DNA of 64,000 nucleotides from contig OY729427.2 of NCBI GenBank assembly GCA_963422375.2, forward strand, positions 128,001-192,000, written 5' to 3'. Under the pieces are notes generated by a model. The model saw only the letters and a list, made by a program, of their open reading frames with translations. It was not told the origin of the DNA and did not search any database. Source of the DNA: Bryobacterales bacterium (GTDB taxonomy: Bacteria > Acidobacteriota > Terriglobia > Bryobacterales > UBA6623). Position 1 is the stretch's first letter, and each line of letters starts with the position of its first letter. The position numbers were made by a program, and so were the translations under genes. Below, one piece after another: positions 1-64,000 of this stretch.

Positions 1-918
1 GCGATACCGGAGCGAGAGCCTCCCGTTTCGAGGCAGCGTGTAGCCGCCGTCGACCACCCGATTCCCGGTGAAGTCGGACAAGCCGAACGGATTCGCGGAG
101 CACAGGCTGTAGCCGCGGGCGTGCCAGCGCGTGGGGTGGCGCAGGTTCGACGGGTGATCCAGGATCGCAACGCCAGCCCGCCGGCCATCGACTACGGCCG
201 CGTAGTCCACCCATCGCGCCTCGCGGCCCCAGATGCTCTCGGTGCCGCGCCCGCCTGCCGAATTCGTCAGCGCGGCTCCTCGGTCCTGGCGGAACTCGTC
301 TGCCAGCCGCATCGCGAAGCCACCGTCCTCGGTGTCCCCGAAACGCAGGTCGGCCCCTTGGTCGGCGCGAAACTCGATCAGCGCGTCGATCCAAGTCAAG
401 CCGCCCGCGCTCGCGAATGCGAAGCACTGCGCCGCGGTACCGACCAAGTCGCCCTCGGAAGACCGAAACCCGAGCTCCGCCGAGATCTGGCCGGGCTCGA
501 CTTCTGGCTCGGCCAAGAGGACGATCGTGCCGGTCCGGTCGCGGCCGAGCTCCCGCCAGAAGTCGTGGCCGCTGACGTCGCCGTGCCCGTACCAGATGCC
601 GCGGTGCCACGCGTGATCCGCCTCCTCCCCCTCCCGCGGCTCCAGCGGGTAGCCTCGCGAAACCGTCAGTCCGGCAGGCGTTCGCAGGGGATGCAGGAAC
701 GGCTTGTCCCATTGCTCCCCGTAATGGAATGTCGTGACGTGCCGGCCGCCGAGGAACACGCGGACCCGGCCTTCGCCCCGCTCGAACGAGACGGCCCGCG
801 ACTCGCTCTCCCCATGCGGGGTCACGTCATCGGGCGGCCCGGCATCGCCGCCGCAGGCGGCACCCGCGACGGCCAGAACGGCCGCCAAGAGTCCGGTTCG
901 TTCGCGAGCAGCTCGCAT
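1..918 (-). CDS. PmoA-like/DUF6807 family lipoprotein, runs off the window edge
   Basis: Not in the ORF track. Manual translation from ATG at 918 gives a signal peptide ending AGAAC, then KPFLHPLRTPAGLTVSRGYP, DHAWHRGIWYGHGDVSGHDFW and RGYSLCSANPFG, which resemble this family. Confidence 0.75.
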   Translation of the reverse strand, partial: MRAARERTGLLAAVLAVAGAACGGDAGPPDDVTPHGESESRAVSFERGEGRVRVFLGGRHVTTFHYGEQWDKPFLHPLRTPAGLTVSRGYPLEPREGEEADHAWHRGIWYGHGDVSGHDFWRELGRDRTGTIVLLAEPEVEPGQISAELGFRSSEGDLVGTAAQCFAFASAGGLTWIDALIEFRADQGADLRFGDTEDGGFAMRLADEFRQDRGAALTNSAGGRGTESIWGREARWVDYAAVVDGRRAGVAILDHPSNLRHPTRWHARGYSLCSANPFGLSDFTGNRVVDGGYTLPRNGRLSLRYR

Positions 919-1028
919 CGCCGCAGCCGATCGCCATGATCCCACGAAACGCCTCGAGGGCGCCCGGCGAGCGCGAGTTCGCCCGCGGGGCCTTGCGGCG
1001 CGGGTTGCGAGGGGCGGACAATCAGGGC

Positions 1029-1982
1029 ATGTCGCAGCTGCGCTCGTTCCGCGGAATCCTCCCGGCCATGCAGGTGCCGTTCAGAGATGACATGAGCGTC
1101 GACGATGTCGAGCTCGCTCGCTTCGCGCGCTGGCTCGCCGGCCACGAGGGCATCGGCGGCCTCGTGACCAACGGCCACACCGGCGAGGTCTACGCGCTCA
1201 GCCCCGAAGAAAGGGCGCACGTCACGCGGGTCGTGGCCGAGGCCGTCGAAGGCCGCGTTCCGGTCATTTCCGGCATCTGCTGCGAATCGCTCGGGGAGGC
1301 CGCGGAGCACTCCGAGATGGCGAAGGATGCCGGCGCCACCGGACTCCTAGTGATGCCGCCGCACTACTGGCTGCGGTTCGGCATGCGGCCGGAGCACGTG
1401 CTCGATCACTTCAAGGCCGTTTCCGACGCAGTCGACCTGAGCCTGATCGTGCACGTGTACCCCGCGTGGACCAAGGCTCGCTACCCTTCGCAGCTGCTTG
1501 CCGAACTGGCGCGGTCCCCCAACGTGACAACTTTCAAGGTCGGCACGCGGGAGATGTCGAAGTACGAGCGCGACATCCGCGCAATCCGCGCGGCCAACCC
1601 GCAGTGCGCCGTACTCACCTGCCACGACGAGTACGTGCTGGCCTCGATGGTGCAGGGAGTCGACGGCGCCCTCGTGGGCTTCGCGTCGTTCATTCCCGAA
1701 CTGCTGGTCGAGCTCTACGATGCGGTCCGTGCGGGCGACCTGCATCGCGCGGGACGCGTTCACGAACCGATCACGGTCCTCAAGGAAGCAGTCTATGCCG
1801 ACGAAGAGCCCTCGGGCGACGCCCACGCCCGCATGAAGGCCGCCATGGTCGTGGCGGGCCGACTGAAGTCTTGCGTGACGCGGCCCCCCACCCGACCGCC
1901 ATCCCCGGAACGGATGGAAGCGATTCGTGTCGCCGTGCAGGCCGCCGGACTGCTGCGGCAGCGCGAGCCTGTCGCAGCGTAG
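1029..1982 (+). CDS. Dihydrodipicolinate synthase (DapA)-like class I aldolase/dehydratase
   Basis: GILPAMQVPF, NGHTGEVYALSPEER, LLVMPPHY and probable Schiff-base Lys in FKVGT. Confidence 0.9.
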   Translation: MSQLRSFRGILPAMQVPFRDDMSVDDVELARFARWLAGHEGIGGLVTNGHTGEVYALSPEERAHVTRVVAEAVEGRVPVISGICCESLGEAAEHSEMAKDAGATGLLVMPPHYWLRFGMRPEHVLDHFKAVSDAVDLSLIVHVYPAWTKARYPSQLLAELARSPNVTTFKVGTREMSKYERDIRAIRAANPQCAVLTCHDEYVLASMVQGVDGALVGFASFIPELLVELYDAVRAGDLHRAGRVHEPITVLKEAVYADEEPSGDAHARMKAAMVVAGRLKSCVTRPPTRPPSPERMEAIRVAVQAAGLLRQREPVAA

Positions 1983-2007
1983 CGTACCCTAGTTGGCGCG
2001 TGACGCG

Positions 2008-3006
2008 ATGAGGATGAGGCGCAGGCAGTTCCTTGCGCTCGCAGGCACGCACGTCGGCCTGCTCGGAGGCTGCAGCGCGCCGGAAGGCGAGCGCATCAGC
2101 ATCGGTGCCATGCCGCCGGGGACGTCGTGGTACGTATTCGCCGCAACGCTGGCGCAACTGCTCCGCGACGCCGTCCCGGCCGGGACCAGCATCGAGGTAG
2201 TCGCGCGAGGCGGGGGGATCGGCAATCCGATCCTCGTGGACCGGGGCGAGGAGACCATCGCGATCGCCCAAGCGGCGACCGCGGCATGGGCCTACGCCGG
2301 CAATGCGATCGCCTACGACCACAGGCACGGTAACTTGCGGGCGCTGGCCGGAGGCCTGAACAGGGTCTGGATGGCCGCCCTGATGACCGAGGACTACATC
2401 GAGCGCACGGGCCACGAAACCCTCAAGGAAGCCCTCCAGTCCGGTACGCCGCCGCGAATCGTCATGAAGCCGCGCGGCAGCACAGTGCCCGTGGTGGCGG
2501 ACCTCCTGTTCGAAACCCTCGGCACCAGCCGCGAGAGAATCCAGGCCGACGGCGGGGACATCATCCAAGTGAGCGCCAACCAAGTGTCCGCGATTTTCCG
2601 GAACGGCCAGGCCGACCTCTATCTCGAGACGGCGATCCGCTCGCATCCGACCGTCACCGAAGTCTCGACCACGACCTCCGTCCGCTTCCTGGACTACCCG
2701 GAGGAGACGATCACGAAACTGGTGGGACCCGGCATCGAGCGCACTCCGATGCCCGCCTGGTTCCGCGGCCAGAGCGGCCCGCTCGACTCGGTGGACATGG
2801 GCACCGTGCTGATCATCCACAAGGACGCGCCGCGCGATCTCGCGCACCTGATCACGAAAGCAGTGTGCGAGGGACGCGAAGCGATGGCGGAAGCGCACAG
2901 CGCCTGGGAGGACTTCAGGCCCCAGCAGGCGGCGCGCCTCGAAAAGACCGGAGTCCCGCTGCATCCGGGGGCGGAAGACTACTACCTCCGGCAAGGATGG
3001 ATCTAA
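2008..3006 (+). CDS. TAXI-family TRAP transporter solute-binding lipoprotein
   Basis: RRRQFL...GGC signal, IGAMPPGTSWY, GGGIGN and C-terminal GVPLHPGAEDYY. Confidence 0.9.
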   Translation: MRMRRRQFLALAGTHVGLLGGCSAPEGERISIGAMPPGTSWYVFAATLAQLLRDAVPAGTSIEVVARGGGIGNPILVDRGEETIAIAQAATAAWAYAGNAIAYDHRHGNLRALAGGLNRVWMAALMTEDYIERTGHETLKEALQSGTPPRIVMKPRGSTVPVVADLLFETLGTSRERIQADGGDIIQVSANQVSAIFRNGQADLYLETAIRSHPTVTEVSTTTSVRFLDYPEETITKLVGPGIERTPMPAWFRGQSGPLDSVDMGTVLIIHKDAPRDLAHLITKAVCEGREAMAEAHSAWEDFRPQQAARLEKTGVPLHPGAEDYYLRQGWI

Positions 3007-3051
3007 CCCGGAAGGCCGTCCGGCTGGCGATCCTCTTCCCGTCCGACCACG

Positions 3052-4917
3052 ATGGCAGCGCGACTCCTGCCCGCCGTCAGGATCGGACTAGGGTCGTTCT
3101 GGATCGCCTTCCAAGCCTACATCCTCTTCCACCCGCAAGCACCCCTCGTGGAGCGTCCGCTGCATCTCGCGCTCGCCACCACGATTCTGTTCCTGCGCGA
3201 GCCCAGTCCCGGCTCCGAGCGGGGCAAGGCCCGGATGCTGGCGGACGCGGCCCTAGCGTTGGTCTCGGCGGGCTGCGGGGCGTACTACCTGCTCTCGTCG
3301 GATCGCTTGACGGGGCGAATGGAGGGGGTCGATGCCGTCCTGCCGGTCGACGTAGTCTTCGGACTGCTGGCGGTCACCGTCCTGATCGAAGGCGCGCGGC
3401 GCGCGGCCGGATGGCCGCTCCTAGCGGTGGTGACGGCGTTCCTCTTGTACGGATTCGCCGGCGAGTGGATGCCCGGTTGGCTGCGCTTCTCGGGCTTCGG
3501 ACTCGAGGACTCGATCGAAATCCTCACGCTGTCGCTGAACGGCATCCTCGGCATCACGACCGGCACGTCGGTGCAGTTCGTGTTCTATTTCATTCTGTTC
3601 GGGGCGCTCTACAGCGCAGTCGGCGGGGGGCGGCTGATCATTGACTTGGGCATGCGCCTGACCGGATCGCAAACCGGCGGCCCGGCCAAGGCTGCCGTGG
3701 TCTCGAGCAGCCTGATGGGCAGCGTCACGGGAAGCGCCGTGGCCAACGTCGCGGGTACCGGCGTGTTCACGATTCCGCTGATGCGGCGCGCCGGGTATAC
3801 CGCCAACGAGGCAGGCTCGCTGGAAGCGATCGCGTCCACGGGCGGCCAGCTGATGCCGCCCGTGATGGGCGTGGCGGCATTCGTCATGGCCGAAATGCTC
3901 GGAATCGACTACGGGCAGGTGGCGATGGCCGGCGCGATACCCGCCCTCGCGTTCTACGCGGCACTCTTGATTTCCGTGGATCTCCGGGCGCGCAAGACGG
4001 GAGTCGGAGCGGCACCCGGCTACTCGCGGGCTGCGCAGGAGCCCATCGCGCCTCGCCTGCACCTGCTAGCCCCGCCTCTCATGCTTGTCGGTGCTCTAGC
4101 GACGGGCTACTCCGCGACCTACGCGGCCGGGATCGCCAGTCTCGCCTGCGTCGCTCTCGGGCTTGCCGGAAGGGACGACCGCCCGCTACGGCGCAGGTTC
4201 ACAGAATTCGTCGAAGACTCGACTCGCCAAGCTAGCCAAGTGGCTGTTCCCATCGCGGCGATCGGCATCATCGTCGCGGTCGCGATCCAATCCAATCTCG
4301 CACTGAAGTTCAGCTCGGAGCTCATCGGCGGGAGCGGCTCGCCGCTCGGCGCTATGGGCTTGATCGTGCTGGGCTGCATCGTCATGGGGATGGGCCTCCC
4401 CACGGTCGCCGCCTACCTCATCGGCGCCATCCTGTTCGTGCCGGCCCTGAAGGAGCTCGGGATCGCGGAACTGCCCGCGCACTTCTTCGTCATGTACTAC
4501 TGCGTACTGTCCATGGTGACGCCGCCGGTGGCTCTGGCGTCCTTCGCAGCCGCCGGGATCTCGGGAGGCAGCGCGATGCGAACAAGCGTCCAGGCGTTTC
4601 GCGCCGCGCTGGTGTGCTTTCTCATTCCGGTCTCGTTCGCGTTCGAGCCGCGGCTGCTCGGGCAGGGAGAGCTGCTCCCCACGGCTGCAGCGGGCCTGGC
4701 CCTGCTGGCAGGCACAGCCGGGTGGGCGGTGGCGTTGGTCGGATACTTCCTGCATCCACTGCGGGGCGTCGAGCGCGTGGCTGTCGGCACGGCATCCGCC
4801 ATCGTGATCTGCTTTCCGACCGGGACGATGGCTTGGACGTGGGCGATCACCGGGTTGGTGCTTTTCGCAGCATGGACGCTGGTGACGCGCAGGATGCCGA
4901 CGGCCGGAGGATCTTGA
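3052..4917 (+). CDS. TRAP transporter fused (4TM/12TM) permease
   Basis: GGPAKAAVVSSSLMGSVTGSAVANVAGTGVFTIPLM, ASTGGQLMPPVMG, GMGLPTVAAY and TPPVALAS. Confidence 0.93.
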   Translation: MAARLLPAVRIGLGSFWIAFQAYILFHPQAPLVERPLHLALATTILFLREPSPGSERGKARMLADAALALVSAGCGAYYLLSSDRLTGRMEGVDAVLPVDVVFGLLAVTVLIEGARRAAGWPLLAVVTAFLLYGFAGEWMPGWLRFSGFGLEDSIEILTLSLNGILGITTGTSVQFVFYFILFGALYSAVGGGRLIIDLGMRLTGSQTGGPAKAAVVSSSLMGSVTGSAVANVAGTGVFTIPLMRRAGYTANEAGSLEAIASTGGQLMPPVMGVAAFVMAEMLGIDYGQVAMAGAIPALAFYAALLISVDLRARKTGVGAAPGYSRAAQEPIAPRLHLLAPPLMLVGALATGYSATYAAGIASLACVALGLAGRDDRPLRRRFTEFVEDSTRQASQVAVPIAAIGIIVAVAIQSNLALKFSSELIGGSGSPLGAMGLIVLGCIVMGMGLPTVAAYLIGAILFVPALKELGIAELPAHFFVMYYCVLSMVTPPVALASFAAAGISGGSAMRTSVQAFRAALVCFLIPVSFAFEPRLLGQGELLPTAAAGLALLAGTAGWAVALVGYFLHPLRGVERVAVGTASAIVICFPTGTMAWTWAITGLVLFAAWTLVTRRMPTAGGS

Positions 4918-5355
4918 GTCCCGGCGCGGCACGCGAGAGCTCCCGAGCCCTCGACCATGCGATCGAGTACTCCCTCCGACGGGGCAGCATTCAGTACCCT
5001 GCAGCTAGCTCGTCCGGCTTCTGGCTGGAACTCGCGTCTTCCAACCGCACCGGATCTCCTCGCGCAGTCGGCCCGATCCCTCTCGGCGGCCATTGGCCGA
5101 CCTATTCTAGAGTGTCGCGATTGAAGTCGTAGAGTGCAACCGCATTGAAAAGCTCACGGTGACGTACAGTGGGAATGACGCCGAATGGGACGCACGATGC
5201 CCGAGGATCTGGCTTGGATCCAGTTCAGGCCCGTAGCATCACGCGGCAGTTCGATTTGCCTATCTGTCGGGCAAACGAGATATCCCTCAATCCCGACCAT
5301 TGATCACGGCCCGGCCCTCAGCCGACAGACCGGCGCAACTGCCGGTCAGAATACA

Positions 5356-5664
5356 ATGAGGAATCGCAACTTTGGATCAGACGAAATTGCCGCACGATGT
5401 CGCTTGCTTTCCCACAGGATTCTTGAGGATGAACTTCTCGCTTGTAAACCTGATTCCGAGTTGAGTTCAGCGCTCATGGGTCTTGACGATACTTGTACAG
5501 ATGATGTGAGTGTTGAGGAATTGAAAGACTATCTTAGCAAGAAAAAGAACAAGACTACCTATGCGGCAAGGCTGGCTAGGGCTCTGGCCGCCAACAAGAT
5601 CCGCGGAGACCGTATTCTTAAACCATTCAGGGACGCAATCGTATACTTGGGAGAAGCAGCATGA
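5356..5664 (+). pseudogene. C-terminal remnant of a probable OLD-family/TOPRIM nuclease (GajA-like)
   Basis: Lower-GC fragment ILEDELL...LKDYLSKKKNKTTYAARLA...FRDAIVYL whose stop overlaps the UvrD start (ATGA); no ATPase N-terminus upstream. Confidence 0.5.
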
Positions 5665-7053
5665 CTGGTCTTGACCTTAACCAGTCCCTAGCCACTCTTA
5701 CTGATGTTCAACGTCGTGCGGTCGAGTGGGACACCGGGGCCTTGCTTGTACTGGCGGGTCCGCGATCTGGGAAGACTCAGGTACTAGCATGTCGAATCGC
5801 AAGGCTGCTGGATGCGTCACGAGACAGTCACTTTCGAATTCTAGGTTTGACCTTCACCAACAAGGCAGCTGATGAAATGAAGGTTCGTGTCCGAAATCTT
5901 GTCCCTGGACTACAACGACGGGCCAACATAGCTACGTTTCATGGATTCTGCGCTCAGGTTCTCCGTCAACATGGTGCCCACATCGGCATTCGCTCGGACT
6001 TTACAATATATGCCCTGGAGGCTGATCGCAGAGCCGTATTGAAAGATGCATTGCAACGTGCCGAATCACAAGGAGTGCCCGCATCTTCTGATGACATGTG
6101 GTATTTGACACTCATTGATCGTGTCAAATCCAAGCTAGTGTTCCCTGATGATGTCACTTCAGCCATGACTCACTTCCATGACGTCCAAAAGGTCAAGCTG
6201 GTCTATAGACTCTATGAGGAGGAACTTCGTCCACTTAATGCACTTGACTTTAGTTCCCTACTACTCGAAGCATACAGATTGATCCAAACATATCCAGCCT
6301 TCTCAAGGAGATATCTCCGGGTATACCCCTACTGGATGGTTGACGAGTTTCAAGATACAAGTAGACCGCAATATCACTTCTTGAAAGCAATGTCAGGCGA
6401 TCAGTTCAATGACATCTTCGTTGTTGCGGACGATGACCAGATTATTCTTCGGTGGAACGGGGCAAGCTATGAAACTATCGTGGATTTCGTTGATCACTTC
6501 AAGGCAGAGGTGATTCAGGTTTCCTCCAATTACAGGTGTCCCCCATCGATCATCGGTGCTGCAAACACGCTTGTCGCACACAACACTCAGCGGACAGTTG
6601 GAAAGCAACGGATCAAGCCTGTTAGAATTGAACATGCAACCCCAGCCTCACGGATCCGTGTAAGAGTTTTCGAGACCGACAAAAAGAAGCGGATGGAGTT
6701 GCGACCGAGATTGCTACGATGGGTGCTGGACACTGGGGCAGAATTGCTGTTTTGGGTAGAATGCGTGCTCTCTTGGATCGATTGCACCATGCTTTGAACG
6801 AGCAGGACGTCCCAAGCCACCTCGCTCAGCGACGCAATGAATTCCTGTCTCCTGAGATCCGCTGGTTTAGCTCGTCACTCCCCCAAGTGAACCGGCCTAT
6901 GGACCTGCGTAATTTGCGTAACCTAGTCGAATCGTTCAACGACTTCGGCCGACTCGCGATCAACCTAGATGATGTTGTGTCAGAGTCCAGTCTAACCGGA
7001 AAGAGTTTTTTAAGTCGTGGCTCAGCATTGTAAGTAATAGGGTTGCAGGGAAG

Positions 7054-7083
7054 CCCATCAGTACGATTCCCATCAGTACGATT
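7054..7083 (+). repeat. 15-bp tandem duplication (CCCATCAGTACGATT x2) in the helicase pseudogene
   Basis: Read directly; encodes PISTI-PISTI. Confidence 0.9.
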
Positions 7084-7364
7084 CTTGATCACATGGATCG
7101 CCTTGCGATGGATCAGTCCAATTCGCTGCAATTGGCGAAAGATGTCATCGAGCTATTCTCCTCACATACTAGAGAACGAGGAGATGACCCGGACTTTAAT
7201 GAAGACATTCGTCTGTGGCGTCAACTCTTTGGCGATCTACGCTCTCATTATGGTGTCGCGGTGCGCCTGAGTGAGATTGTCCACGAGGTCCAACTCCGCT
7301 CAAAGGCACCTGATCCTCCCAAGGACGTGGTAACGCTGATGACGATTCATGCGGCAAAGGGAAA

Positions 7365-8397
7365 CCTGATTACCAACGAACGTCAGCCGAGGATATGCTA
7401 TACTGGAGGAGGTCGGAAATCTCTGACAGGAAAGGGGCTAGCAGATGAAACGCAATCGCGTGCAATTCCAGAAGGGACTCAGCGCGGGCAAGTTCCTGCA
7501 GCGCTACGGCAGCGAGGGGCCATGCGAGCAGGCCGTCTGCAACGCCCGCTGGCCGGACGGCTTCCGCTGCCCGGAGTGCGGCTCCCGACGGCACTGCCGC
7601 ATCCGCTCCCGCAAGCTCCGGCAGTGCCATGCCTGCCACCGCCGGACCTCCCTCGTCGCCGGCACGATCTTCGCCGCCAGCAAGCTGCCGCTGACCGTCC
7701 GGTTGCTGGCGCTCCACCTGCTGACGCAGGGCCAGCACGGCGTTTCGTCGCTGGAACTGGCGCGGCAGCTGGGGGTCAGCCGGAACACGGCTTGGAAGAT
7801 GAAGCACAAGCTCTTGCAAGTGATGAAGGAGCGCGACGAGCGCCTGCCGCCGGGCGGCATCGTGCAGGTGGACGACGCCTACCGGGGCGGGGAGCGGACC
7901 GGCGGCAAGCGCGGTCGCGGCGCGGCGGGCAAGACGCCGTTCGTGGCCGCCGTGCAGGTCAGCGCCGCCGGCCAGCCGGCAAGGATGCGCCTGAGCAGCG
8001 TGGCGGGCTTCCGCAAGAAGACGCTGGCAGCGTGGGCCGGGCGGCACTTGCAGCCCGGCACGGAGGTGCATTCCGACGGCTTGGCCTGCTTCCGGGGCGT
8101 GGCCGGCGCCGGCTGCGAGCACGTGCCGACCGTCACCGGAGGCGGGAAGCGGAGCTGCGCGGATTCCCGCTTCGTCCGGGTCAACACGATGCTGGGGAAC
8201 GTCAAGCAGTCCCTGGCGGGAACCTGCCATTCGTTCGACGGCAAGCACCTGCCGCGCTACCTCGCCGAGTTCCGCTACCGCTTCAACCGCCGCTACGATC
8301 TCGAGGCGCTGGTCCCCCGCCTGCTCCACGCCTCCGTGCGCACCCCGCCCATGCCTTACCGCCTCCTAACCTTGGCTGAGTCTTGTGGGTAATCAGG
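7365..8397 (+). mobile_element. IS1595-family element IS-A, copy A1 (ISSod11-like)
   Basis: Imperfect ~28-bp TIRs CCTGATTACC...GGTAATCAGG around a single transposase ORF. Confidence 0.92.
7445..8392 (+). CDS. IS1595-family DDE transposase (A1)
   Basis: Zinc ribbon CPECG...CHAC, VQVDDAY, GGKRGRG, HSDG and YLAEFRYRFNRR. Confidence 0.92.
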   Translation: MKRNRVQFQKGLSAGKFLQRYGSEGPCEQAVCNARWPDGFRCPECGSRRHCRIRSRKLRQCHACHRRTSLVAGTIFAASKLPLTVRLLALHLLTQGQHGVSSLELARQLGVSRNTAWKMKHKLLQVMKERDERLPPGGIVQVDDAYRGGERTGGKRGRGAAGKTPFVAAVQVSAAGQPARMRLSSVAGFRKKTLAAWAGRHLQPGTEVHSDGLACFRGVAGAGCEHVPTVTGGGKRSCADSRFVRVNTMLGNVKQSLAGTCHSFDGKHLPRYLAEFRYRFNRRYDLEALVPRLLHASVRTPPMPYRLLTLAESCG

Positions 8398-8630
8398 AAA
8401 GCCTTTTCCCAAGATACGGGCCATACTCAGTCGACTTCCTATTCAGGCTGCCATCATAGCAGCCCAGAGATAGAGTCTTGAATTCTAAAACTTAGGCCTG
8501 CATATTGTGATATACCGTAACTATCTACACAGTATATTGCGTACTTAAATTTGGAAGGCCTCCTTCTTAGCAGACTGCTTGGGAACTCAGTTGCCAGTAC
8601 ATTCTGGCCTGGCCGATCCGAAAAGACTTT
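8398..8630 (-). repeat. Captured MITE core (233 bp), reverse-complement copy of 57537-57569 + 59098-59297
   Basis: Near-identical by eye with a few substitutions; begins AAAGCCTTTTC and ends GAAAAGACTTT, the inner halves of the MITE TIRs. Confidence 0.92.
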
Positions 8631-9675
8631 CCTGATTACCAACGAACGTCAGCCGAGGATATGCTATACTGAAGGAGGTCGGAAACCTCTGACAGGAAAG
8701 GGGATAGCTGATGAAACGCAATCGCGTGCAATTCCAGAAGGGACTCAGCCTGGGCAAGTTCCTGCAGCGCTACGGCAGCGAGGGGCAATGCGAGCAGGCC
8801 GTCTTCAACGCCCGCTGGACGGACGGCTTCCGCTGCCCGGAGTGCGGCTCCCGCCGGCACTGCCGCATCCGCTCCCGCAAGCTCCGGCAGTGCCATGCCT
8901 GCCACCGCCAGAGCTCCCTCGTCGCCGGCACGATCTTCGCCGCCACCCAGCTGCCGCTGACCGTCTGGTTGCTGGCGATCCACCTGCTGACGCAGGGTAA
9001 GCACGGCGTTTCGTCGCTGGAACTGGCGCGGCAGCCGGGCGTGAGCCGGAACACGGCTTGGAAGGTGAAGCACAAGCTCCTGCAAGTGATGAAGGCGCGC
9101 GACGAGCGCGTGCCGCTGCACGGCATCGTGCAGGTGGACGATGCCTACTGGGGCGGGGAGCGGACCGGCGGCCAGCGCGGTCGCGGCGCGGCGGGCAGGA
9201 CGCCGTTCGTCGCCGCCGTGCAGGTCACCGCCGCCGGCCAGCCGGCAAGGATGCGCATGAGCAGCGTGGCGAGCTTGCGCAAGAAGACGCTGGCAGCGTG
9301 GGCCGGGCGGCACTTGCAGCCCGGCACGGAGGTGCATTCCGACGGCCCGGCCTGCTTGCGGGGCGTGGCCGGCGCCGGCTGCGAGCACGTGCCGACCGTC
9401 ACCGGAGGCGGGCAGCGGAGCTGCGGGGATTCCCGCTTCGTCCGGGTCAACGTCCGGGTCAGAACGATGCTGGCGCACGTCAAGCAATCCCTAGCGGGAA
9501 CCTGCCATGCGCTCGACGGCAAGCACCTGCCGCGGTACCTCGCCGAGTTCTGCTACCGCTTCAACCGCCGCTACCACCTGGAGGCGCTGGTCCCCCGCCT
9601 GCTCCACGCCTCCGTGCGCACCCCGCCCAGGCCTTACCGTCTCCTAACCTTGGCTGAGTCTTGTGGGTAATCAGG
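8631..9675 (+). mobile_element. IS1595-family element IS-A, copy A2
   Basis: Same TIRs as A1; carries a 12-bp in-frame duplication (RVNVRV). Confidence 0.92.
8711..9670 (+). CDS. IS1595-family DDE transposase (A2)
   Basis: Close paralogue of the A1 transposase; open frame of 319 aa. Confidence 0.9.
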   Translation: MKRNRVQFQKGLSLGKFLQRYGSEGQCEQAVFNARWTDGFRCPECGSRRHCRIRSRKLRQCHACHRQSSLVAGTIFAATQLPLTVWLLAIHLLTQGKHGVSSLELARQPGVSRNTAWKVKHKLLQVMKARDERVPLHGIVQVDDAYWGGERTGGQRGRGAAGRTPFVAAVQVTAAGQPARMRMSSVASLRKKTLAAWAGRHLQPGTEVHSDGPACLRGVAGAGCEHVPTVTGGGQRSCGDSRFVRVNVRVRTMLAHVKQSLAGTCHALDGKHLPRYLAEFCYRFNRRYHLEALVPRLLHASVRTPPRPYRLLTLAESCG

Positions 9676-10311
9676 AAGGGAAAAGAGTTTTCTGAGGTGT
9701 TCCTAGTTGGGTTGGCCGAGGATATATTGCCGTCGTACCAGAGCAAGAGAAGAGGTGATCGGAGTCCTGAGATGGAGGAAGAGCGTCGCATCTGCTACGT
9801 AGCGATTACTCGTACGATGGAGCAACTACACATCATCCGAGCGAAATCCTACAATGGAAGGCCTGGGAAGTCGTCGCGATTTCTGCGAGATATGGGCTTG
9901 GAACGCACGTTTGACAATTAGGGTACCTATAGTTTATCCGAAAAACCACGCACGTCGGATTGCACGCTCTCAGGCCACTATGACGTACGGCCTTGTCCAT
10001 GGATGACTATCATCACTAAACGTCACTTCGATTGCACAGTCGCGTCGGATCGATACTCCAACTTGGGCGACCATGGTCCCGTGGCCAGCGGACGCGGAGT
10101 GGGAGCGAGAAGGCGTCGCTAGACGCACGGCACTCCGAGGGTCCCACGGCCCATGTGTAGCGAGGAATCGAGTGGCTTGGGATCGCTGCTCAAACTGAAT
10201 CACAGACAGGCTGTCGATGGATCAGCTTCGTACGCTCTGCCGCAACAGGCTGGGTGAGTGGGACGCGCTGAACACGGCTAAGGTAGTGACGAGGGCATCT
10301 CCGGGGAGGCT

Positions 10312-11100
10312 ATGACGCACGAGATCGCAACGGCGGAACTCGCGTCTCCCGGCAACGTCCGTCTCGCCTGCCGCGAGGGCAGGCACTCCGGCACGACCCG
10401 CGGCCTCGCCATGGGCTTCGTGCAGTGCAACCTCGTAGCGCTCCGCCAGAAGTACGCCTGGGAATTCCTGCTCTACTGCCAGCGGAACCAGCGGGCCTGC
10501 CCGGTCCTCGAAGTCACGGACACGGGAAACACCGAGCCAAGGCGCACGGCGCCAGGCGCCGACCTCCGAACCGACCTTCCGCGCTATGCGATCTACAGGA
10601 ACGGCGTTCGCCAAGCCGACCTCACGGATGTCGCGCACCTGTGGCGCGACGACTTCGTGGCGTTCCTGATCGGATCCGGAATCACGTTCGACCAAGCGCT
10701 CGAAGACTCCGGCGTGCGCACCACCAAGGACAGGTGGGTGCTCCGGACCTCGTTGCCGACCGAGCCCGCGGGGCGGTTCGGCGGGCCGCTGGTTGTCACT
10801 ATGCGCTGGCTCCCCCCCGACCAAGCGATCACCGCCACCCAAGTCACAGCCCGCTACCCGTTCAACCACGGCGCGCCCGTTCACATCGGGGATCCGCGGG
10901 CTATCGGCGCCGATCTGGAAGACCCGTACTTCGGACCGCCCGTGTCCCAAGTGCCGGCCGAGGTCGTCCCCGTCTTCTGGGCCTGCGGCGTCACGCCGCA
11001 GGAAGCCGCGATCAACTCGGGAATCGACATGGTGATCACGCACTCGCCGGGGCACGGGTTCGTGACCGATCTGCCCGCGCGCTCCCTCGCCCTGCCATGA
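10312..11100 (+). CDS. DUF1445/UPF0317 putative hydro-lyase (D-glutamate cyclase family)
   Basis: GFVQCNLV, FLLYCQRN, ADLRTDLPRY, HGAPVHIGDP, PVFWACGVTPQ and ITHSPGHGFVTD; SD GGAGG upstream. Confidence 0.92.
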   Translation: MTHEIATAELASPGNVRLACREGRHSGTTRGLAMGFVQCNLVALRQKYAWEFLLYCQRNQRACPVLEVTDTGNTEPRRTAPGADLRTDLPRYAIYRNGVRQADLTDVAHLWRDDFVAFLIGSGITFDQALEDSGVRTTKDRWVLRTSLPTEPAGRFGGPLVVTMRWLPPDQAITATQVTARYPFNHGAPVHIGDPRAIGADLEDPYFGPPVSQVPAEVVPVFWACGVTPQEAAINSGIDMVITHSPGHGFVTDLPARSLALP

Positions 11101-11165
11101 CGCGCGAGTTCGATGGGGTTCTGGACCCGCCGCCTGGGTCGGCATGCCATACAATCGCGGACTGC

Positions 11166-12680
11166 ATGAGATTCGCGCCACTCCTACTTCCCGTCACTGC
11201 GGTGCTGCTCGGTGCCTGCTCGAGGGCCCTCGATCACGAAACGGCAGGCGAGCATCCCAACGTCGTGCTATTCGTCAGCGACACCCATCGCTGGGGCGCC
11301 ATGTCGTTCACTCAGACCCCCCAGATCCGCACGCCCCAGATGGAGCGCCTTCGCAGCCAAGGCGCCTCGCTCGACCGGCACTACGTCAACCTGCCCATCT
11401 GCACCCCCTTCAGAGCGCTGCTGATGACGGGCCGGTGGCCCTACCAGCAGGGCCTGATGGCGAATCACATGTCGCTCACCCAGCGCGTCGACATGCCGGA
11501 GGGCCGCCGAGAGCGCGGCACCATTTCCTGGGCCTTCAAGGACGCGGGCTACGCTACCGCGCATTTCGGGAAGTGGCACTTGGGCGGGCGCGACGCGCGA
11601 CCGTTCGGTTTCGACAGGTCGGTCATCTGGCAGGGCACCAACAACCACCGGCGCAGCCGCTACTCGGTCGACGGCGGCGAACTCGTCGACTGGGAGGGCC
11701 TGTCGAACTCGACAGCGACGACGGACCAAGCCTTGGAATGGATCGAGTCTTCCTCGGCTCGCGAGCGGCCGTTCTTCGCGGTGATCTCGGTCAACCCGCC
11801 GCACGGTCCGTTCCACGACGCCCCGGAGGAAACGAAGGCGCTGTACCCGGACGAACAGGCGCTGCCGTTCCACCCGCTTGACGTGACGCGGGACTTTGAG
11901 CAGCACCGGGACTACCACGCGCTGATCAGCGCCATGGATTCCGATCTCGGCCGCGTCATGGACCGGTTGGACGCGCTGGGGATTGCCGATTCCACCATCC
12001 TCGCCTACACCTCGGACCACGGCGGCATGACCGGCATCGACGGCGTCGCCTACGGCCAGAAGCGTCATCCCAACGACGAATCGGCGCGCATTCCGTTCCT
12101 AGTCCGCTGGCCGGGCCAGCTGCCCGCTGGCGTCCGCCTCGACGCCCCGACATCGACTATCGACGTGTTCCCTACCCTCGTCTCGCTGGCCGGCCTCTCC
12201 CCATCGGACCTCGGCGATTCCGCCGAGTACGCGGCATCGCTACCCGGCACCGACCTGTCCGGGCTCCTGCGGGGGGAGGCGAACGCCGCCCGGCCCGACT
12301 CGGTGTTCCTCGCTCACCCGTCGAACATGAACAATCGCGGCAGCCGCCACGAGATCGTCTGGCGCGCCGTCGTCACAGACGACTTCACCTATGCCGTGAC
12401 CGAGCAGGGCGAGCATCGGCTGTGGGCCAACACCGACGGCTACCAGAGCGCCAACCTGCTGGCCGCCCCCGCCCACGTGGACACCCGCAAGCGCCTGTGG
12501 GGGCGTCTCGACCGCTGGATGGACGAAGCCGAGAGGCCCTTCTACGACAACTGGTTCGCCCGGGCCGCCCCGAGAGAGGTGGCCGCCTGGAACGCCGAGC
12601 ACGGGCTCGAGGACAAGGGCGCGGACCGGGAGGCGGGCCGCTCGGCGGTGTTCGACCTGAACGCTTCCAAGCCCGAATAA
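11166..12680 (+). CDS. Sulfatase (Cys-type), lipoprotein
   Basis: LLGAC signal, PNVVLFVSD, CTPFRALLMTG, GKWHLG and TSDHG. Confidence 0.9.
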   Translation: MRFAPLLLPVTAVLLGACSRALDHETAGEHPNVVLFVSDTHRWGAMSFTQTPQIRTPQMERLRSQGASLDRHYVNLPICTPFRALLMTGRWPYQQGLMANHMSLTQRVDMPEGRRERGTISWAFKDAGYATAHFGKWHLGGRDARPFGFDRSVIWQGTNNHRRSRYSVDGGELVDWEGLSNSTATTDQALEWIESSSARERPFFAVISVNPPHGPFHDAPEETKALYPDEQALPFHPLDVTRDFEQHRDYHALISAMDSDLGRVMDRLDALGIADSTILAYTSDHGGMTGIDGVAYGQKRHPNDESARIPFLVRWPGQLPAGVRLDAPTSTIDVFPTLVSLAGLSPSDLGDSAEYAASLPGTDLSGLLRGEANAARPDSVFLAHPSNMNNRGSRHEIVWRAVVTDDFTYAVTEQGEHRLWANTDGYQSANLLAAPAHVDTRKRLWGRLDRWMDEAERPFYDNWFARAAPREVAAWNAEHGLEDKGADREAGRSAVFDLNASKPE

Positions 12681-12700
12681 CGGGCCCCTCGCGCCTCCGC

Positions 12701-14221
12701 TCACTGCCCAAGCAGCGGCGACGGCATGCCCTCCAGCTTCCAGTTCGGATTCTGCAGCAGCCTCCAGGAACTCGTGAACGGGTACGCGTCCCATGGCGTC
12801 GCACCGCGCTGGCGCGGGTCGTCGTGGGCTTGGAGGTAGGCGTTCAGCCGCCATTGCAGCTCCTGCCGGACCGCGGTCATCGCGGGATCGCCGGCGACGT
12901 TCCGCAACTGGTGGGGATCCTCCCGCATGTCGTAGAGCTCCTCCGCGGGCCTGCGCCCGTACGCCATCAGGTAGTAGGGGCGGATCTCTGGATCCAGCGC
13001 GTTGGCCATCAGGAAAGCCTTGGTCACGCCCCGGTCGACGTCCCCGAAGAACCCCTGCGGCGGCGCGTTGTAGTCGGGGTCGCCCGCCGGCCAGCGGTCG
13101 GGCTCGTAGTTGCGGATGTACGCGTACCGGTGTGTGCGGATCGCGCGCATCGGATACCCGACGCCTCCGCGCCGCGCGATGGTGTGACGCTCGAAAGCCG
13201 TCACTGCGAAGTCCCGCGACTCGTCAACCAAGCCGCTCTCTGAGGACCGCGCCACCGGCCACAGGCTCCTGCCGGACATCGCTGCGGGCACCTCGACCGA
13301 GGCGGCGTCGAGGATCGTCGGAGCGATATCGACGAGGCTCGCCAAGTCGTCCACGGTGCGCCCTCCCGGAATCGCCCCCGGCAGGCGGATCGCCAGTGGG
13401 ACGCGCGTTCCGGAGTCGTACAGATTGCACTTCGAGCGCGGCAGCGGGTTGCCGTGGTCGCTCGTGACGATCACCAAGGTGCTGTCGAGCTCGCCGTCCT
13501 TCTCGAGGGTCGCCAAGGCCCGCCCGAGGTGGCTGTCGAAATGCTCGATCTCGATCCCGTAGTCCAGGATCTCTCCGCGAACCTCCGGACGGTCCGGCAG
13601 CGCGCCCGGAAGCAACGCGTCGGCGAGGCTCTTGCCCGCCCTCTTCCAAGCTCCGATGTCATAGCGCTGGTGCGGCTCCGACGTGCCCAGCCAGAAGAAG
13701 AACGGCTTGTCGCGGTCCCTCTGCGCGTAGAAGTCGTCGAAGTTGGCCGCGTAGTCCAAGCTGTTCAGTCCCGGTCGGCGCTGCGACTCGGGTAATTCGC
13801 GATCAGCGAACCTCTTGCCAAAGATTTCCCGCTGCCAGCCCTCCAGCCGGCCCGGCCCCCAAGTCTTCCCGGTGGCGCCCAATTCGTAGCCGGCGTCCTC
13901 GAGCAGCAGGGTGAAGACGGTGAACTTGGACCGCAGGATGCCGAGCAGGATGCCGCCTTCCTCGAGCTCCCAGATATTGCGGCCCGTCAGTATCGCGCTG
14001 CGCGAGGGGGCGCACGACGGCGCGGAGGTGAACGCGTACCTGAACAGCACGCCCTCCCGCGCCACCCGGTCGAAGGCCGGCGTGCTGACGCCGGTGGCTC
14101 CGTAGGCGCCCGCATGCATCGCGGACTGGTCGTCCGAGATCGCGAAGAGGACGTTGGGACGGCCCTCCTGCGCGGCGGCCGCCGAAAGTGCGAGGAAGAA
14201 AAATGCCAAGCCTGCGCGCAT
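12701..14221 (-). CDS. Sulfatase (sulfamidase-like)
   Basis: PNVLFAISDD, CAPSRSAILTG, TSDHG and EELYD..DP. Confidence 0.92.
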   Translation of the reverse strand: MRAGLAFFFLALSAAAAQEGRPNVLFAISDDQSAMHAGAYGATGVSTPAFDRVAREGVLFRYAFTSAPSCAPSRSAILTGRNIWELEEGGILLGILRSKFTVFTLLLEDAGYELGATGKTWGPGRLEGWQREIFGKRFADRELPESQRRPGLNSLDYAANFDDFYAQRDRDKPFFFWLGTSEPHQRYDIGAWKRAGKSLADALLPGALPDRPEVRGEILDYGIEIEHFDSHLGRALATLEKDGELDSTLVIVTSDHGNPLPRSKCNLYDSGTRVPLAIRLPGAIPGGRTVDDLASLVDIAPTILDAASVEVPAAMSGRSLWPVARSSESGLVDESRDFAVTAFERHTIARRGGVGYPMRAIRTHRYAYIRNYEPDRWPAGDPDYNAPPQGFFGDVDRGVTKAFLMANALDPEIRPYYLMAYGRRPAEELYDMREDPHQLRNVAGDPAMTAVRQELQWRLNAYLQAHDDPRQRGATPWDAYPFTSSWRLLQNPNWKLEGMPSPLLGQ

Positions 14222-14309
14222 ACCGAATCCGGCCGCCCATTATGGCAAGGCTGCGCGGTCCCGCCGGGGCCACCGGGCTGACCCCGGGGATGCGGGCCCG
14301 GCAGGCCCG

Positions 14310-15752
14310 CTAGGCCAGCAGTCCGCCCTGCACCTGCCCGCTGACGTCCGTCAGGCGGAATTCCCTGCCCATGAAGCGGTAGGTGAGCTTCTCGTGGTCG
14401 ATGCCCATCAGGTGCAGGATCGTCGCCTGCAGGTCATGCACGTGAACCGGATCCCGCGTGATGCTCAGGCACAGATCGTCGGTCTCCCCGTGCACGTGGC
14501 CCGGCCGGACCCCTCCGCCCGCCATCCACATCGAGTAGGCCGTCGGCTGGTGGTCCCGGCCCGCGTTGGCCGCCTCTTCCGGCTTGCGGATCTCGACCAT
14601 CGGCGTGCGCCCGAACTCCCCGCCCCAGACGACCAGCGTCTCGTCCAGCAGGCCGCGCTGCCGGAGATCCTTGATGAGCGCGGCGGTGGGCCGGTCGGTC
14701 TCCTGCATGCGCTGCGGCAGCTTCCGGTTCAGGTAGGTGTGGTCGTCCCACGAGGCGTCCATCATCAGCACCGAGCGAACCCCCCGCTCGACGAGCCGAC
14801 GCGCCAGCAGGCAGTTGGTGGCGTACTGCCGACGGTGCTCGTTGTCGCTCTCGATGCCGTACATCGCGAGCGTCTCGGGGGTTTCGTCGGATAGATCGAC
14901 CAAGTCCGGCGCCTCCGCCTGCATGCGAAACGCCAGCTCGTAGGCGTTGATGCGCGAGGCGATCTCCTCGTCGCCGGTCGCTGCGTAGCGAATCCGGTTC
15001 ATGTCGCTGACGAAGCCGATGGTCTCGCGCTGGATCTCGCCGGTCACGCCCGGCGGATTGGACAAGTAGAGGATCGGGTCGCCCTGGTTGCGGAAGAGCG
15101 TTCCTTGGAAATGGGAGGGCATGAAGCCCGACGAGAAGTTCGTGGTTCCCCCGGACGTGCCCTTGCCCGAGGCCAGCACGACGAACCCGGGCAGGTTCCT
15201 CGACTCGCTGCCCAGGCCGTACAGCAGCCAGGACCCGAGGGTCGGGCGGCCCGGCACGGTAGCCCCGGTAAACAGCAGCAGCTGGCCCGGGTGATGGTTG
15301 AACGCATCCCCGTGCATCGAGCGGACCAGGCAGATCTCATCCGCGACGGAACTCAGGTGCGGTGCCAGCTCGGACAGCTCCATGCCGCACTCGCCCCGCG
15401 GCTCGAACCGGTAGCGGCTCGCCATGACCTTGGCCGTGGGCTTGATGAAGGCCAGCGTCAGGTCCTTCGTGACCGACTCTGGCAGCGACTGGCCGTCCCA
15501 GCGCTCGAGCTCGGGCTTGGGGTCGAACAGTTCGTACTGGCTGGGCCCTCCCTCCATGAACATGAAGATCACGTTCTTGGCCTTCGGGGCGAAATGCGGA
15601 GCCTTCGGCGCGAGGGGGCCGGCAGCGGTCAGGCCGTCGTCCGCCAGGAGCTCTCCCAACGCCGCGGCGCCAATGCCGCCGGCGACGGCGCGCAGGAAGT
15701 CGCGGCGTCCGTGGATCGCCCTAAACTGCGCGCGTGTCACGGCCAGTCGCAC
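14310..15752 (-). CDS. DUF1501 domain protein with Tat-like signal
   Basis: RRDFL, AKNVIFMFMEGGPSQ, CLLARRLVERGV, VVWGGEFGRTP and HVHDLQATILHLMGIDH. Confidence 0.93.
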   Translation of the reverse strand: MRLAVTRAQFRAIHGRRDFLRAVAGGIGAAALGELLADDGLTAAGPLAPKAPHFAPKAKNVIFMFMEGGPSQYELFDPKPELERWDGQSLPESVTKDLTLAFIKPTAKVMASRYRFEPRGECGMELSELAPHLSSVADEICLVRSMHGDAFNHHPGQLLLFTGATVPGRPTLGSWLLYGLGSESRNLPGFVVLASGKGTSGGTTNFSSGFMPSHFQGTLFRNQGDPILYLSNPPGVTGEIQRETIGFVSDMNRIRYAATGDEEIASRINAYELAFRMQAEAPDLVDLSDETPETLAMYGIESDNEHRRQYATNCLLARRLVERGVRSVLMMDASWDDHTYLNRKLPQRMQETDRPTAALIKDLRQRGLLDETLVVWGGEFGRTPMVEIRKPEEAANAGRDHQPTAYSMWMAGGGVRPGHVHGETDDLCLSITRDPVHVHDLQATILHLMGIDHEKLTYRFMGREFRLTDVSGQVQGGLLA

Positions 15753-15824
15753 ACCATTGTACAGGCGAGGCTCCCGGGCCGAGCCCGGTTCGGGGTCCGG
15801 CGCGCTCGTCGGGGCGCCTGCCCG

Positions 15825-16106
15825 CTAGCTGCCGCGGAAAAACACGAAGAACACCGCTCCCAAGACGATCGCGACGATGAAGAACAGCCGCCACGGAAAC
15901 GGGTCCGGCTCGTAGCCGGACCGTCCCGATTCGTAGTCCTCGCGAAGCTGCTTGCGGAAGTCCCACGAGGCTAGGGCGTACGCGGATAGGCCTACCAAGC
16001 AGGCCAAGGTACCCACGTCGCGGTACTTCTCCTGGAAGAGGCCCAGCGTGCCGAGGACCGCTCCCACGCCCAACGATACGAGGCTGGCTACACCTAGCTT
16101 GCCCAT
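15825..16106 (-). CDS. Small hypothetical membrane protein (about 3 TM segments)
   Basis: 93-aa ORF with three hydrophobic stretches, co-oriented with its neighbours. Confidence 0.65.
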   Translation of the reverse strand: MGKLGVASLVSLGVGAVLGTLGLFQEKYRDVGTLACLVGLSAYALASWDFRKQLREDYESGRSGYEPDPFPWRLFFIVAIVLGAVFFVFFRGS

Positions 16107-16141
16107 CGGGCCTCAGCGTACCCCAGACCGGCCCGGAGCGA

Positions 16142-17599
16142 TCAGGCCCCGCCGTAGTCCGCCCCTGCCGCGCTTCGCGCGCACGACTCGTCCCACTCGC
16201 GCAGCTCCCTCTTCATGGCAGCGGCAACGCCGGGCAGCGCCTCGACCAAGTTGTGACGCTCCCCCGGATCGACCGCTAGGTCGAACAGCATGTCCTCGCC
16301 GTCCCGCTCGCTGTCCAGATAGGAAAGGAGCTTGTAGCGGTCGCCGACCAGCGCGTGGTCCGGGGATCCCAGCCTGCTGCGCTTGCCGTTCTCCGCGCCG
16401 TCCGGGCACTGGAACGCGATCCGCTTCCCGCGCTCGGTCATCCCGCCGTCGATCACCGACACGAGGCTCAGCCCGTCGGCCGGCCGACCGCCGGTGGGAG
16501 GGTCCAGCCCCAGCGCGGCAGAAACGGTCGGGAAAAAGTCGCTGGTGGAAGCGGGCACGCTCGTGGACCGGCCGGCCGCGACGCGGCTCGGCCATTCCAG
16601 CAGGCCCGGCACGCGGACGCCGCCCTCGAACAGGCTGCGCTTGCGCCCGCGCAGGCCGCCGCTCGAGCCGCGGTTGTTGCGCACTTGGGGCGTCCTGCCC
16701 TCGGGCCCGTTGTCGCTGCAATACCACAGCATGGTGTCGCCCGCGACGCCCAAGGCCTTCAGTTCCGCTCGCAGCCTGCCCACTTGCTCGTCGAGCGCGG
16801 TGATGCAGCCGTAGTAGTGCTGCTCGCCCTCGCTGAATTGCGAGTACTGCGCCCGATGGGCCGGCCCCGCCAGCACCGGGCTGTGGGGCGCGTGGAACCA
16901 GATCACCGCGAAGAACGGCTTGCCCTGCCCCGTCGCATCGCGGATGAACGGGATGGCGCGGTCCATGATCACCCGCGAGTCGTCGCCCTCGAGATTCTCG
17001 GTCGCGGCCTCGCCCGGCCCGGTCCAGTACTGCGAGGGAAAGGCCTGGTCCGCCATCGGATTCCACGTCGGCATCTGCACCTCGGCCGAGAAGGAGACGT
17101 CGAAGCCGTGCTCCCAAGGCGGCGCGTAGTGCTCGGGGCGGCGTCCTCCGCGACGGCCGTCCTCGGTGTCGTTGGTCAGCGTCCCGAGATGCCACTTGCC
17201 GAAGTGTCCGGTCGCGTAGCCCTCCTGCCGGAGCACCTCCGCCAAGGTGATCTCTCCGTCCCTGATGTGGCCGGCATTCGCCGTGGGGATGCCGTAGCGA
17301 TACGGATGCCGTCCGGTCAGGGCGCTGCCGCGCGTCGGCGAGCAGACCGGGGCGCCGGAATAGAACCGGTCGAAGCGCAGACCGGCGCGGCTCATGGCGT
17401 CGAGATGAGGCGTCTTGAGAAACGGATGCCCGTTGTAGCCGGTGTCGCCCCAGCCTTGATCGTCGGCCATGCAGAGGATCACGTTCGGCCGCTTCGCTCT
17501 CGCGCCCGCGCACGCGGCAAGCGACGCGCCGGCCAGGGCCGTGGCGCAGCCTAGGACCTCCCTCCGGCTCGGCTTCTGCATCTCGTGCATCCCGTCCAC
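16142..17599 (-). CDS. Arylsulfatase-like sulfatase with Tat signal
   Basis: SRREVL, PNVILCMADDQGWGD, CSPTRGSALTG, GKWHLG, SDNG and FEGGVRVP. Confidence 0.93.
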   Translation of the reverse strand: MDGMHEMQKPSRREVLGCATALAGASLAACAGARAKRPNVILCMADDQGWGDTGYNGHPFLKTPHLDAMSRAGLRFDRFYSGAPVCSPTRGSALTGRHPYRYGIPTANAGHIRDGEITLAEVLRQEGYATGHFGKWHLGTLTNDTEDGRRGGRRPEHYAPPWEHGFDVSFSAEVQMPTWNPMADQAFPSQYWTGPGEAATENLEGDDSRVIMDRAIPFIRDATGQGKPFFAVIWFHAPHSPVLAGPAHRAQYSQFSEGEQHYYGCITALDEQVGRLRAELKALGVAGDTMLWYCSDNGPEGRTPQVRNNRGSSGGLRGRKRSLFEGGVRVPGLLEWPSRVAAGRSTSVPASTSDFFPTVSAALGLDPPTGGRPADGLSLVSVIDGGMTERGKRIAFQCPDGAENGKRSRLGSPDHALVGDRYKLLSYLDSERDGEDMLFDLAVDPGERHNLVEALPGVAAAMKRELREWDESCARSAAGADYGGA

Positions 17600-17606
17600 C
17601 TACTCC

Positions 17607-19052
17607 CTAGCGATCCAGCGCCGCTGTCGCGCCGACGGCCCCGGCCGTCTGGCCGAAACAATATATGCGGCCGGCGGTGCGGACGAACAGCCGACCGCCG
17701 GCGATGGCGGGAGTCGCATAGACATCCTCTCGCAGGTCATTCGTTCGCAACACCTTCCAGTCGGGCCCGGCCTCCAGCACGACCACCTTCCCGGCATCGC
17801 TAACCATATACACCTTGCCGTCGCCGGCCACGGGCGACGCGTAATACCCCTCCAGCGCCTCGCGCAAGCGCCCCTGCTTGAGCACGCTGCCGGACAAGGG
17901 GTCGAGCGCGGTGACGATTCCCCCGTTGCGGACCAGGTACAGCACGCCCTTGTAGAGGATCGGCGAGGAGACGTCCGGCAGGGACTTCCGGTGGCGCCAC
18001 AGCACGTGCGACTGGGTGACGTCGCCGCTCCCGCCCAGCCGAATCGCGATGCAAGCGTTCTCTGAAACGCGCCGAGCGCGATAGTGGGCCCAGTCCCTAG
18101 CGTTCATGGTGCCGTTCTTGTTGCGGTCGTGCATCTCCCAGTTGCCCGGCAGCCACCCCGCGGGGACTTCCGCCTTGTCCAGCTCGCCGTCCTGGTTCGC
18201 GTCAAACTGCGCACGCATTTCCTCGAACCGAGGCAACTCAAGGCGCACCTCCGGCTCCCCGCCGGGAGCCCATCCGTTGAAGAACAGCCGGTCGCCATGC
18301 ATGACGGGCCCGGACTTGACCTGGTAGGTCAGGCCGTCGATGCGCCAAACTTCCCGCCCGTCCGCGGCATAGGCGGTCATGCGGTACGATCCGGGCACGA
18401 CGATTTCGGTAGCGCCGCCGGCGGGTTCGTGAATCACGGGCGTCGAGAAGCTATGCACAAAGTCGGGCCGCGCCTGCTTCCAGAGAATCTCGCCGTTGCG
18501 TGGATCCAACGCCAGAATGTGAGCGTCCAGATCCTGGTCGCAGACGAGGACAAGCTTGCCGCCGACCAGAATCGGTGAGGCTCCCATCCCGTGAAAGTTC
18601 GAGAAAGGCCCCAGCGGCAGGGTCCACAGCTCCCTGCCGTCGGCACCGTACGCCACTACGCCGAACCCGCCGAAGAAGGCGTAGACGCTGCTCCCGTCAG
18701 TCACCGGGGTCGGCGATGCCTCGTCGTTCAGCCGGTGCATCTGTTCGACCCGCGCGGAAGGCGCGGCCCTGCGCCAAAGCTCGTTGCCGGTGGCTCGGTC
18801 AAGAGCGAGCGTTAGCAGCTCGCCGCCCTCGTGCCCTGTCAGGAAGACACGTGTCTCCGTCAGGACCGGGGAGGACTTGCCGGGCGGCAGCGCCGTGGAC
18901 CAGACAACGTTCGAATCGGGGCCGAATTCGACGGGCAGCGGCCCCGCCTCCGACACCCCGCTGCCGTTCGGCCCGCGGAACCGAGTCCAGTCAGACGCGA
19001 GAGCGACATTCGTGCAGAGCAAGGCCGCAAGGATCACCGCACCCAGCCGCAT
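17607..19052 (-). CDS. PQQ-binding-like beta-propeller (BamB-like) protein with EF-hand-like insert
   Basis: DWTRFRGPNGSG, repeated S/T-P blades, DANQDGELD, DRNKNGTM and YATPAIAGG. Confidence 0.88.
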   Translation of the reverse strand: MRLGAVILAALLCTNVALASDWTRFRGPNGSGVSEAGPLPVEFGPDSNVVWSTALPPGKSSPVLTETRVFLTGHEGGELLTLALDRATGNELWRRAAPSARVEQMHRLNDEASPTPVTDGSSVYAFFGGFGVVAYGADGRELWTLPLGPFSNFHGMGASPILVGGKLVLVCDQDLDAHILALDPRNGEILWKQARPDFVHSFSTPVIHEPAGGATEIVVPGSYRMTAYAADGREVWRIDGLTYQVKSGPVMHGDRLFFNGWAPGGEPEVRLELPRFEEMRAQFDANQDGELDKAEVPAGWLPGNWEMHDRNKNGTMNARDWAHYRARRVSENACIAIRLGGSGDVTQSHVLWRHRKSLPDVSSPILYKGVLYLVRNGGIVTALDPLSGSVLKQGRLREALEGYYASPVAGDGKVYMVSDAGKVVVLEAGPDWKVLRTNDLREDVYATPAIAGGRLFVRTAGRIYCFGQTAGAVGATAALDR

Positions 19053-20009
19053 CGCTAGAGGATAGCCCATGGGAGCGGCCCTGGCCGCCTGCCCCGAGGG
19101 CGGAGACCGATGAACGGAAGTCCGGACATCGATTGCCTGAATTCGGGAATGCGGGCTGTCACGTTGGTCCGCCGGCATAGCGGATTTCGAATGGCCGCGA
19201 CCATGGTGCGGCTGCCGAGACCGGGAATCTCTCGGCTCCGTCGCGTCTGGCACCGGCCGAGCGGGCGACCTGCTAGGCGATTGGCGGATTCGTCCGCTTC
19301 TCGGCGGGCCCGCCGGTCGCGGGAGCATTGCGCCAGGACCGTGCTGCCGCGGTAAGCGGCAGCGCGGGCGATCCCTCGCAGCGTCTTCCGAGCTTCCAGC
19401 AGACCAGCATCACAACCTAGGGTGGACGTCCAGCCTCGCCCGGCAGAACCCGAATGTGCATAGGTGCCAAGATGTCCCCGCTCCACTGCCTCTTCAGGGA
19501 CGCCAGCGCGCTGGAGCGCGGCGAGGCGCACCCCGACGAATAGAAGCGCTATGAATCGACGTCGGCCATCTCGACCATCCTGGCAGTGCAGAGCCATGAC
19601 AAAGTAAGGCTCGTCATGCCGAACAACAGAACGGCAGGGAATCAGCTACGGACCTCGAACGGCGACAGCAAGGAGTTACGAATCTCATTGGGCCGGTTGA
19701 TCTCACATCAGCGGTGCATCCGACACAGTGCTACATAGACGATACGGCGCTCAGGGGAGAGTAACTCCTAATCACATCAAATCACATGCATTCGGAGCAA
19801 CATATTTGCCTGCTATTTCAATTCATTCTTATTCTGTCAATCTGCTGACAAATCCTGCATTAATTGAATTGGAAATCTCGATCTCATTGTGTTAGAACTA
19901 TCAGTGTTTGGAGACAGAAATCAGAAACATGCTGGCTACATATTGGTGCATTTTCGGTTTGAAAAATTGGCTCAATGTCGAGGTCGAACTTAGTTAACTT
20001 ATCGTACAC

Positions 20010-21023
20010 TCAGGTCTTGATATTGACCCTATTTAGGATCGATTCGGCGAGACTTTGAAAACAGTCCAAGGCATCTCTCACAGCGGCGGCGTGACCTCCG
20101 AACGCGCCATCTGCATTTGTCAACCTAAAGATAGGCTTGCGGGCTTCCTGTGACATAGACACTAAACTACGGTAATGCCGAATCGTCGAAAGACAGTTTT
20201 CATCTTCTAGAGGTGTCGATGGGAAAGGGCCAACGCATTGACCTCCAAGAGCTGATGCGTATTCCTTAGGAATCCTATTGAACCACTTATCGTTTGCTTT
20301 GATTGGTCGCTTCAAGCGAACCGAATGCTGCTGAACAACGTATCCAATTGGCTTCACCTGTCCAAGAGGCAAAGGGAACTCCGGTGGATCCCAATCTTTG
20401 CGCCGTCTAGCCCAGCTTTCCCTCCACTTATTTAGAGTCGGCCCTAGATTGCGTAACGCTTGTAGAGAGAATATATCGGCTCCTAATGGTACAACGATAA
20501 AGTCGGTACAGATGAGTACAGATCGGTTGATGGCACCAAGATTAGGGCCAACGTCAACCAGAATGATTGAAGCGTCCATATCGTGCGCAGCTTGCTGAGC
20601 AACGATTGAAAACGACGTGAGAATGCGGAACGGCCGGAATCGTTCGTCCGCACCTATAGCTCTGGGCCACTCCATGGATAGAGAATCTTCAAACCACGAA
20701 AGTCCTAGGTCCCCCGGGATCAATCTCAGATTTGGATTAATCGAGGCCAATTCTGGAAACTCAATATCACCAATTTGTGTCAATGGCCTGACACATCGGT
20801 AAATGGTTGTGAGAGAGTAATTCTCGGGATTCCAGATTGTCTCGAGGCGATCTTCACTGAGAAATGCAGCCGTTAGATTCGCTTGCGGATCGAAATCACA
20901 GGCCAGCACCCTCTCACCCATATCCGAAAGCATCCATGCCAAATGGTAGACTAGAGATGTCTTCCCGACTCCTCCCTTATTGTTAAATAGGGTTACAACA
21001 GGGACATGCAGCGTGTCCATCAA
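20010..21023 (-). CDS. ParA-family ATPase
   Basis: FNNKGGVGKTSL, DFDPQANLT and ILVDVGPNLGAINR; lower GC than the backbone. Confidence 0.92.
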   Translation of the reverse strand: MMDTLHVPVVTLFNNKGGVGKTSLVYHLAWMLSDMGERVLACDFDPQANLTAAFLSEDRLETIWNPENYSLTTIYRCVRPLTQIGDIEFPELASINPNLRLIPGDLGLSWFEDSLSMEWPRAIGADERFRPFRILTSFSIVAQQAAHDMDASIILVDVGPNLGAINRSVLICTDFIVVPLGADIFSLQALRNLGPTLNKWRESWARRRKDWDPPEFPLPLGQVKPIGYVVQQHSVRLKRPIKANDKWFNRIPKEYASALGGQCVGPFPSTPLEDENCLSTIRHYRSLVSMSQEARKPIFRLTNADGAFGGHAAAVRDALDCFQSLAESILNRVNIKT

Positions 21024-22267
21024 TTCGCTCCTCTCTCAATTCGCGCAGGCTTGACAGTCACGAGCACGTAGTTGTCAGTAGCATGGAATTGAGGCTCGGG
21101 ATGTCCGGCATCGCTCAAGAGCTTACGAGCTATGCTGAGTCCGATACCGAATCGTTGGACAAAGCCTAATACTTTCATTGACTCCGCGAGATTGGGGTTC
21201 CGATAATCGGCTACGCCGGGTTCGCCGAAATTGGTAGTCTTGACGTACCCGAATGGACCTCCGGGGCTATGTATTTCAATCCGGTCATCAAACCATGTAA
21301 CCCTAACAGGAGCATTGGTCGCCTCGTAGGCTCGGTGCATAAGAGCATTTGACGTAAATTGACGCAAGGCCTCCAGGGGATAGGTTTCTGTCCTGCGCTC
21401 AATAATATCTGAGAGAATATCAACGGCAACTCGGTTGTGAGATCTGAGCTTTTCATTCAATCTTCGTGCGACGTCACTAATCGTGCCCGTAATCTCTTCG
21501 TCATCGATAATACTATCGGAAAGACTAGTTCCGTTCACCCTTAGGAATTGCACATAGGTTCCGGGCAGCAGGTCTTGTGGGCATTTGCCAAGAATAAGGA
21601 TGCCAAGAACCGTAGCAGTCTCGTCTTCGTGAGAATCGATCATTTTGGTTGCCGCAAGCTGTTGCGCCAGGGTCCGGTCGTTAGCTGCCAATGTCTCGGC
21701 GCTCACTGCACGCGAAAGATACTCGTATTCGAATGCGGCCAGATTCAAGTCTGCGATCCCAGTACTAGGTATCGCGAAAACGTCGAATGGCTGATCGCCC
21801 CATCGTCGGCGTTCGTTTAGGATGGCCTCTTCTTGAGATGTTGCGATGCCTCTCCTCGGGCCAATTCGAACATGAATCCTCCCCTTGAACCGTACCGGAG
21901 GCGAGGTCGAAGGCAACACCACCACGATGGCGACGTGAAAATCCTGATAAGAAAGTTTCTCAACAAGCATCACCGGAGCAGGTGTAATGTTCCCGGAACT
22001 ACGGATGTCTGAGAGCGAAATCAGCATACTGTCTGTGACCGTCTCGCCCGTTGATTCGCCTTTATCCGAAATGCCAATAACGACGACGCCCGGCTGTCCG
22101 GACCTTGGCAGGTCGTTGGAAAACGCGCAGATTACTTCTTGAATAGCTTCTTTGGCCTTGCCGCGCAGCGACTCCTTGAACTCCGTTTTCCAGCTCTCAC
22201 CCGCACTGATCCGGTCGGACAGCGCCTCGTCTGTCAAGTGAAGCGTGGTGTGAGTACCGTGTGCCAT
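21020..22267 (-). CDS. AlbA_2 (Schlafen-like) domain + HATPase_c_4 protein
   Basis: GESWKTEFKE, ICAFSND, VIGISDKG, then YPLEALRQFTSNALMHRAY, DRIEIHSPGG, RNPNLA and VQRFGIG; no C-terminal HTH seen. Confidence 0.9.
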   Translation of the reverse strand: MAHGTHTTLHLTDEALSDRISAGESWKTEFKESLRGKAKEAIQEVICAFSNDLPRSGQPGVVVIGISDKGESTGETVTDSMLISLSDIRSSGNITPAPVMLVEKLSYQDFHVAIVVVLPSTSPPVRFKGRIHVRIGPRRGIATSQEEAILNERRRWGDQPFDVFAIPSTGIADLNLAAFEYEYLSRAVSAETLAANDRTLAQQLAATKMIDSHEDETATVLGILILGKCPQDLLPGTYVQFLRVNGTSLSDSIIDDEEITGTISDVARRLNEKLRSHNRVAVDILSDIIERRTETYPLEALRQFTSNALMHRAYEATNAPVRVTWFDDRIEIHSPGGPFGYVKTTNFGEPGVADYRNPNLAESMKVLGFVQRFGIGLSIARKLLSDAGHPEPQFHATDNYVLVTVKPARIERGAN

Positions 22268-23317
22268 GCGTTACTGTCGCTTCGTGTGCAGGTCGTATGC
22301 ATGTGCCTCGACTGAGGCTCCAATGATGAATCTAGCACACCTCCCACAGTAACGCAAGGACCAAATCTTAGCCCCTGCGACCTTCGGTGTTTCCCTCCCG
22401 CTGTAGCCGGTCAGGCTGCCCATCTGAGCGGTCTGGAGCAACGGATCCGGGAAGCGCTTCTACGACAGTGACACTAGCCGCATTCCAACATGGCGCACAG
22501 GGTAGGCCCAAGCTGGACCAGTGGACCGACACGAGCACCATGAGATGAACTGGCGGGGAGCTCCCCCAGCATACTATCGGGCGAACGGAGATTGCCAGCT
22601 CGTACCGTTCCCGATAGTCGAATGGCGAGGCGGTCGCACTCGGCAGCCCTGCCGCGGGGTCGGCAGTGGCGACTCAACTCGCATCCAGCGCCCATTCCCC
22701 GCCACGTCAGCGCACAGCTGCTACAGCCGCTTAGGCCGCTTGCCTAGTGCCCCCACAACCGTCTCCCGAACGCGGTCCAGTTCGTGCCTCGGCGTAGACG
22801 CTAGGACGAGCAAGTCGCGCGCATGCAACCTGCCTCGAGGGCTCCACGAGCTGCTGGTACGAGTGCGCCGAGAGTCCGGTGCCGGAGAACCGTAGCCCGC
22901 CGCGAGACGCTGGTCTACGGCCTGCGGGCCGTGGGTTCTGGATACTCGAGTCTAGGAGGATCTGGTCAGTGCGGGCCAGTTGCGCGGCTGGTAGCATCTC
23001 GGTCGTGGCGAGCGCTCCAATTCGAGCTGGAGCGATCGTCCGTAGTCCCGCCATCAGTCCGCTGGGCGAATTGCCGCGCCCGCCCCTACGTCGTCCCAGA
23101 TCAGTCGCGCCCTCGCCGAGTGCGGACCCGGCTTCGCGCCCCGCCCCGGCGCTTCGATCCGCAACCAGCGCAAAGGCCATCCAGAGCGTCTGACCATGGG
23201 GCCGGGTCCATATTATTCGCCGCGGTCCCGTGTCGAGCAGCCCTCGCCAAGACGAGACCCAGTCTGCCCCTACCACCACGACCGCCAAATCTGTGAGAGA
23301 TTGAGATTGGCTTCCTG

Positions 23318-26300
23318 GTGAAATCCTACCTGCCAGTTCAGGGAAGCCTCTTCCCCGAGGACTTTCTCGCCGGTTCTATTGCCCAAACGCCCGACTGGCT
23401 GCTGTCCGGCCTGCCTGACGCCGAGCAGCTCGCTGCGTCCCTGACCTCCGTATTCGACCGGTTTCCCATTGGGCAGCGACCGAACGAGGGCCAGACCGAG
23501 TGCGACTTGGTCCGTCCAATCCTCGAGATCCTAGGCTGGACGGCCAGCCTCGCCCAGCAGAACCTGAGCGCGCGTGGGCGCCAAGACGTCCCCGACATCC
23601 TGCTGTTCGCCGACAGCGACTGGAAGGAACGCGCCAACGCGGTCCCCGAGGAATGGAAGCGATACGCCATGGGCTCGGCGATCATCGAGGTCAAGCGCTG
23701 GCAGCGCCCACTCGACCGCCGCTCAGGTTGGTCGGACGAAGTGACCGCCCCGGCGACCCAGATGCTGCGCTACCTCCGCCGCGTCGACGACCCGACTGGC
23801 GGCCGCCTCCGCTGGGGCATTCTCACCAACGGCCGTCGCTGGCGGCTCTACTGGCAGGGCGCCCGGTCCGTCGCGGAGCAGTTCTTCGAGATCGACCTCG
23901 CCGCCGTGCTCGGCATCCCGAGTGCCGCCGGAGACGCCATCGCCCCGGAAGAAAGGGGGCACTGGCTCAGGGTATTCGCGCTAGTCTTCCGGCGGGAGGC
24001 CTTCCTTCCCGGGCCGTTGGACAGGCGCACCTTCCACCAGCGCGCCATCGACGAGGGCCGCCATTACGAGGAGCGCGTCGCGGCCAGCCTCGCCGCACTG
24101 GTCTTCGAGGGCGTCTTCCCCGAGCTAGCGCGCGCCCTCGCGAACGCCCGTCCCGACGCGCCCCTGAAGGAGGTTCGCAACGCGACACTCATCCTGCTTT
24201 ACCGGCTGCTGTTCATCTTCTACGCCGAAGACCGCAACCTGCTGCCGGTGCGAGACCCGCGATACGCCCCCTACGCGTTGCGCGGCAAGGTCCGCGAGGA
24301 CGTCGGCACGCGCAAGGACCGAAACGACATCTTTTCGGAAACGGCGGCCTGTTCCGACGCGACAGCGCTCCCCTCTTGGACAGGGCTCAGGTCGGGGACC
24401 GCGTCCTAGCCGACGTGATCGACGCGCTCTCCTTCGAGCGGTCGCCGACAGGCCGCCGCTACATCAACTACCGGGACATTGGCGTCCAGCAGCTCGGCTC
24501 GATCTACGAGCGCCTTCTGGAGCACCAGCTCGTCCGCGAGGGGGACGGCATCGTCGTACGCCCCGACGCCTTCGCGCGAAAGGCCACCGGGAGCTACTAC
24601 ACACCCGACGATCTGGTGCGACTCGTCGTCGCCGAGACAGTCGACCCGATCGTGCAGGCCCGGATTGACGACTTCAAAGCCGTCATCCGCAGACTTCCCT
24701 CCGGTCCGCCAGGAGCTGACCCTCGCGCCTCGAAGACCGTCCTGCCCGACCCGGCAGAAAGAATACTCGAACTCAAGATCTGCGATCCCGCAATGGGTTC
24801 AGGGCACTTCCTCGTCAACCTGGTCGATCATCTCACGGACCGCGCGGTGGCTGCCATCGCCGAGGCGGAGTCCGTGCTGGAGGGGTACCAATCGTCGATG
24901 GCGTTGCGGATCAACGACATCCGCGACCGCATGACAGAGAACGCACGCGAGCAGGGCTGGACGCTGAATCCTAGCCAGCTCGACGACCGCCACATCGTGC
25001 GGCGCATGATTCTCAAGCGGTGCGTCTACGGCATCGACAAGAATCCCATGGCCGTCGAGCTCGCCAAGGTCTCGCTGTGGCTGCACACGTTCACGGCCGG
25101 TGCGCCGCTGAGCTTCCTCGACCACCACCTGCGCTGCGGCGACAGCCTGTTCGGGGCTTGGGTACGCACGGGCATCGACCGGGCCCGCCAGAAGGGCGGC
25201 GCACTGTTCCTCGAACGCTCGATCAGCCGGGCGCTCAAGGCCGCGGCGTCCATGCAAACGCTGGAGGGCCTGACAGACGTCGTGATCTCCGAGGTCCATC
25301 GCTCCGCGGACATATTCGAGGAGGTCCTAGGGCAGACGATGCCGCTGGACGCATTGCTCTGCCTGCTCCACGCCTTCGAGTGGCTGGGCCCGGTCGACCG
25401 CGCAGACCGCGCGGCCGTGACAGCCTTCCTGTTCGGGGGATTCGGCGACCCGGTGGAGATCGCCGTAGGCCAGCTCGGGATCGGCGGCGAGACCGAGGAG
25501 GCCCGCCGGATGGCGAACCTGCTGGAGCGGGCCCGGGCAATCTGCCGCCGAGAGCGCTTTCTTAACTGGCAGGTCGCCTTCCCCGGGGTTTGGAGGAATT
25601 GGGATGCCGATGGGCTCGAGGGCGGCTTCTCCGCCGTGATCGGCAACCCGCCGTGGGAGCAGCTGAAGCTCAGGCAGGTTGAATGGTTCGCTCAGAGGCG
25701 CCCGGAGATCGCGCACGCCGAGAGGGCGGCTGATCGGCTGCGCATGATCAATGGACTGAAGGGGAAGAAGGACCCTCTCGCCGCGAACTACGCAGCTGCC
25801 CGCCAGCGCGCCGCGTCGGCGGCGCGGGTCGCCCGCAACGGCGGCGATTACCCTCTCCTAGGCAAGGGCGACATCAATTTATACTCACTGTTCGTCGAGC
25901 GGGCTATGACGCTGGTTCGACCCGACGGACTCGTCGGGCTGCTCGTGCCTTCTGGCATCGCAGGCGACCTAACGGCGTCCAACTTCTTCCGCAGGGTGTC
26001 GCTTCAGGGCCGGCTGCGCTCAATCTACGACTTCGAGAACAAGGCAGCGAGCGACGAGCCATTCTTTCCCGACGTGCATCGGAGCTTCAAATTCTGCACA
26101 TTCGTCGCGGGACGGTCCCCGACTGAAGAGCCGACTCGCTTCGCATGCTATCTGCACGACGTCGCCGAACTTGACGACCCCGAGCGCCGCTTCATGCTCG
26201 CTTCGCGAGACTTCCTCGCCGTGAATCCCAACACGGCCACGGCCCCGATATACCGGACGCGACGCCGACCTAACCGGCGCAATTTACGCCCGGCTGCCGG

Positions 26301-27340
26301 TCTTGGTCAATCGGGCCTCCGAGGCGACGGTTCATGCGTGGCCCGTCAAGTACTGGCGGATGTTCGACATGACGATGAGCTCGAGGGAATTCCGGACGAG
26401 GGGCGAGCTGGAGGACAAGGAGGGCGCTTGGCCTGCGGGCGGCAATCGCTTCCAGAGTCCCAGCGGCGACTGGGTGCCTCTCTACGAAGGCAAGATGGTG
26501 CAGGCGTTCGACCATCGTGCGGCCAGCGTCCGGGTCAACCCAAGCAACCGGCACCGGCCCGGTCAGCCCGTCGCGACCACGCCGGACCAGCACCGCAACC
26601 CGGACTTCCTGCCCGAGCCACGCTACTGGGTGCCCGCCAGGCAATGCGGCTGGCCCGCGGGGCCGGGCTGGACGCTCTGCTTCAAGGAAATCACGGCGCC
26701 CACCAATTCGAGAACCTTTATCGCAGCCATCGCCCCAACCGTCGGCTTCGGCAACAAGATCCCCGTCCTCAAGGGGACGTGCGACAACCGAGCCGAGTGG
26801 CTGCTGGCGGCCAACCTCAACGCCACCGTCCTGGACTACGTGACCCGCAACAAGCTCCACGGCCAGACGCTCAACCTGTTCGTCATCGAGCAGCTGCCCG
26901 TGGTCCCGCCCGAAACCTACCTACGAGTCAGGTTCGGCCCCAAGACAGCCGGGGAGATCGTTCGTGAGGCCGTGCTGGAGCTGTCCTACACCGCGTGCGA
27001 CCTGGAGCCTCTGGCGCGGCATCTCGGGCATTTCGACTCAAACGGCGACGCGCTCGCCCCGTACCCGTGGGATGAGGACCGCCGCCTCGTGCTCCGCGCC
27101 AAGCTGGACGCTCTCTATTTCCTGCTCTATGGCCTGACGGACCGGGACGACGTACGCTACGTCTATTCGACATTCCCGGCCGTCGAGAGGAGGGAGATGG
27201 CGGCCCTTGGCCACTATCGGAGCCGCGATCTGTGCCTAGCGTGGATGAATGCGCTAGCTGCGGGACAGCCGGACGCTGCGGTTGAGCCCTATCAGAGTTC
27301 GGTGCGGAGTGCCCTGACCGATGACCGGCGAAGCGTTTAA
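23318..27340 (+). pseudogene. Type IIG (Eco57I-like) fused restriction-modification enzyme with two frameshifts
   Basis: PD...EVK nuclease motif, WGILTNG, GSIYERLL, RKATGSYYTP, DPAMGSGHFL, NPPW and a TRD-like C-terminus. Frame changes at ~24345 and ~26262. Confidence 0.92.
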
Positions 27341-27486
27341 GCGCTCCTCGTTGCAGCCGCAAGGAGCCGACAAGACTAGCGGTATCGCAGGGTGGAGGGC
27401 GGTTGGCATCAACGAGAGCACAGGCCAAGCAACCGGCACAAGGCATTCGGAGGCTCTGAACAGCCTTGATCTCGGTGGTTGTAGGC

Positions 27487-28119
27487 TTATGTGTGTTCCT
27501 CGCCTAGAGACTCGACAATCAGCGAGGCCAAGAACGGATAAATTCGCGAATAAAGATCAAGATACGGCTTGATTTCCGGTGGTATATCGAAACTTACGTC
27601 AGGCAGCTGCGCTGCTGCGCCACCCGGCCCCTTGATGGGAATCCTTGGCAATCCAACGAGAAGTTTTCCCGCAATATTGTATTCCTAATAAATTCCATCC
27701 ATTCCGCCTACAAAGACTGATCCTGACACTCCAATGTTACGTGCATAAGTCAGCATCAAATATCTCATTTTCGATAGAATCTTATCCAACGTATCGCACC
27801 TATCTGTCCAATGGACCTCACCGACTCCAGAGATTTCTAAGAGCAATGGATCGTCTTGGATAGCTCTATCAAACCACTTTGATTGAAATATGTTTACTTT
27901 TCTCTTGATTCCTAACTCGTGTGAGATCATCAAGATCATCGGCGTCATCGTTGGATGTTCACCGAGCAGTATCCGCCCATCACTCAACAGGATTTCCAGT
28001 GAAATGGCTGACACCGCATCAGCAATCTCTGCGGGATCGTAGGGCCTGACCTTCATGCCTCTCTCTGCAGATGGAAAACTTGCCGACAGGAACACTGCCT
28101 TGCCATTGAGTGATCTCAT
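27487..28119 (-). pseudogene. SLOG-domain protein with an internal TAG
   Basis: VFLSASFP, GEHPTMTPMI, FQSKWF, LSKMR, VFVGGMDGIY*EY...GPGGAAA; the frame continues past the TAG at 27685-27687 to TAA at 27487. Confidence 0.8.
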
Positions 28120-29166
28120 GATGTCAACTTTCCCTGAGAGAGCGGTCCAGAGCTACTTCCACTCCGCGCCGCCAAGGCTGCCCCACCCAATTCAATAGTC
28201 AAAGCTGAGGACCACACGCCTGCGGATCTTTGGTTTCCATCGTACGCCATCAGACGAAGAGGTCTCAGACTGCCCGAGGTCGAGGGGTGGGGCGAGGCCC
28301 GGGCCTGTAGAAAGTCCTTGCGCAATGCGCACGGTCTTCTCCGAGGGTTCGCACCGTCCAATCTACATGTTGTGGTGTCTTGTTACGCGTGCCTGTATGG
28401 AGGACAGCACTCTGAAATCACGTTTACCGCACCGAGCAACTTCACTAGCAGTTTCCGGGATCGGCGGAATGCCGCCCCTCTCATTCGCCCTGTGATTGCC
28501 GCTGACGCCTGCAAGTCTGCCTGCGTAAAGCCGGTCGGAGTCCCGCTGTGCCTGTTCCTCCCCGACTCTGTCTCCGTGGGTGCGGGCCGTTCAATTCGGC
28601 ACCCGGCAGCGCCGGCACGACGCACGAGCCTGGGTCGAGCGAGAACCGCCTGCAGTGGCGTCTCACGTCGATCCGGACTCGAGCACAGCTCGTCAACTGG
28701 CCCGCCCAGTGACCGAACCGGGCGGGCGCCCGATGAAGGCGATCCTTCGCTCGTCCGTGCCACCCGGACGCTCGCGCCCGCTTGAGACTCCGACGGTCGA
28801 ATGGGCCGGATTGAACTCAGGCCCGGCAGTGCTGCCTCCGCCCGCCCTACGGTCATGACCCCATCGACCCGCGCCCCGAGGGCAGGATCCCCGTCGTGCC
28901 GACCAAGTTGCGATCGCCGAACAGCGTGCATGCCCACCCTCTTCGACACCACCGAGAGCGACCGAGTGACACCGTCCAGGGACTCGGCAACCCACCCTGT
29001 GGGCTTCGCTATCATCGCCTTGCCGGCCAGTCCGCATGTTCTGTGATCGGCGCGCGGAAGGGCCTGCGTAGGTCCATGCTTCGCGCAACGGGACCCGCGC
29101 AAGCTCTCGGTCGGCGGTGGGACAGGCGCACCGCCCGATCCCACCCGGCGAGCCCGTAAAGTTACG

Positions 29167-31488
29167 ATGTCCGTGTCGGTGCAAAGATTGCTCGCAGCAG
29201 CCATTCTTGGCTTGGCCGCGCTAGCGACGCTCGCCCCCTATTTGTCGGCGGAGGCGAAGAGGCCCGACCCGCAGTTCACCGCGAGGTACTGCATGGCCTG
29301 CCACAGCCACGCCGCCCGGACAGCCGGGGTGTCGCTCGAGGGCCTCGACACGGCTGAGGTCTCGCTGCAACCGGCCGTCTGGGAGAAGGTGCTCCGCAAG
29401 GTCGAGACCGGCGAGATGCCCCCGCCGGACATGCCAGCGCCCGAGCCCGGGGAGCGCGCGGCGTTCTCCCGCACGCTCGAGGGCGCCCTCGACGCGGCGG
29501 CCGCCGCGAACCCGGACCCGGGGCGGCCGCCGGCGCACCGCCTGAACCGCGCCGAGTACGCCAACGCCGTCCGCGACCTTCTGGACCTCGAACTCGACGT
29601 CGCGTCGATGCTGCCCGTGGACGACTCCGGCTACGGCTTCGACAACATCGCCGACGTGCTCTCCCTGACACCGGCGCTGCTGGACCGCTACATGTTCGCC
29701 GCGCGGCGCGTCAGCCGACTAGCCGTCGGGGCCCCCCTCGCCAAGCCTCAGAAGGACATCTTCGTGCGCAACCGGGAGACGGGATTCCGCGAGCAGGGCC
29801 ACGCCAGGGCGTCATTCGGCGACTTGCCGCTCGGGGCGGGCCGAGGCGTCGCGCTGCGCTACCGCTTCCCGCGAACCGGCGAGTACTTGATCGCTCTCGC
29901 ATTGGACCAAGGCGACTCGCGGGAGGCCTACAAGCACGAAGAGACGCGCGTGAGCGTCGACGGCGGATTGCGGACGCTGGCGTTCGCCTTCCCCCGGGAG
30001 TCCTCGCGGCCCGAGCGGGCGGGCCCGGCCGCATCGAGTGCGGTCCCCCGCCCCCATCCGCCTCTCGACGTCCGCTTGGACGGACGCCGGCTGCATCTCG
30101 TGGAACTGCCCGAGGCCGCCAGGCCCTACTCGATCCGCCGGATCTCGATCGAAGGCCCCTTCGCGGACCGGGGCCCGGGCGACACGCCCAGCCGCCGCCG
30201 AATCTTCAGCTGCCGTCCGTCGTCGCCGTCCGACGCGGGAGCCTGCGCCGAGCGAATCCTGAGCAAGCTGGCCCGGCGGGCCTACCGGCGGCCGGTCACC
30301 GGCGCGGATCTGGGCCCGTTGCTGGCGGTCTACGAGTCGGGGCGCTCCGCTGGAGGCTTCGACCGAGGCATCGAGCGGGCGCTGCGGGCGCTGCTCGTCT
30401 CGCCCGGCTTCCTCTTCCGCACGGAGGATGATCCGGAAGGGGCCCGTCCCGGTAGCCCGTACCAGGTCAGCGACATCGAACTCGCCTCCCGCCTGTCCTT
30501 CTTCCTGTGGAGCAGCCTCCCGGACGAGGAGCTGCTGGCGGCCGCCCAGCGAGGAGACCTCCGCAAGCCGGGCCGGCTCGAGCGGCAGGTCCGCCGGATG
30601 CTCGCCGACAGCCGCGCTTCGGCGCTGGTCGAGAATTTCGCCGGGCAGTGGCTCGAGCTGCGCAAGGTCTCCAAGGTGAAGCCGGACGAGATCCTGTTTC
30701 CCGAGTTCGACGCGGATCTGCGTTACGCCATGCGACGGGAAACCGAGCTGGTGTTCGAGGACATCCTCCGCAACAACCGCAGCGTGCTGGAACTGCTCGA
30801 CTCAGACCGGACGTTTCTCAACGAGCGCCTCGCCCGGCACTACGGCATCGACAGCGTCCACGGCTCGCAGTTCCGCGAGGTGCGCCTGTCCGACCCGCGC
30901 CGGGGCGGACTGCTCGGCCAGGGCAGCGTGCTAGCGGTCACGTCGTACCCTAACCGAACTTCCGTGGTGATCCGTGGCAAGTGGGTGCTTGAGAATCTCT
31001 TCGGCATGCCCCCGCCCCCACCGCCTCCGGACATACCCGAGCTGGAGGAGGCCGCGGCGCGGGACGCGAAGCTGACGCTGCGCGAGCTGATGACCCTGCA
31101 CAGCCGGAGCCCGACATGCGCCAGCTGCCACGTCCGCATGGACCCGATCGGCTTCGCCCTGGAGAACTTCGACGCCATCGGCCGGTGGCGGGACACGGAG
31201 GGCGAGGCGGCGATCGACGCCTCCGGGGAACTACCCGGCGGGATGGAATTCGACGGCCCGGCCGGGCTGAAGCGGGTACTCTCTACGCAGCTGCGCAAGC
31301 GATTCGTTCAAACGGTGGCAGAAAAGCTGCTCACCTACGCGCTGGGCAGGGGCTTGGAGTATTACGATAGGGCTACGGTACGCATGATCGCGAGGCAGGC
31401 GGAGCAGTCGGGTTACGGCTTGGCGGACATGATCGTGACCGTGACCGAGGCGATGCCGTTTCAGATGAGGAGGTTGCCGCAATCGTGA
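29167..31488 (+). CDS. DUF1592/1588/1595/1587/1585 planctomycete-type cytochrome c protein
   Basis: CMACH, RLNRAEYANAVRDLL, LASRLSFFLWSSLPD, FAGQWL, CASCH and KLLTYALGRG. Confidence 0.93.
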   Translation: MSVSVQRLLAAAILGLAALATLAPYLSAEAKRPDPQFTARYCMACHSHAARTAGVSLEGLDTAEVSLQPAVWEKVLRKVETGEMPPPDMPAPEPGERAAFSRTLEGALDAAAAANPDPGRPPAHRLNRAEYANAVRDLLDLELDVASMLPVDDSGYGFDNIADVLSLTPALLDRYMFAARRVSRLAVGAPLAKPQKDIFVRNRETGFREQGHARASFGDLPLGAGRGVALRYRFPRTGEYLIALALDQGDSREAYKHEETRVSVDGGLRTLAFAFPRESSRPERAGPAASSAVPRPHPPLDVRLDGRRLHLVELPEAARPYSIRRISIEGPFADRGPGDTPSRRRIFSCRPSSPSDAGACAERILSKLARRAYRRPVTGADLGPLLAVYESGRSAGGFDRGIERALRALLVSPGFLFRTEDDPEGARPGSPYQVSDIELASRLSFFLWSSLPDEELLAAAQRGDLRKPGRLERQVRRMLADSRASALVENFAGQWLELRKVSKVKPDEILFPEFDADLRYAMRRETELVFEDILRNNRSVLELLDSDRTFLNERLARHYGIDSVHGSQFREVRLSDPRRGGLLGQGSVLAVTSYPNRTSVVIRGKWVLENLFGMPPPPPPPDIPELEEAAARDAKLTLRELMTLHSRSPTCASCHVRMDPIGFALENFDAIGRWRDTEGEAAIDASGELPGGMEFDGPAGLKRVLSTQLRKRFVQTVAEKLLTYALGRGLEYYDRATVRMIARQAEQSGYGLADMIVTVTEAMPFQMRRLPQS

Positions 31489-32843
31489 TCTTGACAGGAA
31501 AGTCCCTCTCCAGGCGCGCCGCGCTGCGCGGCATGGGCCTGTCGGTTTCCCTGCCGTTTCTGGACGCGATGGTTCCCGCGATGGCGGCCCCGCGCGTGCG
31601 CGCCTCCGAGCCGGCATTGCGCATGGGCTTCGTCTACGTGCCCAACGGGGTCATGGACTTGAAGGGCGAGTGGACGCCGCAGGGCGAAGGCACGGACTTC
31701 GAGTTCAGCGAGATCGGGCAGGGCCTGGCGCCGTATCGCAGGCACCTGACGTTTCTGAGCGGCCTAGCGCAGCTGAACGGGCGCCCCGGCGCCGACGGAG
31801 CCGGGGACCACGCCCGTGCCGGGGCGACGTTCCTGACAGGGGCCCGTCCGGTCAAGACCGAAGGCCTCGGCATTCGGGCCGGCGTTTCGGCCGACCAGAT
31901 CGCGGCGCGCGCGCTGGAGGAGCACACGCAATTCGGCTCGCTCGAAACCGGGATCGAGGAGCCCAGCGTCGCCGGCGGCTGCGATTCCGGGTACAGCTGC
32001 GCGTACACGAACACGATTTCGTGGCGCAGCCCCACCACGCCCAATCCGGTCGAGGACAACCCGCGCCGGCTCTTCGAACGCCTGTTCGGGGACGGCGACA
32101 GCACGGACGCAGCCGAGCGCTTGGCGAAGCTGCGCGAGCAGCGAACCATCCTCGATTTCGTCCGTCGCGACCTGGCCCGCCTGAAGTCGGAGCTAGGTGC
32201 CGAGGACCGCCGGAAGCTCGACGAATACGCCGAGTCGATTCGCGACCTCGAGCGGCGCATCGCCAAGGCGGAAGACCAGAGCGGGAAGGACTTGCCCGTA
32301 GTCGAGCGCCCCGGCGGAGTGCCGGACAGCTTCACTGCGCACGCCAAGCTCATGATCGACTTGCAGGTGCTGGCGTTCCAAGCCGACCTCACCCGCGTGA
32401 CCACGTTCATGATGGGCCGCGAGGGCACCTGGCGCAGCTATCCCGGCATCGGGGTGCCCGACGCCCACCACGCCGTTACGCACCACTCGCACGACAAGGC
32501 GAAGATCGCCAAGGTGATCCTCATCAACAAGCACCACGTGGAGATGTTCGCGTACATGCTCGAGAAGATGCGGGGCACCGCGGACGGCGACGGCACCTTG
32601 CTCGACCACTCGATGCTGGTCTACGGCAGCTCGATCTCGGACGGCAACCAGCACTTGCACCACGACCTGCCCATCGTGCTGGCGGGGGGCGGCGGGGGGC
32701 GGCTCCGGGGCGGCAGGCATCTCAGGTATCCGCGCGAGACGCCGATGAACAACCTCCTGCTCAGCCTGCTCGATCTCGGCGGCGTTCCCACGGAGAGCCT
32801 CGGCGACAGTACGGGGAGGCTCGAAGGCCTCACTCGCGCGTAG
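31485..32843 (+). CDS. DUF1552 (HXXSHH) protein with Tat signal
   Basis: SRRAALRG, FVYVPNG, CDSGYSCAY, HHAVTHH and DGNQHLH. Confidence 0.93.
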   Translation: MILTGKSLSRRAALRGMGLSVSLPFLDAMVPAMAAPRVRASEPALRMGFVYVPNGVMDLKGEWTPQGEGTDFEFSEIGQGLAPYRRHLTFLSGLAQLNGRPGADGAGDHARAGATFLTGARPVKTEGLGIRAGVSADQIAARALEEHTQFGSLETGIEEPSVAGGCDSGYSCAYTNTISWRSPTTPNPVEDNPRRLFERLFGDGDSTDAAERLAKLREQRTILDFVRRDLARLKSELGAEDRRKLDEYAESIRDLERRIAKAEDQSGKDLPVVERPGGVPDSFTAHAKLMIDLQVLAFQADLTRVTTFMMGREGTWRSYPGIGVPDAHHAVTHHSHDKAKIAKVILINKHHVEMFAYMLEKMRGTADGDGTLLDHSMLVYGSSISDGNQHLHHDLPIVLAGGGGGRLRGGRHLRYPRETPMNNLLLSLLDLGGVPTESLGDSTGRLEGLTRA

Positions 32844-32851
32844 GGAATGAA

Positions 32852-34213
32852 GTGCGCGCCACGCCGGGAGCGCGGTATGTAGCTGTCCGCGCCGGACTCG
32901 CCGCGACTCTGGCTTGGACGGCGCTCGCAGCCGTCGGCGCGGACCGGCGTCTGGTCGAAGCGGTCCGCAACCGCGACGGCGCTGCGGTCGCGACGCTGCT
33001 GGCCGACGGTGCCGATGCCCGCTCGGCCGTCGGCGCGACAGCCTTGGCTTGGGCCGTCCATCTCCAGGACCGGGAGACCGTGGAGCGCCTGCTGGCGGCG
33101 GGGGCCGACGCAAACGCCAGCGCCGACTACGGCGACACGCCGCTCCTGCTGGCTTGCGCCAACGGGGACGCCCCACTGGTCGCTGCGCTGCTGGCGGCGG
33201 GGGCCGAGGCGGGAGCGAAGCGCTGGAACGGCGAGACGGCGCTGATGCTCGCCGCGGCAACGGGTCTGGCCGACTCGGCCGGGATGCTTGCACGGATGGG
33301 GGCCGCACTGGACGCGACCGAATCGCAGCGCGGACAGACAGCCCTCATGTGGGCGGCCGACGCCGGGCACCCTGAAACGGTCGAGGCTTTGATCCGGGCG
33401 GGCGCGGACGTCAGCGTCTCCTCCGACAGGGGATTCACCGCCCTGGCGTTCGCCTCGAAACGCAACGACGTGCGGTCCATTCGGGTTCTGCTGGCGGCCG
33501 GAGCCGACCCGAACGCCGTTACAGCGGACGGCAGCGCGCCGACCGGCATCGCGGCGGCCTTCGGGCACACGGAAGCGCTCGATCTGCTGCTCGCGGGCGG
33601 CGGCCGCGCCTCGACAGCGGACCGCGAGGGGCGGACCCCGCTGTACCTAGCCGCCCGCGCCGGCGATTCCGAATCCGTCGCGCTGCTGCTCACGGGCGGG
33701 GCCGACCCCAATCTGCACACCGCCCCGGTGGAGGATCACGGATCGAACCGCGACCTGCGCCGCACGGACGGCGAGGACACGCCGCTGCTGGCGGCCACTC
33801 TGGGCGGCCACGTCGACGTGATGCGGCAGCTGGTCGCCGCCGGCGCGGATCCGAAGGCTCGCACTCAGGACGGCGCGACGCTCCTCATGCGGGCCGCGCG
33901 GAGCGGGAAGCTGCCGGTGGCGGAATACGCCTTCTCGCTCGACAGCGACGTGACCGCGCGGACGAGCATCGGGCGGACGGTGATGCATGCTTCCGTGATA
34001 CTGACCTCCTCCGTCTCGACGCCGGAGGAGATCTGCGAGCTGATCCGGTTCCTTGCGTCCAAGGGGGCCGACCCGGATCCGATCGACGCGGGCGGACGGA
34101 CGGCCATCTCGACAGCGGACGTCTGGCCGATCGAGCAGGCTTCGACGCTGCTCTACGAGCTGACCGTCGCCGACGGCCGGCGGCCGAAGATTCTGCCCGC
34201 GAGCCTGCGCTAG
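32852..34213 (+). CDS. Secreted ankyrin-repeat protein
   Basis: Many G-x-T-[PA]-L...LL..GAD repeats after a signal-like N-terminus; the start codon is approximate. Confidence 0.88.
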   Translation: MRATPGARYVAVRAGLAATLAWTALAAVGADRRLVEAVRNRDGAAVATLLADGADARSAVGATALAWAVHLQDRETVERLLAAGADANASADYGDTPLLLACANGDAPLVAALLAAGAEAGAKRWNGETALMLAAATGLADSAGMLARMGAALDATESQRGQTALMWAADAGHPETVEALIRAGADVSVSSDRGFTALAFASKRNDVRSIRVLLAAGADPNAVTADGSAPTGIAAAFGHTEALDLLLAGGGRASTADREGRTPLYLAARAGDSESVALLLTGGADPNLHTAPVEDHGSNRDLRRTDGEDTPLLAATLGGHVDVMRQLVAAGADPKARTQDGATLLMRAARSGKLPVAEYAFSLDSDVTARTSIGRTVMHASVILTSSVSTPEEICELIRFLASKGADPDPIDAGGRTAISTADVWPIEQASTLLYELTVADGRRPKILPASLR

Positions 34214-34281
34214 CAGCGCCGGGATCCGCAGCGCCCGAAGCTTGCGAGCACGCCCGCGTTGGGGTACTCTGCTAGAAGACC

Positions 34282-34617
34282 ATGTTCTGCGGGACTTGCG
34301 GATTCGAGGTCGAAGAGGACGATTCCTACTGCCGGAAATGCGGCACCCCGGTCGGCCAAGCGCGACCGCGGGAAGCCGCGAAGGCTTGTGCCAAGGGACG
34401 CGACGGGCGCATGATCGCCGGAGTGTGCGTCGGCTGCGCCCGTTACTTCGGCAAGGACGTCACCATCGTCCGGGCCGTGTGGACCCTCGCCGCCATCACC
34501 CCCCCTATTTTCCCGGGCGTCGTGGCGTACGTGATCGGATGGCTCCTCATGCCCGGGCCCGCCGCGATGCCGAGCGGCGAGCGCCCGGCCGCCAGCGGCG
34601 CCGTGGCGTCCGAATAG
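34282..34617 (+). CDS. Zinc-ribbon + PspC domain protein
   Basis: MFCGTCG...YCRKCG, MIAGVCVGCARYFGKDVTIVR and AYVIGWLLMP. Confidence 0.88.
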   Translation: MFCGTCGFEVEEDDSYCRKCGTPVGQARPREAAKACAKGRDGRMIAGVCVGCARYFGKDVTIVRAVWTLAAITPPIFPGVVAYVIGWLLMPGPAAMPSGERPAASGAVASE

Positions 34618-34626
34618 TCGAGCGCC

Positions 34627-35685
34627 GTGATTGAGACGCTCGCCTACGCCCGCGCGGGCGTGCTGGGCAATCCCTCCGACGGGTACTTCGGCAAGACCAT
34701 CGCGCTGACGCTGCGCAATTTCCGCTCGCGCACCCTGCTCTACCCCAGCGCGCGGCTCGAGATCCGGCCCTCGGCGGCCGACATCCCGATCTGGGAGAAC
34801 CTGCAGGAACTCAGGGCGCACACCCGCTGGCGGGGCTACTACGGCGGGATCCGCATCATCCGGGCGCTGTTGATGCGCTTCAGCGACCACTGCGCCGACA
34901 ACGGAATCCGCCTGCACGACCGCAATTTCACGATCGAGTACGAGTCGAACATCCCCTTGCGCCTCGGCATGGGCGGATCGTCCGCGATCATCACCTCCGC
35001 TCTGCGGGCCCTCATGCAGTTTTACGAGGTCGAAATCCCCCTGCCGCTCCAAGCGAACCTAGTGCTCGAAACCGAGACGAGGGAGCTGGGCGTGGCCGCG
35101 GGCCTGCAAGACCGGGTCGCGCAAGTCTACGAGGGACTCGTCTACATGGACTTCGACCGAACGTTGATGGAGTCGCGGGGCTATGGGGCGTACGAGTCGC
35201 TCGACACCGCCCTCCTGCCCAACCTCTACGTGGCCTACCGCACGAGCCTGAGCGAAGGCACGGAAGTCTTCCACAACGACCTGAGACGGCGCTTCGACGG
35301 AGGGGATCCGGCCGTGACCGCCTCGATGTCGCAGTGGGCCGCCATGGCCGAGGACGGCAGGCAGGCGCTGCTGGCTGGCGACTCGGAACGCTTCGGCCGC
35401 CTCGTGGACGCGAACTTCGACCTGCGCGCGTCTATCTGCAGGATCAGCCCCGAGAACCTTCGAATGGTGCGGGTCGCGCGCGAGGCGGGCGCCACCGCGA
35501 AGTTCGCCGGCTCGGGCGGAGCCATCATAGGAACGTACGGCGACGAAGCCCGCTTCGGCAACCTGCGCGAGGCGCTGGCTCGGACCGGCGTCCGCGTGAT
35601 CCGGCCCGCCCTCGCCGTGCCGCCAGCCGTCGGGCCCGGCGCTCAGGCCGGCAGGCCCGGCATGGTCCCGGCCGTGCGGGTCTGA
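34627..35685 (+). CDS. GHMP kinase, glucuronokinase-like
   Basis: AYARAGVLGNPSDGYFGKTI, IPLRLGMGGSSAII, AGLQDRVAQVYEG and KFAGSGGA. Confidence 0.88.
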   Translation: MIETLAYARAGVLGNPSDGYFGKTIALTLRNFRSRTLLYPSARLEIRPSAADIPIWENLQELRAHTRWRGYYGGIRIIRALLMRFSDHCADNGIRLHDRNFTIEYESNIPLRLGMGGSSAIITSALRALMQFYEVEIPLPLQANLVLETETRELGVAAGLQDRVAQVYEGLVYMDFDRTLMESRGYGAYESLDTALLPNLYVAYRTSLSEGTEVFHNDLRRRFDGGDPAVTASMSQWAAMAEDGRQALLAGDSERFGRLVDANFDLRASICRISPENLRMVRVAREAGATAKFAGSGGAIIGTYGDEARFGNLREALARTGVRVIRPALAVPPAVGPGAQAGRPGMVPAVRV

Positions 35686-36602
35686 ACCCGGCAGAGGTAG
35701 TCGTCGGCGCACAGGTACAGCGTCGACCCGTCCCCGCCCCAGCAGAGGTTGGCGACCCGCGTGCCCGTCACGATGCGCCCGAGAAGGGTCCCGTCCGGGC
35801 GGAGCGCCCACACCCCGCCGGGGCCGGTGGAGAAGATGTTGCCGGCGCGGTCGACCTTGATGCCGTCGGGCAGGCCGGGCGCCTCCGCGACGCGTTCCGC
35901 GAGGTCGACTACCGCGCTGCCCGCACCGAGGGTGCCGTCCCCTAGCACCGGGTAGCGCATGACGACCGGGCGGCGCGGGTTCGACTGCGTCACGTAGAGA
36001 TGCCGCTCCTGCGGGTCGAAGGCGACGCCGTTGGGATTCTCCAGTTCCTCGCACACCAGCACGGCCTCGCGCGTCCCGGCGCGGACGAGGTAGACCCCGC
36101 AGAAGTCCAGCTCCCGAGTGGGGTCCGCGTAGCGCCGGTGCAGGCCGTAGGCGGGATCCGTGAAGTACAGGTCACCGCGCGCGTTGAGGACGAGATCGTT
36201 GGGGGAGTTCAGGCGCTTGCCGCGGTAGGAGTCGACGACGGTGACCTTGCCGCCTCCGCGCTCCAGCCGCGAGACGCGCCGGTCGCCGTGCTCGCAGGCC
36301 CACAGGCGGCCCTCCCCGTCGAGAGTCAGGCCGTTCGAGCCCGGCTCCTTGCCGTAGTAGGCGACGCCGGTGTAGCCCGACGGCTGCATCCAGATGCTCG
36401 CGCCGTCCCGCTCGCTCCAGCGCAGGATCGCGTTGCGCGGGATGTCCGAGAACAGCAAGTAGCCGCCTCGCGCCTCCCACACGGGCCCTTCAGGCCAGGC
36501 GAAGCCCACGTCCAGAACTTCGATGCGCGCCTCCGGCGCGATGAGTTCGTCGAGCCGGGCATCGAATCGCTCGATTCGCCCGAGTGCCTCGAATTCGTGC
36601 AT
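35643..36602 (-). CDS. SMP-30/gluconolactonase/LRE family protein
   Basis: EGPVW, LFSDIP, GSNGL, LNSPNDL, NPNGVAF and PDGIKVD. Confidence 0.92.
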   Translation of the reverse strand: MHEFEALGRIERFDARLDELIAPEARIEVLDVGFAWPEGPVWEARGGYLLFSDIPRNAILRWSERDGASIWMQPSGYTGVAYYGKEPGSNGLTLDGEGRLWACEHGDRRVSRLERGGGKVTVVDSYRGKRLNSPNDLVLNARGDLYFTDPAYGLHRRYADPTRELDFCGVYLVRAGTREAVLVCEELENPNGVAFDPQERHLYVTQSNPRRPVVMRYPVLGDGTLGAGSAVVDLAERVAEAPGLPDGIKVDRAGNIFSTGPGGVWALRPDGTLLGRIVTGTRVANLCWGGDGSTLYLCADDYLCRVQTRTAGTMPGLPA

Positions 36603-36844
36603 GAACCGACATTCTATCCCGCGGCGGGCAGTCCCGAGCTTCCGCGCGGGGCAACGGGCAGCCGGGCGACCGAGCCGCGACCGCCAACCTCGAAGGGGCC
36701 GGCTGCGACGTGCGGCCCGCCCAGCGGACGCGCCCCGGAGGCGAGGTTGCATTCCCGGGCCGGGCTCGCTACAATGGAATCGGTCGCAGTTTCGGCCCTA
36801 TCCGAAAGTGGGCTCGCGCCCACTTTTTTTGTGATCGCGTCGCG

Positions 36845-37315
36845 ATGCAGTTCGAGAAGCAGGCAATGATCGAGCGAGTCTGCGCCGTGGCGGGTCGGAT
36901 CGTCGCGTCCGAGGGCCTCGAGCTCGTCGAAGCCGAGTGGAAGGGCACCTCGCGCCGGGGCACCCTGCGAGTCTTCATCGACAAGCCGTCCGGAATCACC
37001 CATGCCGACTGCGAGCGCGTCTCGCACCAGCTCTCCGCGGCGCTGGACGTGGAGGACCCGATCCCCGACGCCTACAACCTCGAAGTGTCGTCACCGGGCC
37101 TGGACCGCAAGCTGGCGAAGCCCGCGGACTTCCGCCGATTCGCCGGACGCAAGGCGAGGCTGCGCAGGAGGGAGCCCCTGCACGGCACGCACCAGTTGAC
37201 CGGCAGCATCGAGGGATGCTCCGCCGACGCCGTGCTCGTGCGCGGATCCGGCGGGGAGACGCTGGAAGTCCCGTTCGACGAGATCGAGTCGGCCCGGCTG
37301 GTCGCCGAGGTCTAG
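36845..37315 (+). CDS. rimP: Ribosome maturation factor RimP
   Basis: LRVFIDKPSGITHADCERVS and YNLEVSSPGLDR; first gene of the nusA-infB operon. Confidence 0.96.
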   Translation: MQFEKQAMIERVCAVAGRIVASEGLELVEAEWKGTSRRGTLRVFIDKPSGITHADCERVSHQLSAALDVEDPIPDAYNLEVSSPGLDRKLAKPADFRRFAGRKARLRRREPLHGTHQLTGSIEGCSADAVLVRGSGGETLEVPFDEIESARLVAEV

Positions 37316-37347
37316 GACTGCCGGAGAGGCCGGAGGTACAAGGGCGC

Positions 37348-38994
37348 ATGGCGCAGGGAATCTTCCAGGAAATCGAGCTGCTCAGCCAGCACAAGGGGAT
37401 CGACCTCGAGATCCTCCTGGAGGCGGTCAAGGACGCCATGGTGGCGGCCGTGCGCAAGCACTACAAGACCGAGGAGGACCTCGTCGCCGAGTTCAATTCC
37501 AAGAGCGGCGCGATCGAGGTCTTCGCCATCAGGACGGTGACCGGCCTAGTCGCGAACCCCTCGCAGGAAGTGAGCCTCGCGCAGGCGCGCAGGATCGATC
37601 CCAAGGCGCGCGTGGGGTCGGTGATCCGGGCCAAGAAGTCGACTGCCGGCATGGGGCACATCGCCGCCCAGATGGCGAAGCAGGTCATCTTCCAGAAGAT
37701 CCGCGAGGCCGAGCGCGAGACAATCTGCGCCGAGTTCGAGGACCTCGTCTACACGATGGACTACTGCACGGTCAAGCGCATCGAGGGCCAGGATCTGATC
37801 GTCGAGATCGGGCGCACCGAAGCGCGCATCCCGCGGCGCGAGCAGTCCCGGCTGGAGAGCTACATGCCCGGCGACCGCGTGCGGGTCGTGATCAAGGCTC
37901 TCGAGAGGTCCGGGCGCGGGCCAGCGGTCATCGCCTCGCGGGCAAGCGAGGAGCTGGTCAAGCGCCTGTTCGAGCAGGAAGTGCCCGAGATTTACGACAA
38001 GACGGTCGAGATCAAGGCCTGCGCCCGCGAAGCGGGCGAGCGCACCAAGATCGCCGTCCAGTCGCGGGACCGCGACGTAGACGCGGTCGGTGCATGCGTC
38101 GGCATGAAGGGGATGCGCGTGCAGACGATCATCCGCGAGCTGCGCGGTGAAAAGATCGACATCATCGAGTACATCGAGAATCCTTTGGACATGGTCCGCT
38201 GGGCGCTCAGCCCGGCCAAGGTCAGCCGCGTCAACGTGCTCGACCCCGACCTGCGCCATATGGAAGTCGTCGTCGACGAGTCGCAGCTTTCGCTGGCGAT
38301 CGGCAAGAAAGGCCAGAACGTGCGCCTCGCGGCGAAGCTGCTGAGCTGGCGCATCGACATCAAGAGCGAGGAGGAAAAGCGCGCTGAAGTCGAGAAGGCT
38401 TTCGCCGCGATCAGCGGCGGCGGCACGCCCGTCACCATGCTTCTCGACTACGGCCTGAGCGGGGGGCTGGTGGAACGCCTGATCCAGTCCAAGGTCGCCA
38501 CAGTCGAGGCGCTCGCGGACATGACTCCCGAGCAGATCATGGAGATCCCGGGTGTCGGCCCGGAGCTGGTCGAGCGCATCCACATCGCCGTGAGCCGGTG
38601 CTACTCGCACCTGGCCCGGACGGTGGGAGTCGTGCAGCCCTCCGACGACGAGGAGCCTGACGCGGAGGGCCCGGAGGGCCCGCAGGACGACGACACCGCC
38701 AAGTCGGCCCAGGCCGCCGCCGTGCTGCCCGGCGAGCCGACGTCCGCCTCCGCGGACGACGCCGAGGACGAAGAGATCGACTTCGACGTAGAGGAGCTCG
38801 AACGCTTTGGTAAGATGAATCGTTACAGGGGGCCGGGCCCGGAAAACGGGCGCCCGCTAGCTGGACAGGACGAAGCTCGACCCGTAGCGGCAGGAGCCGC
38901 CGAACCGGCGGGGACCGGTTCGGCCGGTGCCACGGCGGAGCCGAGCGCGTCCCTGGTGGCAGGGTCCGAGGAGAAGAACGATTCGCATCAATGA
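37348..38994 (+). CDS. nusA: Transcription termination/antitermination factor NusA with acidic C-terminal extension
   Basis: AKQVIFQKIREAER, LFEQEVPEI, REAGERTKIAV, VGACVGMKGMRV and LSLAIGKKGQNVRLA; SD GGAGG. Confidence 0.97.
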   Translation: MAQGIFQEIELLSQHKGIDLEILLEAVKDAMVAAVRKHYKTEEDLVAEFNSKSGAIEVFAIRTVTGLVANPSQEVSLAQARRIDPKARVGSVIRAKKSTAGMGHIAAQMAKQVIFQKIREAERETICAEFEDLVYTMDYCTVKRIEGQDLIVEIGRTEARIPRREQSRLESYMPGDRVRVVIKALERSGRGPAVIASRASEELVKRLFEQEVPEIYDKTVEIKACAREAGERTKIAVQSRDRDVDAVGACVGMKGMRVQTIIRELRGEKIDIIEYIENPLDMVRWALSPAKVSRVNVLDPDLRHMEVVVDESQLSLAIGKKGQNVRLAAKLLSWRIDIKSEEEKRAEVEKAFAAISGGGTPVTMLLDYGLSGGLVERLIQSKVATVEALADMTPEQIMEIPGVGPELVERIHIAVSRCYSHLARTVGVVQPSDDEEPDAEGPEGPQDDDTAKSAQAAAVLPGEPTSASADDAEDEEIDFDVEELERFGKMNRYRGPGPENGRPLAGQDEARPVAAGAAEPAGTGSAGATAEPSASLVAGSEEKNDSHQ

Positions 38995-41900
38995 GCTAGC
39001 CCGGGAGTTGGAGGTCAAGTCCAAGGAGATTCTCGCAGTACTTCCAGACTTCGACATCGACAACCCGAAGTCGCATTCCAGCTCGCTGGACGAGGCTACG
39101 GCCGACAAGGTTCGCGAAAAGATCCGCGAGAAGAAGAGCAAGGACCGGCAGCCGGTCGTCGAACTGGAACTGCCCCTGCCCAAGCGACCTCGCTCCGCGA
39201 TCAATCGGCCTGTCCCTCGGCACCCGCGCCCCCGGGCGACACCGGCTCTCCCGTCGATCCGGAGCGCCGGCGGCGGCGGACGCTTGCGCCCCCCTATGTC
39301 GCCTCTGCGCCCGCCCATGCCAGGACGCAAGCCGTCGCTGGCGGCCCCGGCCAGTCCGCCCAAGATTCCCGGTCTGACGGCTTCCGCGCCCGCGATCCCG
39401 CGGCCCGTCCTTCCGTCCGTGCCGCCTCCGCGGCCGGCACCCGCGCCCCCCGCTCGGCCGACCGCTCCCGCGGCGCCTAGCTCGAGCGCGCCAAGTCTCC
39501 GGCCCCGGAGGAGTCCGCCCGAGCGCCCGAGCGCCGCTCCCGCCCCAGAGATCACGGCACCTGCGGCGAGCCCGTCGGCGACACTTCCCCCTCCGCCGTT
39601 CGCTGGCGCCCCCGCACCGGCTTCCCATCCGCCACCCCCGGCACCGGCGGCCGATCGAGGGAGGGCGGAGAAACCCAAGCCGCCACCGCCACCGGCCCCG
39701 CGCACGCGACCGCCGGAGGTCGCGCGTGTGCCGCCCCAGTCCCCCGGCCCAGCTGCGCGGGGCATCGGGCCAGGACCGGCGATTCCGGCCCGCCGACCGG
39801 CACCAGCCCGGGCGGCGAAGCCTCCGGCGGAAGCCCGCCCGGCTCCCGGGCAGGCCCGGCAACCCGTTCTTCCGCCCCCCAGGGAGAGGCTGATCCAGCA
39901 GGCCCGCCCCCCAGCCGCGCCCCTTCGCCCAATGCCCCCGGCCCCCCCGACGCTGCGCAGAGTCGGCCCGGCCCGGCCCAACGTCATTCCAGGGGCACCG
40001 CAACCGCAGTACCCGCCGAGGAAGGCCGTCCGGCCCGCGATACCCGTCCGGCCGACCCGGCCTCCCGGGCTCGGCAGGCCTCGGGGACCAGCCGGGGCGT
40101 CCATGCTGCCGGGACGCGGCGCGCCGTCCGCGCCGACCCGTTCCACCGTGCTGATCCCGGGACGCCCGATCATGGAGCGGCGGGTCACCGCGCCGCGCAT
40201 TCCGGGCATCCCGACCGCGCCTCCCGGCCCGCCCGCGGGCTACGGGCCCCGTAGCGGGCCGGGCCTGCGCCCCGGAATGCCCGGGCGTCCGCCCGGAGCG
40301 GGGCCCGGGCGTCCCGGCGGGCCCGGGCGTCCCGGCGGGCCCGGGCGTCCCGGCGGGCCGGGCCACCGACGCCCACGCCCGCCGCAACAGCGCAGGCGGG
40401 ATCTGGAAGCGCTCGCGGAGAACAGGCTCCAGCAGCGCAAGCGCAAGGCCGAGGTGCCGAAGGCCCCGAACGACGAGATCTTCGCTTCCGACGGCACGAC
40501 AGTCAAGGAACTAGCCGAGCGGCTAGGCATCAAGGCCAACCAGATCATCAAGACCTTGGTCGAGGAGGGCCAGTTCGCCAACATCAACCAGCCCCTCGAA
40601 CTCGAGACCATCAAGAAGCTCGCCTCCCGCTTCGGCGCCAGCGCCACCGAGCTAACCTTCGAGGAAGAGGTCATTCTCGACGTCGAGCAGGATGAGACAC
40701 TCGAGGACATCGAGGTCCGGCCGCCCGTGGTCACCATCATGGGCCACGTGGACCACGGCAAGACATCTTTGCTCGACGCGGTCCGCACGACCAACGTGGC
40801 CGCTCGCGAGGCCGGAGGCATCACCCAGGCGATCGGCGCCTACCACGTCGTGCAGGACGGCAAGCGCATCGTCTTCATCGACACGCCGGGCCACGAGGCG
40901 TTCACCAAGATGCGCGCTCACGGGGCCGCGGTAACCGACATCGTCGTGCTCGTCGTCGCCGCCGACGACGGCGTGATGCCTCAGACGCTCGAGGCCATCG
41001 ACCACGCCAAGGCCGCCAGCGTCCCGATCATCGTGGCCGTGAATAAGATGGACCTGCCCAAGGCCGAACCGGAGCGCGTCAAGCAGCAGCTCACCGACCG
41101 CGGTCTCGTCCCGGACGATTGGGGCGGCGACACGATCTTCTGCCCCGTCTCTGCCAAGACCCACGAAGGGATCGACGGCCTGCTCGAGACGATCAACTTG
41201 GTCGCGGAAATGCGCGAGCTCAAGGCCAACCCGGCCCGGTCCGCCATCGGCGTCGTGCTCGAAGCCAAGCTCGACCGCGGCATGGGACCGGTGGCCACCG
41301 TGCTCACGCAGAACGGCACCCTGCGTGTCGGCGACACCTTCGTGGTGGGGTCGGTCCTCGGACGCGTGCGCGCCATGATGGACGACCGCGGCAACAAGGT
41401 CAAGGAGACCGGGCCGTCCTCGGCGGTGGTAGTGCTCGGAATGGGCTCCCTGGCCGATCCCGGCGACCAGCTTTCCGTGATCGCCGACACGGAGCGGGCC
41501 AAGAAGATTGTGGAGTACCGCGAGGAAAAGGCGCGCGAGCAGGCGATGTCCCAAACCGCGCGCCTGTCGCTCGAGCAGTTCCAGGAGCAGCTCGCGGCGG
41601 GGCGGTGCAAGGAACTGGCGATCATTCTCAAGGCGGACAACCAAGGTTCCGCGACCGTGCTGCAGGACACCCTCGCGAAGCTGACAAGCGAAAAGGTCAA
41701 GGTCCGCGTCATACATTCCGGGGTCGGCGCGATCAAGGAGTCCGACGTTCTCCTCGCAATCACCGCCTCGGCAGTCGTGGTGGGGTTCAACGTGCGACCG
41801 GAGCGCTCGGCGGCGACGCTGGCCGAGAAGGAAGGCATCGACGTCCGCTTGCACACCGTCATATACGAACTCGTGGACGAGCTGAAGATGGCGCTGGCCG

Positions 41901-42238
41901 GCCTGCTCGAACCGATCCGCAAGGAGGAGTTCCTCGGACGTGCCAAGGTGCTGGAAGTCTTCAACATCACGAACGTCGGGACCGTCGCAGGCTGCCAGCT
42001 GGACGAGGGGATCGCGACCAGCGGCGCTTCGGCGAGGCTGCTTCGCGACAACGTGGTGGTTCACACCGGCCGGATCGATTCGCTGCGCAGGTTCAAGGAC
42101 GACGTCAGGGAAGTTCGCGCCGGGCAGGAATGCGGCATGCATTTCGAGCGCTACAGCGACATCAAGAAGGGTGACGAGATCGAGCTCTTCAAGACTATCG
42201 AGATTGCGCAGGACATCAACGAGCTGATTCCCGTCTGA
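38981..42238 (+). CDS. infB: Translation initiation factor IF-2; start uncertain (ATT 38981, ACG 38978 or GTG 38927)
   Basis: IRINELARELEV N-domain, RPPVVTIMGHVDHGKTSLLD, DTPGHEAF, NKMD and LRRFKDDVREV. Confidence 0.97.
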   Translation: MRINELARELEVKSKEILAVLPDFDIDNPKSHSSSLDEATADKVREKIREKKSKDRQPVVELELPLPKRPRSAINRPVPRHPRPRATPALPSIRSAGGGGRLRPPMSPLRPPMPGRKPSLAAPASPPKIPGLTASAPAIPRPVLPSVPPPRPAPAPPARPTAPAAPSSSAPSLRPRRSPPERPSAAPAPEITAPAASPSATLPPPPFAGAPAPASHPPPPAPAADRGRAEKPKPPPPPAPRTRPPEVARVPPQSPGPAARGIGPGPAIPARRPAPARAAKPPAEARPAPGQARQPVLPPPRERLIQQARPPAAPLRPMPPAPPTLRRVGPARPNVIPGAPQPQYPPRKAVRPAIPVRPTRPPGLGRPRGPAGASMLPGRGAPSAPTRSTVLIPGRPIMERRVTAPRIPGIPTAPPGPPAGYGPRSGPGLRPGMPGRPPGAGPGRPGGPGRPGGPGRPGGPGHRRPRPPQQRRRDLEALAENRLQQRKRKAEVPKAPNDEIFASDGTTVKELAERLGIKANQIIKTLVEEGQFANINQPLELETIKKLASRFGASATELTFEEEVILDVEQDETLEDIEVRPPVVTIMGHVDHGKTSLLDAVRTTNVAAREAGGITQAIGAYHVVQDGKRIVFIDTPGHEAFTKMRAHGAAVTDIVVLVVAADDGVMPQTLEAIDHAKAASVPIIVAVNKMDLPKAEPERVKQQLTDRGLVPDDWGGDTIFCPVSAKTHEGIDGLLETINLVAEMRELKANPARSAIGVVLEAKLDRGMGPVATVLTQNGTLRVGDTFVVGSVLGRVRAMMDDRGNKVKETGPSSAVVVLGMGSLADPGDQLSVIADTERAKKIVEYREEKAREQAMSQTARLSLEQFQEQLAAGRCKELAIILKADNQGSATVLQDTLAKLTSEKVKVRVIHSGVGAIKESDVLLAITASAVVVGFNVRPERSAATLAEKEGIDVRLHTVIYELVDELKMALAGLLEPIRKEEFLGRAKVLEVFNITNVGTVAGCQLDEGIATSGASARLLRDNVVVHTGRIDSLRRFKDDVREVRAGQECGMHFERYSDIKKGDEIELFKTIEIAQDINELIPV
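40301..40354 (+). repeat. 18-bp coding tandem repeat x3 (GPGRPG) in infB
   Basis: GGGCCCGGGCGTCCCGGC x3 read directly. Confidence 0.9.
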
Positions 42239-42353
42239 CCAAGAACGCGCGGGCGGCGCGTAGCGGCTCGCGGACTCCGGCCCATGCCGGGTTCCGCGAG
42301 TCGCTGGCGCGCTTGCCAGAGGACGGTCTCAACCGGCGACAGGGACGAGCGGC

Positions 42354-42647
42354 ATGGAGTATTGCGTCGGGGCGCTGAGCCTGAGGATTCGCATCGAGCA
42401 CTCGGGCTCCCTGAAGGACAAGCGCCAAGTCCTCCGTTCGTTGAAGGACCGCCTGAGGAGGCGGCACAACGTCGCGGTCGCCGAAGTGGCCGGGCAGCAC
42501 AGCTGGCACGAGTCAGTGGTAACGGCCGCCACCGTCTCGGGCACTGTCGCCGGAGTCAGGCGGGTCCTTGACGCGGTGGAGAGAGACGCCGAGCAGGCCC
42601 TCGGAAGGGAACTGCACGAGACGGCCCGCGAGCTATTCGAGGGCTAG
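42354..42647 (+). CDS. DUF503 (YlxP-like) protein
   Basis: SLKDKRQVLRSLKDRLRRRHNVAVAEV; usual position after infB. Confidence 0.9.
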   Translation: MEYCVGALSLRIRIEHSGSLKDKRQVLRSLKDRLRRRHNVAVAEVAGQHSWHESVVTAATVSGTVAGVRRVLDAVERDAEQALGRELHETARELFEG

Positions 42648-43172
42648 TCCGAAGTGTTCACGCAGCGATGGATTGGGTGACTGGCAGCCTGATTGGCTCG
42701 CCGCGCCGGGCTGTCCGCGTCGGCAAGACCTGATCGGCGGGAGCCCCGAGTCGAGATACTCTCACGCGTCTCGGGCGCGGCCGAGACTCCGGTTGCCCGG
42801 AGCGTCCGGAGCAGTTCCGGAACGGCGCGTCAATGCATTCGGCTTCGATTCCCTTAATGGCGGGCCGTGCGTGCGTCCACGGGCGTAGAATGGGCGTGCT
42901 CGGCTAGGACCGCACTCACCGAGCCCCCACTGCGACGCTCGCCGCCGAGAAGCCGCCTTATTCACCCGGCAGATTGGCTAGGAAGATCGCCCGGTGATCC
43001 GGCGCTGGACCGTTATTCCGGACCTCCCGGCCCTTCGCATCGCCATCTTCAGCATGGCACTGCCAAGCTGTCCAAAGCGGGGACGCATCAATGGCGGTTC
43101 AACCTCCATCGATGCGATTCGCTTCAGATTCCAACGAGAATCCTGACCAAGAGAGCGGGAATGATCCCACGG

Positions 43173-43712
43173 TCAGGAACACCCGGATTGCGTGAATCCG
43201 CTGTATGCTAGTATCGCTATTACAAGTCCGAAGAACAAGAGAACAATGGGGAATTCTGACCAAATCCTTTGATCCTTGAAGTTTTCGTTGACATCGGCAC
43301 CATCTCTAAGGACACGTGCCATCATTCCCACTATCAAACTCAATACTACGAGACCTAGTACAAATCCCAACTCAGGCAGAATCTCATGAACGAGTGAGTT
43401 GGCAGGAATTTGAGTTGGATGATCCTTCACTCTATCTGCCTCAGTCTATTTGGATTCTGTCGAAGAATGAAGCGCTGATTTCTCGTTTTCCGATTGATCT
43501 GAAGACAGCTGATAATCATATCTAGGACAAAGAAGATCCTCTGGAACGGCAGCATTGGATCTCCCTAGACAGACCCAGCAGTCTACCTGCTGACAAGGAT
43601 CTTCTTCAATCGACTTGCCAGTTGGCTTGACTAAAAAATAGTACCTGTTACCTGAAATCAACGAGTAGAATATCTTCTTCGCTACGACTCTGTACTGCGT
43701 GTTTGGGTCCAA
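43173..43712 (-). pseudogene. Low-GC hypothetical membrane protein gene interrupted by one TAG
   Basis: ORFs 43446-43712 and 43173-43430 share a frame and are separated only by the TAG plus 5 sense codons; two TM-like segments at the C-terminus. Confidence 0.4.
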
Positions 43713-44291
43713 GGGAGCGACTGCTTACCGCGCCAATGAAATTCCTCGGCCGGATAGCCGGTCCAGGCGGGAATACGGCCCCGAGGTTCCAGGACCTCGT
43801 CATAATCCGGATCAAGGAACTCCCCACCGGTCAGCGGGACAGGCTTCCTTCGCGCTCGCGTCCGTCGACGCTCCCGCAGTGGGATTCGAGCAGTCTTGAG
43901 CTGGCATGGGAGCCCGGGGGCAATCCAAACGGCGGCCACCGGCAGGGCCGCGGGCGCCACTCGGGCCCCACCTTGGTGAACCTGCATCAACCTCACGCAG
44001 TCGAATTCTGCCGCCCCGCGTCGGTAGGGCTTCGGACGAGCGGTTGGGGCGACACCAGCATGTCCCCGGGCATGGCCTGTGCGGACTGCGCGGACCGGCC
44101 CGGGTGATCGCCGCGACACGCTCGTTTCCTTCCCCGGCTGCCCCGCCATGCGGGGCGAGTGCCATACTGCCCGGCATGGATCCCCCTGAACGATGTACCG
44201 CAATTCAAGAACGACCCGGTCCCGGTCCCGGCCCACCGTGCCGGGTCCCGAACGCCTAGACTGAACGGGCGCCCTGTTGCGAGAGATTCCT

Positions 44292-45980
44292 ATGCTCGGC
44301 TCCACAGATTCCACTCCGGCTCGCAGGGCGGCCCTGGCCGCGGCCATCGGCCTTGCGATTCTGGCGGCCTGCGGCAGCGGAATGGTAGAAGAAGCCAGCG
44401 AGACCGTCGACATCGTCGTTTACGGCGGGACGTCGGCAGGCGTCGCGGCAGCCGTCCAGGCCCGGCGCATGGGCAAGTCGGTGGTGCTCGTCGCACCGGA
44501 GCGACACCTCGGAGGACTGTCTTCCGGCGGACTGGGCTGGACCGATACCGGCAACAAGGCCGTCATCGGCGGGCTGGCCCGCGAATTCTACCACCGGATC
44601 TGGCTGCATTACGAAGAGCCGGAGGCCTGGGTCTGGCAGTCCCGCGACGAGTACGGCAACCGGGGCCACGGCAGTCCCGCGAGCGACGGCGAGCGACGCA
44701 CGATGTGGATCTTCGAGCCTCACGTCGCCGAGCAGGTATTCGACGACCTCGTTCGCGAGCACGGCATCGACGTGCGACGCGAGCAGCGGCTCGACCGCGA
44801 ACGGGGAGCCTCGGTGGATGGCGGCAGAATCCGGAGCTTCGCCACGATGGACGGCTCCGTCTTCGCCGGCCTGGCATTCATCGACGCCACCTACGAGGGC
44901 GATCTCATGGCGGCGGCCGACGTTACCTACCGAGTCGGACGCGAGAGCGCGGAGGAGTTCGGCGAGGAGTGGGCGGGCGTCCAGAAGGACGCGCGCCATC
45001 ACGGGCACTTTTTCCCCGACGGCGTCGATCCGTACGTCGTGCCCGGCGATCCCGCGAGCGGACTCCTGCCCCGCATCAGCCCGGAACTCCCCGGGGAGAA
45101 CGGCCAAGGAGACCGGCGGATCCAAGCGTACTGCTATCGCCTGTGCCTGACCAAGGTGCCCGGAAACCGCGTGCCGTTCGCGGCGCCGGCGAGCTACGAC
45201 CCCCGTCAGTACGAGCTGCTGCTGCGCGTTCTCGCCACGGGCTGGGACCAGACGTTCCGCAAGTTCGACCCGATTCCCAACGCCAAGACGGACACCAACA
45301 ATCACGGCCCCTTCAGCACTGACAACATCGGCATGAACTACGACTACCCGGACGGGTCGTACGAGGTCCGCGAGCGGATCGCCCGCGAGCACACGGAATA
45401 CCAGCAGGGCTTGCTGTACTTCCTAGCCAACGATTCGCGAGTCCCCAAGGCGCTGCGCGACGAGTTCGCCGAGTGGGGCCTAGCCCGCGACGAGTTCACC
45501 GAGAACGGCAACTGGCCCCGGCAGCTCTACATCCGCGAGGCGCGCAGGCTGGCGGGCGAATTCGTGATGACCGAGCACGAGTGCCTCGGCAAGCGGGACG
45601 CGCCGAACCCGGTCGGCATGGGCTCCTACGCGATGGACTCCCACAACGTGCAGCGGTACGTGACGAGCGCGGGCTTCGTGCAGAACGAAGGCGACATCGG
45701 CGTCAAGCCGGCGCGCCCCTACGGCATCGCCTACAGGGCATTAACGCCGCGCAGGAGCGAGGTGTCGAACCTGCTGGTCCCGGTTTGCGTCTCGGCGTCC
45801 CACATTGCGTATGGCTCGATGCGCATGGAGCCGGTCTTCCTCATCCTCGGCCAGTCCGCGGCCACGGCGGCCGCCCTGGCCATCGACCGGCAGGTTGCCG
45901 TGCAGGACCTGGATTACGGCGCGCTGCGCGAACGACTGCTGGCCGACGGCCAAGTGCTCGAGCTTTCCCGGACCGAATAG
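44292..45980 (+). CDS. FAD-dependent oxidoreductase lipoprotein
   Basis: LAAC lipobox, DIVVYGGTSAGVAAA, FIDATYEGDL, LYIREARR and SHIAYGSMRMEP. Confidence 0.92.
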   Translation: MLGSTDSTPARRAALAAAIGLAILAACGSGMVEEASETVDIVVYGGTSAGVAAAVQARRMGKSVVLVAPERHLGGLSSGGLGWTDTGNKAVIGGLAREFYHRIWLHYEEPEAWVWQSRDEYGNRGHGSPASDGERRTMWIFEPHVAEQVFDDLVREHGIDVRREQRLDRERGASVDGGRIRSFATMDGSVFAGLAFIDATYEGDLMAAADVTYRVGRESAEEFGEEWAGVQKDARHHGHFFPDGVDPYVVPGDPASGLLPRISPELPGENGQGDRRIQAYCYRLCLTKVPGNRVPFAAPASYDPRQYELLLRVLATGWDQTFRKFDPIPNAKTDTNNHGPFSTDNIGMNYDYPDGSYEVRERIAREHTEYQQGLLYFLANDSRVPKALRDEFAEWGLARDEFTENGNWPRQLYIREARRLAGEFVMTEHECLGKRDAPNPVGMGSYAMDSHNVQRYVTSAGFVQNEGDIGVKPARPYGIAYRALTPRRSEVSNLLVPVCVSASHIAYGSMRMEPVFLILGQSAATAAALAIDRQVAVQDLDYGALRERLLADGQVLELSRTE

Positions 45981-46280
45981 AGGCTCGGACGCAACGCGGG
46001 GATGGCGCGGAGCGACCGCGCAATCCTTCCGCCGACGGTTTCGGCAGCATCGCCCGCCCGAGGCAGCGGGGGATTCCCTCCCGGACCGGATTTCGTCGTC
46101 AGCAATCCCGAGCGTGCCTTGGCCGGGATCTCGTCTGCGCCGCCGCCGGGAAGCGCGCGAGGCCCGCTTCCCGTGACCCGGCTGAAAACGAGACGCGACG
46201 CCGTCGACCGGGCACGGGAATGCCTCGGCAGCTGGAATCCAACCGGCGCGTCGGCGCGAGGTCGCTGCTACGCTATCGCC

Positions 46281-47480
46281 ATGCGGAAACTTGCTCTCGG
46301 TACCGTGCTCGCCGGGCTCGCGGCCGGTGCGGCGGCCGGGGCGATCCAGTTCCGGCACCAGCAGCTCGAAGACCAGCTCGGCATCGGCTACGCCGTCCTG
46401 TGTGTCGACGTGGACGCGGACGGAGACACGGACATCGTGGCGCTCAACGAGACCCAAGTCGCTTGGTGGAGCAACCCCGACTGGGAGAAGCGCGTGATCC
46501 TTGACGGCGAGACCGAGGCCGACAACGTAGCCATCGCGGCGCACGACATCACGGGTGACGGCAAGCCGGAATTCGCCCTCGGCGCGGCCTGGCGCCCCAG
46601 CGACACCCAAGGCGGCGGCACGCTGCAATGGATCGAGCGCAGGGACGACCCCAGCGCGGAATGGAAGGTGCATCCGCTCGGTAGCGAGCCGACCACGCAC
46701 CGCATGCGCTGGTCGGACACGGACGGTGACGGGCGGTCCGAGCTCGTCGTGGCCCCGCTGCACGGGCGCGGCACGAGCGGGCCGGAGCACTGGGTAGGCA
46801 ACGGCGTCAGGCTCCTGGCCCTCAGCCCGTCGCCGTCCCCCGCATCGCAGGCGTGGGGCACCGAGGTCATCGACGACACCTTCCATATCGTGCATAACTT
46901 CTGGGCGGTAGGGTTCGACAGCGACGCTTCGGACGAGTTGCTCGTGGCGTCCTACGAAGGCGTCCATCTCCTCGACCGGGCCAGCGACGGGAAATGGACC
47001 CGCGCCAGGCTGGGTCCGGGATTCCTCGGCACGTCGATCCGCGGCGCCGGCGAGATCAAGCTCGGCACGCTCGCGTCGGGCAGGCGCTACATCGCCACGG
47101 TCGAGCCGTGGCATGCCAACCACATCGTGATTTACAGCGAGCCGGCCGACCCGCTCTCGCCGTGGCGGCGCCGACCCGTCGTCAAGCGCCTCAACGGCGG
47201 CCACGCCCTATGGACAGCCGACCTGGACGGGGACGGGGACCAAGAGCTGGCCTTCGGTTGGCGGCTCAAGGGCAGCATGCCGTACGACCGCCCCGGTGTC
47301 GCGATCTACGATCCGTCCGGGGGCGACGTCCAGATCGTGGACTGGGGAGGCATGGCCACCGAGGACCTCACCGTTGCGGATCTGAACGGCGACGGCAGGC
47401 CCGAAATCGTCGCGGCAGGCCGCGCCACCCACAATCTGAAGATCTATTGGAACGAGGGTCCCAAACCGCCACTCGAGTGA
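46281..47480 (+). CDS. FG-GAP/VCBS repeat beta-propeller protein
   Basis: Repeated D-x-D-G-D-G motifs; resembles aldos-2-ulose dehydratase-type propellers (EPWHAN, GHAL). Confidence 0.82.
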   Translation: MRKLALGTVLAGLAAGAAAGAIQFRHQQLEDQLGIGYAVLCVDVDADGDTDIVALNETQVAWWSNPDWEKRVILDGETEADNVAIAAHDITGDGKPEFALGAAWRPSDTQGGGTLQWIERRDDPSAEWKVHPLGSEPTTHRMRWSDTDGDGRSELVVAPLHGRGTSGPEHWVGNGVRLLALSPSPSPASQAWGTEVIDDTFHIVHNFWAVGFDSDASDELLVASYEGVHLLDRASDGKWTRARLGPGFLGTSIRGAGEIKLGTLASGRRYIATVEPWHANHIVIYSEPADPLSPWRRRPVVKRLNGGHALWTADLDGDGDQELAFGWRLKGSMPYDRPGVAIYDPSGGDVQIVDWGGMATEDLTVADLNGDGRPEIVAAGRATHNLKIYWNEGPKPPLE

Positions 47481-47513
47481 CCCCGCCCGCAGTACGGTGT
47501 CGCTTAGGCCCGG

Positions 47514-47993
47514 CTACCCGGCCAAGCTGCCCCGATGGGTGTTCGCGACGCCGCCGAGCTGCGCGGCATGGTGCGAGTCGTGCCAGACCATGAACTCGAT
47601 CTGGGACTGGATGTCGCGAATCGCGAGCCGTTCGTTCACCACTGACCGGTCCAAGTCGGCGTCGCTCATTCCGGCGATCGTTTCCCGTAACTCCGCCCTG
47701 CCGGCGTCGAGGCGGGCCCGCACGGATTCCGGATCGGGATACGCCGACAGGTCGTCGAGGCACGGGCAGCCGTTGGCGAACAGTCCCTTCCAGTTGCCGA
47801 GAGGGTGGTCCTCGAGCTCCTTGTAGAGCTTCAGGGCCCCGGCTTCGTAGAAGGCCAAGTGACCGGCGATCCAGAGGCCGTGCGGTCCGCCCGGCCGGAA
47901 GCGCGTCGACCATAGTCCGTGCTCGGCAATGTAGTCCAGCTGAGCCCCGCTCGCCCTCCAGGCAAAGTCCAAGCGGGCAAGGAGCCTATCCAT
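47514..47993 (-). CDS. DinB/YfiT-family protein
   Basis: WIAGHLAFYE and HDSHHAAQL His motifs. Confidence 0.85.
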   Translation of the reverse strand: MDRLLARLDFAWRASGAQLDYIAEHGLWSTRFRPGGPHGLWIAGHLAFYEAGALKLYKELEDHPLGNWKGLFANGCPCLDDLSAYPDPESVRARLDAGRAELRETIAGMSDADLDRSVVNERLAIRDIQSQIEFMVWHDSHHAAQLGGVANTHRGSLAG

Positions 47994-48243
47994 TCGACCG
48001 TAGGGTCCATCCGTTGCGCTCACTGCGTCTCTCCAAGCTCCGCCGGCACCGCACGCGGGCCCGAAGCAGCCTTCTAGCATATCGTCTCGGCTACGAACAT
48101 CCGGCTAGGCCCGCGCCAGGCCGCGAAAAGCCGGCAGGCGCCCGAGCCGGCACCCGGCGAGACCGTGTAAGACCGGCGGCATCGCTCTCCGGAAGGGCCT
48201 GAAGGCTGTCGCGACAGCGCGGCCCTCCGTCCGAGACGGCTCG

Positions 48244-49407
48244 CTAGGTGAGACCGGCCAGCGACCCGGCCAGGCCCAGCACGCCGGCTCCGGCTATGAC
48301 CCAAGGCGCGGGCAGGCGAGCCATGAAGAGAGCCGCTCCGGCCCCCAAGGCGATCGCCCACGCCAAGGCATCCGACAGCGATGCCGGCGCGAGGCTCACC
48401 GCGACGGCCGCCATAAGGCCGATGGCCGAGGCGTTGATCGCGTCCAGGAAGGCCGCGCTGACCCGGGCCTGCCGGATGCGGCTCACGAACGGGTTGAGGA
48501 TCCCTGCGAACCCGAACGCCGGAAGGAAGATTCCGGCCGTGGCGACCGCCGCGCCGGCCCATCCAGCGACCAAGTATCCCAGAAACGTCGCGGCCGTCAG
48601 CACGGGCCCGGGCGTGAACTGCCCGACCGCGATCGCATCCAGCAGCTGCTGCTGGGTCACCCAGCCGAAATCGTCGACCAACGCGCCGTCCAAGAAGGCG
48701 ACTAGCACGTACCCGGAACCGTACAGCGCGCAGCCGACCTTGAAGAAGGCCCAGCCGAGATCGGCGAGGCGGGGAGCCTCCCCGGATGCCGCGCCGGCAG
48801 CGGACGGAAGGCACAGCGCCGCGAGCGTCCCCGCCACCCCGCTCCACGCGCGCGGCAGCAGCAGGAGCAACCCGCCCAGGAGGCCGCCGAGGAGCAGCGC
48901 GGGGATCTCGGCGAGACCGGCAAGCACCGCAAGAGCCACGCCCGCAGCGACGATGCCCAAGCGCACATTCGCGACGGCCTTGCGGCCCAGCTTCCAGACC
49001 GCCCCGAGGATCAGGACGAGTACCGCGGGCCGCAAGCCGCTCAGGTACGCTTCCGCGCTCGGGAGCTCGCCGAACCCCGCGTATAACCATGCCAGCAGCG
49101 CCGTGATGGAAGCGGCGGGCAGCACGAAGCCGACGCCGGCCGCGGCCAGCCCCAGCCAGCCGGCGCGTTCGTAGCCGAGATGCATCGTCATCTCGGTGGA
49201 ATTGGGGCCCGGAATCAGGTTCGTGGCTCCCATCAGGTCCAGAAACCGCTGCCGTCCGATCCAGCGCCGGCGCGAAACGAACTCGCTCTCGAGCAGCGCC
49301 AGATGCGCCGCGGGCCCGCCGAAAGCGACGCACCCGATCTTGAGGAACGCCGCGGCGATCTCGGCAGTCCGCCCGAGCCGGCCTCGAGGATTGACGATTC
49401 CCAGCAT
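48244..49407 (-). CDS. chrA: Chromate efflux transporter
   Basis: FLKIGCVAFGGPAAH, IPGPNSTE, YGSGYVL and GQFTPGPV. Confidence 0.93.
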   Translation of the reverse strand: MLGIVNPRGRLGRTAEIAAAFLKIGCVAFGGPAAHLALLESEFVSRRRWIGRQRFLDLMGATNLIPGPNSTEMTMHLGYERAGWLGLAAAGVGFVLPAASITALLAWLYAGFGELPSAEAYLSGLRPAVLVLILGAVWKLGRKAVANVRLGIVAAGVALAVLAGLAEIPALLLGGLLGGLLLLLPRAWSGVAGTLAALCLPSAAGAASGEAPRLADLGWAFFKVGCALYGSGYVLVAFLDGALVDDFGWVTQQQLLDAIAVGQFTPGPVLTAATFLGYLVAGWAGAAVATAGIFLPAFGFAGILNPFVSRIRQARVSAAFLDAINASAIGLMAAVAVSLAPASLSDALAWAIALGAGAALFMARLPAPWVIAGAGVLGLAGSLAGLT

Positions 49408-49447
49408 CGCCCTGCGGGGTGGCGCGAGCGCGGCGCGCCAAGGCCGC

Positions 49448-50893
49448 TCAGTTCCGCCAGCGGTCCATGTCGGGCCGGCGCGGCCCCGCATCGAAGAACC
49501 GAGCGCCGGACCCGGTGCGGTCGAAATCGCCCAGTTCCGCCCGGACCCGCTCGACGGTGCGCATCAGCCGCTCCACGATGTCGCCGCGCTGCCGCGCCAC
49601 GTCCCTGCTCTCGCCCCAGTCGAACCGCAGGTCGTACAGCTCGGCCCGCTGCACCGCGTCGATCATGCGGCCGTACCAGCTCGTCCAAGGCGGATCGGCG
49701 GGCCGTTCGAGTACGAGCTTCCAGCCGCCGTCCCGAACGGCCTGCAGGTGCGTGTAGCCGAAGTAGAGGAAGCTCTGGCGGGGACTGCGCTCGGCCGCCC
49801 CCGAGAGCCATGGCCACAAGTCCATCCCGTCCAACTCGCGCCCGTCGGGCAAGTCGGCTCCCGCGAGCGCTGCGAACGTGGGCAGCAGGTCCAGGGTCGA
49901 GGCGATCTCGTCGCTGACCCGGCCCGCCCCGATCCCGCCGGGCCAGCGGAAGATGCCGGGGACGCGCAAGCCGCCTTCCCAGGTCGTCATCTTGCGGCCC
50001 CGCAGCGGCGAGGCGCTCCCGCCGTAGTCGCCGAGATGCTCCTCGATCCACGGTCCGTTGTCCGACGTGAAGACCACCAGCGTGCGGTCCTCGAGGCCCA
50101 GTCGCTTCAGTGTGTCGAGCACCCTTCCGACGCTCCAATCGATTTCCTCGACCACGTCGCCGTAGAGCCCGCGCTCCGAGCGCCCGCGGAACGACTCGGC
50201 AGCGCCGAGCGGCACGTGCGGCATGGTGTGCGCCATATAGAGGAAGAACGGGCGCGAGCGATTACGCTCGATGAATCGGAGGGCTTCCTCGGTGTAGAGC
50301 CCGGTCAGCAGGTTCAGGTCCGTCGGGCTCTCGAGCACCTCCTCATCGCGCATCAGCTCGGTTCTCCAGCCGTCGGGGGCGACCTCCCGGGTTGTGCCGT
50401 TGTGCGAGGGGGTGCCGAAGAAGTAGTCGAATCCCTGCGCGTTCGGCATCAGCTCGTTACGGTACGGGCCCGTGCCCGGGCCGCGAGCCCGGTCTCCGCC
50501 GCCGGCCAGATGCCACTTGCCGACCAAGCCGCTGGTGTAGCCCTTCGTTCGCAGGACCTCGGCGATGGTGCGCTCTTCGGGGTGCAAGACCGTGTGGGCA
50601 CCCTTCGTGTTGCCGGGCTCGCCAAGCCGGATCGGATAGCAGCCCGTCAGCAGCGCGGCCCGGGACGGGCCGCACACGTTTTGCGCGTAGAAGCTGGTGA
50701 GGCGCAGGCCCTCCGCAGCCATGCGGTCGAGATGCGGCGTCCGGATATGCCGGTTGCCATAGCAAGCCAGGTCCCCGTAGCCGAGATCGTCGGCCAGAAT
50801 CACGACGAAATTCGGCGGGGCCTGTGCGTAGCAGCTGCAGGCAGCGAGGCATGCGACGGCCAGCCTGCGATGCAGGGATTTCGACTGGCGCAT
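49448..50893 (-). CDS. Arylsulfatase A-like sulfatase
   Basis: PNFVVILADDLGYGD, CGPSRAALLTG, GKWHL, TSDNGPW and WEGGLRVP. Confidence 0.93.
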   Translation of the reverse strand: MRQSKSLHRRLAVACLAACSCYAQAPPNFVVILADDLGYGDLACYGNRHIRTPHLDRMAAEGLRLTSFYAQNVCGPSRAALLTGCYPIRLGEPGNTKGAHTVLHPEERTIAEVLRTKGYTSGLVGKWHLAGGGDRARGPGTGPYRNELMPNAQGFDYFFGTPSHNGTTREVAPDGWRTELMRDEEVLESPTDLNLLTGLYTEEALRFIERNRSRPFFLYMAHTMPHVPLGAAESFRGRSERGLYGDVVEEIDWSVGRVLDTLKRLGLEDRTLVVFTSDNGPWIEEHLGDYGGSASPLRGRKMTTWEGGLRVPGIFRWPGGIGAGRVSDEIASTLDLLPTFAALAGADLPDGRELDGMDLWPWLSGAAERSPRQSFLYFGYTHLQAVRDGGWKLVLERPADPPWTSWYGRMIDAVQRAELYDLRFDWGESRDVARQRGDIVERLMRTVERVRAELGDFDRTGSGARFFDAGPRRPDMDRWRN

Positions 50894-50931
50894 ACAGCGG
50901 AATTGTACCCCCGCCGGGGCAGCGGCGCTGG

Positions 50932-51456
50932 CTAGGGCGAATCGGCCCGCGGGACGACCGGCAGGCGCGCCACGAACCAAATTCCGTACGCCCCGGCTGC
51001 GGCCACTAGGACTCGTCCGGGCCAGGACAGGCCCCCGAATGCAATCGAGAGCCCGACCATCACGCCGCAGCACGCAAGTGCCTTCCTTTTCACGCCGCGC
51101 CTGAGGCCTCGGTGCTCCTGCCAGTCTCGGAGGAGCGGGCCGAATGCCCTGGATTCGAGCAGCCTGCGGTGAAGAGAGGGCGACGACCGCAACAGGAAAT
51201 AGCTGGCCACCAAAACGAACGGCGTCGTGGGGATCCCAGGAATGACGACGCCGACTGCGCCGAGACAGACAAAGAGACCGCCGAGCGCGGCGAACAGCGA
51301 ACGGTGCCAACCGCGAACCTCCCTAGCCGGCCCCGCGCGCAAGTCGGCACAGGCCCTCGGACGCACGTCGGAGCTTCCATCCAAGGCACCTGTGCTGGAG
51401 ACCAAGAGCGGCTCACCCTTGGGGATCAGGGGCATGTCGTTGCGTACAACTCTCAT
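50932..51456 (-). CDS. YbaN/DUF454 family membrane protein
   Basis: LGAVGVVIPGIPTTPFVLVA, RSSPSLHRRL and FGPLLRDW; start uncertain. Confidence 0.85.
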   Translation of the reverse strand: MRVVRNDMPLIPKGEPLLVSSTGALDGSSDVRPRACADLRAGPAREVRGWHRSLFAALGGLFVCLGAVGVVIPGIPTTPFVLVASYFLLRSSPSLHRRLLESRAFGPLLRDWQEHRGLRRGVKRKALACCGVMVGLSIAFGGLSWPGRVLVAAAGAYGIWFVARLPVVPRADSP

Positions 51457-51570
51457 AGTACCCCCGACGGTGGTCCGCAGGAACGGAATTCGAGGCACCG
51501 CTCCCGCACTTGGTTCAAACGCAGTACCATGACAAGTCTGCGGTCGAACCGCAGGCTTGGAGTCACACCT

Positions 51571-53070
51571 ATGCCGACACCGTCCGACGCGGCCGGATCC
51601 GTTACAAACGCACTCCGCGGCGCGGCGTTGGCCGCTGTCACGAGCATCCTCCTGATGCCAGGAGCCGCCCTTCCGCAGGCGGCGCGGGCGTCCGGCCCGA
51701 ACGTGCTCTTCATCGGGATTGACGACCTCAACGACTGGATCGAGCCGCTGGGCGGCCATCCGCAGGCCAGGACGCCCAACCTAAGCGAGCTGGCGAAGCG
51801 CGGGGTGACCTTCGCGCGCGCGTTTTGCCAGGCTCCGTCCTGCAATCCGTCGAGAACGAGCCTTATGACCGGGTTGCGCCCGTCGACTACCGGCGTCTAC
51901 GGCAACACCGACGCATGGCGCAAGGCCCTGCCGGATGCGGTAACGCTGCCGCAGCACTTCAAGCTGCACGGATACGAGGTCCTCGGAGGGGGCAAGACCT
52001 TTCACGGGCCGCAGAACGAAGCTGCGTCGTGGGAGGCGTACTTCCACTTCCGGGGCTTCCTGCACCCGCCGACGAAGCCGGCGAACGGTATCAGGGGCAC
52101 GGGTCACTTCGACTGGAGCGGGCTTGCCGCGGACCCGGACCGGACCGCGGACACGCAACTCGCCGCGTGGGCCGAGCGCTACTTGGCGGAGGAGCACAGT
52201 CGGCCGTTCTTCCTAGCGGTCGGGTTCTACCGCCCACATTTGCCGTGGTACGCCCCGCAACAGCACTTCGACCAGTTCCCGTCGGAGGGAACGGAACTTC
52301 CGCCCACTCTGGATGGGGATGTCGACGACATCCCGAAGTCGGCACTGCGGAGCTTTCGCGACCACGAGCGAGTCACGTCTCACGGGGAATGGCGAAGAGC
52401 CGTCGCCGGCTACCTCGCCTGCATCAACTATGCCGACAGCAACGTCGGGCGCCTGCTCCGAGCGCTGGACGACGGGCCCAACGCCGACAGCACGATCATC
52501 GTGGTCTGGAGCGACCACGGGTGGCAGCTTGGCGAGAAGAAGCAATGGCGCAAGTTCACGCTATGGGAGCGCTCCGCCCGCGTCGTGATGATGCTGGCCG
52601 GCCCGGGCGTGACGGCTCGGAATCGAACGAGCGAGCGTACGGTCGAGCTTCTGGACCTGTACCCGACGCTTGCCGACCTGTGCGGCCTGCCCCGCCGACC
52701 GGAGCTCGAGGGGCGAAGCTTGCGGCCTCTGCTCGCGAATCCGGACGTCCGCTGGAACAAGCCGGCCATCACCGCCCTAGGCCCCGAAGCAATGTCCGTG
52801 CGCACGGAGCGGTGGCGCTACAGCCGCTACGCCGACGGCGAGGAACTCTACGACCACGAGGCCGACCCGTTGGAGTGGCACAACCTAGCCGGCGAGCCCG
52901 GGCGCTCCGAAATCAAGGCGCGTCTGGCTCGGATGCTGCCGTCGCGCCCCGCGCCGCGCACGCCCCTTCGCCTAGCCGCCGAGGACTGGCAGCGGATCGA
53001 AATACCCGAAGGACGCCATCACCAGTCCGACGCGACGAATTACGTCGAGCTCGGGGACACCTGGCGGTAA
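51571..53070 (+). CDS. Sulfatase (iduronate-2-sulfatase-like)
   Basis: PNVLFIGIDDL, CNPSRTSLMTG, GFYRPHLPW and WSDHGWQLGEK. Confidence 0.93.
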   Translation: MPTPSDAAGSVTNALRGAALAAVTSILLMPGAALPQAARASGPNVLFIGIDDLNDWIEPLGGHPQARTPNLSELAKRGVTFARAFCQAPSCNPSRTSLMTGLRPSTTGVYGNTDAWRKALPDAVTLPQHFKLHGYEVLGGGKTFHGPQNEAASWEAYFHFRGFLHPPTKPANGIRGTGHFDWSGLAADPDRTADTQLAAWAERYLAEEHSRPFFLAVGFYRPHLPWYAPQQHFDQFPSEGTELPPTLDGDVDDIPKSALRSFRDHERVTSHGEWRRAVAGYLACINYADSNVGRLLRALDDGPNADSTIIVVWSDHGWQLGEKKQWRKFTLWERSARVVMMLAGPGVTARNRTSERTVELLDLYPTLADLCGLPRRPELEGRSLRPLLANPDVRWNKPAITALGPEAMSVRTERWRYSRYADGEELYDHEADPLEWHNLAGEPGRSEIKARLARMLPSRPAPRTPLRLAAEDWQRIEIPEGRHHQSDATNYVELGDTWR

Positions 53071-53155
53071 CGGACGGATTATAATCTTGCCGGTACTCGG
53101 TTCGGTTCGACACACGGCGTCCGCGAGCGGCCGTCCCGGGATCGAGGGAGGGAAG

Positions 53156-53948
53156 ATGCTTCTGCTCAGACGGGAATTCGCCGCGCTGCTGCTAGCGACC
53201 CCCGCACTGGCCCGTGTCGCGGTCCGGAGCGCCAAGGTGGAGACGGTCTTCGACACGCCCGGCCCGAAGCCGAACGGCTTGCAGGCAACGGACGAAGGCC
53301 TGTGGATCCTAGACCAAGGCGACAACCGAGCGTACTTGGTCGACTACGAGCGAGGCAGGACTCTGCGCAAGCTCGACACCGACACCAAGTCGGGCAGCGG
53401 CATCACGTTCGACGGGGCGGCCCTCTGGACGGCCTCGACCTACAGCCGCGAAATTCTCAAGATCGACGCCCGCAGCGGCGGGACCCTGGCTCGGTACGAC
53501 TCGCCGGGGTGCCGGCATCGTGGCATGGACTGTCGGCCGTCGCAGCCCGCTGGCGCAGCCCGTCCCGCCATCGGCGGATTCCAAGCCTCCGCCTCGCCGG
53601 AATGCGACCGGCGCGCACGGCATGGAGTGGCGCGACGGCAGGCTCTGGGTTTCTAACCCGCCGTCGCAGACGATCTATCGGATCGACCCGGAATCGTTCA
53701 AGATCGAAAAGCAGTTCCCGACCGCCGGGAACCGGCCTCACGGTCTCGGCTGGGAAGGCAAGTGGCTGTGGTGCGCCGAGTCGAATGAGAATGCCTTTTT
53801 CCGGTTCGACCCGAGCACGGGCAAGGCGGACGCCAAGATTCAGCTCGCCGACAGCGATCCCCTGCCCCACGGTATGACGATCCGCGACGGCTGGATGTGG
53901 TACTGCGACGATGTCGGAGTCGTCTGCAAACTCCGGCTCGATGCGTAG
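53156..53948 (+). pseudogene. Secreted beta-propeller protein (glutaminyl cyclase/YncE-like) with a frameshift
   Basis: Repeated [PH]-[NH]-G-[LM]-x-[WF]-D-G blades in two frames; removing one G from the G4 run at 53506-53509 gives SPGAGIVAWT. May be a sequencing error. Confidence 0.7.
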
Positions 53949-54892
53949 AGCGTAAGCGGCCCGGCGGCGCCAGCTCGTTCGATCGCGCACGCGAGGAGTG
54001 TCGTACCGTGCCAAGGCACCGTCAGCACCGCTCCGCGGACGTCCCGCGACCCGCCGATGTTGCGGTGACGCGACACTGCTTGCTTAACCACAGGGCCGCG
54101 GCTCAGTCACGGCGCCACGACCGTCCAATGGTCGGCAACATCCGACCAGCTAGGATTGCTTTGGCCCGGCCATGCCGAGTGTACCGCACCTCGGCCGAGA
54201 TCCGGATTCCACTGTTCATGAAGACGATCCATTTCCCTCTCCACCGCACTTCACTGAAGACTTCATTTCACACGCCAGACCCTCATTCTCGGCTTCACCA
54301 CGAGTCTGCGTTGAATCGCCAGCGTCGCCAGTTCTGTCCGAACAAGAACATCCTGTCTCTCACTCCAGCAATAGTAATTGTGCTTCGCCACATTGCCAAG
54401 AACAGCGCTATCACTGCTTCGTTTGATATGATTTCCGATTTCTAGCCATGCTTTCGTCAGGTGGATTGCAATGGGAATTATATATCTGAGTGCCGACAAC
54501 GCCATATCCGACTAGAACTGCTGTGAGCAGGGAGGTGGGTGTCGAGCTGGGGTCATGCGAGTGCGGCCGCGGCGGGCACAGAGGGGTGGGGTGTGGGATC
54601 GTATCTGAATCGAGCCTGCCAGCGGATTTGATGAGGAAGGGACTAGAGAGGCCGCCGCGCATGCCCCGGTTGCCCCGGTTGCCCCGGTGGAACCCGGTTG
54701 GCGGTGGCAGGGCACCCCTTGCAAGCCCTGCGAGGGCCGAAGACAGCGGTTCCCCGGCGCTCGACGGCCTGCATGGACGGTCCGGACCGGACCGGGGTCG
54801 CGCCGGGGCCTTCCGGATCCGGTGCACCCCTCGTACCGAGCGTGCAGCGCGCGCCCGCAGCGGGCTGCCGCGCTCGGCGCGGCGGGCGCCGC

Positions 54893-55849
54893 TCAGGCCG
54901 CGACCGCGGCCTTGCCGGTCAGCTGCCGGCAGGTCAGCGTCCGGCCGACCAGGCCCCGCGCCATGCGCCGCATCCGTTCCGCCGTGTCGCAGTCGCGGTC
55001 GTTGCGCCGTCCCGCGAACTCCGTGAGGTAGCGGCCGAGATGACGGACGCTCATCCGGTGATAGGTTCCGTACAGGCCGCGCTTGAACAGGGACCCAAAC
55101 GATTCGATGCCGTTCGCATGCGCTGCCCCGCGCACGTACTCGCCGCCGGAGTGCCTGACAGCTTCGTGCGAGAACTCCGCCATGCCGGCGCAGGCCGCCG
55201 CCTCGTCGGAGTAGACCTGCGCGCCCGGCGCGACCCGGCCGCGCACGAAGCCCTGCAGGTCGCCCTTGGCGGTGCCCGGCAGCGGCCGCGCGGCCACTGC
55301 GTTCGTGGCGCGGTCCCGCGCCCCCGCCACGGGCGTCTTGCCGACGGGCCCGCGCCCGGCACGGGCCTTCTTCCTCTCGTGCTTGTTGCGCTCCTTGCCG
55401 CCGACGCAGGTCTCGTCCACCTCCACCGGGCCGGCGAACAGGCCCCGATCCCGCTGCCAGCACGCGCGGATGCGGTGCGCCAGGTGCCAGGCCGACTTCC
55501 GGCTGATGCCTAGGTCGCGGTGCAGCTTCATGCTCGAGACGCCCTTGATGCCGGTAGTCAGCAGGAACAGGGCGACGGCCCGGGTGCGGTAGCCGAGCTT
55601 GGTGTCGGCCATCACGCTGCCGGTGCGCACCGAAAAGCGCTTGCCGCAGCCGCGGCAACGGTACGGCATCGAAGGGTGGGCCGCGTCGGACTGCACGCTG
55701 GATCCGCGGCAGCGGGGGCACGCGGGACCGTCCGGCCAGCGCATGGAGGCGAACCACTTTTCCGCGGATTCGTCATCGCGGAACATGGCGATCACTTCCA
55801 TCAATGTGATGCCTTTACGGAACCACTTTCCGGGACCTGATTTCTTCAT
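54893..55849 (-). CDS. IS1595-family transposase (B1, ISPna2-like)
   Basis: CPRC...CRGC, VSSMKLHRDLG, VEVDET, YSDE, NGIESF and YLTEFAGR. Confidence 0.92.
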   Translation of the reverse strand: MKKSGPGKWFRKGITLMEVIAMFRDDESAEKWFASMRWPDGPACPRCRGSSVQSDAAHPSMPYRCRGCGKRFSVRTGSVMADTKLGYRTRAVALFLLTTGIKGVSSMKLHRDLGISRKSAWHLAHRIRACWQRDRGLFAGPVEVDETCVGGKERNKHERKKARAGRGPVGKTPVAGARDRATNAVAARPLPGTAKGDLQGFVRGRVAPGAQVYSDEAAACAGMAEFSHEAVRHSGGEYVRGAAHANGIESFGSLFKRGLYGTYHRMSVRHLGRYLTEFAGRRNDRDCDTAERMRRMARGLVGRTLTCRQLTGKAAVAA

Positions 55850-55872
55850 TTACGGTATCCCCTACTGGAACT

Positions 55873-55902
55873 ATTCTACCAAGAAACACCACAGAATGTC
55901 AA
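55873..55902 (-). promoter_or_regulatory. Sigma70-type transposase promoter in IS-B
   Basis: TTGACA-N18-TAGAAT with extended TG; both boxes are conserved in B2 (58975-59004) and B3 although the spacer differs. Confidence 0.7.
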
Positions 55903-55954
55903 CGGAAAGTCGGAAGAAATATGAAATCTTATTATGGCTTGATAATTTGCCGAC

Positions 55955-55983
55955 TTGATTCCCTCGGCACTCAGATATATAAT
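55955..55983 (+). promoter_or_regulatory. Outward-facing promoter candidate at the B1 end
   Basis: TTGATT-N17-TATAAT pointing at the ATG at 56032. Confidence 0.5.
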
Positions 55984-56444
55984 TCCCCTTGCAATTCCAG
56001 TCCAATCCACTACGACATGAGGTTGGACGTCATGTCAGATACGCGAACTGAGTTGCCAGTTGAAGTCTTCCAAGCACTGAGGAGCGGCTTTTTCCAGGCT
56101 GGCGGGACACCGAAAATCTACAAGATACGAGACAAGAAAAACACTCAAGATGACCCGATCGACGAATACATCCATAGCATTCTTAGTACCAAGCTAGCAC
56201 CTAATATCACTACTACAAAGTCATCTGGACCTCTGATTAACCCTGACATGGTGATCTACCGACCGAAGTCTTGTGATTTCGTTTCACGTACAATCTTAGT
56301 ATCTGATTCCACCAGAATATTCGGATTCGAAGTGAAGAAAATTGAACGGCAGCCTTCTGGTTCCGTGGCCCGGTCATCTGGATTGGACTACAACACAACT
56401 CCGCCATGCGGTACGATGCGCGTACTGAGGGGCGCAAAAGTCTT

Positions 56445-57536
56445 CCTGATTACCCACAAGACTCAGCCAAGGTTAGGAGGCGGTAAGGCCTGGGCGGGGT
56501 GCGCACGGAGGCGTGGAGCAGGCGGGGGACCAGCGCCTCCAGATCGTAGCGGCGGTTGAAGCGGTAGCGGAACTCGGCGAGGTACCGCGGCAAGTGCTTG
56601 CCGTCGAGCGCAGGGCAGGTTCCCGCCAGGGACTGCTTGCCGTTCGCCAGCATCGTGTTGACCCGGACGTTGACCCGGAAGAAGCGGGAATCCCCGCAGC
56701 TCCGCTGCCCGCCTCCGGTGACGGTCGGCACGTGCTCGCAGCCGGCGTCGGCGACGCCCCGGAAGCAGGCCGGGCCGTCGGAATGCACCTCCGTGCCGGG
56801 CTGCAAGTGCCGCCCGGCCCACGCTGCCAGCGTCTTCTTGCGCAAGCTCGCCACGCTGCTCATGCGCATCCTTGCCGGCTGGCCGGCGGCGGTGACCTGC
56901 ACGGCGGCGACGAACGGCGTCCTGCCCGCCGCGCCGCGACCGCGCTTGCCGCCGCGCCGCGACCGCGCTTGCCGCCGCGCCGCGACCGCGCTTGCCGCCG
57001 CGCCGCTCCCCGCCCCGGTAGGCGTCGTCCACCTGCACGATGCCGGCCAGCGGCAGGCGCTCGTCGCGCTCCTTCATCACTTGCAAGAGCTTGTGCTTCA
57101 CCTTCCAAGCCGTGTTCCGGCTCACGCCCAGCTGCCGCGCCAGTTCCAGCGACGAAACGCCGTGCTTACCCTGCGTCAGCAGGTGGATCGCCAGCAACCG
57201 GACGGTCAGCGGCAGCTGGGTGGCGGCGAAGATCGTGCCGGCGACGAGGGAGCTCCGGCGGTGGCAGGCATGGCACTGCCAGAGCTTGCGGGAGCGGATG
57301 CGGCAGTGCCGTCGGGAGCCGCACTCCGGGCAGCGGAAGCCGTCCGGCCAGCGGGCCTTGAAGACGGCCTGCTCGCATGGCCCCTCGCTGCCGTAGCGCT
57401 GCAGGAACTTGCCCAGGTTGAGTCCCTTCTGGAATTGAACGCGATTGCGTTTCAGCTGCTATCCCCTTTCCTATCAGAGATTTCCAACCTCCTTCAGTAT
57501 AGCATATCCTCGGCTGACGTTCGTTGGTAATGCAGG
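56445..57536 (-). mobile_element. IS-A copy A3 with inactivated transposase
   Basis: TSD AAAGTCTT (56437-56444 and 57537-57544); start ATG>CTG, frameshift from a 23-bp triplication, and a 1-bp insertion in the left TIR. Confidence 0.92.
56928..56996. repeat. 23-bp tandem repeat x3 in A3
   Basis: GCCGCGCCGCGACCGCGCTTGCC x3; single copy in the other IS-A elements. Confidence 0.92.
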
Positions 57537-57569
57537 AAAGTCTTTTCGGATCGGCCAGGCCAAAATGTA

Positions 57570-59089
57570 GGGAATTATATATCTGAGTGCCGACAACGCC
57601 ATGTCCGACGAGAACTGCTGTGAGCAGGGAGGTCGGCGTCTGGCTCGGGTCATTCGAATGCGGCCGCGGTAGGCACAGCAAGGTGGGATCGTATCTGAAT
57701 CGAGCCTGCCAGCGGAATTGACGAGGCACGGATTAGAGAGGCCCCCTCGCATGCCCGGTGGAATCCGGTTGGCGGTGGAGGGCACCCCTTGCAAGCCGCT
57801 TGCGTGCCCTGCGAGGGCCGAAGACAGCGGATCCCCGGCGCTCGACGGCCTGCATGGACGGTCCGGGCCGGACGCGGGTCGCGCCGGGGGATTCCAGAGC
57901 CGGCGCGCCCCTCGCACCGAGCGTGAAGCGCACCGAGCGTGAAGAGTGCGTCGGCAGCGGGCTGCGGCGCTCGGCTCGGAGGGCGCCGCTCGGGCCGCGA
58001 CCGCGGCCTTGCCGGCCAGCTGCCGGTAGGTCAGCGTCCGGCCGACCAGGCCCCGCGCCATGCGCCGCATCCGTTCCGCCCTTGTTCCGCCGTGTCGCAG
58101 TCGCGGTCGTTGCACCGTCCCGCGAACTCCGTCAGGTAGCGGCCGAGATGACGGACGCTCATCCGGTGATAGGTTCCGTACAGGCCGCGCTTGAACAGGG
58201 ACCAAAACGACTCGATGCCGTTCGTATGCGCTGCCCCGCGCACGTACTCGCCGCGGGAGTGCCTGACGGCTTCGTGCGGGAACTCCTCCATGCCGGCGCA
58301 GGCCGCCGCCTCGTCGGAGCGGACCTGCGCCCCCGGCGCGACCCGGCCGCGCACGAAGCCCTGCAGGTCGCCCTTGGCGGTGCCCGGCAGCGGCCGCGCG
58401 GCCGCTGCGTTCGTGGCGCGGTCCCGCGCCCCCGCCACGGGCGTCTTGCCGACGGGCCCGCGCCCGGCGCGGGCCTTCTTCCTCTCGTGCTGGTTGCGTT
58501 CCTTGCCGCCGACGTAGGTCTCTTCCACCTCCACCGGGCCGGCGAACAGGCCCTGATGCCGCTCCCGGCACGCGCGGATGCGGTGCGCCAGGTGCCAGGC
58601 CGACTTCCGGCTGATGCCCGGATCGCGGTGCAGCTTCATGCTCGAGACACCCTTGATGCCAGTGGTCAGCAGGAACAGGGCGACGGCCCGGGTGCGGTAG
58701 CCGAGCTTGGTGTCGACCATCACGCTGCCGGTGCGCACGGAAAAGCGCTTGCCGCGGCAACGGTACGGCATCGAAGGGTGGGCCGCGCCGGACTGCACGC
58801 TGGAGCCGCGGCAGTGGGGGCATACCGGACCGTCGGGCCAGCGCATGGAGGCGAACCACTTTTCCGCGGATTCGTCATCGCGGAACATGGCGATCACTTC
58901 AATCAGAGTGATGCCTTTACGAAACTACTTCCCGGGACCTTTCTGCTTCATAGACGACCTCATATATCGGAACTATTCTACCAAAATAATCCACCGACTG
59001 TCAACAGATCTCCGGAAGAAATATGAAATTAATTTATGGACTGATAATTTGCAAAATCGGTTGCCTCGGCACTCAGATATATAATTCCC
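57570..59089 (-). mobile_element. IS-B copy B2 inside the MITE core, inactivated transposase
   Basis: TSD AAAATGTA (57562-57569 and 59090-59097); early TGG>TAG, 6-bp deletion in the zinc ribbon and an 11-bp 3' insertion. Confidence 0.92.
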
Positions 59090-59297
59090 AAAATGTACTG
59101 GCAACTGAGTTCCCAAGCAGTCTATCAAGAAGGAGGCCTTCCAAATTCAAGTACGCAATATACTGTGTAGATAGTTACGGTATATCACAATATGCAGGCC
59201 TAAGTTTTAGAATTCAAGACTCTATCTCTGGGCTGCTATGATGGCAGCCTGAATAGGAAGTCGACTGAGTATGGCCCGTATCTTGGGAAAAGGCTTT

Positions 59298-60330
59298 CCT
59301 GATTACCCACAAGACTCAGCCAAGGCTAGGAGGCGGTAAGGCATGGGCGGGGTGCGCACGGAGGCGTGGAGCAGGCGGGGGACCAGCGCCTCCAGATCGT
59401 AGCGGCGGTTGAAACGGTAGTGGAACTCGGCGAGGTACCGCGGCAGGTGCTTGCCGTCGAGCGCATGGCAGGTTCCCGCCAGGGACTGCTTGACGTGCGC
59501 CAGCATCGTGTTGACCCGGAAGAAGCGGGAATCCTCGCAGCTCCGCTGCCCGCCTCCGGTGACGGTCGGCACGTGCTCGCAGCCGGCGCCGGCCACGCCC
59601 CGCAAGCAGGCCGGGCCGTCGGAATGCACCTCCGTGCCGGGCTGCAGGTGCCGCCCGGCCCACGCTGCCAGCGTCTTCTTGCGCAAGCCCGTCACGCCGC
59701 TCATGCGCATCCTTGCCGGCTGGCCGGCGGCGCTGACCTGCACGGCGGCCACGAACGGCGTCTTGCCCGCCGCGCCGCGACCGCGCTTGCCGCCGCTCCG
59801 CTCCCCGCCCCGGTAAGCGTCGTCCACCTGCACGATGCCGCCCGGCGGCAGGCGCTCGTCGCGCTCCTTCATCACTTGCAAGAGCTTGTGCTTCATCTTC
59901 CAAGCCGTGTTCCGGCTGACGCCCGGCTGCCGCGCCAGTTCCAGCGACGAAACGCCGTGCTTGCCCTGCGTCAGCAGGTGGAGCGCCAGGAACCGGACGG
60001 TCAGCGGCAGCTTGGTGGCGGCGAAGATCGTGCCGGCGACGAGGGAGGTCCGGCGGTGGCAGGCATGGCACTGCCGGAGCTTGCGGGAGCGGATGCGGCA
60101 GTGCCGGCGGGAGCCGCACTCCGGGCAGCGCAAGCCGTCCGGCCAGCGGGCCTTGAAGACGGCCTGCTCGCATGGCCCCTCGCTGCCGTAGCGCTGCAGG
60201 AACTTGCCCGGGCTGAGTCCCTTCTGGAATTACACGCGATTGCGTTTCATCTGCTATCCCCTTTCCTGTCAGAGATTTCCGACCTCCTCCAGTATAGCAT
60301 ATCCTCGGCTGACGTTCGTGGGTAATCAGG
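59298..60330 (-). mobile_element. IS-A copy A4 with an early nonsense codon in the transposase
   Basis: TSD AAGGCTTT (59290-59297 and 60331-60338); CAA>TAA at codon 7. Confidence 0.92.
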
Positions 60331-60829
60331 AAGGCTTTTGCGCCTCTCAGTATATGACTCCTCAAGCAAGATTCTTGACATCAAGGGATTCTACCTATTC
60401 CTGTGCCAAGAACAACAAGCAACTTCCAGTTCCACTTATTTTGTTAGTGCCCTCGTTCTTTGTGACGGCGACTTGTTGAATGAAGACTTTGACTACTATG
60501 TCTCAATCATGGAACGTCGATCAAAGGAAATCCAACTCGGCTCATACGGAGACGGTGCCAATAGGATCCGTCCGATGATGATTTTTGCGAATCCGCTGGG
60601 AGCATCGTTTCTAGATTGGCACTCGACACTGATCCATGATTCATCTGATCTCGATTCCAAGCACGATAACCTACAGAAAGTCGGCGGAATTGAACGTACA
60701 GTCTCGACAACGAATGACGGACAACGTGCAACCAGAGAGTTCCATTGCTATCGGGAAATCCGCGACCTGCCAAACATCGCTGCTGCTGATGCAAATCCAC
60801 TGTTTCATGAGATTGACCCGTTCCCAACC

Positions 60830-61700
60830 GAGACGCTCGCGGTTGCGCACCCGGGCCGGCAGCAGGAAGGCCAGCACCAGCAGGGTCGAGTGCAGGCCGT
60901 AGAAGCCCTTGCCGACCCTCAGCGCGCCCAGGTGGCCGAGCAAGCCGGCCTGCAACAGGGCGGGCAGGGCCGCCAGGACGCCGCCCTCGGCCACCGCCGC
61001 GGCCGGCGCGAAGCTCGGAGCACGCTCCTCCAACTGGCCGAGACTGGCCAAGGCGCGACCCTGCGAGTCGCAGGTGGCCCGGCCCCGGGGCACGATCGCG
61101 TCGCGGCGGCTGCGCTCCTCGCGCCCCGGAGCCGGCGGTTGCTCCGCGACACTCGCCGCCCCGGCGGGTGCGGGCTCTTTTTCGGTCGCGGGGGCCTCCA
61201 CGGTCGCGGGGGCCTTCTCCGTCGCGGGCACCTCGGGGTCGCCAGGGCCTGCTCGGCGGGGAGCGCCGCGGCGAGCGCCGGGATGCCGGGCAGGCGACCG
61301 ATCCGCTTGTACTGGCGCAGGGTCTCGTAGCACGCGCCCAGCTGGCGCGCCGCGCGGCGCAGGACGTCCTCGTCCTCGATCCCGTGCCGACGGCGCGGGC
61401 GGCGCGGGCAGTCGAAACCGGCCGGGCCCTACTGCTTGAGGCGCTCCACGTCCCGGCGCACCGTGCGCGCGCAGACCCCGCCAGCCCGCGCCAGTTGCGC
61501 CGGCGTGGCCAGCTGCATGTGCGCCAAGTGCGCCAAGTGCGCCATGCAGCGGCGAGCGGCGCGGCGGTCGTCCGCTGCTTGCATGTCGAGCGGCGAGATA
61601 TCGAGGTAGTAGTACACGCGGTCGCCGTCCCGGAGCATGCTCGGGCGCTGGTTGACGGGGGTGGCCTCGGCGGGCTGCAGGCCGAGCGATCCGGGCACGC
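60830..61700 (-). pseudogene. N-terminal remnant of a large HTH-containing putative transposase (unclassified IS)
   Basis: EATPVNQ...VYYYL...AQLARAGGVCARTVRR...*GPAGF, then ERSRRDA...GGVLAALPALLQAGLL...GFYGLHSTLLVLAF; internal stop, frameshift and truncation. Confidence 0.65.
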
Positions 61701-61949
61701 CGCGGGGCGTCTGCGAGAGCTCCGAGCTCCTGTAAGTGAGCTTACCATGCCTGCCTGGGAAGCGCAATGCACTTTCACATGATCGGAAGATAAATTTGTG
61801 AAATTCAGAGAGAAGCGCATCATTTTCTCGAGTTGACACGGCAGAATCCAGTAGAATATCGAGTTATTCTGCCATAAAGTTGTTCTTATACTGGTCTGTA
61901 ATGTGGCGGTGAAAAACTGTCAAACTGTTATGATACAGTCATTTTAATT

Positions 61950-64000
61950 GGGAATTATATATCTGAGTGCCGACAACGCCATGTCCGACGAGAACTGCTC
62001 TGATCAGGGAGGTCGGCGTCTGGCTCGGGTCATTCGAATGCGGCCGCGGTAGGCACGGAAAAGTGGGATCGTATCTGAATCGAACCTGCCAGCGGAATGG
62101 ACGAGGCACGGATAAGAGAGGCCCCCCTCGCATGCCCCGATGGAATCCGGTTGGCGGTGGAGGGCACCCCTTGCAAGGGGAATTATATATCTGAGTGCCG
62201 ACAACGCCATGTCCGACGAGAACTGCTGTGAGCAGGGAGGTCGGCGTCTGGCTCGGGTCATTCGAATGCGGCCGCGGTAGGCACAGCAAGGTGGGATCGT
62301 ATCTGAATCGAGCCTGCCAGCGGAATGGACGAGGCACGGATAAGAGAGGCGCCCTCGCATGCCCGGTGGAATCCGGTTGGCGGTGGAGGGCACCCTTTGC
62401 AAGCCGATTGCGTGCCCTGCGAGGGCCGAAGACAGCGGATCCCCGGCGCTCGACGGCCTGCATGAACGGTCCGGGCCGGACGCGGGTCGCGCCGGGGGAT
62501 TCCAGATCCGGCGCGCCCCTCGCACCGAGCGTGAAGCGCACCGAGCGTGAAGAGTGCGTCGGCAGCGGGCTGCGGCGCTCAGCTCGGAGGGCGCCGCTCA
62601 GGCCGCGACTGCGGCCTTGCCGGTCAGCTGCCGGTAGGTCAGCGTCCGGCCGACCAGGCCCCGCGCCATGCGCCGCATCCGTTCCGCCCTTGTTCCGCCG
62701 TGTCGCAGTCGCGGTCGTTGCACCGTCCCGCGAACTCCGTGAGGTAGCGGCCGAGATGACGGACGCTCATCCGGTGATAGGTTCCGTACAGGCCGCGCTT
62801 GAACAGGGACCAAAACGACTCGATGCCGTTCGTATGCGCCGCCCCGCGCACGTACTCGCCGCCGGAGTGCTTGACGGCTTCGTGCGGAAACTCCGCCATG
62901 CCGGCGTAGGCCGCCGCCTCGTCGGAGCGGAGCTGCGCGCCCGGCGCGACCCGGCCGCGCACGAAGCCCTGCAGGTCGCCCTTGGTGGTGCCCGGCAGTG
63001 GCCGCGCGGCCACTGCGTTCGTGGCGCGGTCCCGCGCCCCCGCCACGGGCGTCTTGCCGACGGGCCCGCGCCCGGCGCGGGCCTTCTTGCTCTCGTGCTG
63101 GTTGCGCTCCTTGCCGCCGACGCAGGTCTCGTCCACCTCCACCGGGCCGGCGAACAGGCCCTGATGCCGCTTCCGGCACGCGCGGATGCGGTGCGCCAGG
63201 TGCCAGGCCGACTTCTGGCTGATGCCCAGGTCGCGGTGCAGCTTCATACTTGAGACGCCCTTGATGCCGGTAGTCAACAGGAACAGGGCGACGGCCCGGG
63301 TGCGGTAGCCGAGCTTGGTGTCGGCCATCACGCTGCCGGTGCGCACGGAAAAGCGCCTGCCGCAGCCGCGGCAACGGTACGGCATCGAAGGGTGGGCCGT
63401 GCCGGACTGCACGCTGGATCCGCGGCAGAAGGGGCATACCGGACCGTCGGTCCAGCGCACGGAGGCGAACCACTTTTCCGCGGATTCGTCATCGCGGAAC
63501 ATGGCGATCACTTCAATCGGAGTGATGCCTTTACGAAACCACTTCCCGGGACCTTTCTGCTTCATATACGACCTCACATATCGGAACTATTCTACCAAAA
63601 TAATCCACCGACTGTCAACAGATCTCCGGAAGAAATATGAAATTAATTTATGGACTGATAATTTGCAAAATCGGTTGCCTCGGCACTCAGATATATAATT
63701 CCCCTTGCAAGCCGATTGCGTGCCCTCCGAGGGCCGAAGACAGCGGATCCCCGGCGCTCGACGGCCTGCATGGACGGTCCGGGCCGGACGCGGGTCGCGC
63801 CGGGGGATTCCAGATCCGGCGCGCCCCTCGCACCGAGCGTGCAGCGCATCGAGCGTGAAGAGTGCGTCGGCAGCGGGCTGCGGCGCTCAGCTCGGAGGGC
63901 GCCGCTCGGGCCGCGACCGCGGCCTTGCCGGTCAGCTGCCGGCAGGTCAGCGTCCGGCCGACCAGGCCCCGCGCCATGCGCCGCATCTGTTCCGCCGTGT
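61950..64000 (-). mobile_element. IS-B copy B4 (outer copy, runs off the window), interrupted by B3
   Basis: TIR starts at 61950; the IS-B sequence resumes at 63704 after the nested copy. Confidence 0.9.
62178..63703 (-). mobile_element. IS-B copy B3 nested in B4
   Basis: TSD CTTGCAAG (62170-62177 and 63704-63711); the transposase from 63565 has the same 11-bp 3' frameshifting insertion as B2. Confidence 0.93.

Follow-up and report, generated by a model that had tools for sequence, protein, structure and literature searches.

Where a conserved gene of a Bryobacterales bacterium (GCA_963422375.2, contig OY729427.2) is interrupted by a stack of mobile elements, the locus raises the question of what element lies beneath the stack, how it spread, and why its ends were in turn taken by others. 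The window, that is, the whole 64,000-nt stretch analysed here (forward-strand positions 128,001 to 192,000), had been given an initial annotation that proposed a hidden 257-bp MITE with a strand-specific, selected fold.

A TA-flanked element beneath three IS1595 insertions

After in-silico removal of three insertions, 257 bp were left between TA (56423-4) and TA (60351-2), and the proposed coordinates, anatomy, TA duplication and 23-bp TIRs were all recovered (Table 1). Each of the three inserts is an IS1595-family element bordered by an exact 8-bp duplication. Specifically, IS A and IS B carry the features of that family, an ISXO2-like DDE transposase with an N-terminal zinc ribbon and 8-bp duplications (exact at 50/85 end pairs); copy 1 of IS A was assigned through copy 2, with which it shares blocks of 95-96% identity. 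The MITE insertion splits a conserved gene, the halves of which align to residues 1-131 and 129-285 of a single intact 311-aa homolog (60% and 57%) and fuse in frame across one TA. Weak matches linking this homolog to DnaK (E ~1e-4) were treated as chance.

Table 1. Features of the nested locus and of the related composite transposon, in window coordinates
Feature	Position	Strand	Remarks
Composite transposon, MITE core between two IS A copies, without outer TIRs	7365..9675	-	own 8-bp duplication AAGGGAAA
Interrupted host gene, 5' half (~300-aa conserved hypothetical protein)	56017..56424	+	60 longer homologs
TA target duplication, left copy	56423..56424	.	TA and in-frame joining of gene halves
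MITE positions 1-20, outer part of left TIR (equivalent to IS630 3' end)	56425..56444	+	
IS A copy 1 (A1), IS1595 family, frameshifted, in TIR positions 13-20	56445..57536	-	8-bp duplication AAAGTCTT
MITE positions 21-45, remainder of left TIR and remnant of last transposase codons (- strand)	57545..57569	+	
IS B, second IS1595-family element, at MITE positions 38-45	57570..59089	-	8-bp duplication AAAATGTA; NF033547 149 bits, PF12762
MITE positions 46-245, interior with four small stems and inner right TIR	59098..59297	+	
IS A copy 2 (A2), IS1595 family, right TIR at mirror position	59298..60330	-	8-bp duplication AAGGCTTT; NF033547 183 bits
MITE positions 246-257, outer part of right TIR	60339..60350	+	
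TA target duplication, right copy	60351..60352	.	
Interrupted host gene, 3' half	60353..60835	+	homolog match

Relationship to IS630 and distribution

The element is repeated in the genome as 13 core copies with 92-100% identity, three of the others being uninterrupted and each 257 bp long. TA occurs on both sides of all 10 loci that were paired by hand, where the flanks are unrelated, and at 28/28 MITE-type outer termini, although the search pattern for the latter itself demanded TA. No long ORF was found in the MITE, nor any transposase match in its six-frame translation, and promoter and terminator scans of one intact copy returned 0 and 0. The element thus has the properties of a bacterial MITE, being short with TIRs, leaving a clean empty site, occurring as dispersed similar copies and lacking a transposase, and its reading as a non-autonomous TA-targeting MITE, together with the expectation of further TA-flanked copies, is borne out.

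The autonomous partner that had been sought was found in the same genome among IS630-type elements with related TIRs. These 1153-bp elements encode an NF033545 IS630 transposase (194 bits against a cut-off of 100), with the acidic triad D176/D254/E293 present in one resident copy. The first 61 nt of the MITE (positions 1-61) are 75-80% identical to the 3' end of the 1153-bp IS630 and retain its last transposase codons (EPSCQYILA versus EPDCKYILA), and the TIRs agree at 20/23 and 18/23 positions, so that the resident IS630 differs from the MITE at 3-5 of 23. An IS630 transposase is therefore likely to have spread the MITE in trans, judging from TIRs related to those of a TA-targeting IS630 in the same genome. 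The direct parent is absent from this genome, and the open resident IS630 copies, one of which (genome C3:80908-81945) encodes a 346-aa transposase, are drifting (89-93% amino acid identity among themselves).

Beyond the TIR, homology to IS630 was found at the 3' end, and the ~170-nt interior matched no source among the sequences compared. On the 5' side, similarity was not significant against 17 transposase N-termini (best score equalled by 287/1000 shuffles) or the DNA of 8 element 5' ends (z at most 1.2, sense direction), and a 19-protein profile search gave no match. A decayed transposase N-terminus, suggested by two look-alike peptides seen by eye, was rejected as unproven.

The MITE core was not found in 60 relatives, and the TIR pattern had no match in 400 genomes of the phylum (0/400), in viral contigs or in JGI metagenomes; plasmids and phages gave no match, and an IS630 protein scan of metagenomes was also empty. 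A genome-contig collection gave 15 matches to the TIR pattern, 11 of them Bryobacterales IS630 ends and the remaining 4 resembling the MITE over 18-20 nt only. Part of the element occurs in 12/22 listed sequencing runs, of which four holders were examined and no holder is listed as RNA. The absence of a match in Rfam or in the collections searched agrees with the earlier suggestion of a probably undescribed element, which is one more IS630-type MITE, apparently of one species only.

A recurrent insertion site in the element ends

Of 27 MITE-type outer termini, 14 have an IS1595 element lodged in TIR positions 13-20, in both orientations. Because these insertions involve both TIRs, both orientations and two registers, they represent at least 6 separate events. 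Occupation at the same offset recurs in this genome in two further IS630-type TIRs and also in sequencing runs X9 and X11 from other studies, and in a second species (G023) 13/27 examined ends of related IS1595 elements coincide with this position in a different IS630 TIR.

Could this hotspot be mostly an echo, in which a few MITE::IS A composites were copied as units and the outer 20 bp of the TIR were regenerated by duplication? One such copying did occur: the composite at 7365-9675 has the MITE haplotype of the 56423..60352 locus and 3 rare IS A variants in common with it, showing that two IS A insertions in MITE ends carried off the core as a composite transposon. This copying, however, went via the IS A ends. 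Some MITE cores with an occupied right TIR also have single variants in common, and the IS A tree is star-like (11/71 branches well supported), which leaves room for one-burst spread of a composite within a junction class; Fisher p values are overstated. Against copying as the main source stand the minimum of 6 junction classes, the lack of surplus identity inside classes (0.942-0.966 versus a mean of 0.957), with 0-1 rare variants in common in 24/25 pairs of same-class IS A copies, and the reappearance of the pattern in further TIR lineages and in other species. We therefore consider an echo unlikely, and treat the hotspot as repeated insertion.

Sequence preference and guidance

From 36 unique natural sites, the target motif of IS A was derived as CA-W-N6-W-TG, and this sequence preference probably explains the hotspot. 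None of 10 resident IS630 TIRs in which duplication position 7 is G was occupied. A second hotspot lies inside another repeat, at an unrelated site, where 6/43 copies are occupied and 15 empty copies lack TG. Scoring with a 12-bp weight matrix accounts for the MITE hotspot only in part: two sites within the MITE outscore it (11.8 versus 10.7 bits) yet stand unoccupied in 12 and 11 copies, and no insertion occupies 270 sites of comparable score in repeats.

As an alternative, IS1595 might be actively guided to IS630-type ends, either by bound IS630 transposase or a host protein or through an evolved safe-haven preference, as with IS4321/IS5075 and the TIRs of Tn21. The 14/27 occupancy set against empty, equal-scoring sites in the same MITE and other repeats is consistent with guidance, as is the offset shared by three TIR lineages of this genome and by G023, the IS1595 proteins being only 37-69% identical over fragments. 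However, the TIRs of the resident IS630 itself, expected to be the best binders of its transposase, are those occupied 0/10 times, and a hotspot exists at a non-terminal site. Only 28/192 IS A ends lie at IS630-type TIR junctions, leaving ~85% elsewhere, whereas dedicated targeting of the IS4321 type places nearly all copies in one target. In addition, of at least 242 such TIRs in G023, all of them perfect CA-W..W-TG sites, only about a dozen are occupied, and elements in G025 have similar flanks without the IS630 (0/13 ends in TIRs). Guidance is thus distinctly unlikely. We likewise give little credence to the idea that a Bryobacterales IS1595 clade has evolved into a specialist parasite of IS630 ends that is steered into TIR positions 13-20. 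Were it so, the 8-bp duplication would rebuild the outer 20 bp of the host end and make insertion harmless, and the parasite might ride with or disarm its host element or hijack the core as composite cargo, a case of transposon-on-transposon targeting by a DDE enzyme that is not RNA-guided.

The observed boundaries, copies, one-end IS630 kinship, fixed insertion position, CA-W-N6-W-TG motif and composite at 7365-9675 are probably explained by a 257-bp non-autonomous IS630-type element, spread in trans, whose TIR site was repeatedly taken by IS1595 through a target match. A sister-lineage IS630 would have lost its interior while retaining both TIRs and the last ~10 codons, and an IS630 transposase may then have cut and pasted the derivative into TA sites. 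The conserved TIR block CAAAAGTCTTTT would be read by the IS1595 transposase as a good, dispensable target and, with both ends occupied, two IS1595 copies could move the core as cargo. The natural sites provide target data for an IS1595 element, together with a fixed-position hotspot within IS630 terminal repeats in two species. This shows how, in IS-rich, symbiont-type genomes, mobile elements become stacked inside each other and their ends are combined into new composite transposons, and the hotspot offers a simple testable case for distinguishing sequence match from guidance. The literature searched, with subscription papers, ISfinder and TnCentral outside its scope, returned no paper on IS1595 targeting of IS630 ends.

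Folding of the interior

The initial annotation had further proposed a fold selected on one strand as RNA or ssDNA. The four stems (59129-59141, 59158-59185, 59203-59221 and 59231-59249) are correctly placed in the window copy, and both TIR mismatches there are G-T on the + strand, reading as G-U. As a feature of the element, the latter does not extend to the family: G-U at TIR position 17/241 is a minority allele, present in 3/12 aligned copies with Watson-Crick pairs in the remainder. Moreover, base pairing makes any inverted-repeat transition read as G-U on one strand, so that two on the same strand are a one-in-two event.

Relative to shuffles, interior folding was unremarkable on the + and - strands of both the window copy (z -1.35 and -0.97) and the family majority sequence (z -0.31 and -0.84), and the predicted folding asymmetry, E(+) minus E(-), was at chance level (z -0.11 and +0.42). 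Taken as a whole, the element folds as well on one strand as on the other (z -4.7/-4.8), an effect of its TIRs. None of the 28 stem pairs covaries among 12 copies (score 0.023 versus 0.022 shuffled); power is low at 98% mean column identity, and this result signifies absence of support, not disproof. Stem columns are no less variable than others (13/56 versus 24/138, p 0.42), and the window's two copies are the only ones to keep AGTTTT/AAGACT and GGCTGCTA/TGGCAGCC intact, with 10/12 copies losing 2 pairs of the former and 1 of the latter. Rfam gave nothing near threshold, only sub-threshold snoRNA/sRNA matches.

In favour of a selected + strand structure affecting transcript processing, as suggested for Correia/NEMIS and ERIC, the + strand of the window copy forms two hairpins of at least 9 pairs and the - strand forms none, where shuffles average 0.2 (P 0.02, from a set of 16 tests without correction), the three changes peculiar to the window's two copies in stems 3 and 4 all make pairs, and a 10-bp stem at MITE 106-133 is 98% paired over 12 copies. 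The majority sequence, however, has a single long hairpin (P 0.15), and the main stem is also disrupted by variants from other samples. With neither a one-strand fold beyond shuffles nor compensatory changes, such selection is very improbable, and we take the hairpins to be chance stems added to the TIR fold-back that all MITEs share, without selected RNA function.

Comparison with known systems

As described in PMC2229807, RUP of S. pneumoniae has TIRs related to those of a co-resident IS630-Spn1, from whose likeness mobilisation in trans was inferred. The MITE is similarly short and non-coding, with a TA duplication and TIRs akin to a co-resident IS630. By that description it differs in length (257 versus 107 bp), abundance (13 cores versus 108 copies) and its 23-bp TIRs, and while RUP inserts into other IS elements, the MITE is itself a target. 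Correia/NEMIS and ERIC, in the same account, share TA ends and a TIR-closed stem-loop if transcribed; RNA-level effects are reported for them, whereas for the MITE selection on structure found no support.

IS4321/IS5075 target Tn21-family TIRs (Partridge and Hall 2003, as cited in PMC11187229) and, like IS A, sit at a fixed position within the terminal repeat of another element. Those elements are of the IS1111 family, and their targets are RNA-guided and near-exclusive; IS A is instead of the DDE type and IS1595 family, makes an 8-bp duplication, follows a loose motif and has most of its copies elsewhere. Closer in family is ISEc69, an IS1595 element with A/T at positions 1, 2, 7 and 8 of its 8-bp duplications, two direct copies of which form a composite transposon in Tn7052, according to the account in PMC7835479. 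IS A resembles it in both respects. The ISEc69 sites given there are AT-rich throughout and 23 are all different, whereas IS A also prefers CA...TG flanks and has recurrent hotspots.

A nested MITE of IS630 type

Window positions 56423–60352 hold four nested elements. Subtraction of three IS1595-family insertions (two copies of IS A and one of IS B) left 257 bp with a TA on each side and 23-bp TIRs mismatched at two positions; the hidden TA-flanked MITE proposed in the initial annotation therefore stands, boundaries included. These boundaries are corroborated by the interrupted host gene, whose flanks form a continuous reading frame over one TA and align with adjoining stretches of a single uninterrupted 311-aa protein. 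The host genome spans 6.0 Mb at 67% GC. The interrupted gene has 60 longer homologs. Homologs of about 300 aa match it at 43–61%, and the homologs had no Pfam, NCBIfam or PADLOC match. A PD...EVKK motif in the gene may resemble those of PD-(D/E)XK nucleases, and its 3′ end seems to be cut near 60836 by yet another IS. The final 10 kb of the window contain a stack of several IS1595 copies of the IS B type (54473–55987, 57570–59089, 61950–63703), one of which lies within another's end. The IS B target in the window MITE (57562–57569) bears a G-to-A change private to this MITE copy; both duplicates have the change, which therefore predates IS B insertion.

Coordinates of elements, the interrupted gene and a second MITE
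Feature	Position	Remarks
IS A1	56445–57536	exact 8-bp duplication
IS B	57570–59089	exact 8-bp duplication; encodes IS1595-family transposase
IS A2	59298–60330	exact 8-bp duplication; encodes IS1595-family transposase
Interrupted host gene	56017–56424 and 60353–60835	low GC
IS A–MITE core–IS A unit	7365–9675	own 8-bp duplication; without outer TIRs and IS B
About 110-bp MITE of species G023	L109, L111, L113, L116, L119, L122, L125, from position 1501	

The MITE core has 13 matches >100 nt in the genome, 92–100% identical to the window copy, of which three are uninterrupted 257-bp elements; TA at both ends with unrelated flanks was seen at 10 loci, paired by hand. No core match was found in 60 relatives, and no TIR match in 400 phylum genomes, viral contigs, JGI metagenomes, plasmids or phages. 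Four studies each contributed a public run whose contigs carry the MITE, most pieces at ≥95%. The element has the testable features of an IS630-type MITE and works like one.

In the same genome, a 346-aa IS630 transposase (NF033545, 194 bits) lies between paired TIR-like sequences spaced by 1153 bp. The 3′ end of this resident IS630 is 75–79% identical to MITE positions 1–61, where the last IS630 codons are retained (EPSCQYILA versus EPDCKYILA). The resident TIRs agree with those of the MITE at 20/23 and 18/23 positions, and G012, another species, has an IS630 that fits the inner MITE TIR better. The MITE thus probably descends from a sister IS630 that is no longer present. As for RUP and IS630-Spn1 (PMC2229807), we infer that an IS630 transposase would mobilise the MITE in trans. 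No source was traced in searches with the remaining 170 nt, and a transposase remnant failed its test as their origin. In all four copies of the G012 IS630 (L061, L067, L072, L077), the sixth codon past the apparent ATG is TGA, which may reflect a fixed pseudogene, a later start or recoding. A different TA-flanked MITE of about 110 bp occurs in at least seven copies in G023; it has IS630-type TIRs and an interior unrelated to that of the 257-bp MITE.

Folding of the element

When the TIRs are included, folding of the MITE far surpasses that of shuffles on either strand (z −4.7 and −4.8). Once the TIRs are removed, neither strand outperforms shuffles (z −1.35 and −0.97, or −0.31 and −0.84 for the majority sequence), and the strand difference equalled that of shuffles. 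The strand-specific RNA-like fold claimed initially was thus not borne out. Stems were analysed in 12 aligned copies (the truncated 13th omitted), whose 98% identity leaves little power for covariation or stem tests. Two-sided changes occurred in 0/28 of the proposed pairs, and variable columns numbered 13/56 in stems versus 24/138 elsewhere, so that the suggested selection as RNA or ssDNA is unsupported at this power. Both TIR mismatches described as G-U pairs exist, but one G-U is an allele of 3/12 copies. Among the proposed internal stems, three pairs are broken in 10/12 copies. In favour of the proposed fold, changes specific to the window copy's lineage do form pairs, and the window copy has two long hairpins on the + strand (P 0.02, uncorrected).

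IS A insertion into MITE ends

Of the 192 IS A ends in the genome, 22 are unpaired and the others form 85 pairs. The 8-bp duplication is exact in 50 pairs, and 36 unique sites define the symmetric target motif CA-WW-N4-WW-TG. The 35 pairs in which no matching duplication is seen, like the unpaired ends, suggest that IS A copies often rearrange with one another. Among 38 matched IS630-type termini, IS A occupied TIR positions 13–20 in 14 MITE-type ends and one hybrid end (two of them at 14–21), and was missing from 13 MITE-type ends and 10/10 resident IS630 ends. Insertions affect either TIR, in either orientation and in two registers, and therefore represent at least six events. Same-class copies share 0–1 rare variants in 24/25 pairs, although the IS A tree is star-like. 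An IS630-type TIR starts at offset 20–21 of 17/192 IS A ends, including two TIRs from other IS630 lineages. The same junctions are present in X9 and X11, sequencing runs from other studies, and may be inherited. IS231 inserts into Tn4430 ends; no report of IS1595 elements in IS630 ends was found in the literature (ISfinder lay outside the search).

The TIR site scores 10.2–10.7 bits against the motif; within one bit of it lie 995 empty sites and 13 occupied unique sites. Repeat neutrality does not account for all of the hotspot, because 270 similar-score sites in repeats are empty (303 with two TIR sites dropped from training), among them two better-scoring sites inside the MITE itself (empty in 12 and 11 copies). 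Guidance by an IS630 protein is disfavoured, given that IS A never occupies the resident IS630 TIR, where duplication position 7 is G, that a second hotspot lies at an internal site of another repeat (43 copies in the window genome, e.g. C2:414096; 6 of them hit), and that 242 IS630 TIRs in G023 are perfect motif sites yet mostly empty. Copies of the second hotspot with an altered TG flank are empty. We favour direct sequence readout that would exceed a position-independent matrix, with DNA shape probably contributing. Unlike IS4321 (PMC11187229), IS A is no dedicated TIR-targeting element.

In another genome, G025, there was no match to the IS630 protein, and 0/13 genuine IS1595 ends (20 fetched) lay within IS630-type TIRs, one additional junction being ambiguous. 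For G023, 33 of 54 listed end-pattern matches were examined and IS1595-like ends were called by inner sequence; by eye, 13 of 27 such ends, and 10/18 with ≤1 mismatch, fell at this same offset, but in the TIR of a different IS630. At L195 and L202 of G023, two IS1595-like ends lie immediately outside an IS630 TIR, the 8-bp target including the TA, which makes a second register at these TIR ends.

Probable movement of the MITE core by IS A

The window copy carries IS A in both TIRs. A second unit of IS A, MITE core and IS A has an identical MITE haplotype, and its IS A shares three rare variants with that of the window copy, the sole such same-class pair. Together with the unit's own 8-bp duplication, this makes it likely that an IS1595 composite transposon carried the core along as cargo, a mode of movement known for ISEc69 (PMC7835479). 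Several orphan TIR ends adjoin IS A, which suggests IS A-mediated rearrangements.

Follow-up and report, generated by a model that had tools for sequence, protein, structure and literature searches.

IS231A, a DDE element of the IS4 family, inserts into the terminal repeats of Tn4430, where its degenerate palindromic consensus meets its best natural hotspot. IS4321 and IS5075 carry an IS110-family transposase with RNA-guided targeting, and their insertion blocks transposition of the host element. These two elements (IS110/IS1111 family) target the 38-bp terminal inverted repeats (TIRs) of Tn21-subgroup transposons (bioRxiv 10.1101/2024.02.20.581145). For the IS1595 family, one report gives 8-bp duplications as usual and an N-terminal zinc ribbon as present in all groups but IS1016 (PMC8101967). 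Another describes ISApl4, a member of the family that prefers A/T-rich 8-mer targets and forms the pseudo-compound transposon Tn7560 (PMC12561309).

Here we analyze a 64,000-nucleotide stretch of a Bryobacterales genome (the window, to which coordinates refer) in which IS-A, an IS1595-family element, is found inserted in both TIRs of a MITE. IS-A resembles ISApl4 in its DDE_Tnp_IS1595 transposase, terminal inverted repeats, 8-bp duplications, A/T-rich targets, high copy number and presence in a compound element. It differs in a putative N-terminal zinc-ribbon region and in the definition of its target, a palindrome of 12 bp whose outer CA/TG is fixed, the targets of ISApl4 being described, in the portion of the report consulted, only as preferably A/T-rich (PMC12561309). 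With IS4321 and IS5075, IS-A shares repeated insertion at one position in the TIRs of another element, at either end, but it belongs to another transposase family, its 8-bp duplication restores the outer TIR, only 18% of its records lie at TIRs, and the site is an instance of a general consensus. The closest mechanistic analogy is IS231A in Tn4430, which differs in family, consensus and duplication length. A search of the open-access literature found no report of a consensus of the IS-A type or of a TIR hotspot for IS1595.

Identity of IS-A and of the MITE

The IS-A transposase is of the DDE_Tnp_IS1595 type (PF12762, 107.5 bits; NF033547, 189.8 bits against a cut-off of 75). Its zinc ribbon scored 21.7 bits with PF12760, under the cut-off of 25.4, using the N-terminally truncated frame of copy A4, and the CPECG...CHAC motif is visible in the intact transposase of copy A1. 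The element has an 80-bp leader and a CCTGATT end, which would place it in its IS1595 subgroup. In the whole genome we found 201 ends, making up 107 records and 94 paired copies. As in other IS1595 elements, terminal inverted repeats go together with an 8-bp target duplication, which is perfect in 50 of the 94 paired copies and has one mismatch in 5 more; 36 show three or more mismatches, some of which, A3 included, are end-calling offsets. IS-A is a high-copy IS1595 element of the CCTGATTA type.

The genome holds 13 MITE cores, and all 38 outer TIR matches have TA directly before them. Four full-length elements have the same TIR; three measure 1153 bp, and the fourth is enlarged by an internal IS-A. 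The transposase of the 1153-bp elements was typed as IS630 (NF033545, 178 bits). The MITE is thus IS630-type, with a TA duplication, TIRs in common with an IS630 element and no transposase. The TA duplication and the TIR shared with a 1153-bp IS630 element of the same genome liken it to IS630-family MITEs. Its exact parent is absent from the assembly, where the nearest full-length elements are 81% identical over 52 bp; the MITE TIR measures 23 bp, and that of the parent IS630 exactly 20 bp.

Nested insertions in both TIRs of one MITE

The locus at 56425-60350 reads directly as a nest of four insertions, the MITE itself, two IS-A copies (A3 and A4) and a second IS1595-family element (IS-B). The MITE, to which no strand is assigned, is 257 bp long minus its three insertions, has 23-bp imperfect TIRs and is bounded by a TA duplication (56423-56424 and 60351-60352). 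It interrupts at a TA a plus-strand host gene (56035-60820) with reading frames on either side. As a lead only, this gene is restriction-endonuclease-like: the ESM Atlas neighbours of its protein are SwaI/HincII-like (0.89-0.90), and a Pfam search gave no match.

Bases 1-20 of the outer left TIR (56425-56444, plus strand) are complete thanks to the duplication AAAGTCTT, the outer copy of which lies at 56437-56444. A3 follows on the minus strand (56445-57536), with a frameshifted transposase and one extra base in one terminal repeat, and then the inner copy of AAAGTCTT (57537-57544, plus strand). IS-B lies in the MITE core (57570-59089, minus strand), with ends GGGAATTATATAT and the 8-bp duplication AAAATGTA at 57562-57569 and 59090-59097; its protein was typed as an IS1595-family transposase through a neighbouring IS-B copy at 54896-55849. 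The remainder of the core (59090-59297, unstranded) terminates in the inner copy of AAGGCTTT, the duplication of A4 (59290-59297). A4 itself (59298-60330, minus strand) has a transposase above the PF12762 cut-off and below that of PF12760, with a stop codon near its start, and is followed by the outer right TIR (60331-60350, minus strand), complete for bases 1-20 and carrying the outer copy of AAGGCTTT at 60331-60338.

Both duplications start at TIR position 13, that is, 12 bp inside each MITE end, and cover positions 13-20. A3 and A4 have the same orientation, so that they face opposite ways relative to their own TIRs. Since each duplication carries the allele (T or C) of its own TIR, the two copies arose by separate events. 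Direct reading therefore bears out what the first-pass annotation had claimed for this locus, two IS1595 copies at mirrored TIR positions, each with its own 8-bp duplication and each the product of its own insertion.

The same annotation held that IS-A disables the ends of the MITE. Each outer end with IS-A retains TIR bases 1-20, and only bases 21-23 are lost; as the duplicated octamer corresponds to positions 13-20, bases 1-20 are rebuilt outside IS-A. With 23 bp in the MITE TIR and 20 in that of the parent, the ends are, as judged from their sequence, not disabled, and the restored bases would argue against a block of MITE transposition by IS-A.

A palindromic target consensus accounts for the mirrored position

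As the annotation had proposed, IS-A flanks were collected genome-wide and a target logo was built. The target matrix rests on 148 distinct half-sites, left after removal of 26 half-sites from the MITE and 16 from a second hotspot, and shows the palindrome CA|WWNNNNWW|TG, whose middle 8 bp are duplicated. Among the 148 half-sites, C is found at position -2 in 94 and A at -1 in 129, and A or T occupies duplication positions 1, 2, 7 and 8 in 146, 132, 131 and 146, respectively. IS-A-related elements in five congeneric genomes have similar flanks, as judged by eye. We found no excess of self-complementarity in the IS-A duplication.

The MITE TIR matches this consensus at positions 11-22. The matrix, blind to the MITE, ranks position 13 at the top of 20 starts in each TIR (10.5 and 9.1), with position 14 as runner-up in both (6.3 and 5.7). 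Mirroring thus follows from the symmetry of the TIRs together with the target consensus. With a core matrix using local background, the TIR site scores 7.9, a value reached at only 498 genome positions; 20 of 40 true targets score at least as high, which makes the TIR site the median of true targets. The outer target core is changed in 5 of 13 empty MITE TIRs versus 1 of 15 occupied ones (p=0.07). TIRs of the parent IS630 match poorly (scores of 5.3 and -1.4) and carry IS-A in 0 of 8 cases, and one parent copy carries IS-A at an internal consensus site.

Repeated use of one base occurs at other multicopy sites as well. A 1742-bp IS present in about 50 copies has a single good consensus match, in the middle of its transposase gene, and IS-A occupies it in 10 of 27 copies (p=0.28 versus the TIRs), while copies without the CA are occupied in 0 of 12 cases (p=0.04). 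A third multicopy site is occupied in 4 of 13 cases. Repeated insertion at a single base is therefore not special to TIRs.

The MITE TIR is a strong but not exclusive hotspot

Genome-wide, IS-A adjoins 15 of 28 complete MITE-type outer TIRs (54%), the other 13 being empty; the count leaves out one further TIR with IS-A whose outer bases are lost. Insertions are found in both TIRs and in both orientations. Of the 15, 13 lie at position 13 and the other two use position 14, the second choice predicted by the matrix. A second MITE carries IS-A in both of its TIRs (C2:1146039-1147222). Sorted by TIR side, orientation, position, allele and a variant TIR, the junctions fall into 7-8 classes, the most populated of which (right TIR, left end of the IS outward) comprises 6 MITE copies. 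As a minimum from these classes, at least seven independent IS-A events took place in MITE TIRs.

The preference for TIR position 13 is thus a real and strong hotspot, as the first-pass annotation had supposed, and other MITE copies are occupied at the same position, the absence of which was to have told against it. Use of one fixed position at either end is in keeping with TIR targeting. Insertion is, however, not confined to the TIR, since only 19 of the 107 records (18%) touch a MITE TIR and 88 lie elsewhere. With a general consensus, an internal IS site that is similarly hot and 0 of 8 parent TIRs occupied, the suggested likeness to the TIR-specific targeting of IS4321/IS5075 is not supported, and the hotspot is not an exclusive end-hunting system.

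Occupancy of the TIR is nonetheless in excess of what the target matrix accounts for. When the other multicopy consensus sites were pooled, IS-A was present in 21 of 277 (7.6%), or in 7 of 237 once two other hot families were set aside. At the pooled rate about 2.1 insertions are expected in 28 TIRs; the probability of 7 or more is 0.006 and that of 15 or more 8e-9. The 54% at the TIR is the highest occupancy among all families compared, and two sites of similar score in the MITE core were occupied in 0 of 13 and 0 of 11 cases (p=0.001); these comparisons of occupancy are confounded by differences in age between families. In a post hoc comparison, flanking GC content was 57-72% for the three hot families and 48% or less for 9 of 11 cold ones. 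Single-copy sites show the reverse trend, with 50% GC at occupied and 57% at empty sites; selection on the genes that contain GC-rich sites is a possible reason.

A compound transposon derived from the doubly occupied MITE

The first-pass annotation had read a third IS-A target in the window, AAGGGAAA, as showing that specificity is not absolute. This sequence (7357-7364 and 9676-9683) is the duplication of a compound transposon rather than of a single IS. Within a UvrD/Rep-like helicase gene, the plus-strand segment at 7365-9675 consists of A1 (7365-8397), a MITE core (8398-8630) and A2 (8631-9675), so that two IS copies flank a passenger inside one outer duplication. No other cross-copy duplication pair of this type matched around a MITE core. 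The core of the segment shares 97.9% identity with that of the MITE at 56425-60350, the other 11 cores being 91-95% identical, and the two agree in every allele across the 12 informative columns. Three rare variants are common to A2 and A3, a level seen in 4 of 3916 pairs. The segment at 7365-9675 derived from the doubly occupied MITE, the locus of which kept its structure after copying.

The compound copy lacks IS-B, which gives the order of events as the MITE, then A3 and A4, then the compound copy and finally IS-B, whose insertion into the MITE core is, on this reading of the two cores, later than the copying. The earlier idea that IS-A takes over the element is not supported beyond the one case in which the core moved without the MITE's own ends; this was a single compound transposition of the ordinary kind, and the 233-bp core that moved contains no genes.

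Related genomes and metagenomes

IS-A-like DNA was found in 25 of 60 other genomes, with best matches at about 70-75% identity, and the TIR family in 2 of 30 congeners (G015 and G008). These two genomes gave no credible match to IS-A, although the TIRs of G015 fit the target consensus, and none of their TIRs, read at 16 loci, was interrupted. Among 42 IS-end matches in five relatives none was flanked by a TIR, as judged by eye, and the exact TIR pattern had no match in metagenome contigs. A loosened pattern of the TIR-IS junction returned 2 matches in genomes and 16 in metagenomes; tblastn gave no hit to IS1595 or IS630 for any of them, and they were taken as chance. Two public runs (X1 and X2) yielded short contigs only and no joint showing the locus without A3 or A4.

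Discussion

On balance we favour, with moderate confidence, the reading that IS-A is an ordinary IS1595 element applying a general palindromic target rule to a neutral multicopy site, with an excess that the rule does not explain. Recognition of the palindrome and duplication of its middle 8 bp, as shown by genome-wide flanks, directs every insertion to the same mirrored base, given the good match at positions 11-22 of both MITE TIRs. This neutral, multicopy and unusually hot site received the seven or more separate insertions that the junction types count; the extra heat may stem from local DNA sequence or context. With TIR bases 1-20 rebuilt, an occupied MITE may remain a substrate of the IS630 transposase, and copies of earlier insertions may be among the 15 in TIRs. 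Occupation of both TIRs in direct orientation made a standard compound transposon, and its core was, as the duplication and the shared variants show, copied once, 47 kb away, into the helicase gene, IS-B joining the donor MITE afterwards.

A larger part for copying, in which a few TIR insertions at the normal rate were multiplied by the IS630 transposase moving MITE::IS-A or by recombination copying junctions, we consider unlikely. Intact TIR bases 1-20 and a single junction class with 6 MITE copies speak for it, but 7-8 classes each need an event of their own, and even this minimum exceeds expectation (p=0.006). Over the whole element, IS-A pairs of one class resemble each other no more than random sets do. 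Of 12 tests of similarity within classes, 2 gave p<0.05 without correction. One TIR copy has its nearest relative (98.9%) at a non-MITE site, and no near-identical MITE::IS-A pair was found at different TA sites. Identity among IS-A copies is 93-99.7%, and the copies behave like mosaics, with linkage r2 at about 0.02 for distances over 25 bp and a median of 2 private SNPs in each, so that phylogeny cannot count insertion events, and mosaicism could have erased shared ancestry. The tree of 89 full-length copies is star-like, with 44 of 86 inner branches open and TIR copies scattered; the MITE core alignment is star-like as well, and no variant unites copies occupied at the right TIR. Shared rare variants gave a signal in just one of two positive-control pairs (A2/A3 but not A1/A4), which makes the lack of signal elsewhere weak evidence. 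That mis-joined repeats made or multiplied the IS-TIR junctions is very improbable. Mosaic-like copies and the 36 of 94 pairs with poorly matching duplications, in part offsets of end calling, are what such an artefact could leave, but at the window locus four duplications (the TA and three 8-mers) are nested and perfect and the host frame is uninterrupted once the insertion is taken out, the flanks of the outer TIRs differ, and the genome is assembled in 3 contigs.

The excess itself could reflect a dedicated attraction, beyond the consensus, of the IS-A transposase to IS630-type ends, through bound IS630 transposase or the A-tract palindrome AAAAG-N-CTTTT. The occupancy, highest of all families, the unoccupied MITE-core sites and the second doubly occupied MITE all agree with this, and unoccupied instances of AAAAG-N-CTTTT number only 10 genome-wide, most of them probably in MITE TIRs; sequence and TIR identity are thus inseparable in this genome. 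Most IS-A records lie elsewhere, however, the parent TIRs are free of IS-A, a site inside another IS and outside any TIR does not differ statistically in heat, and the junction was not found in the other genomes and metagenomes searched. IS-A and the TIR have no word in common longer than 7 bp, so that a guide RNA is not indicated, and with its IS1595 DDE transposase the element falls outside the RNA-guided IS110 type. We regard this attraction as quite unlikely. The same low standing applies to the broader proposal of a second layer of target choice toward IS630-type ends, with a duplication that rebuilds the host TIR, IS-A as a harmless passenger of the MITE, and doubly occupied MITEs becoming its compound transposons, a TIR-preserving parasitism that we judge doubtful at best.

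As it is, this genome supplies for an IS1595-family element a target consensus that is well sampled, with 148 half-sites, and it documents clearly, in a natural setting, how hotspots set by a consensus inside other mobile elements lead to nested and compound transposons. If the excess at the TIR depends on the IS630 transposase, it would represent a new way in which a transposon of a DDE family targets another transposon.

IS-A hotspots outside the MITE and related elements

The MITE is not the only multicopy element with a hotspot for the IS1595-family insertion sequence IS-A in the source genome. A 1742-bp IS with ends CAGCGGTTCT... and ...GAGAATCGCTG, found at C2:440600-442350 plus about 50 copies, has a single IS-A hotspot, at its position 879. 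A third multicopy hotspot, represented by C1:74939 and related copies, contains IS-A in 4 of 13 copies.

The second IS1595-family element, IS-B, follows an A/T-rich 8-bp target pattern of its own; its ends have 219 matches across the genome, not one of them at the MITE TIR. Besides the copy in the core of the window MITE, window 54473-55987 and 61950-64000 contain more copies of IS-B, some of them partial copies in tandem or nested arrangement with common ends. In a congeneric genome (G015), loci L012-L039 carry a related 1.17-kb element, with 22 matches to the pattern, that shares the TIR type and is likewise flanked by TA. The TIRs of this element agree with the IS-A target consensus; no credible IS-A match was found in that genome.

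Interrupted genes and possible recombination among IS-A copies

The compound transposon (IS-A/MITE core/IS-A) divides a UvrD/Rep-like helicase gene (window 5622-7364 and 9676-9921), whose upstream part lies in several frames. The restriction-endonuclease-like frame split by the window MITE continues into a GC-rich segment (window 60820-61840) that looks like another mobile element.

At C2:3334048-3335081 a single IS-A lies between two outer TIR halves, with the MITE core absent, the arrangement to be expected if the two IS-A copies in a MITE hit at both ends had recombined with each other. One TIR half is in turn interrupted by the end of another element. Across 89 full-length IS-A copies of the source genome, the 114 polymorphic columns form near-random mosaics: linkage is almost absent, and few changes are private to a single copy. 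Either the copies have recombined with one another very heavily, or polishing has produced this pattern. Flanks are unmatched in 36 of 94 paired copies, which suggests that IS-mediated deletions or rearrangements are frequent.
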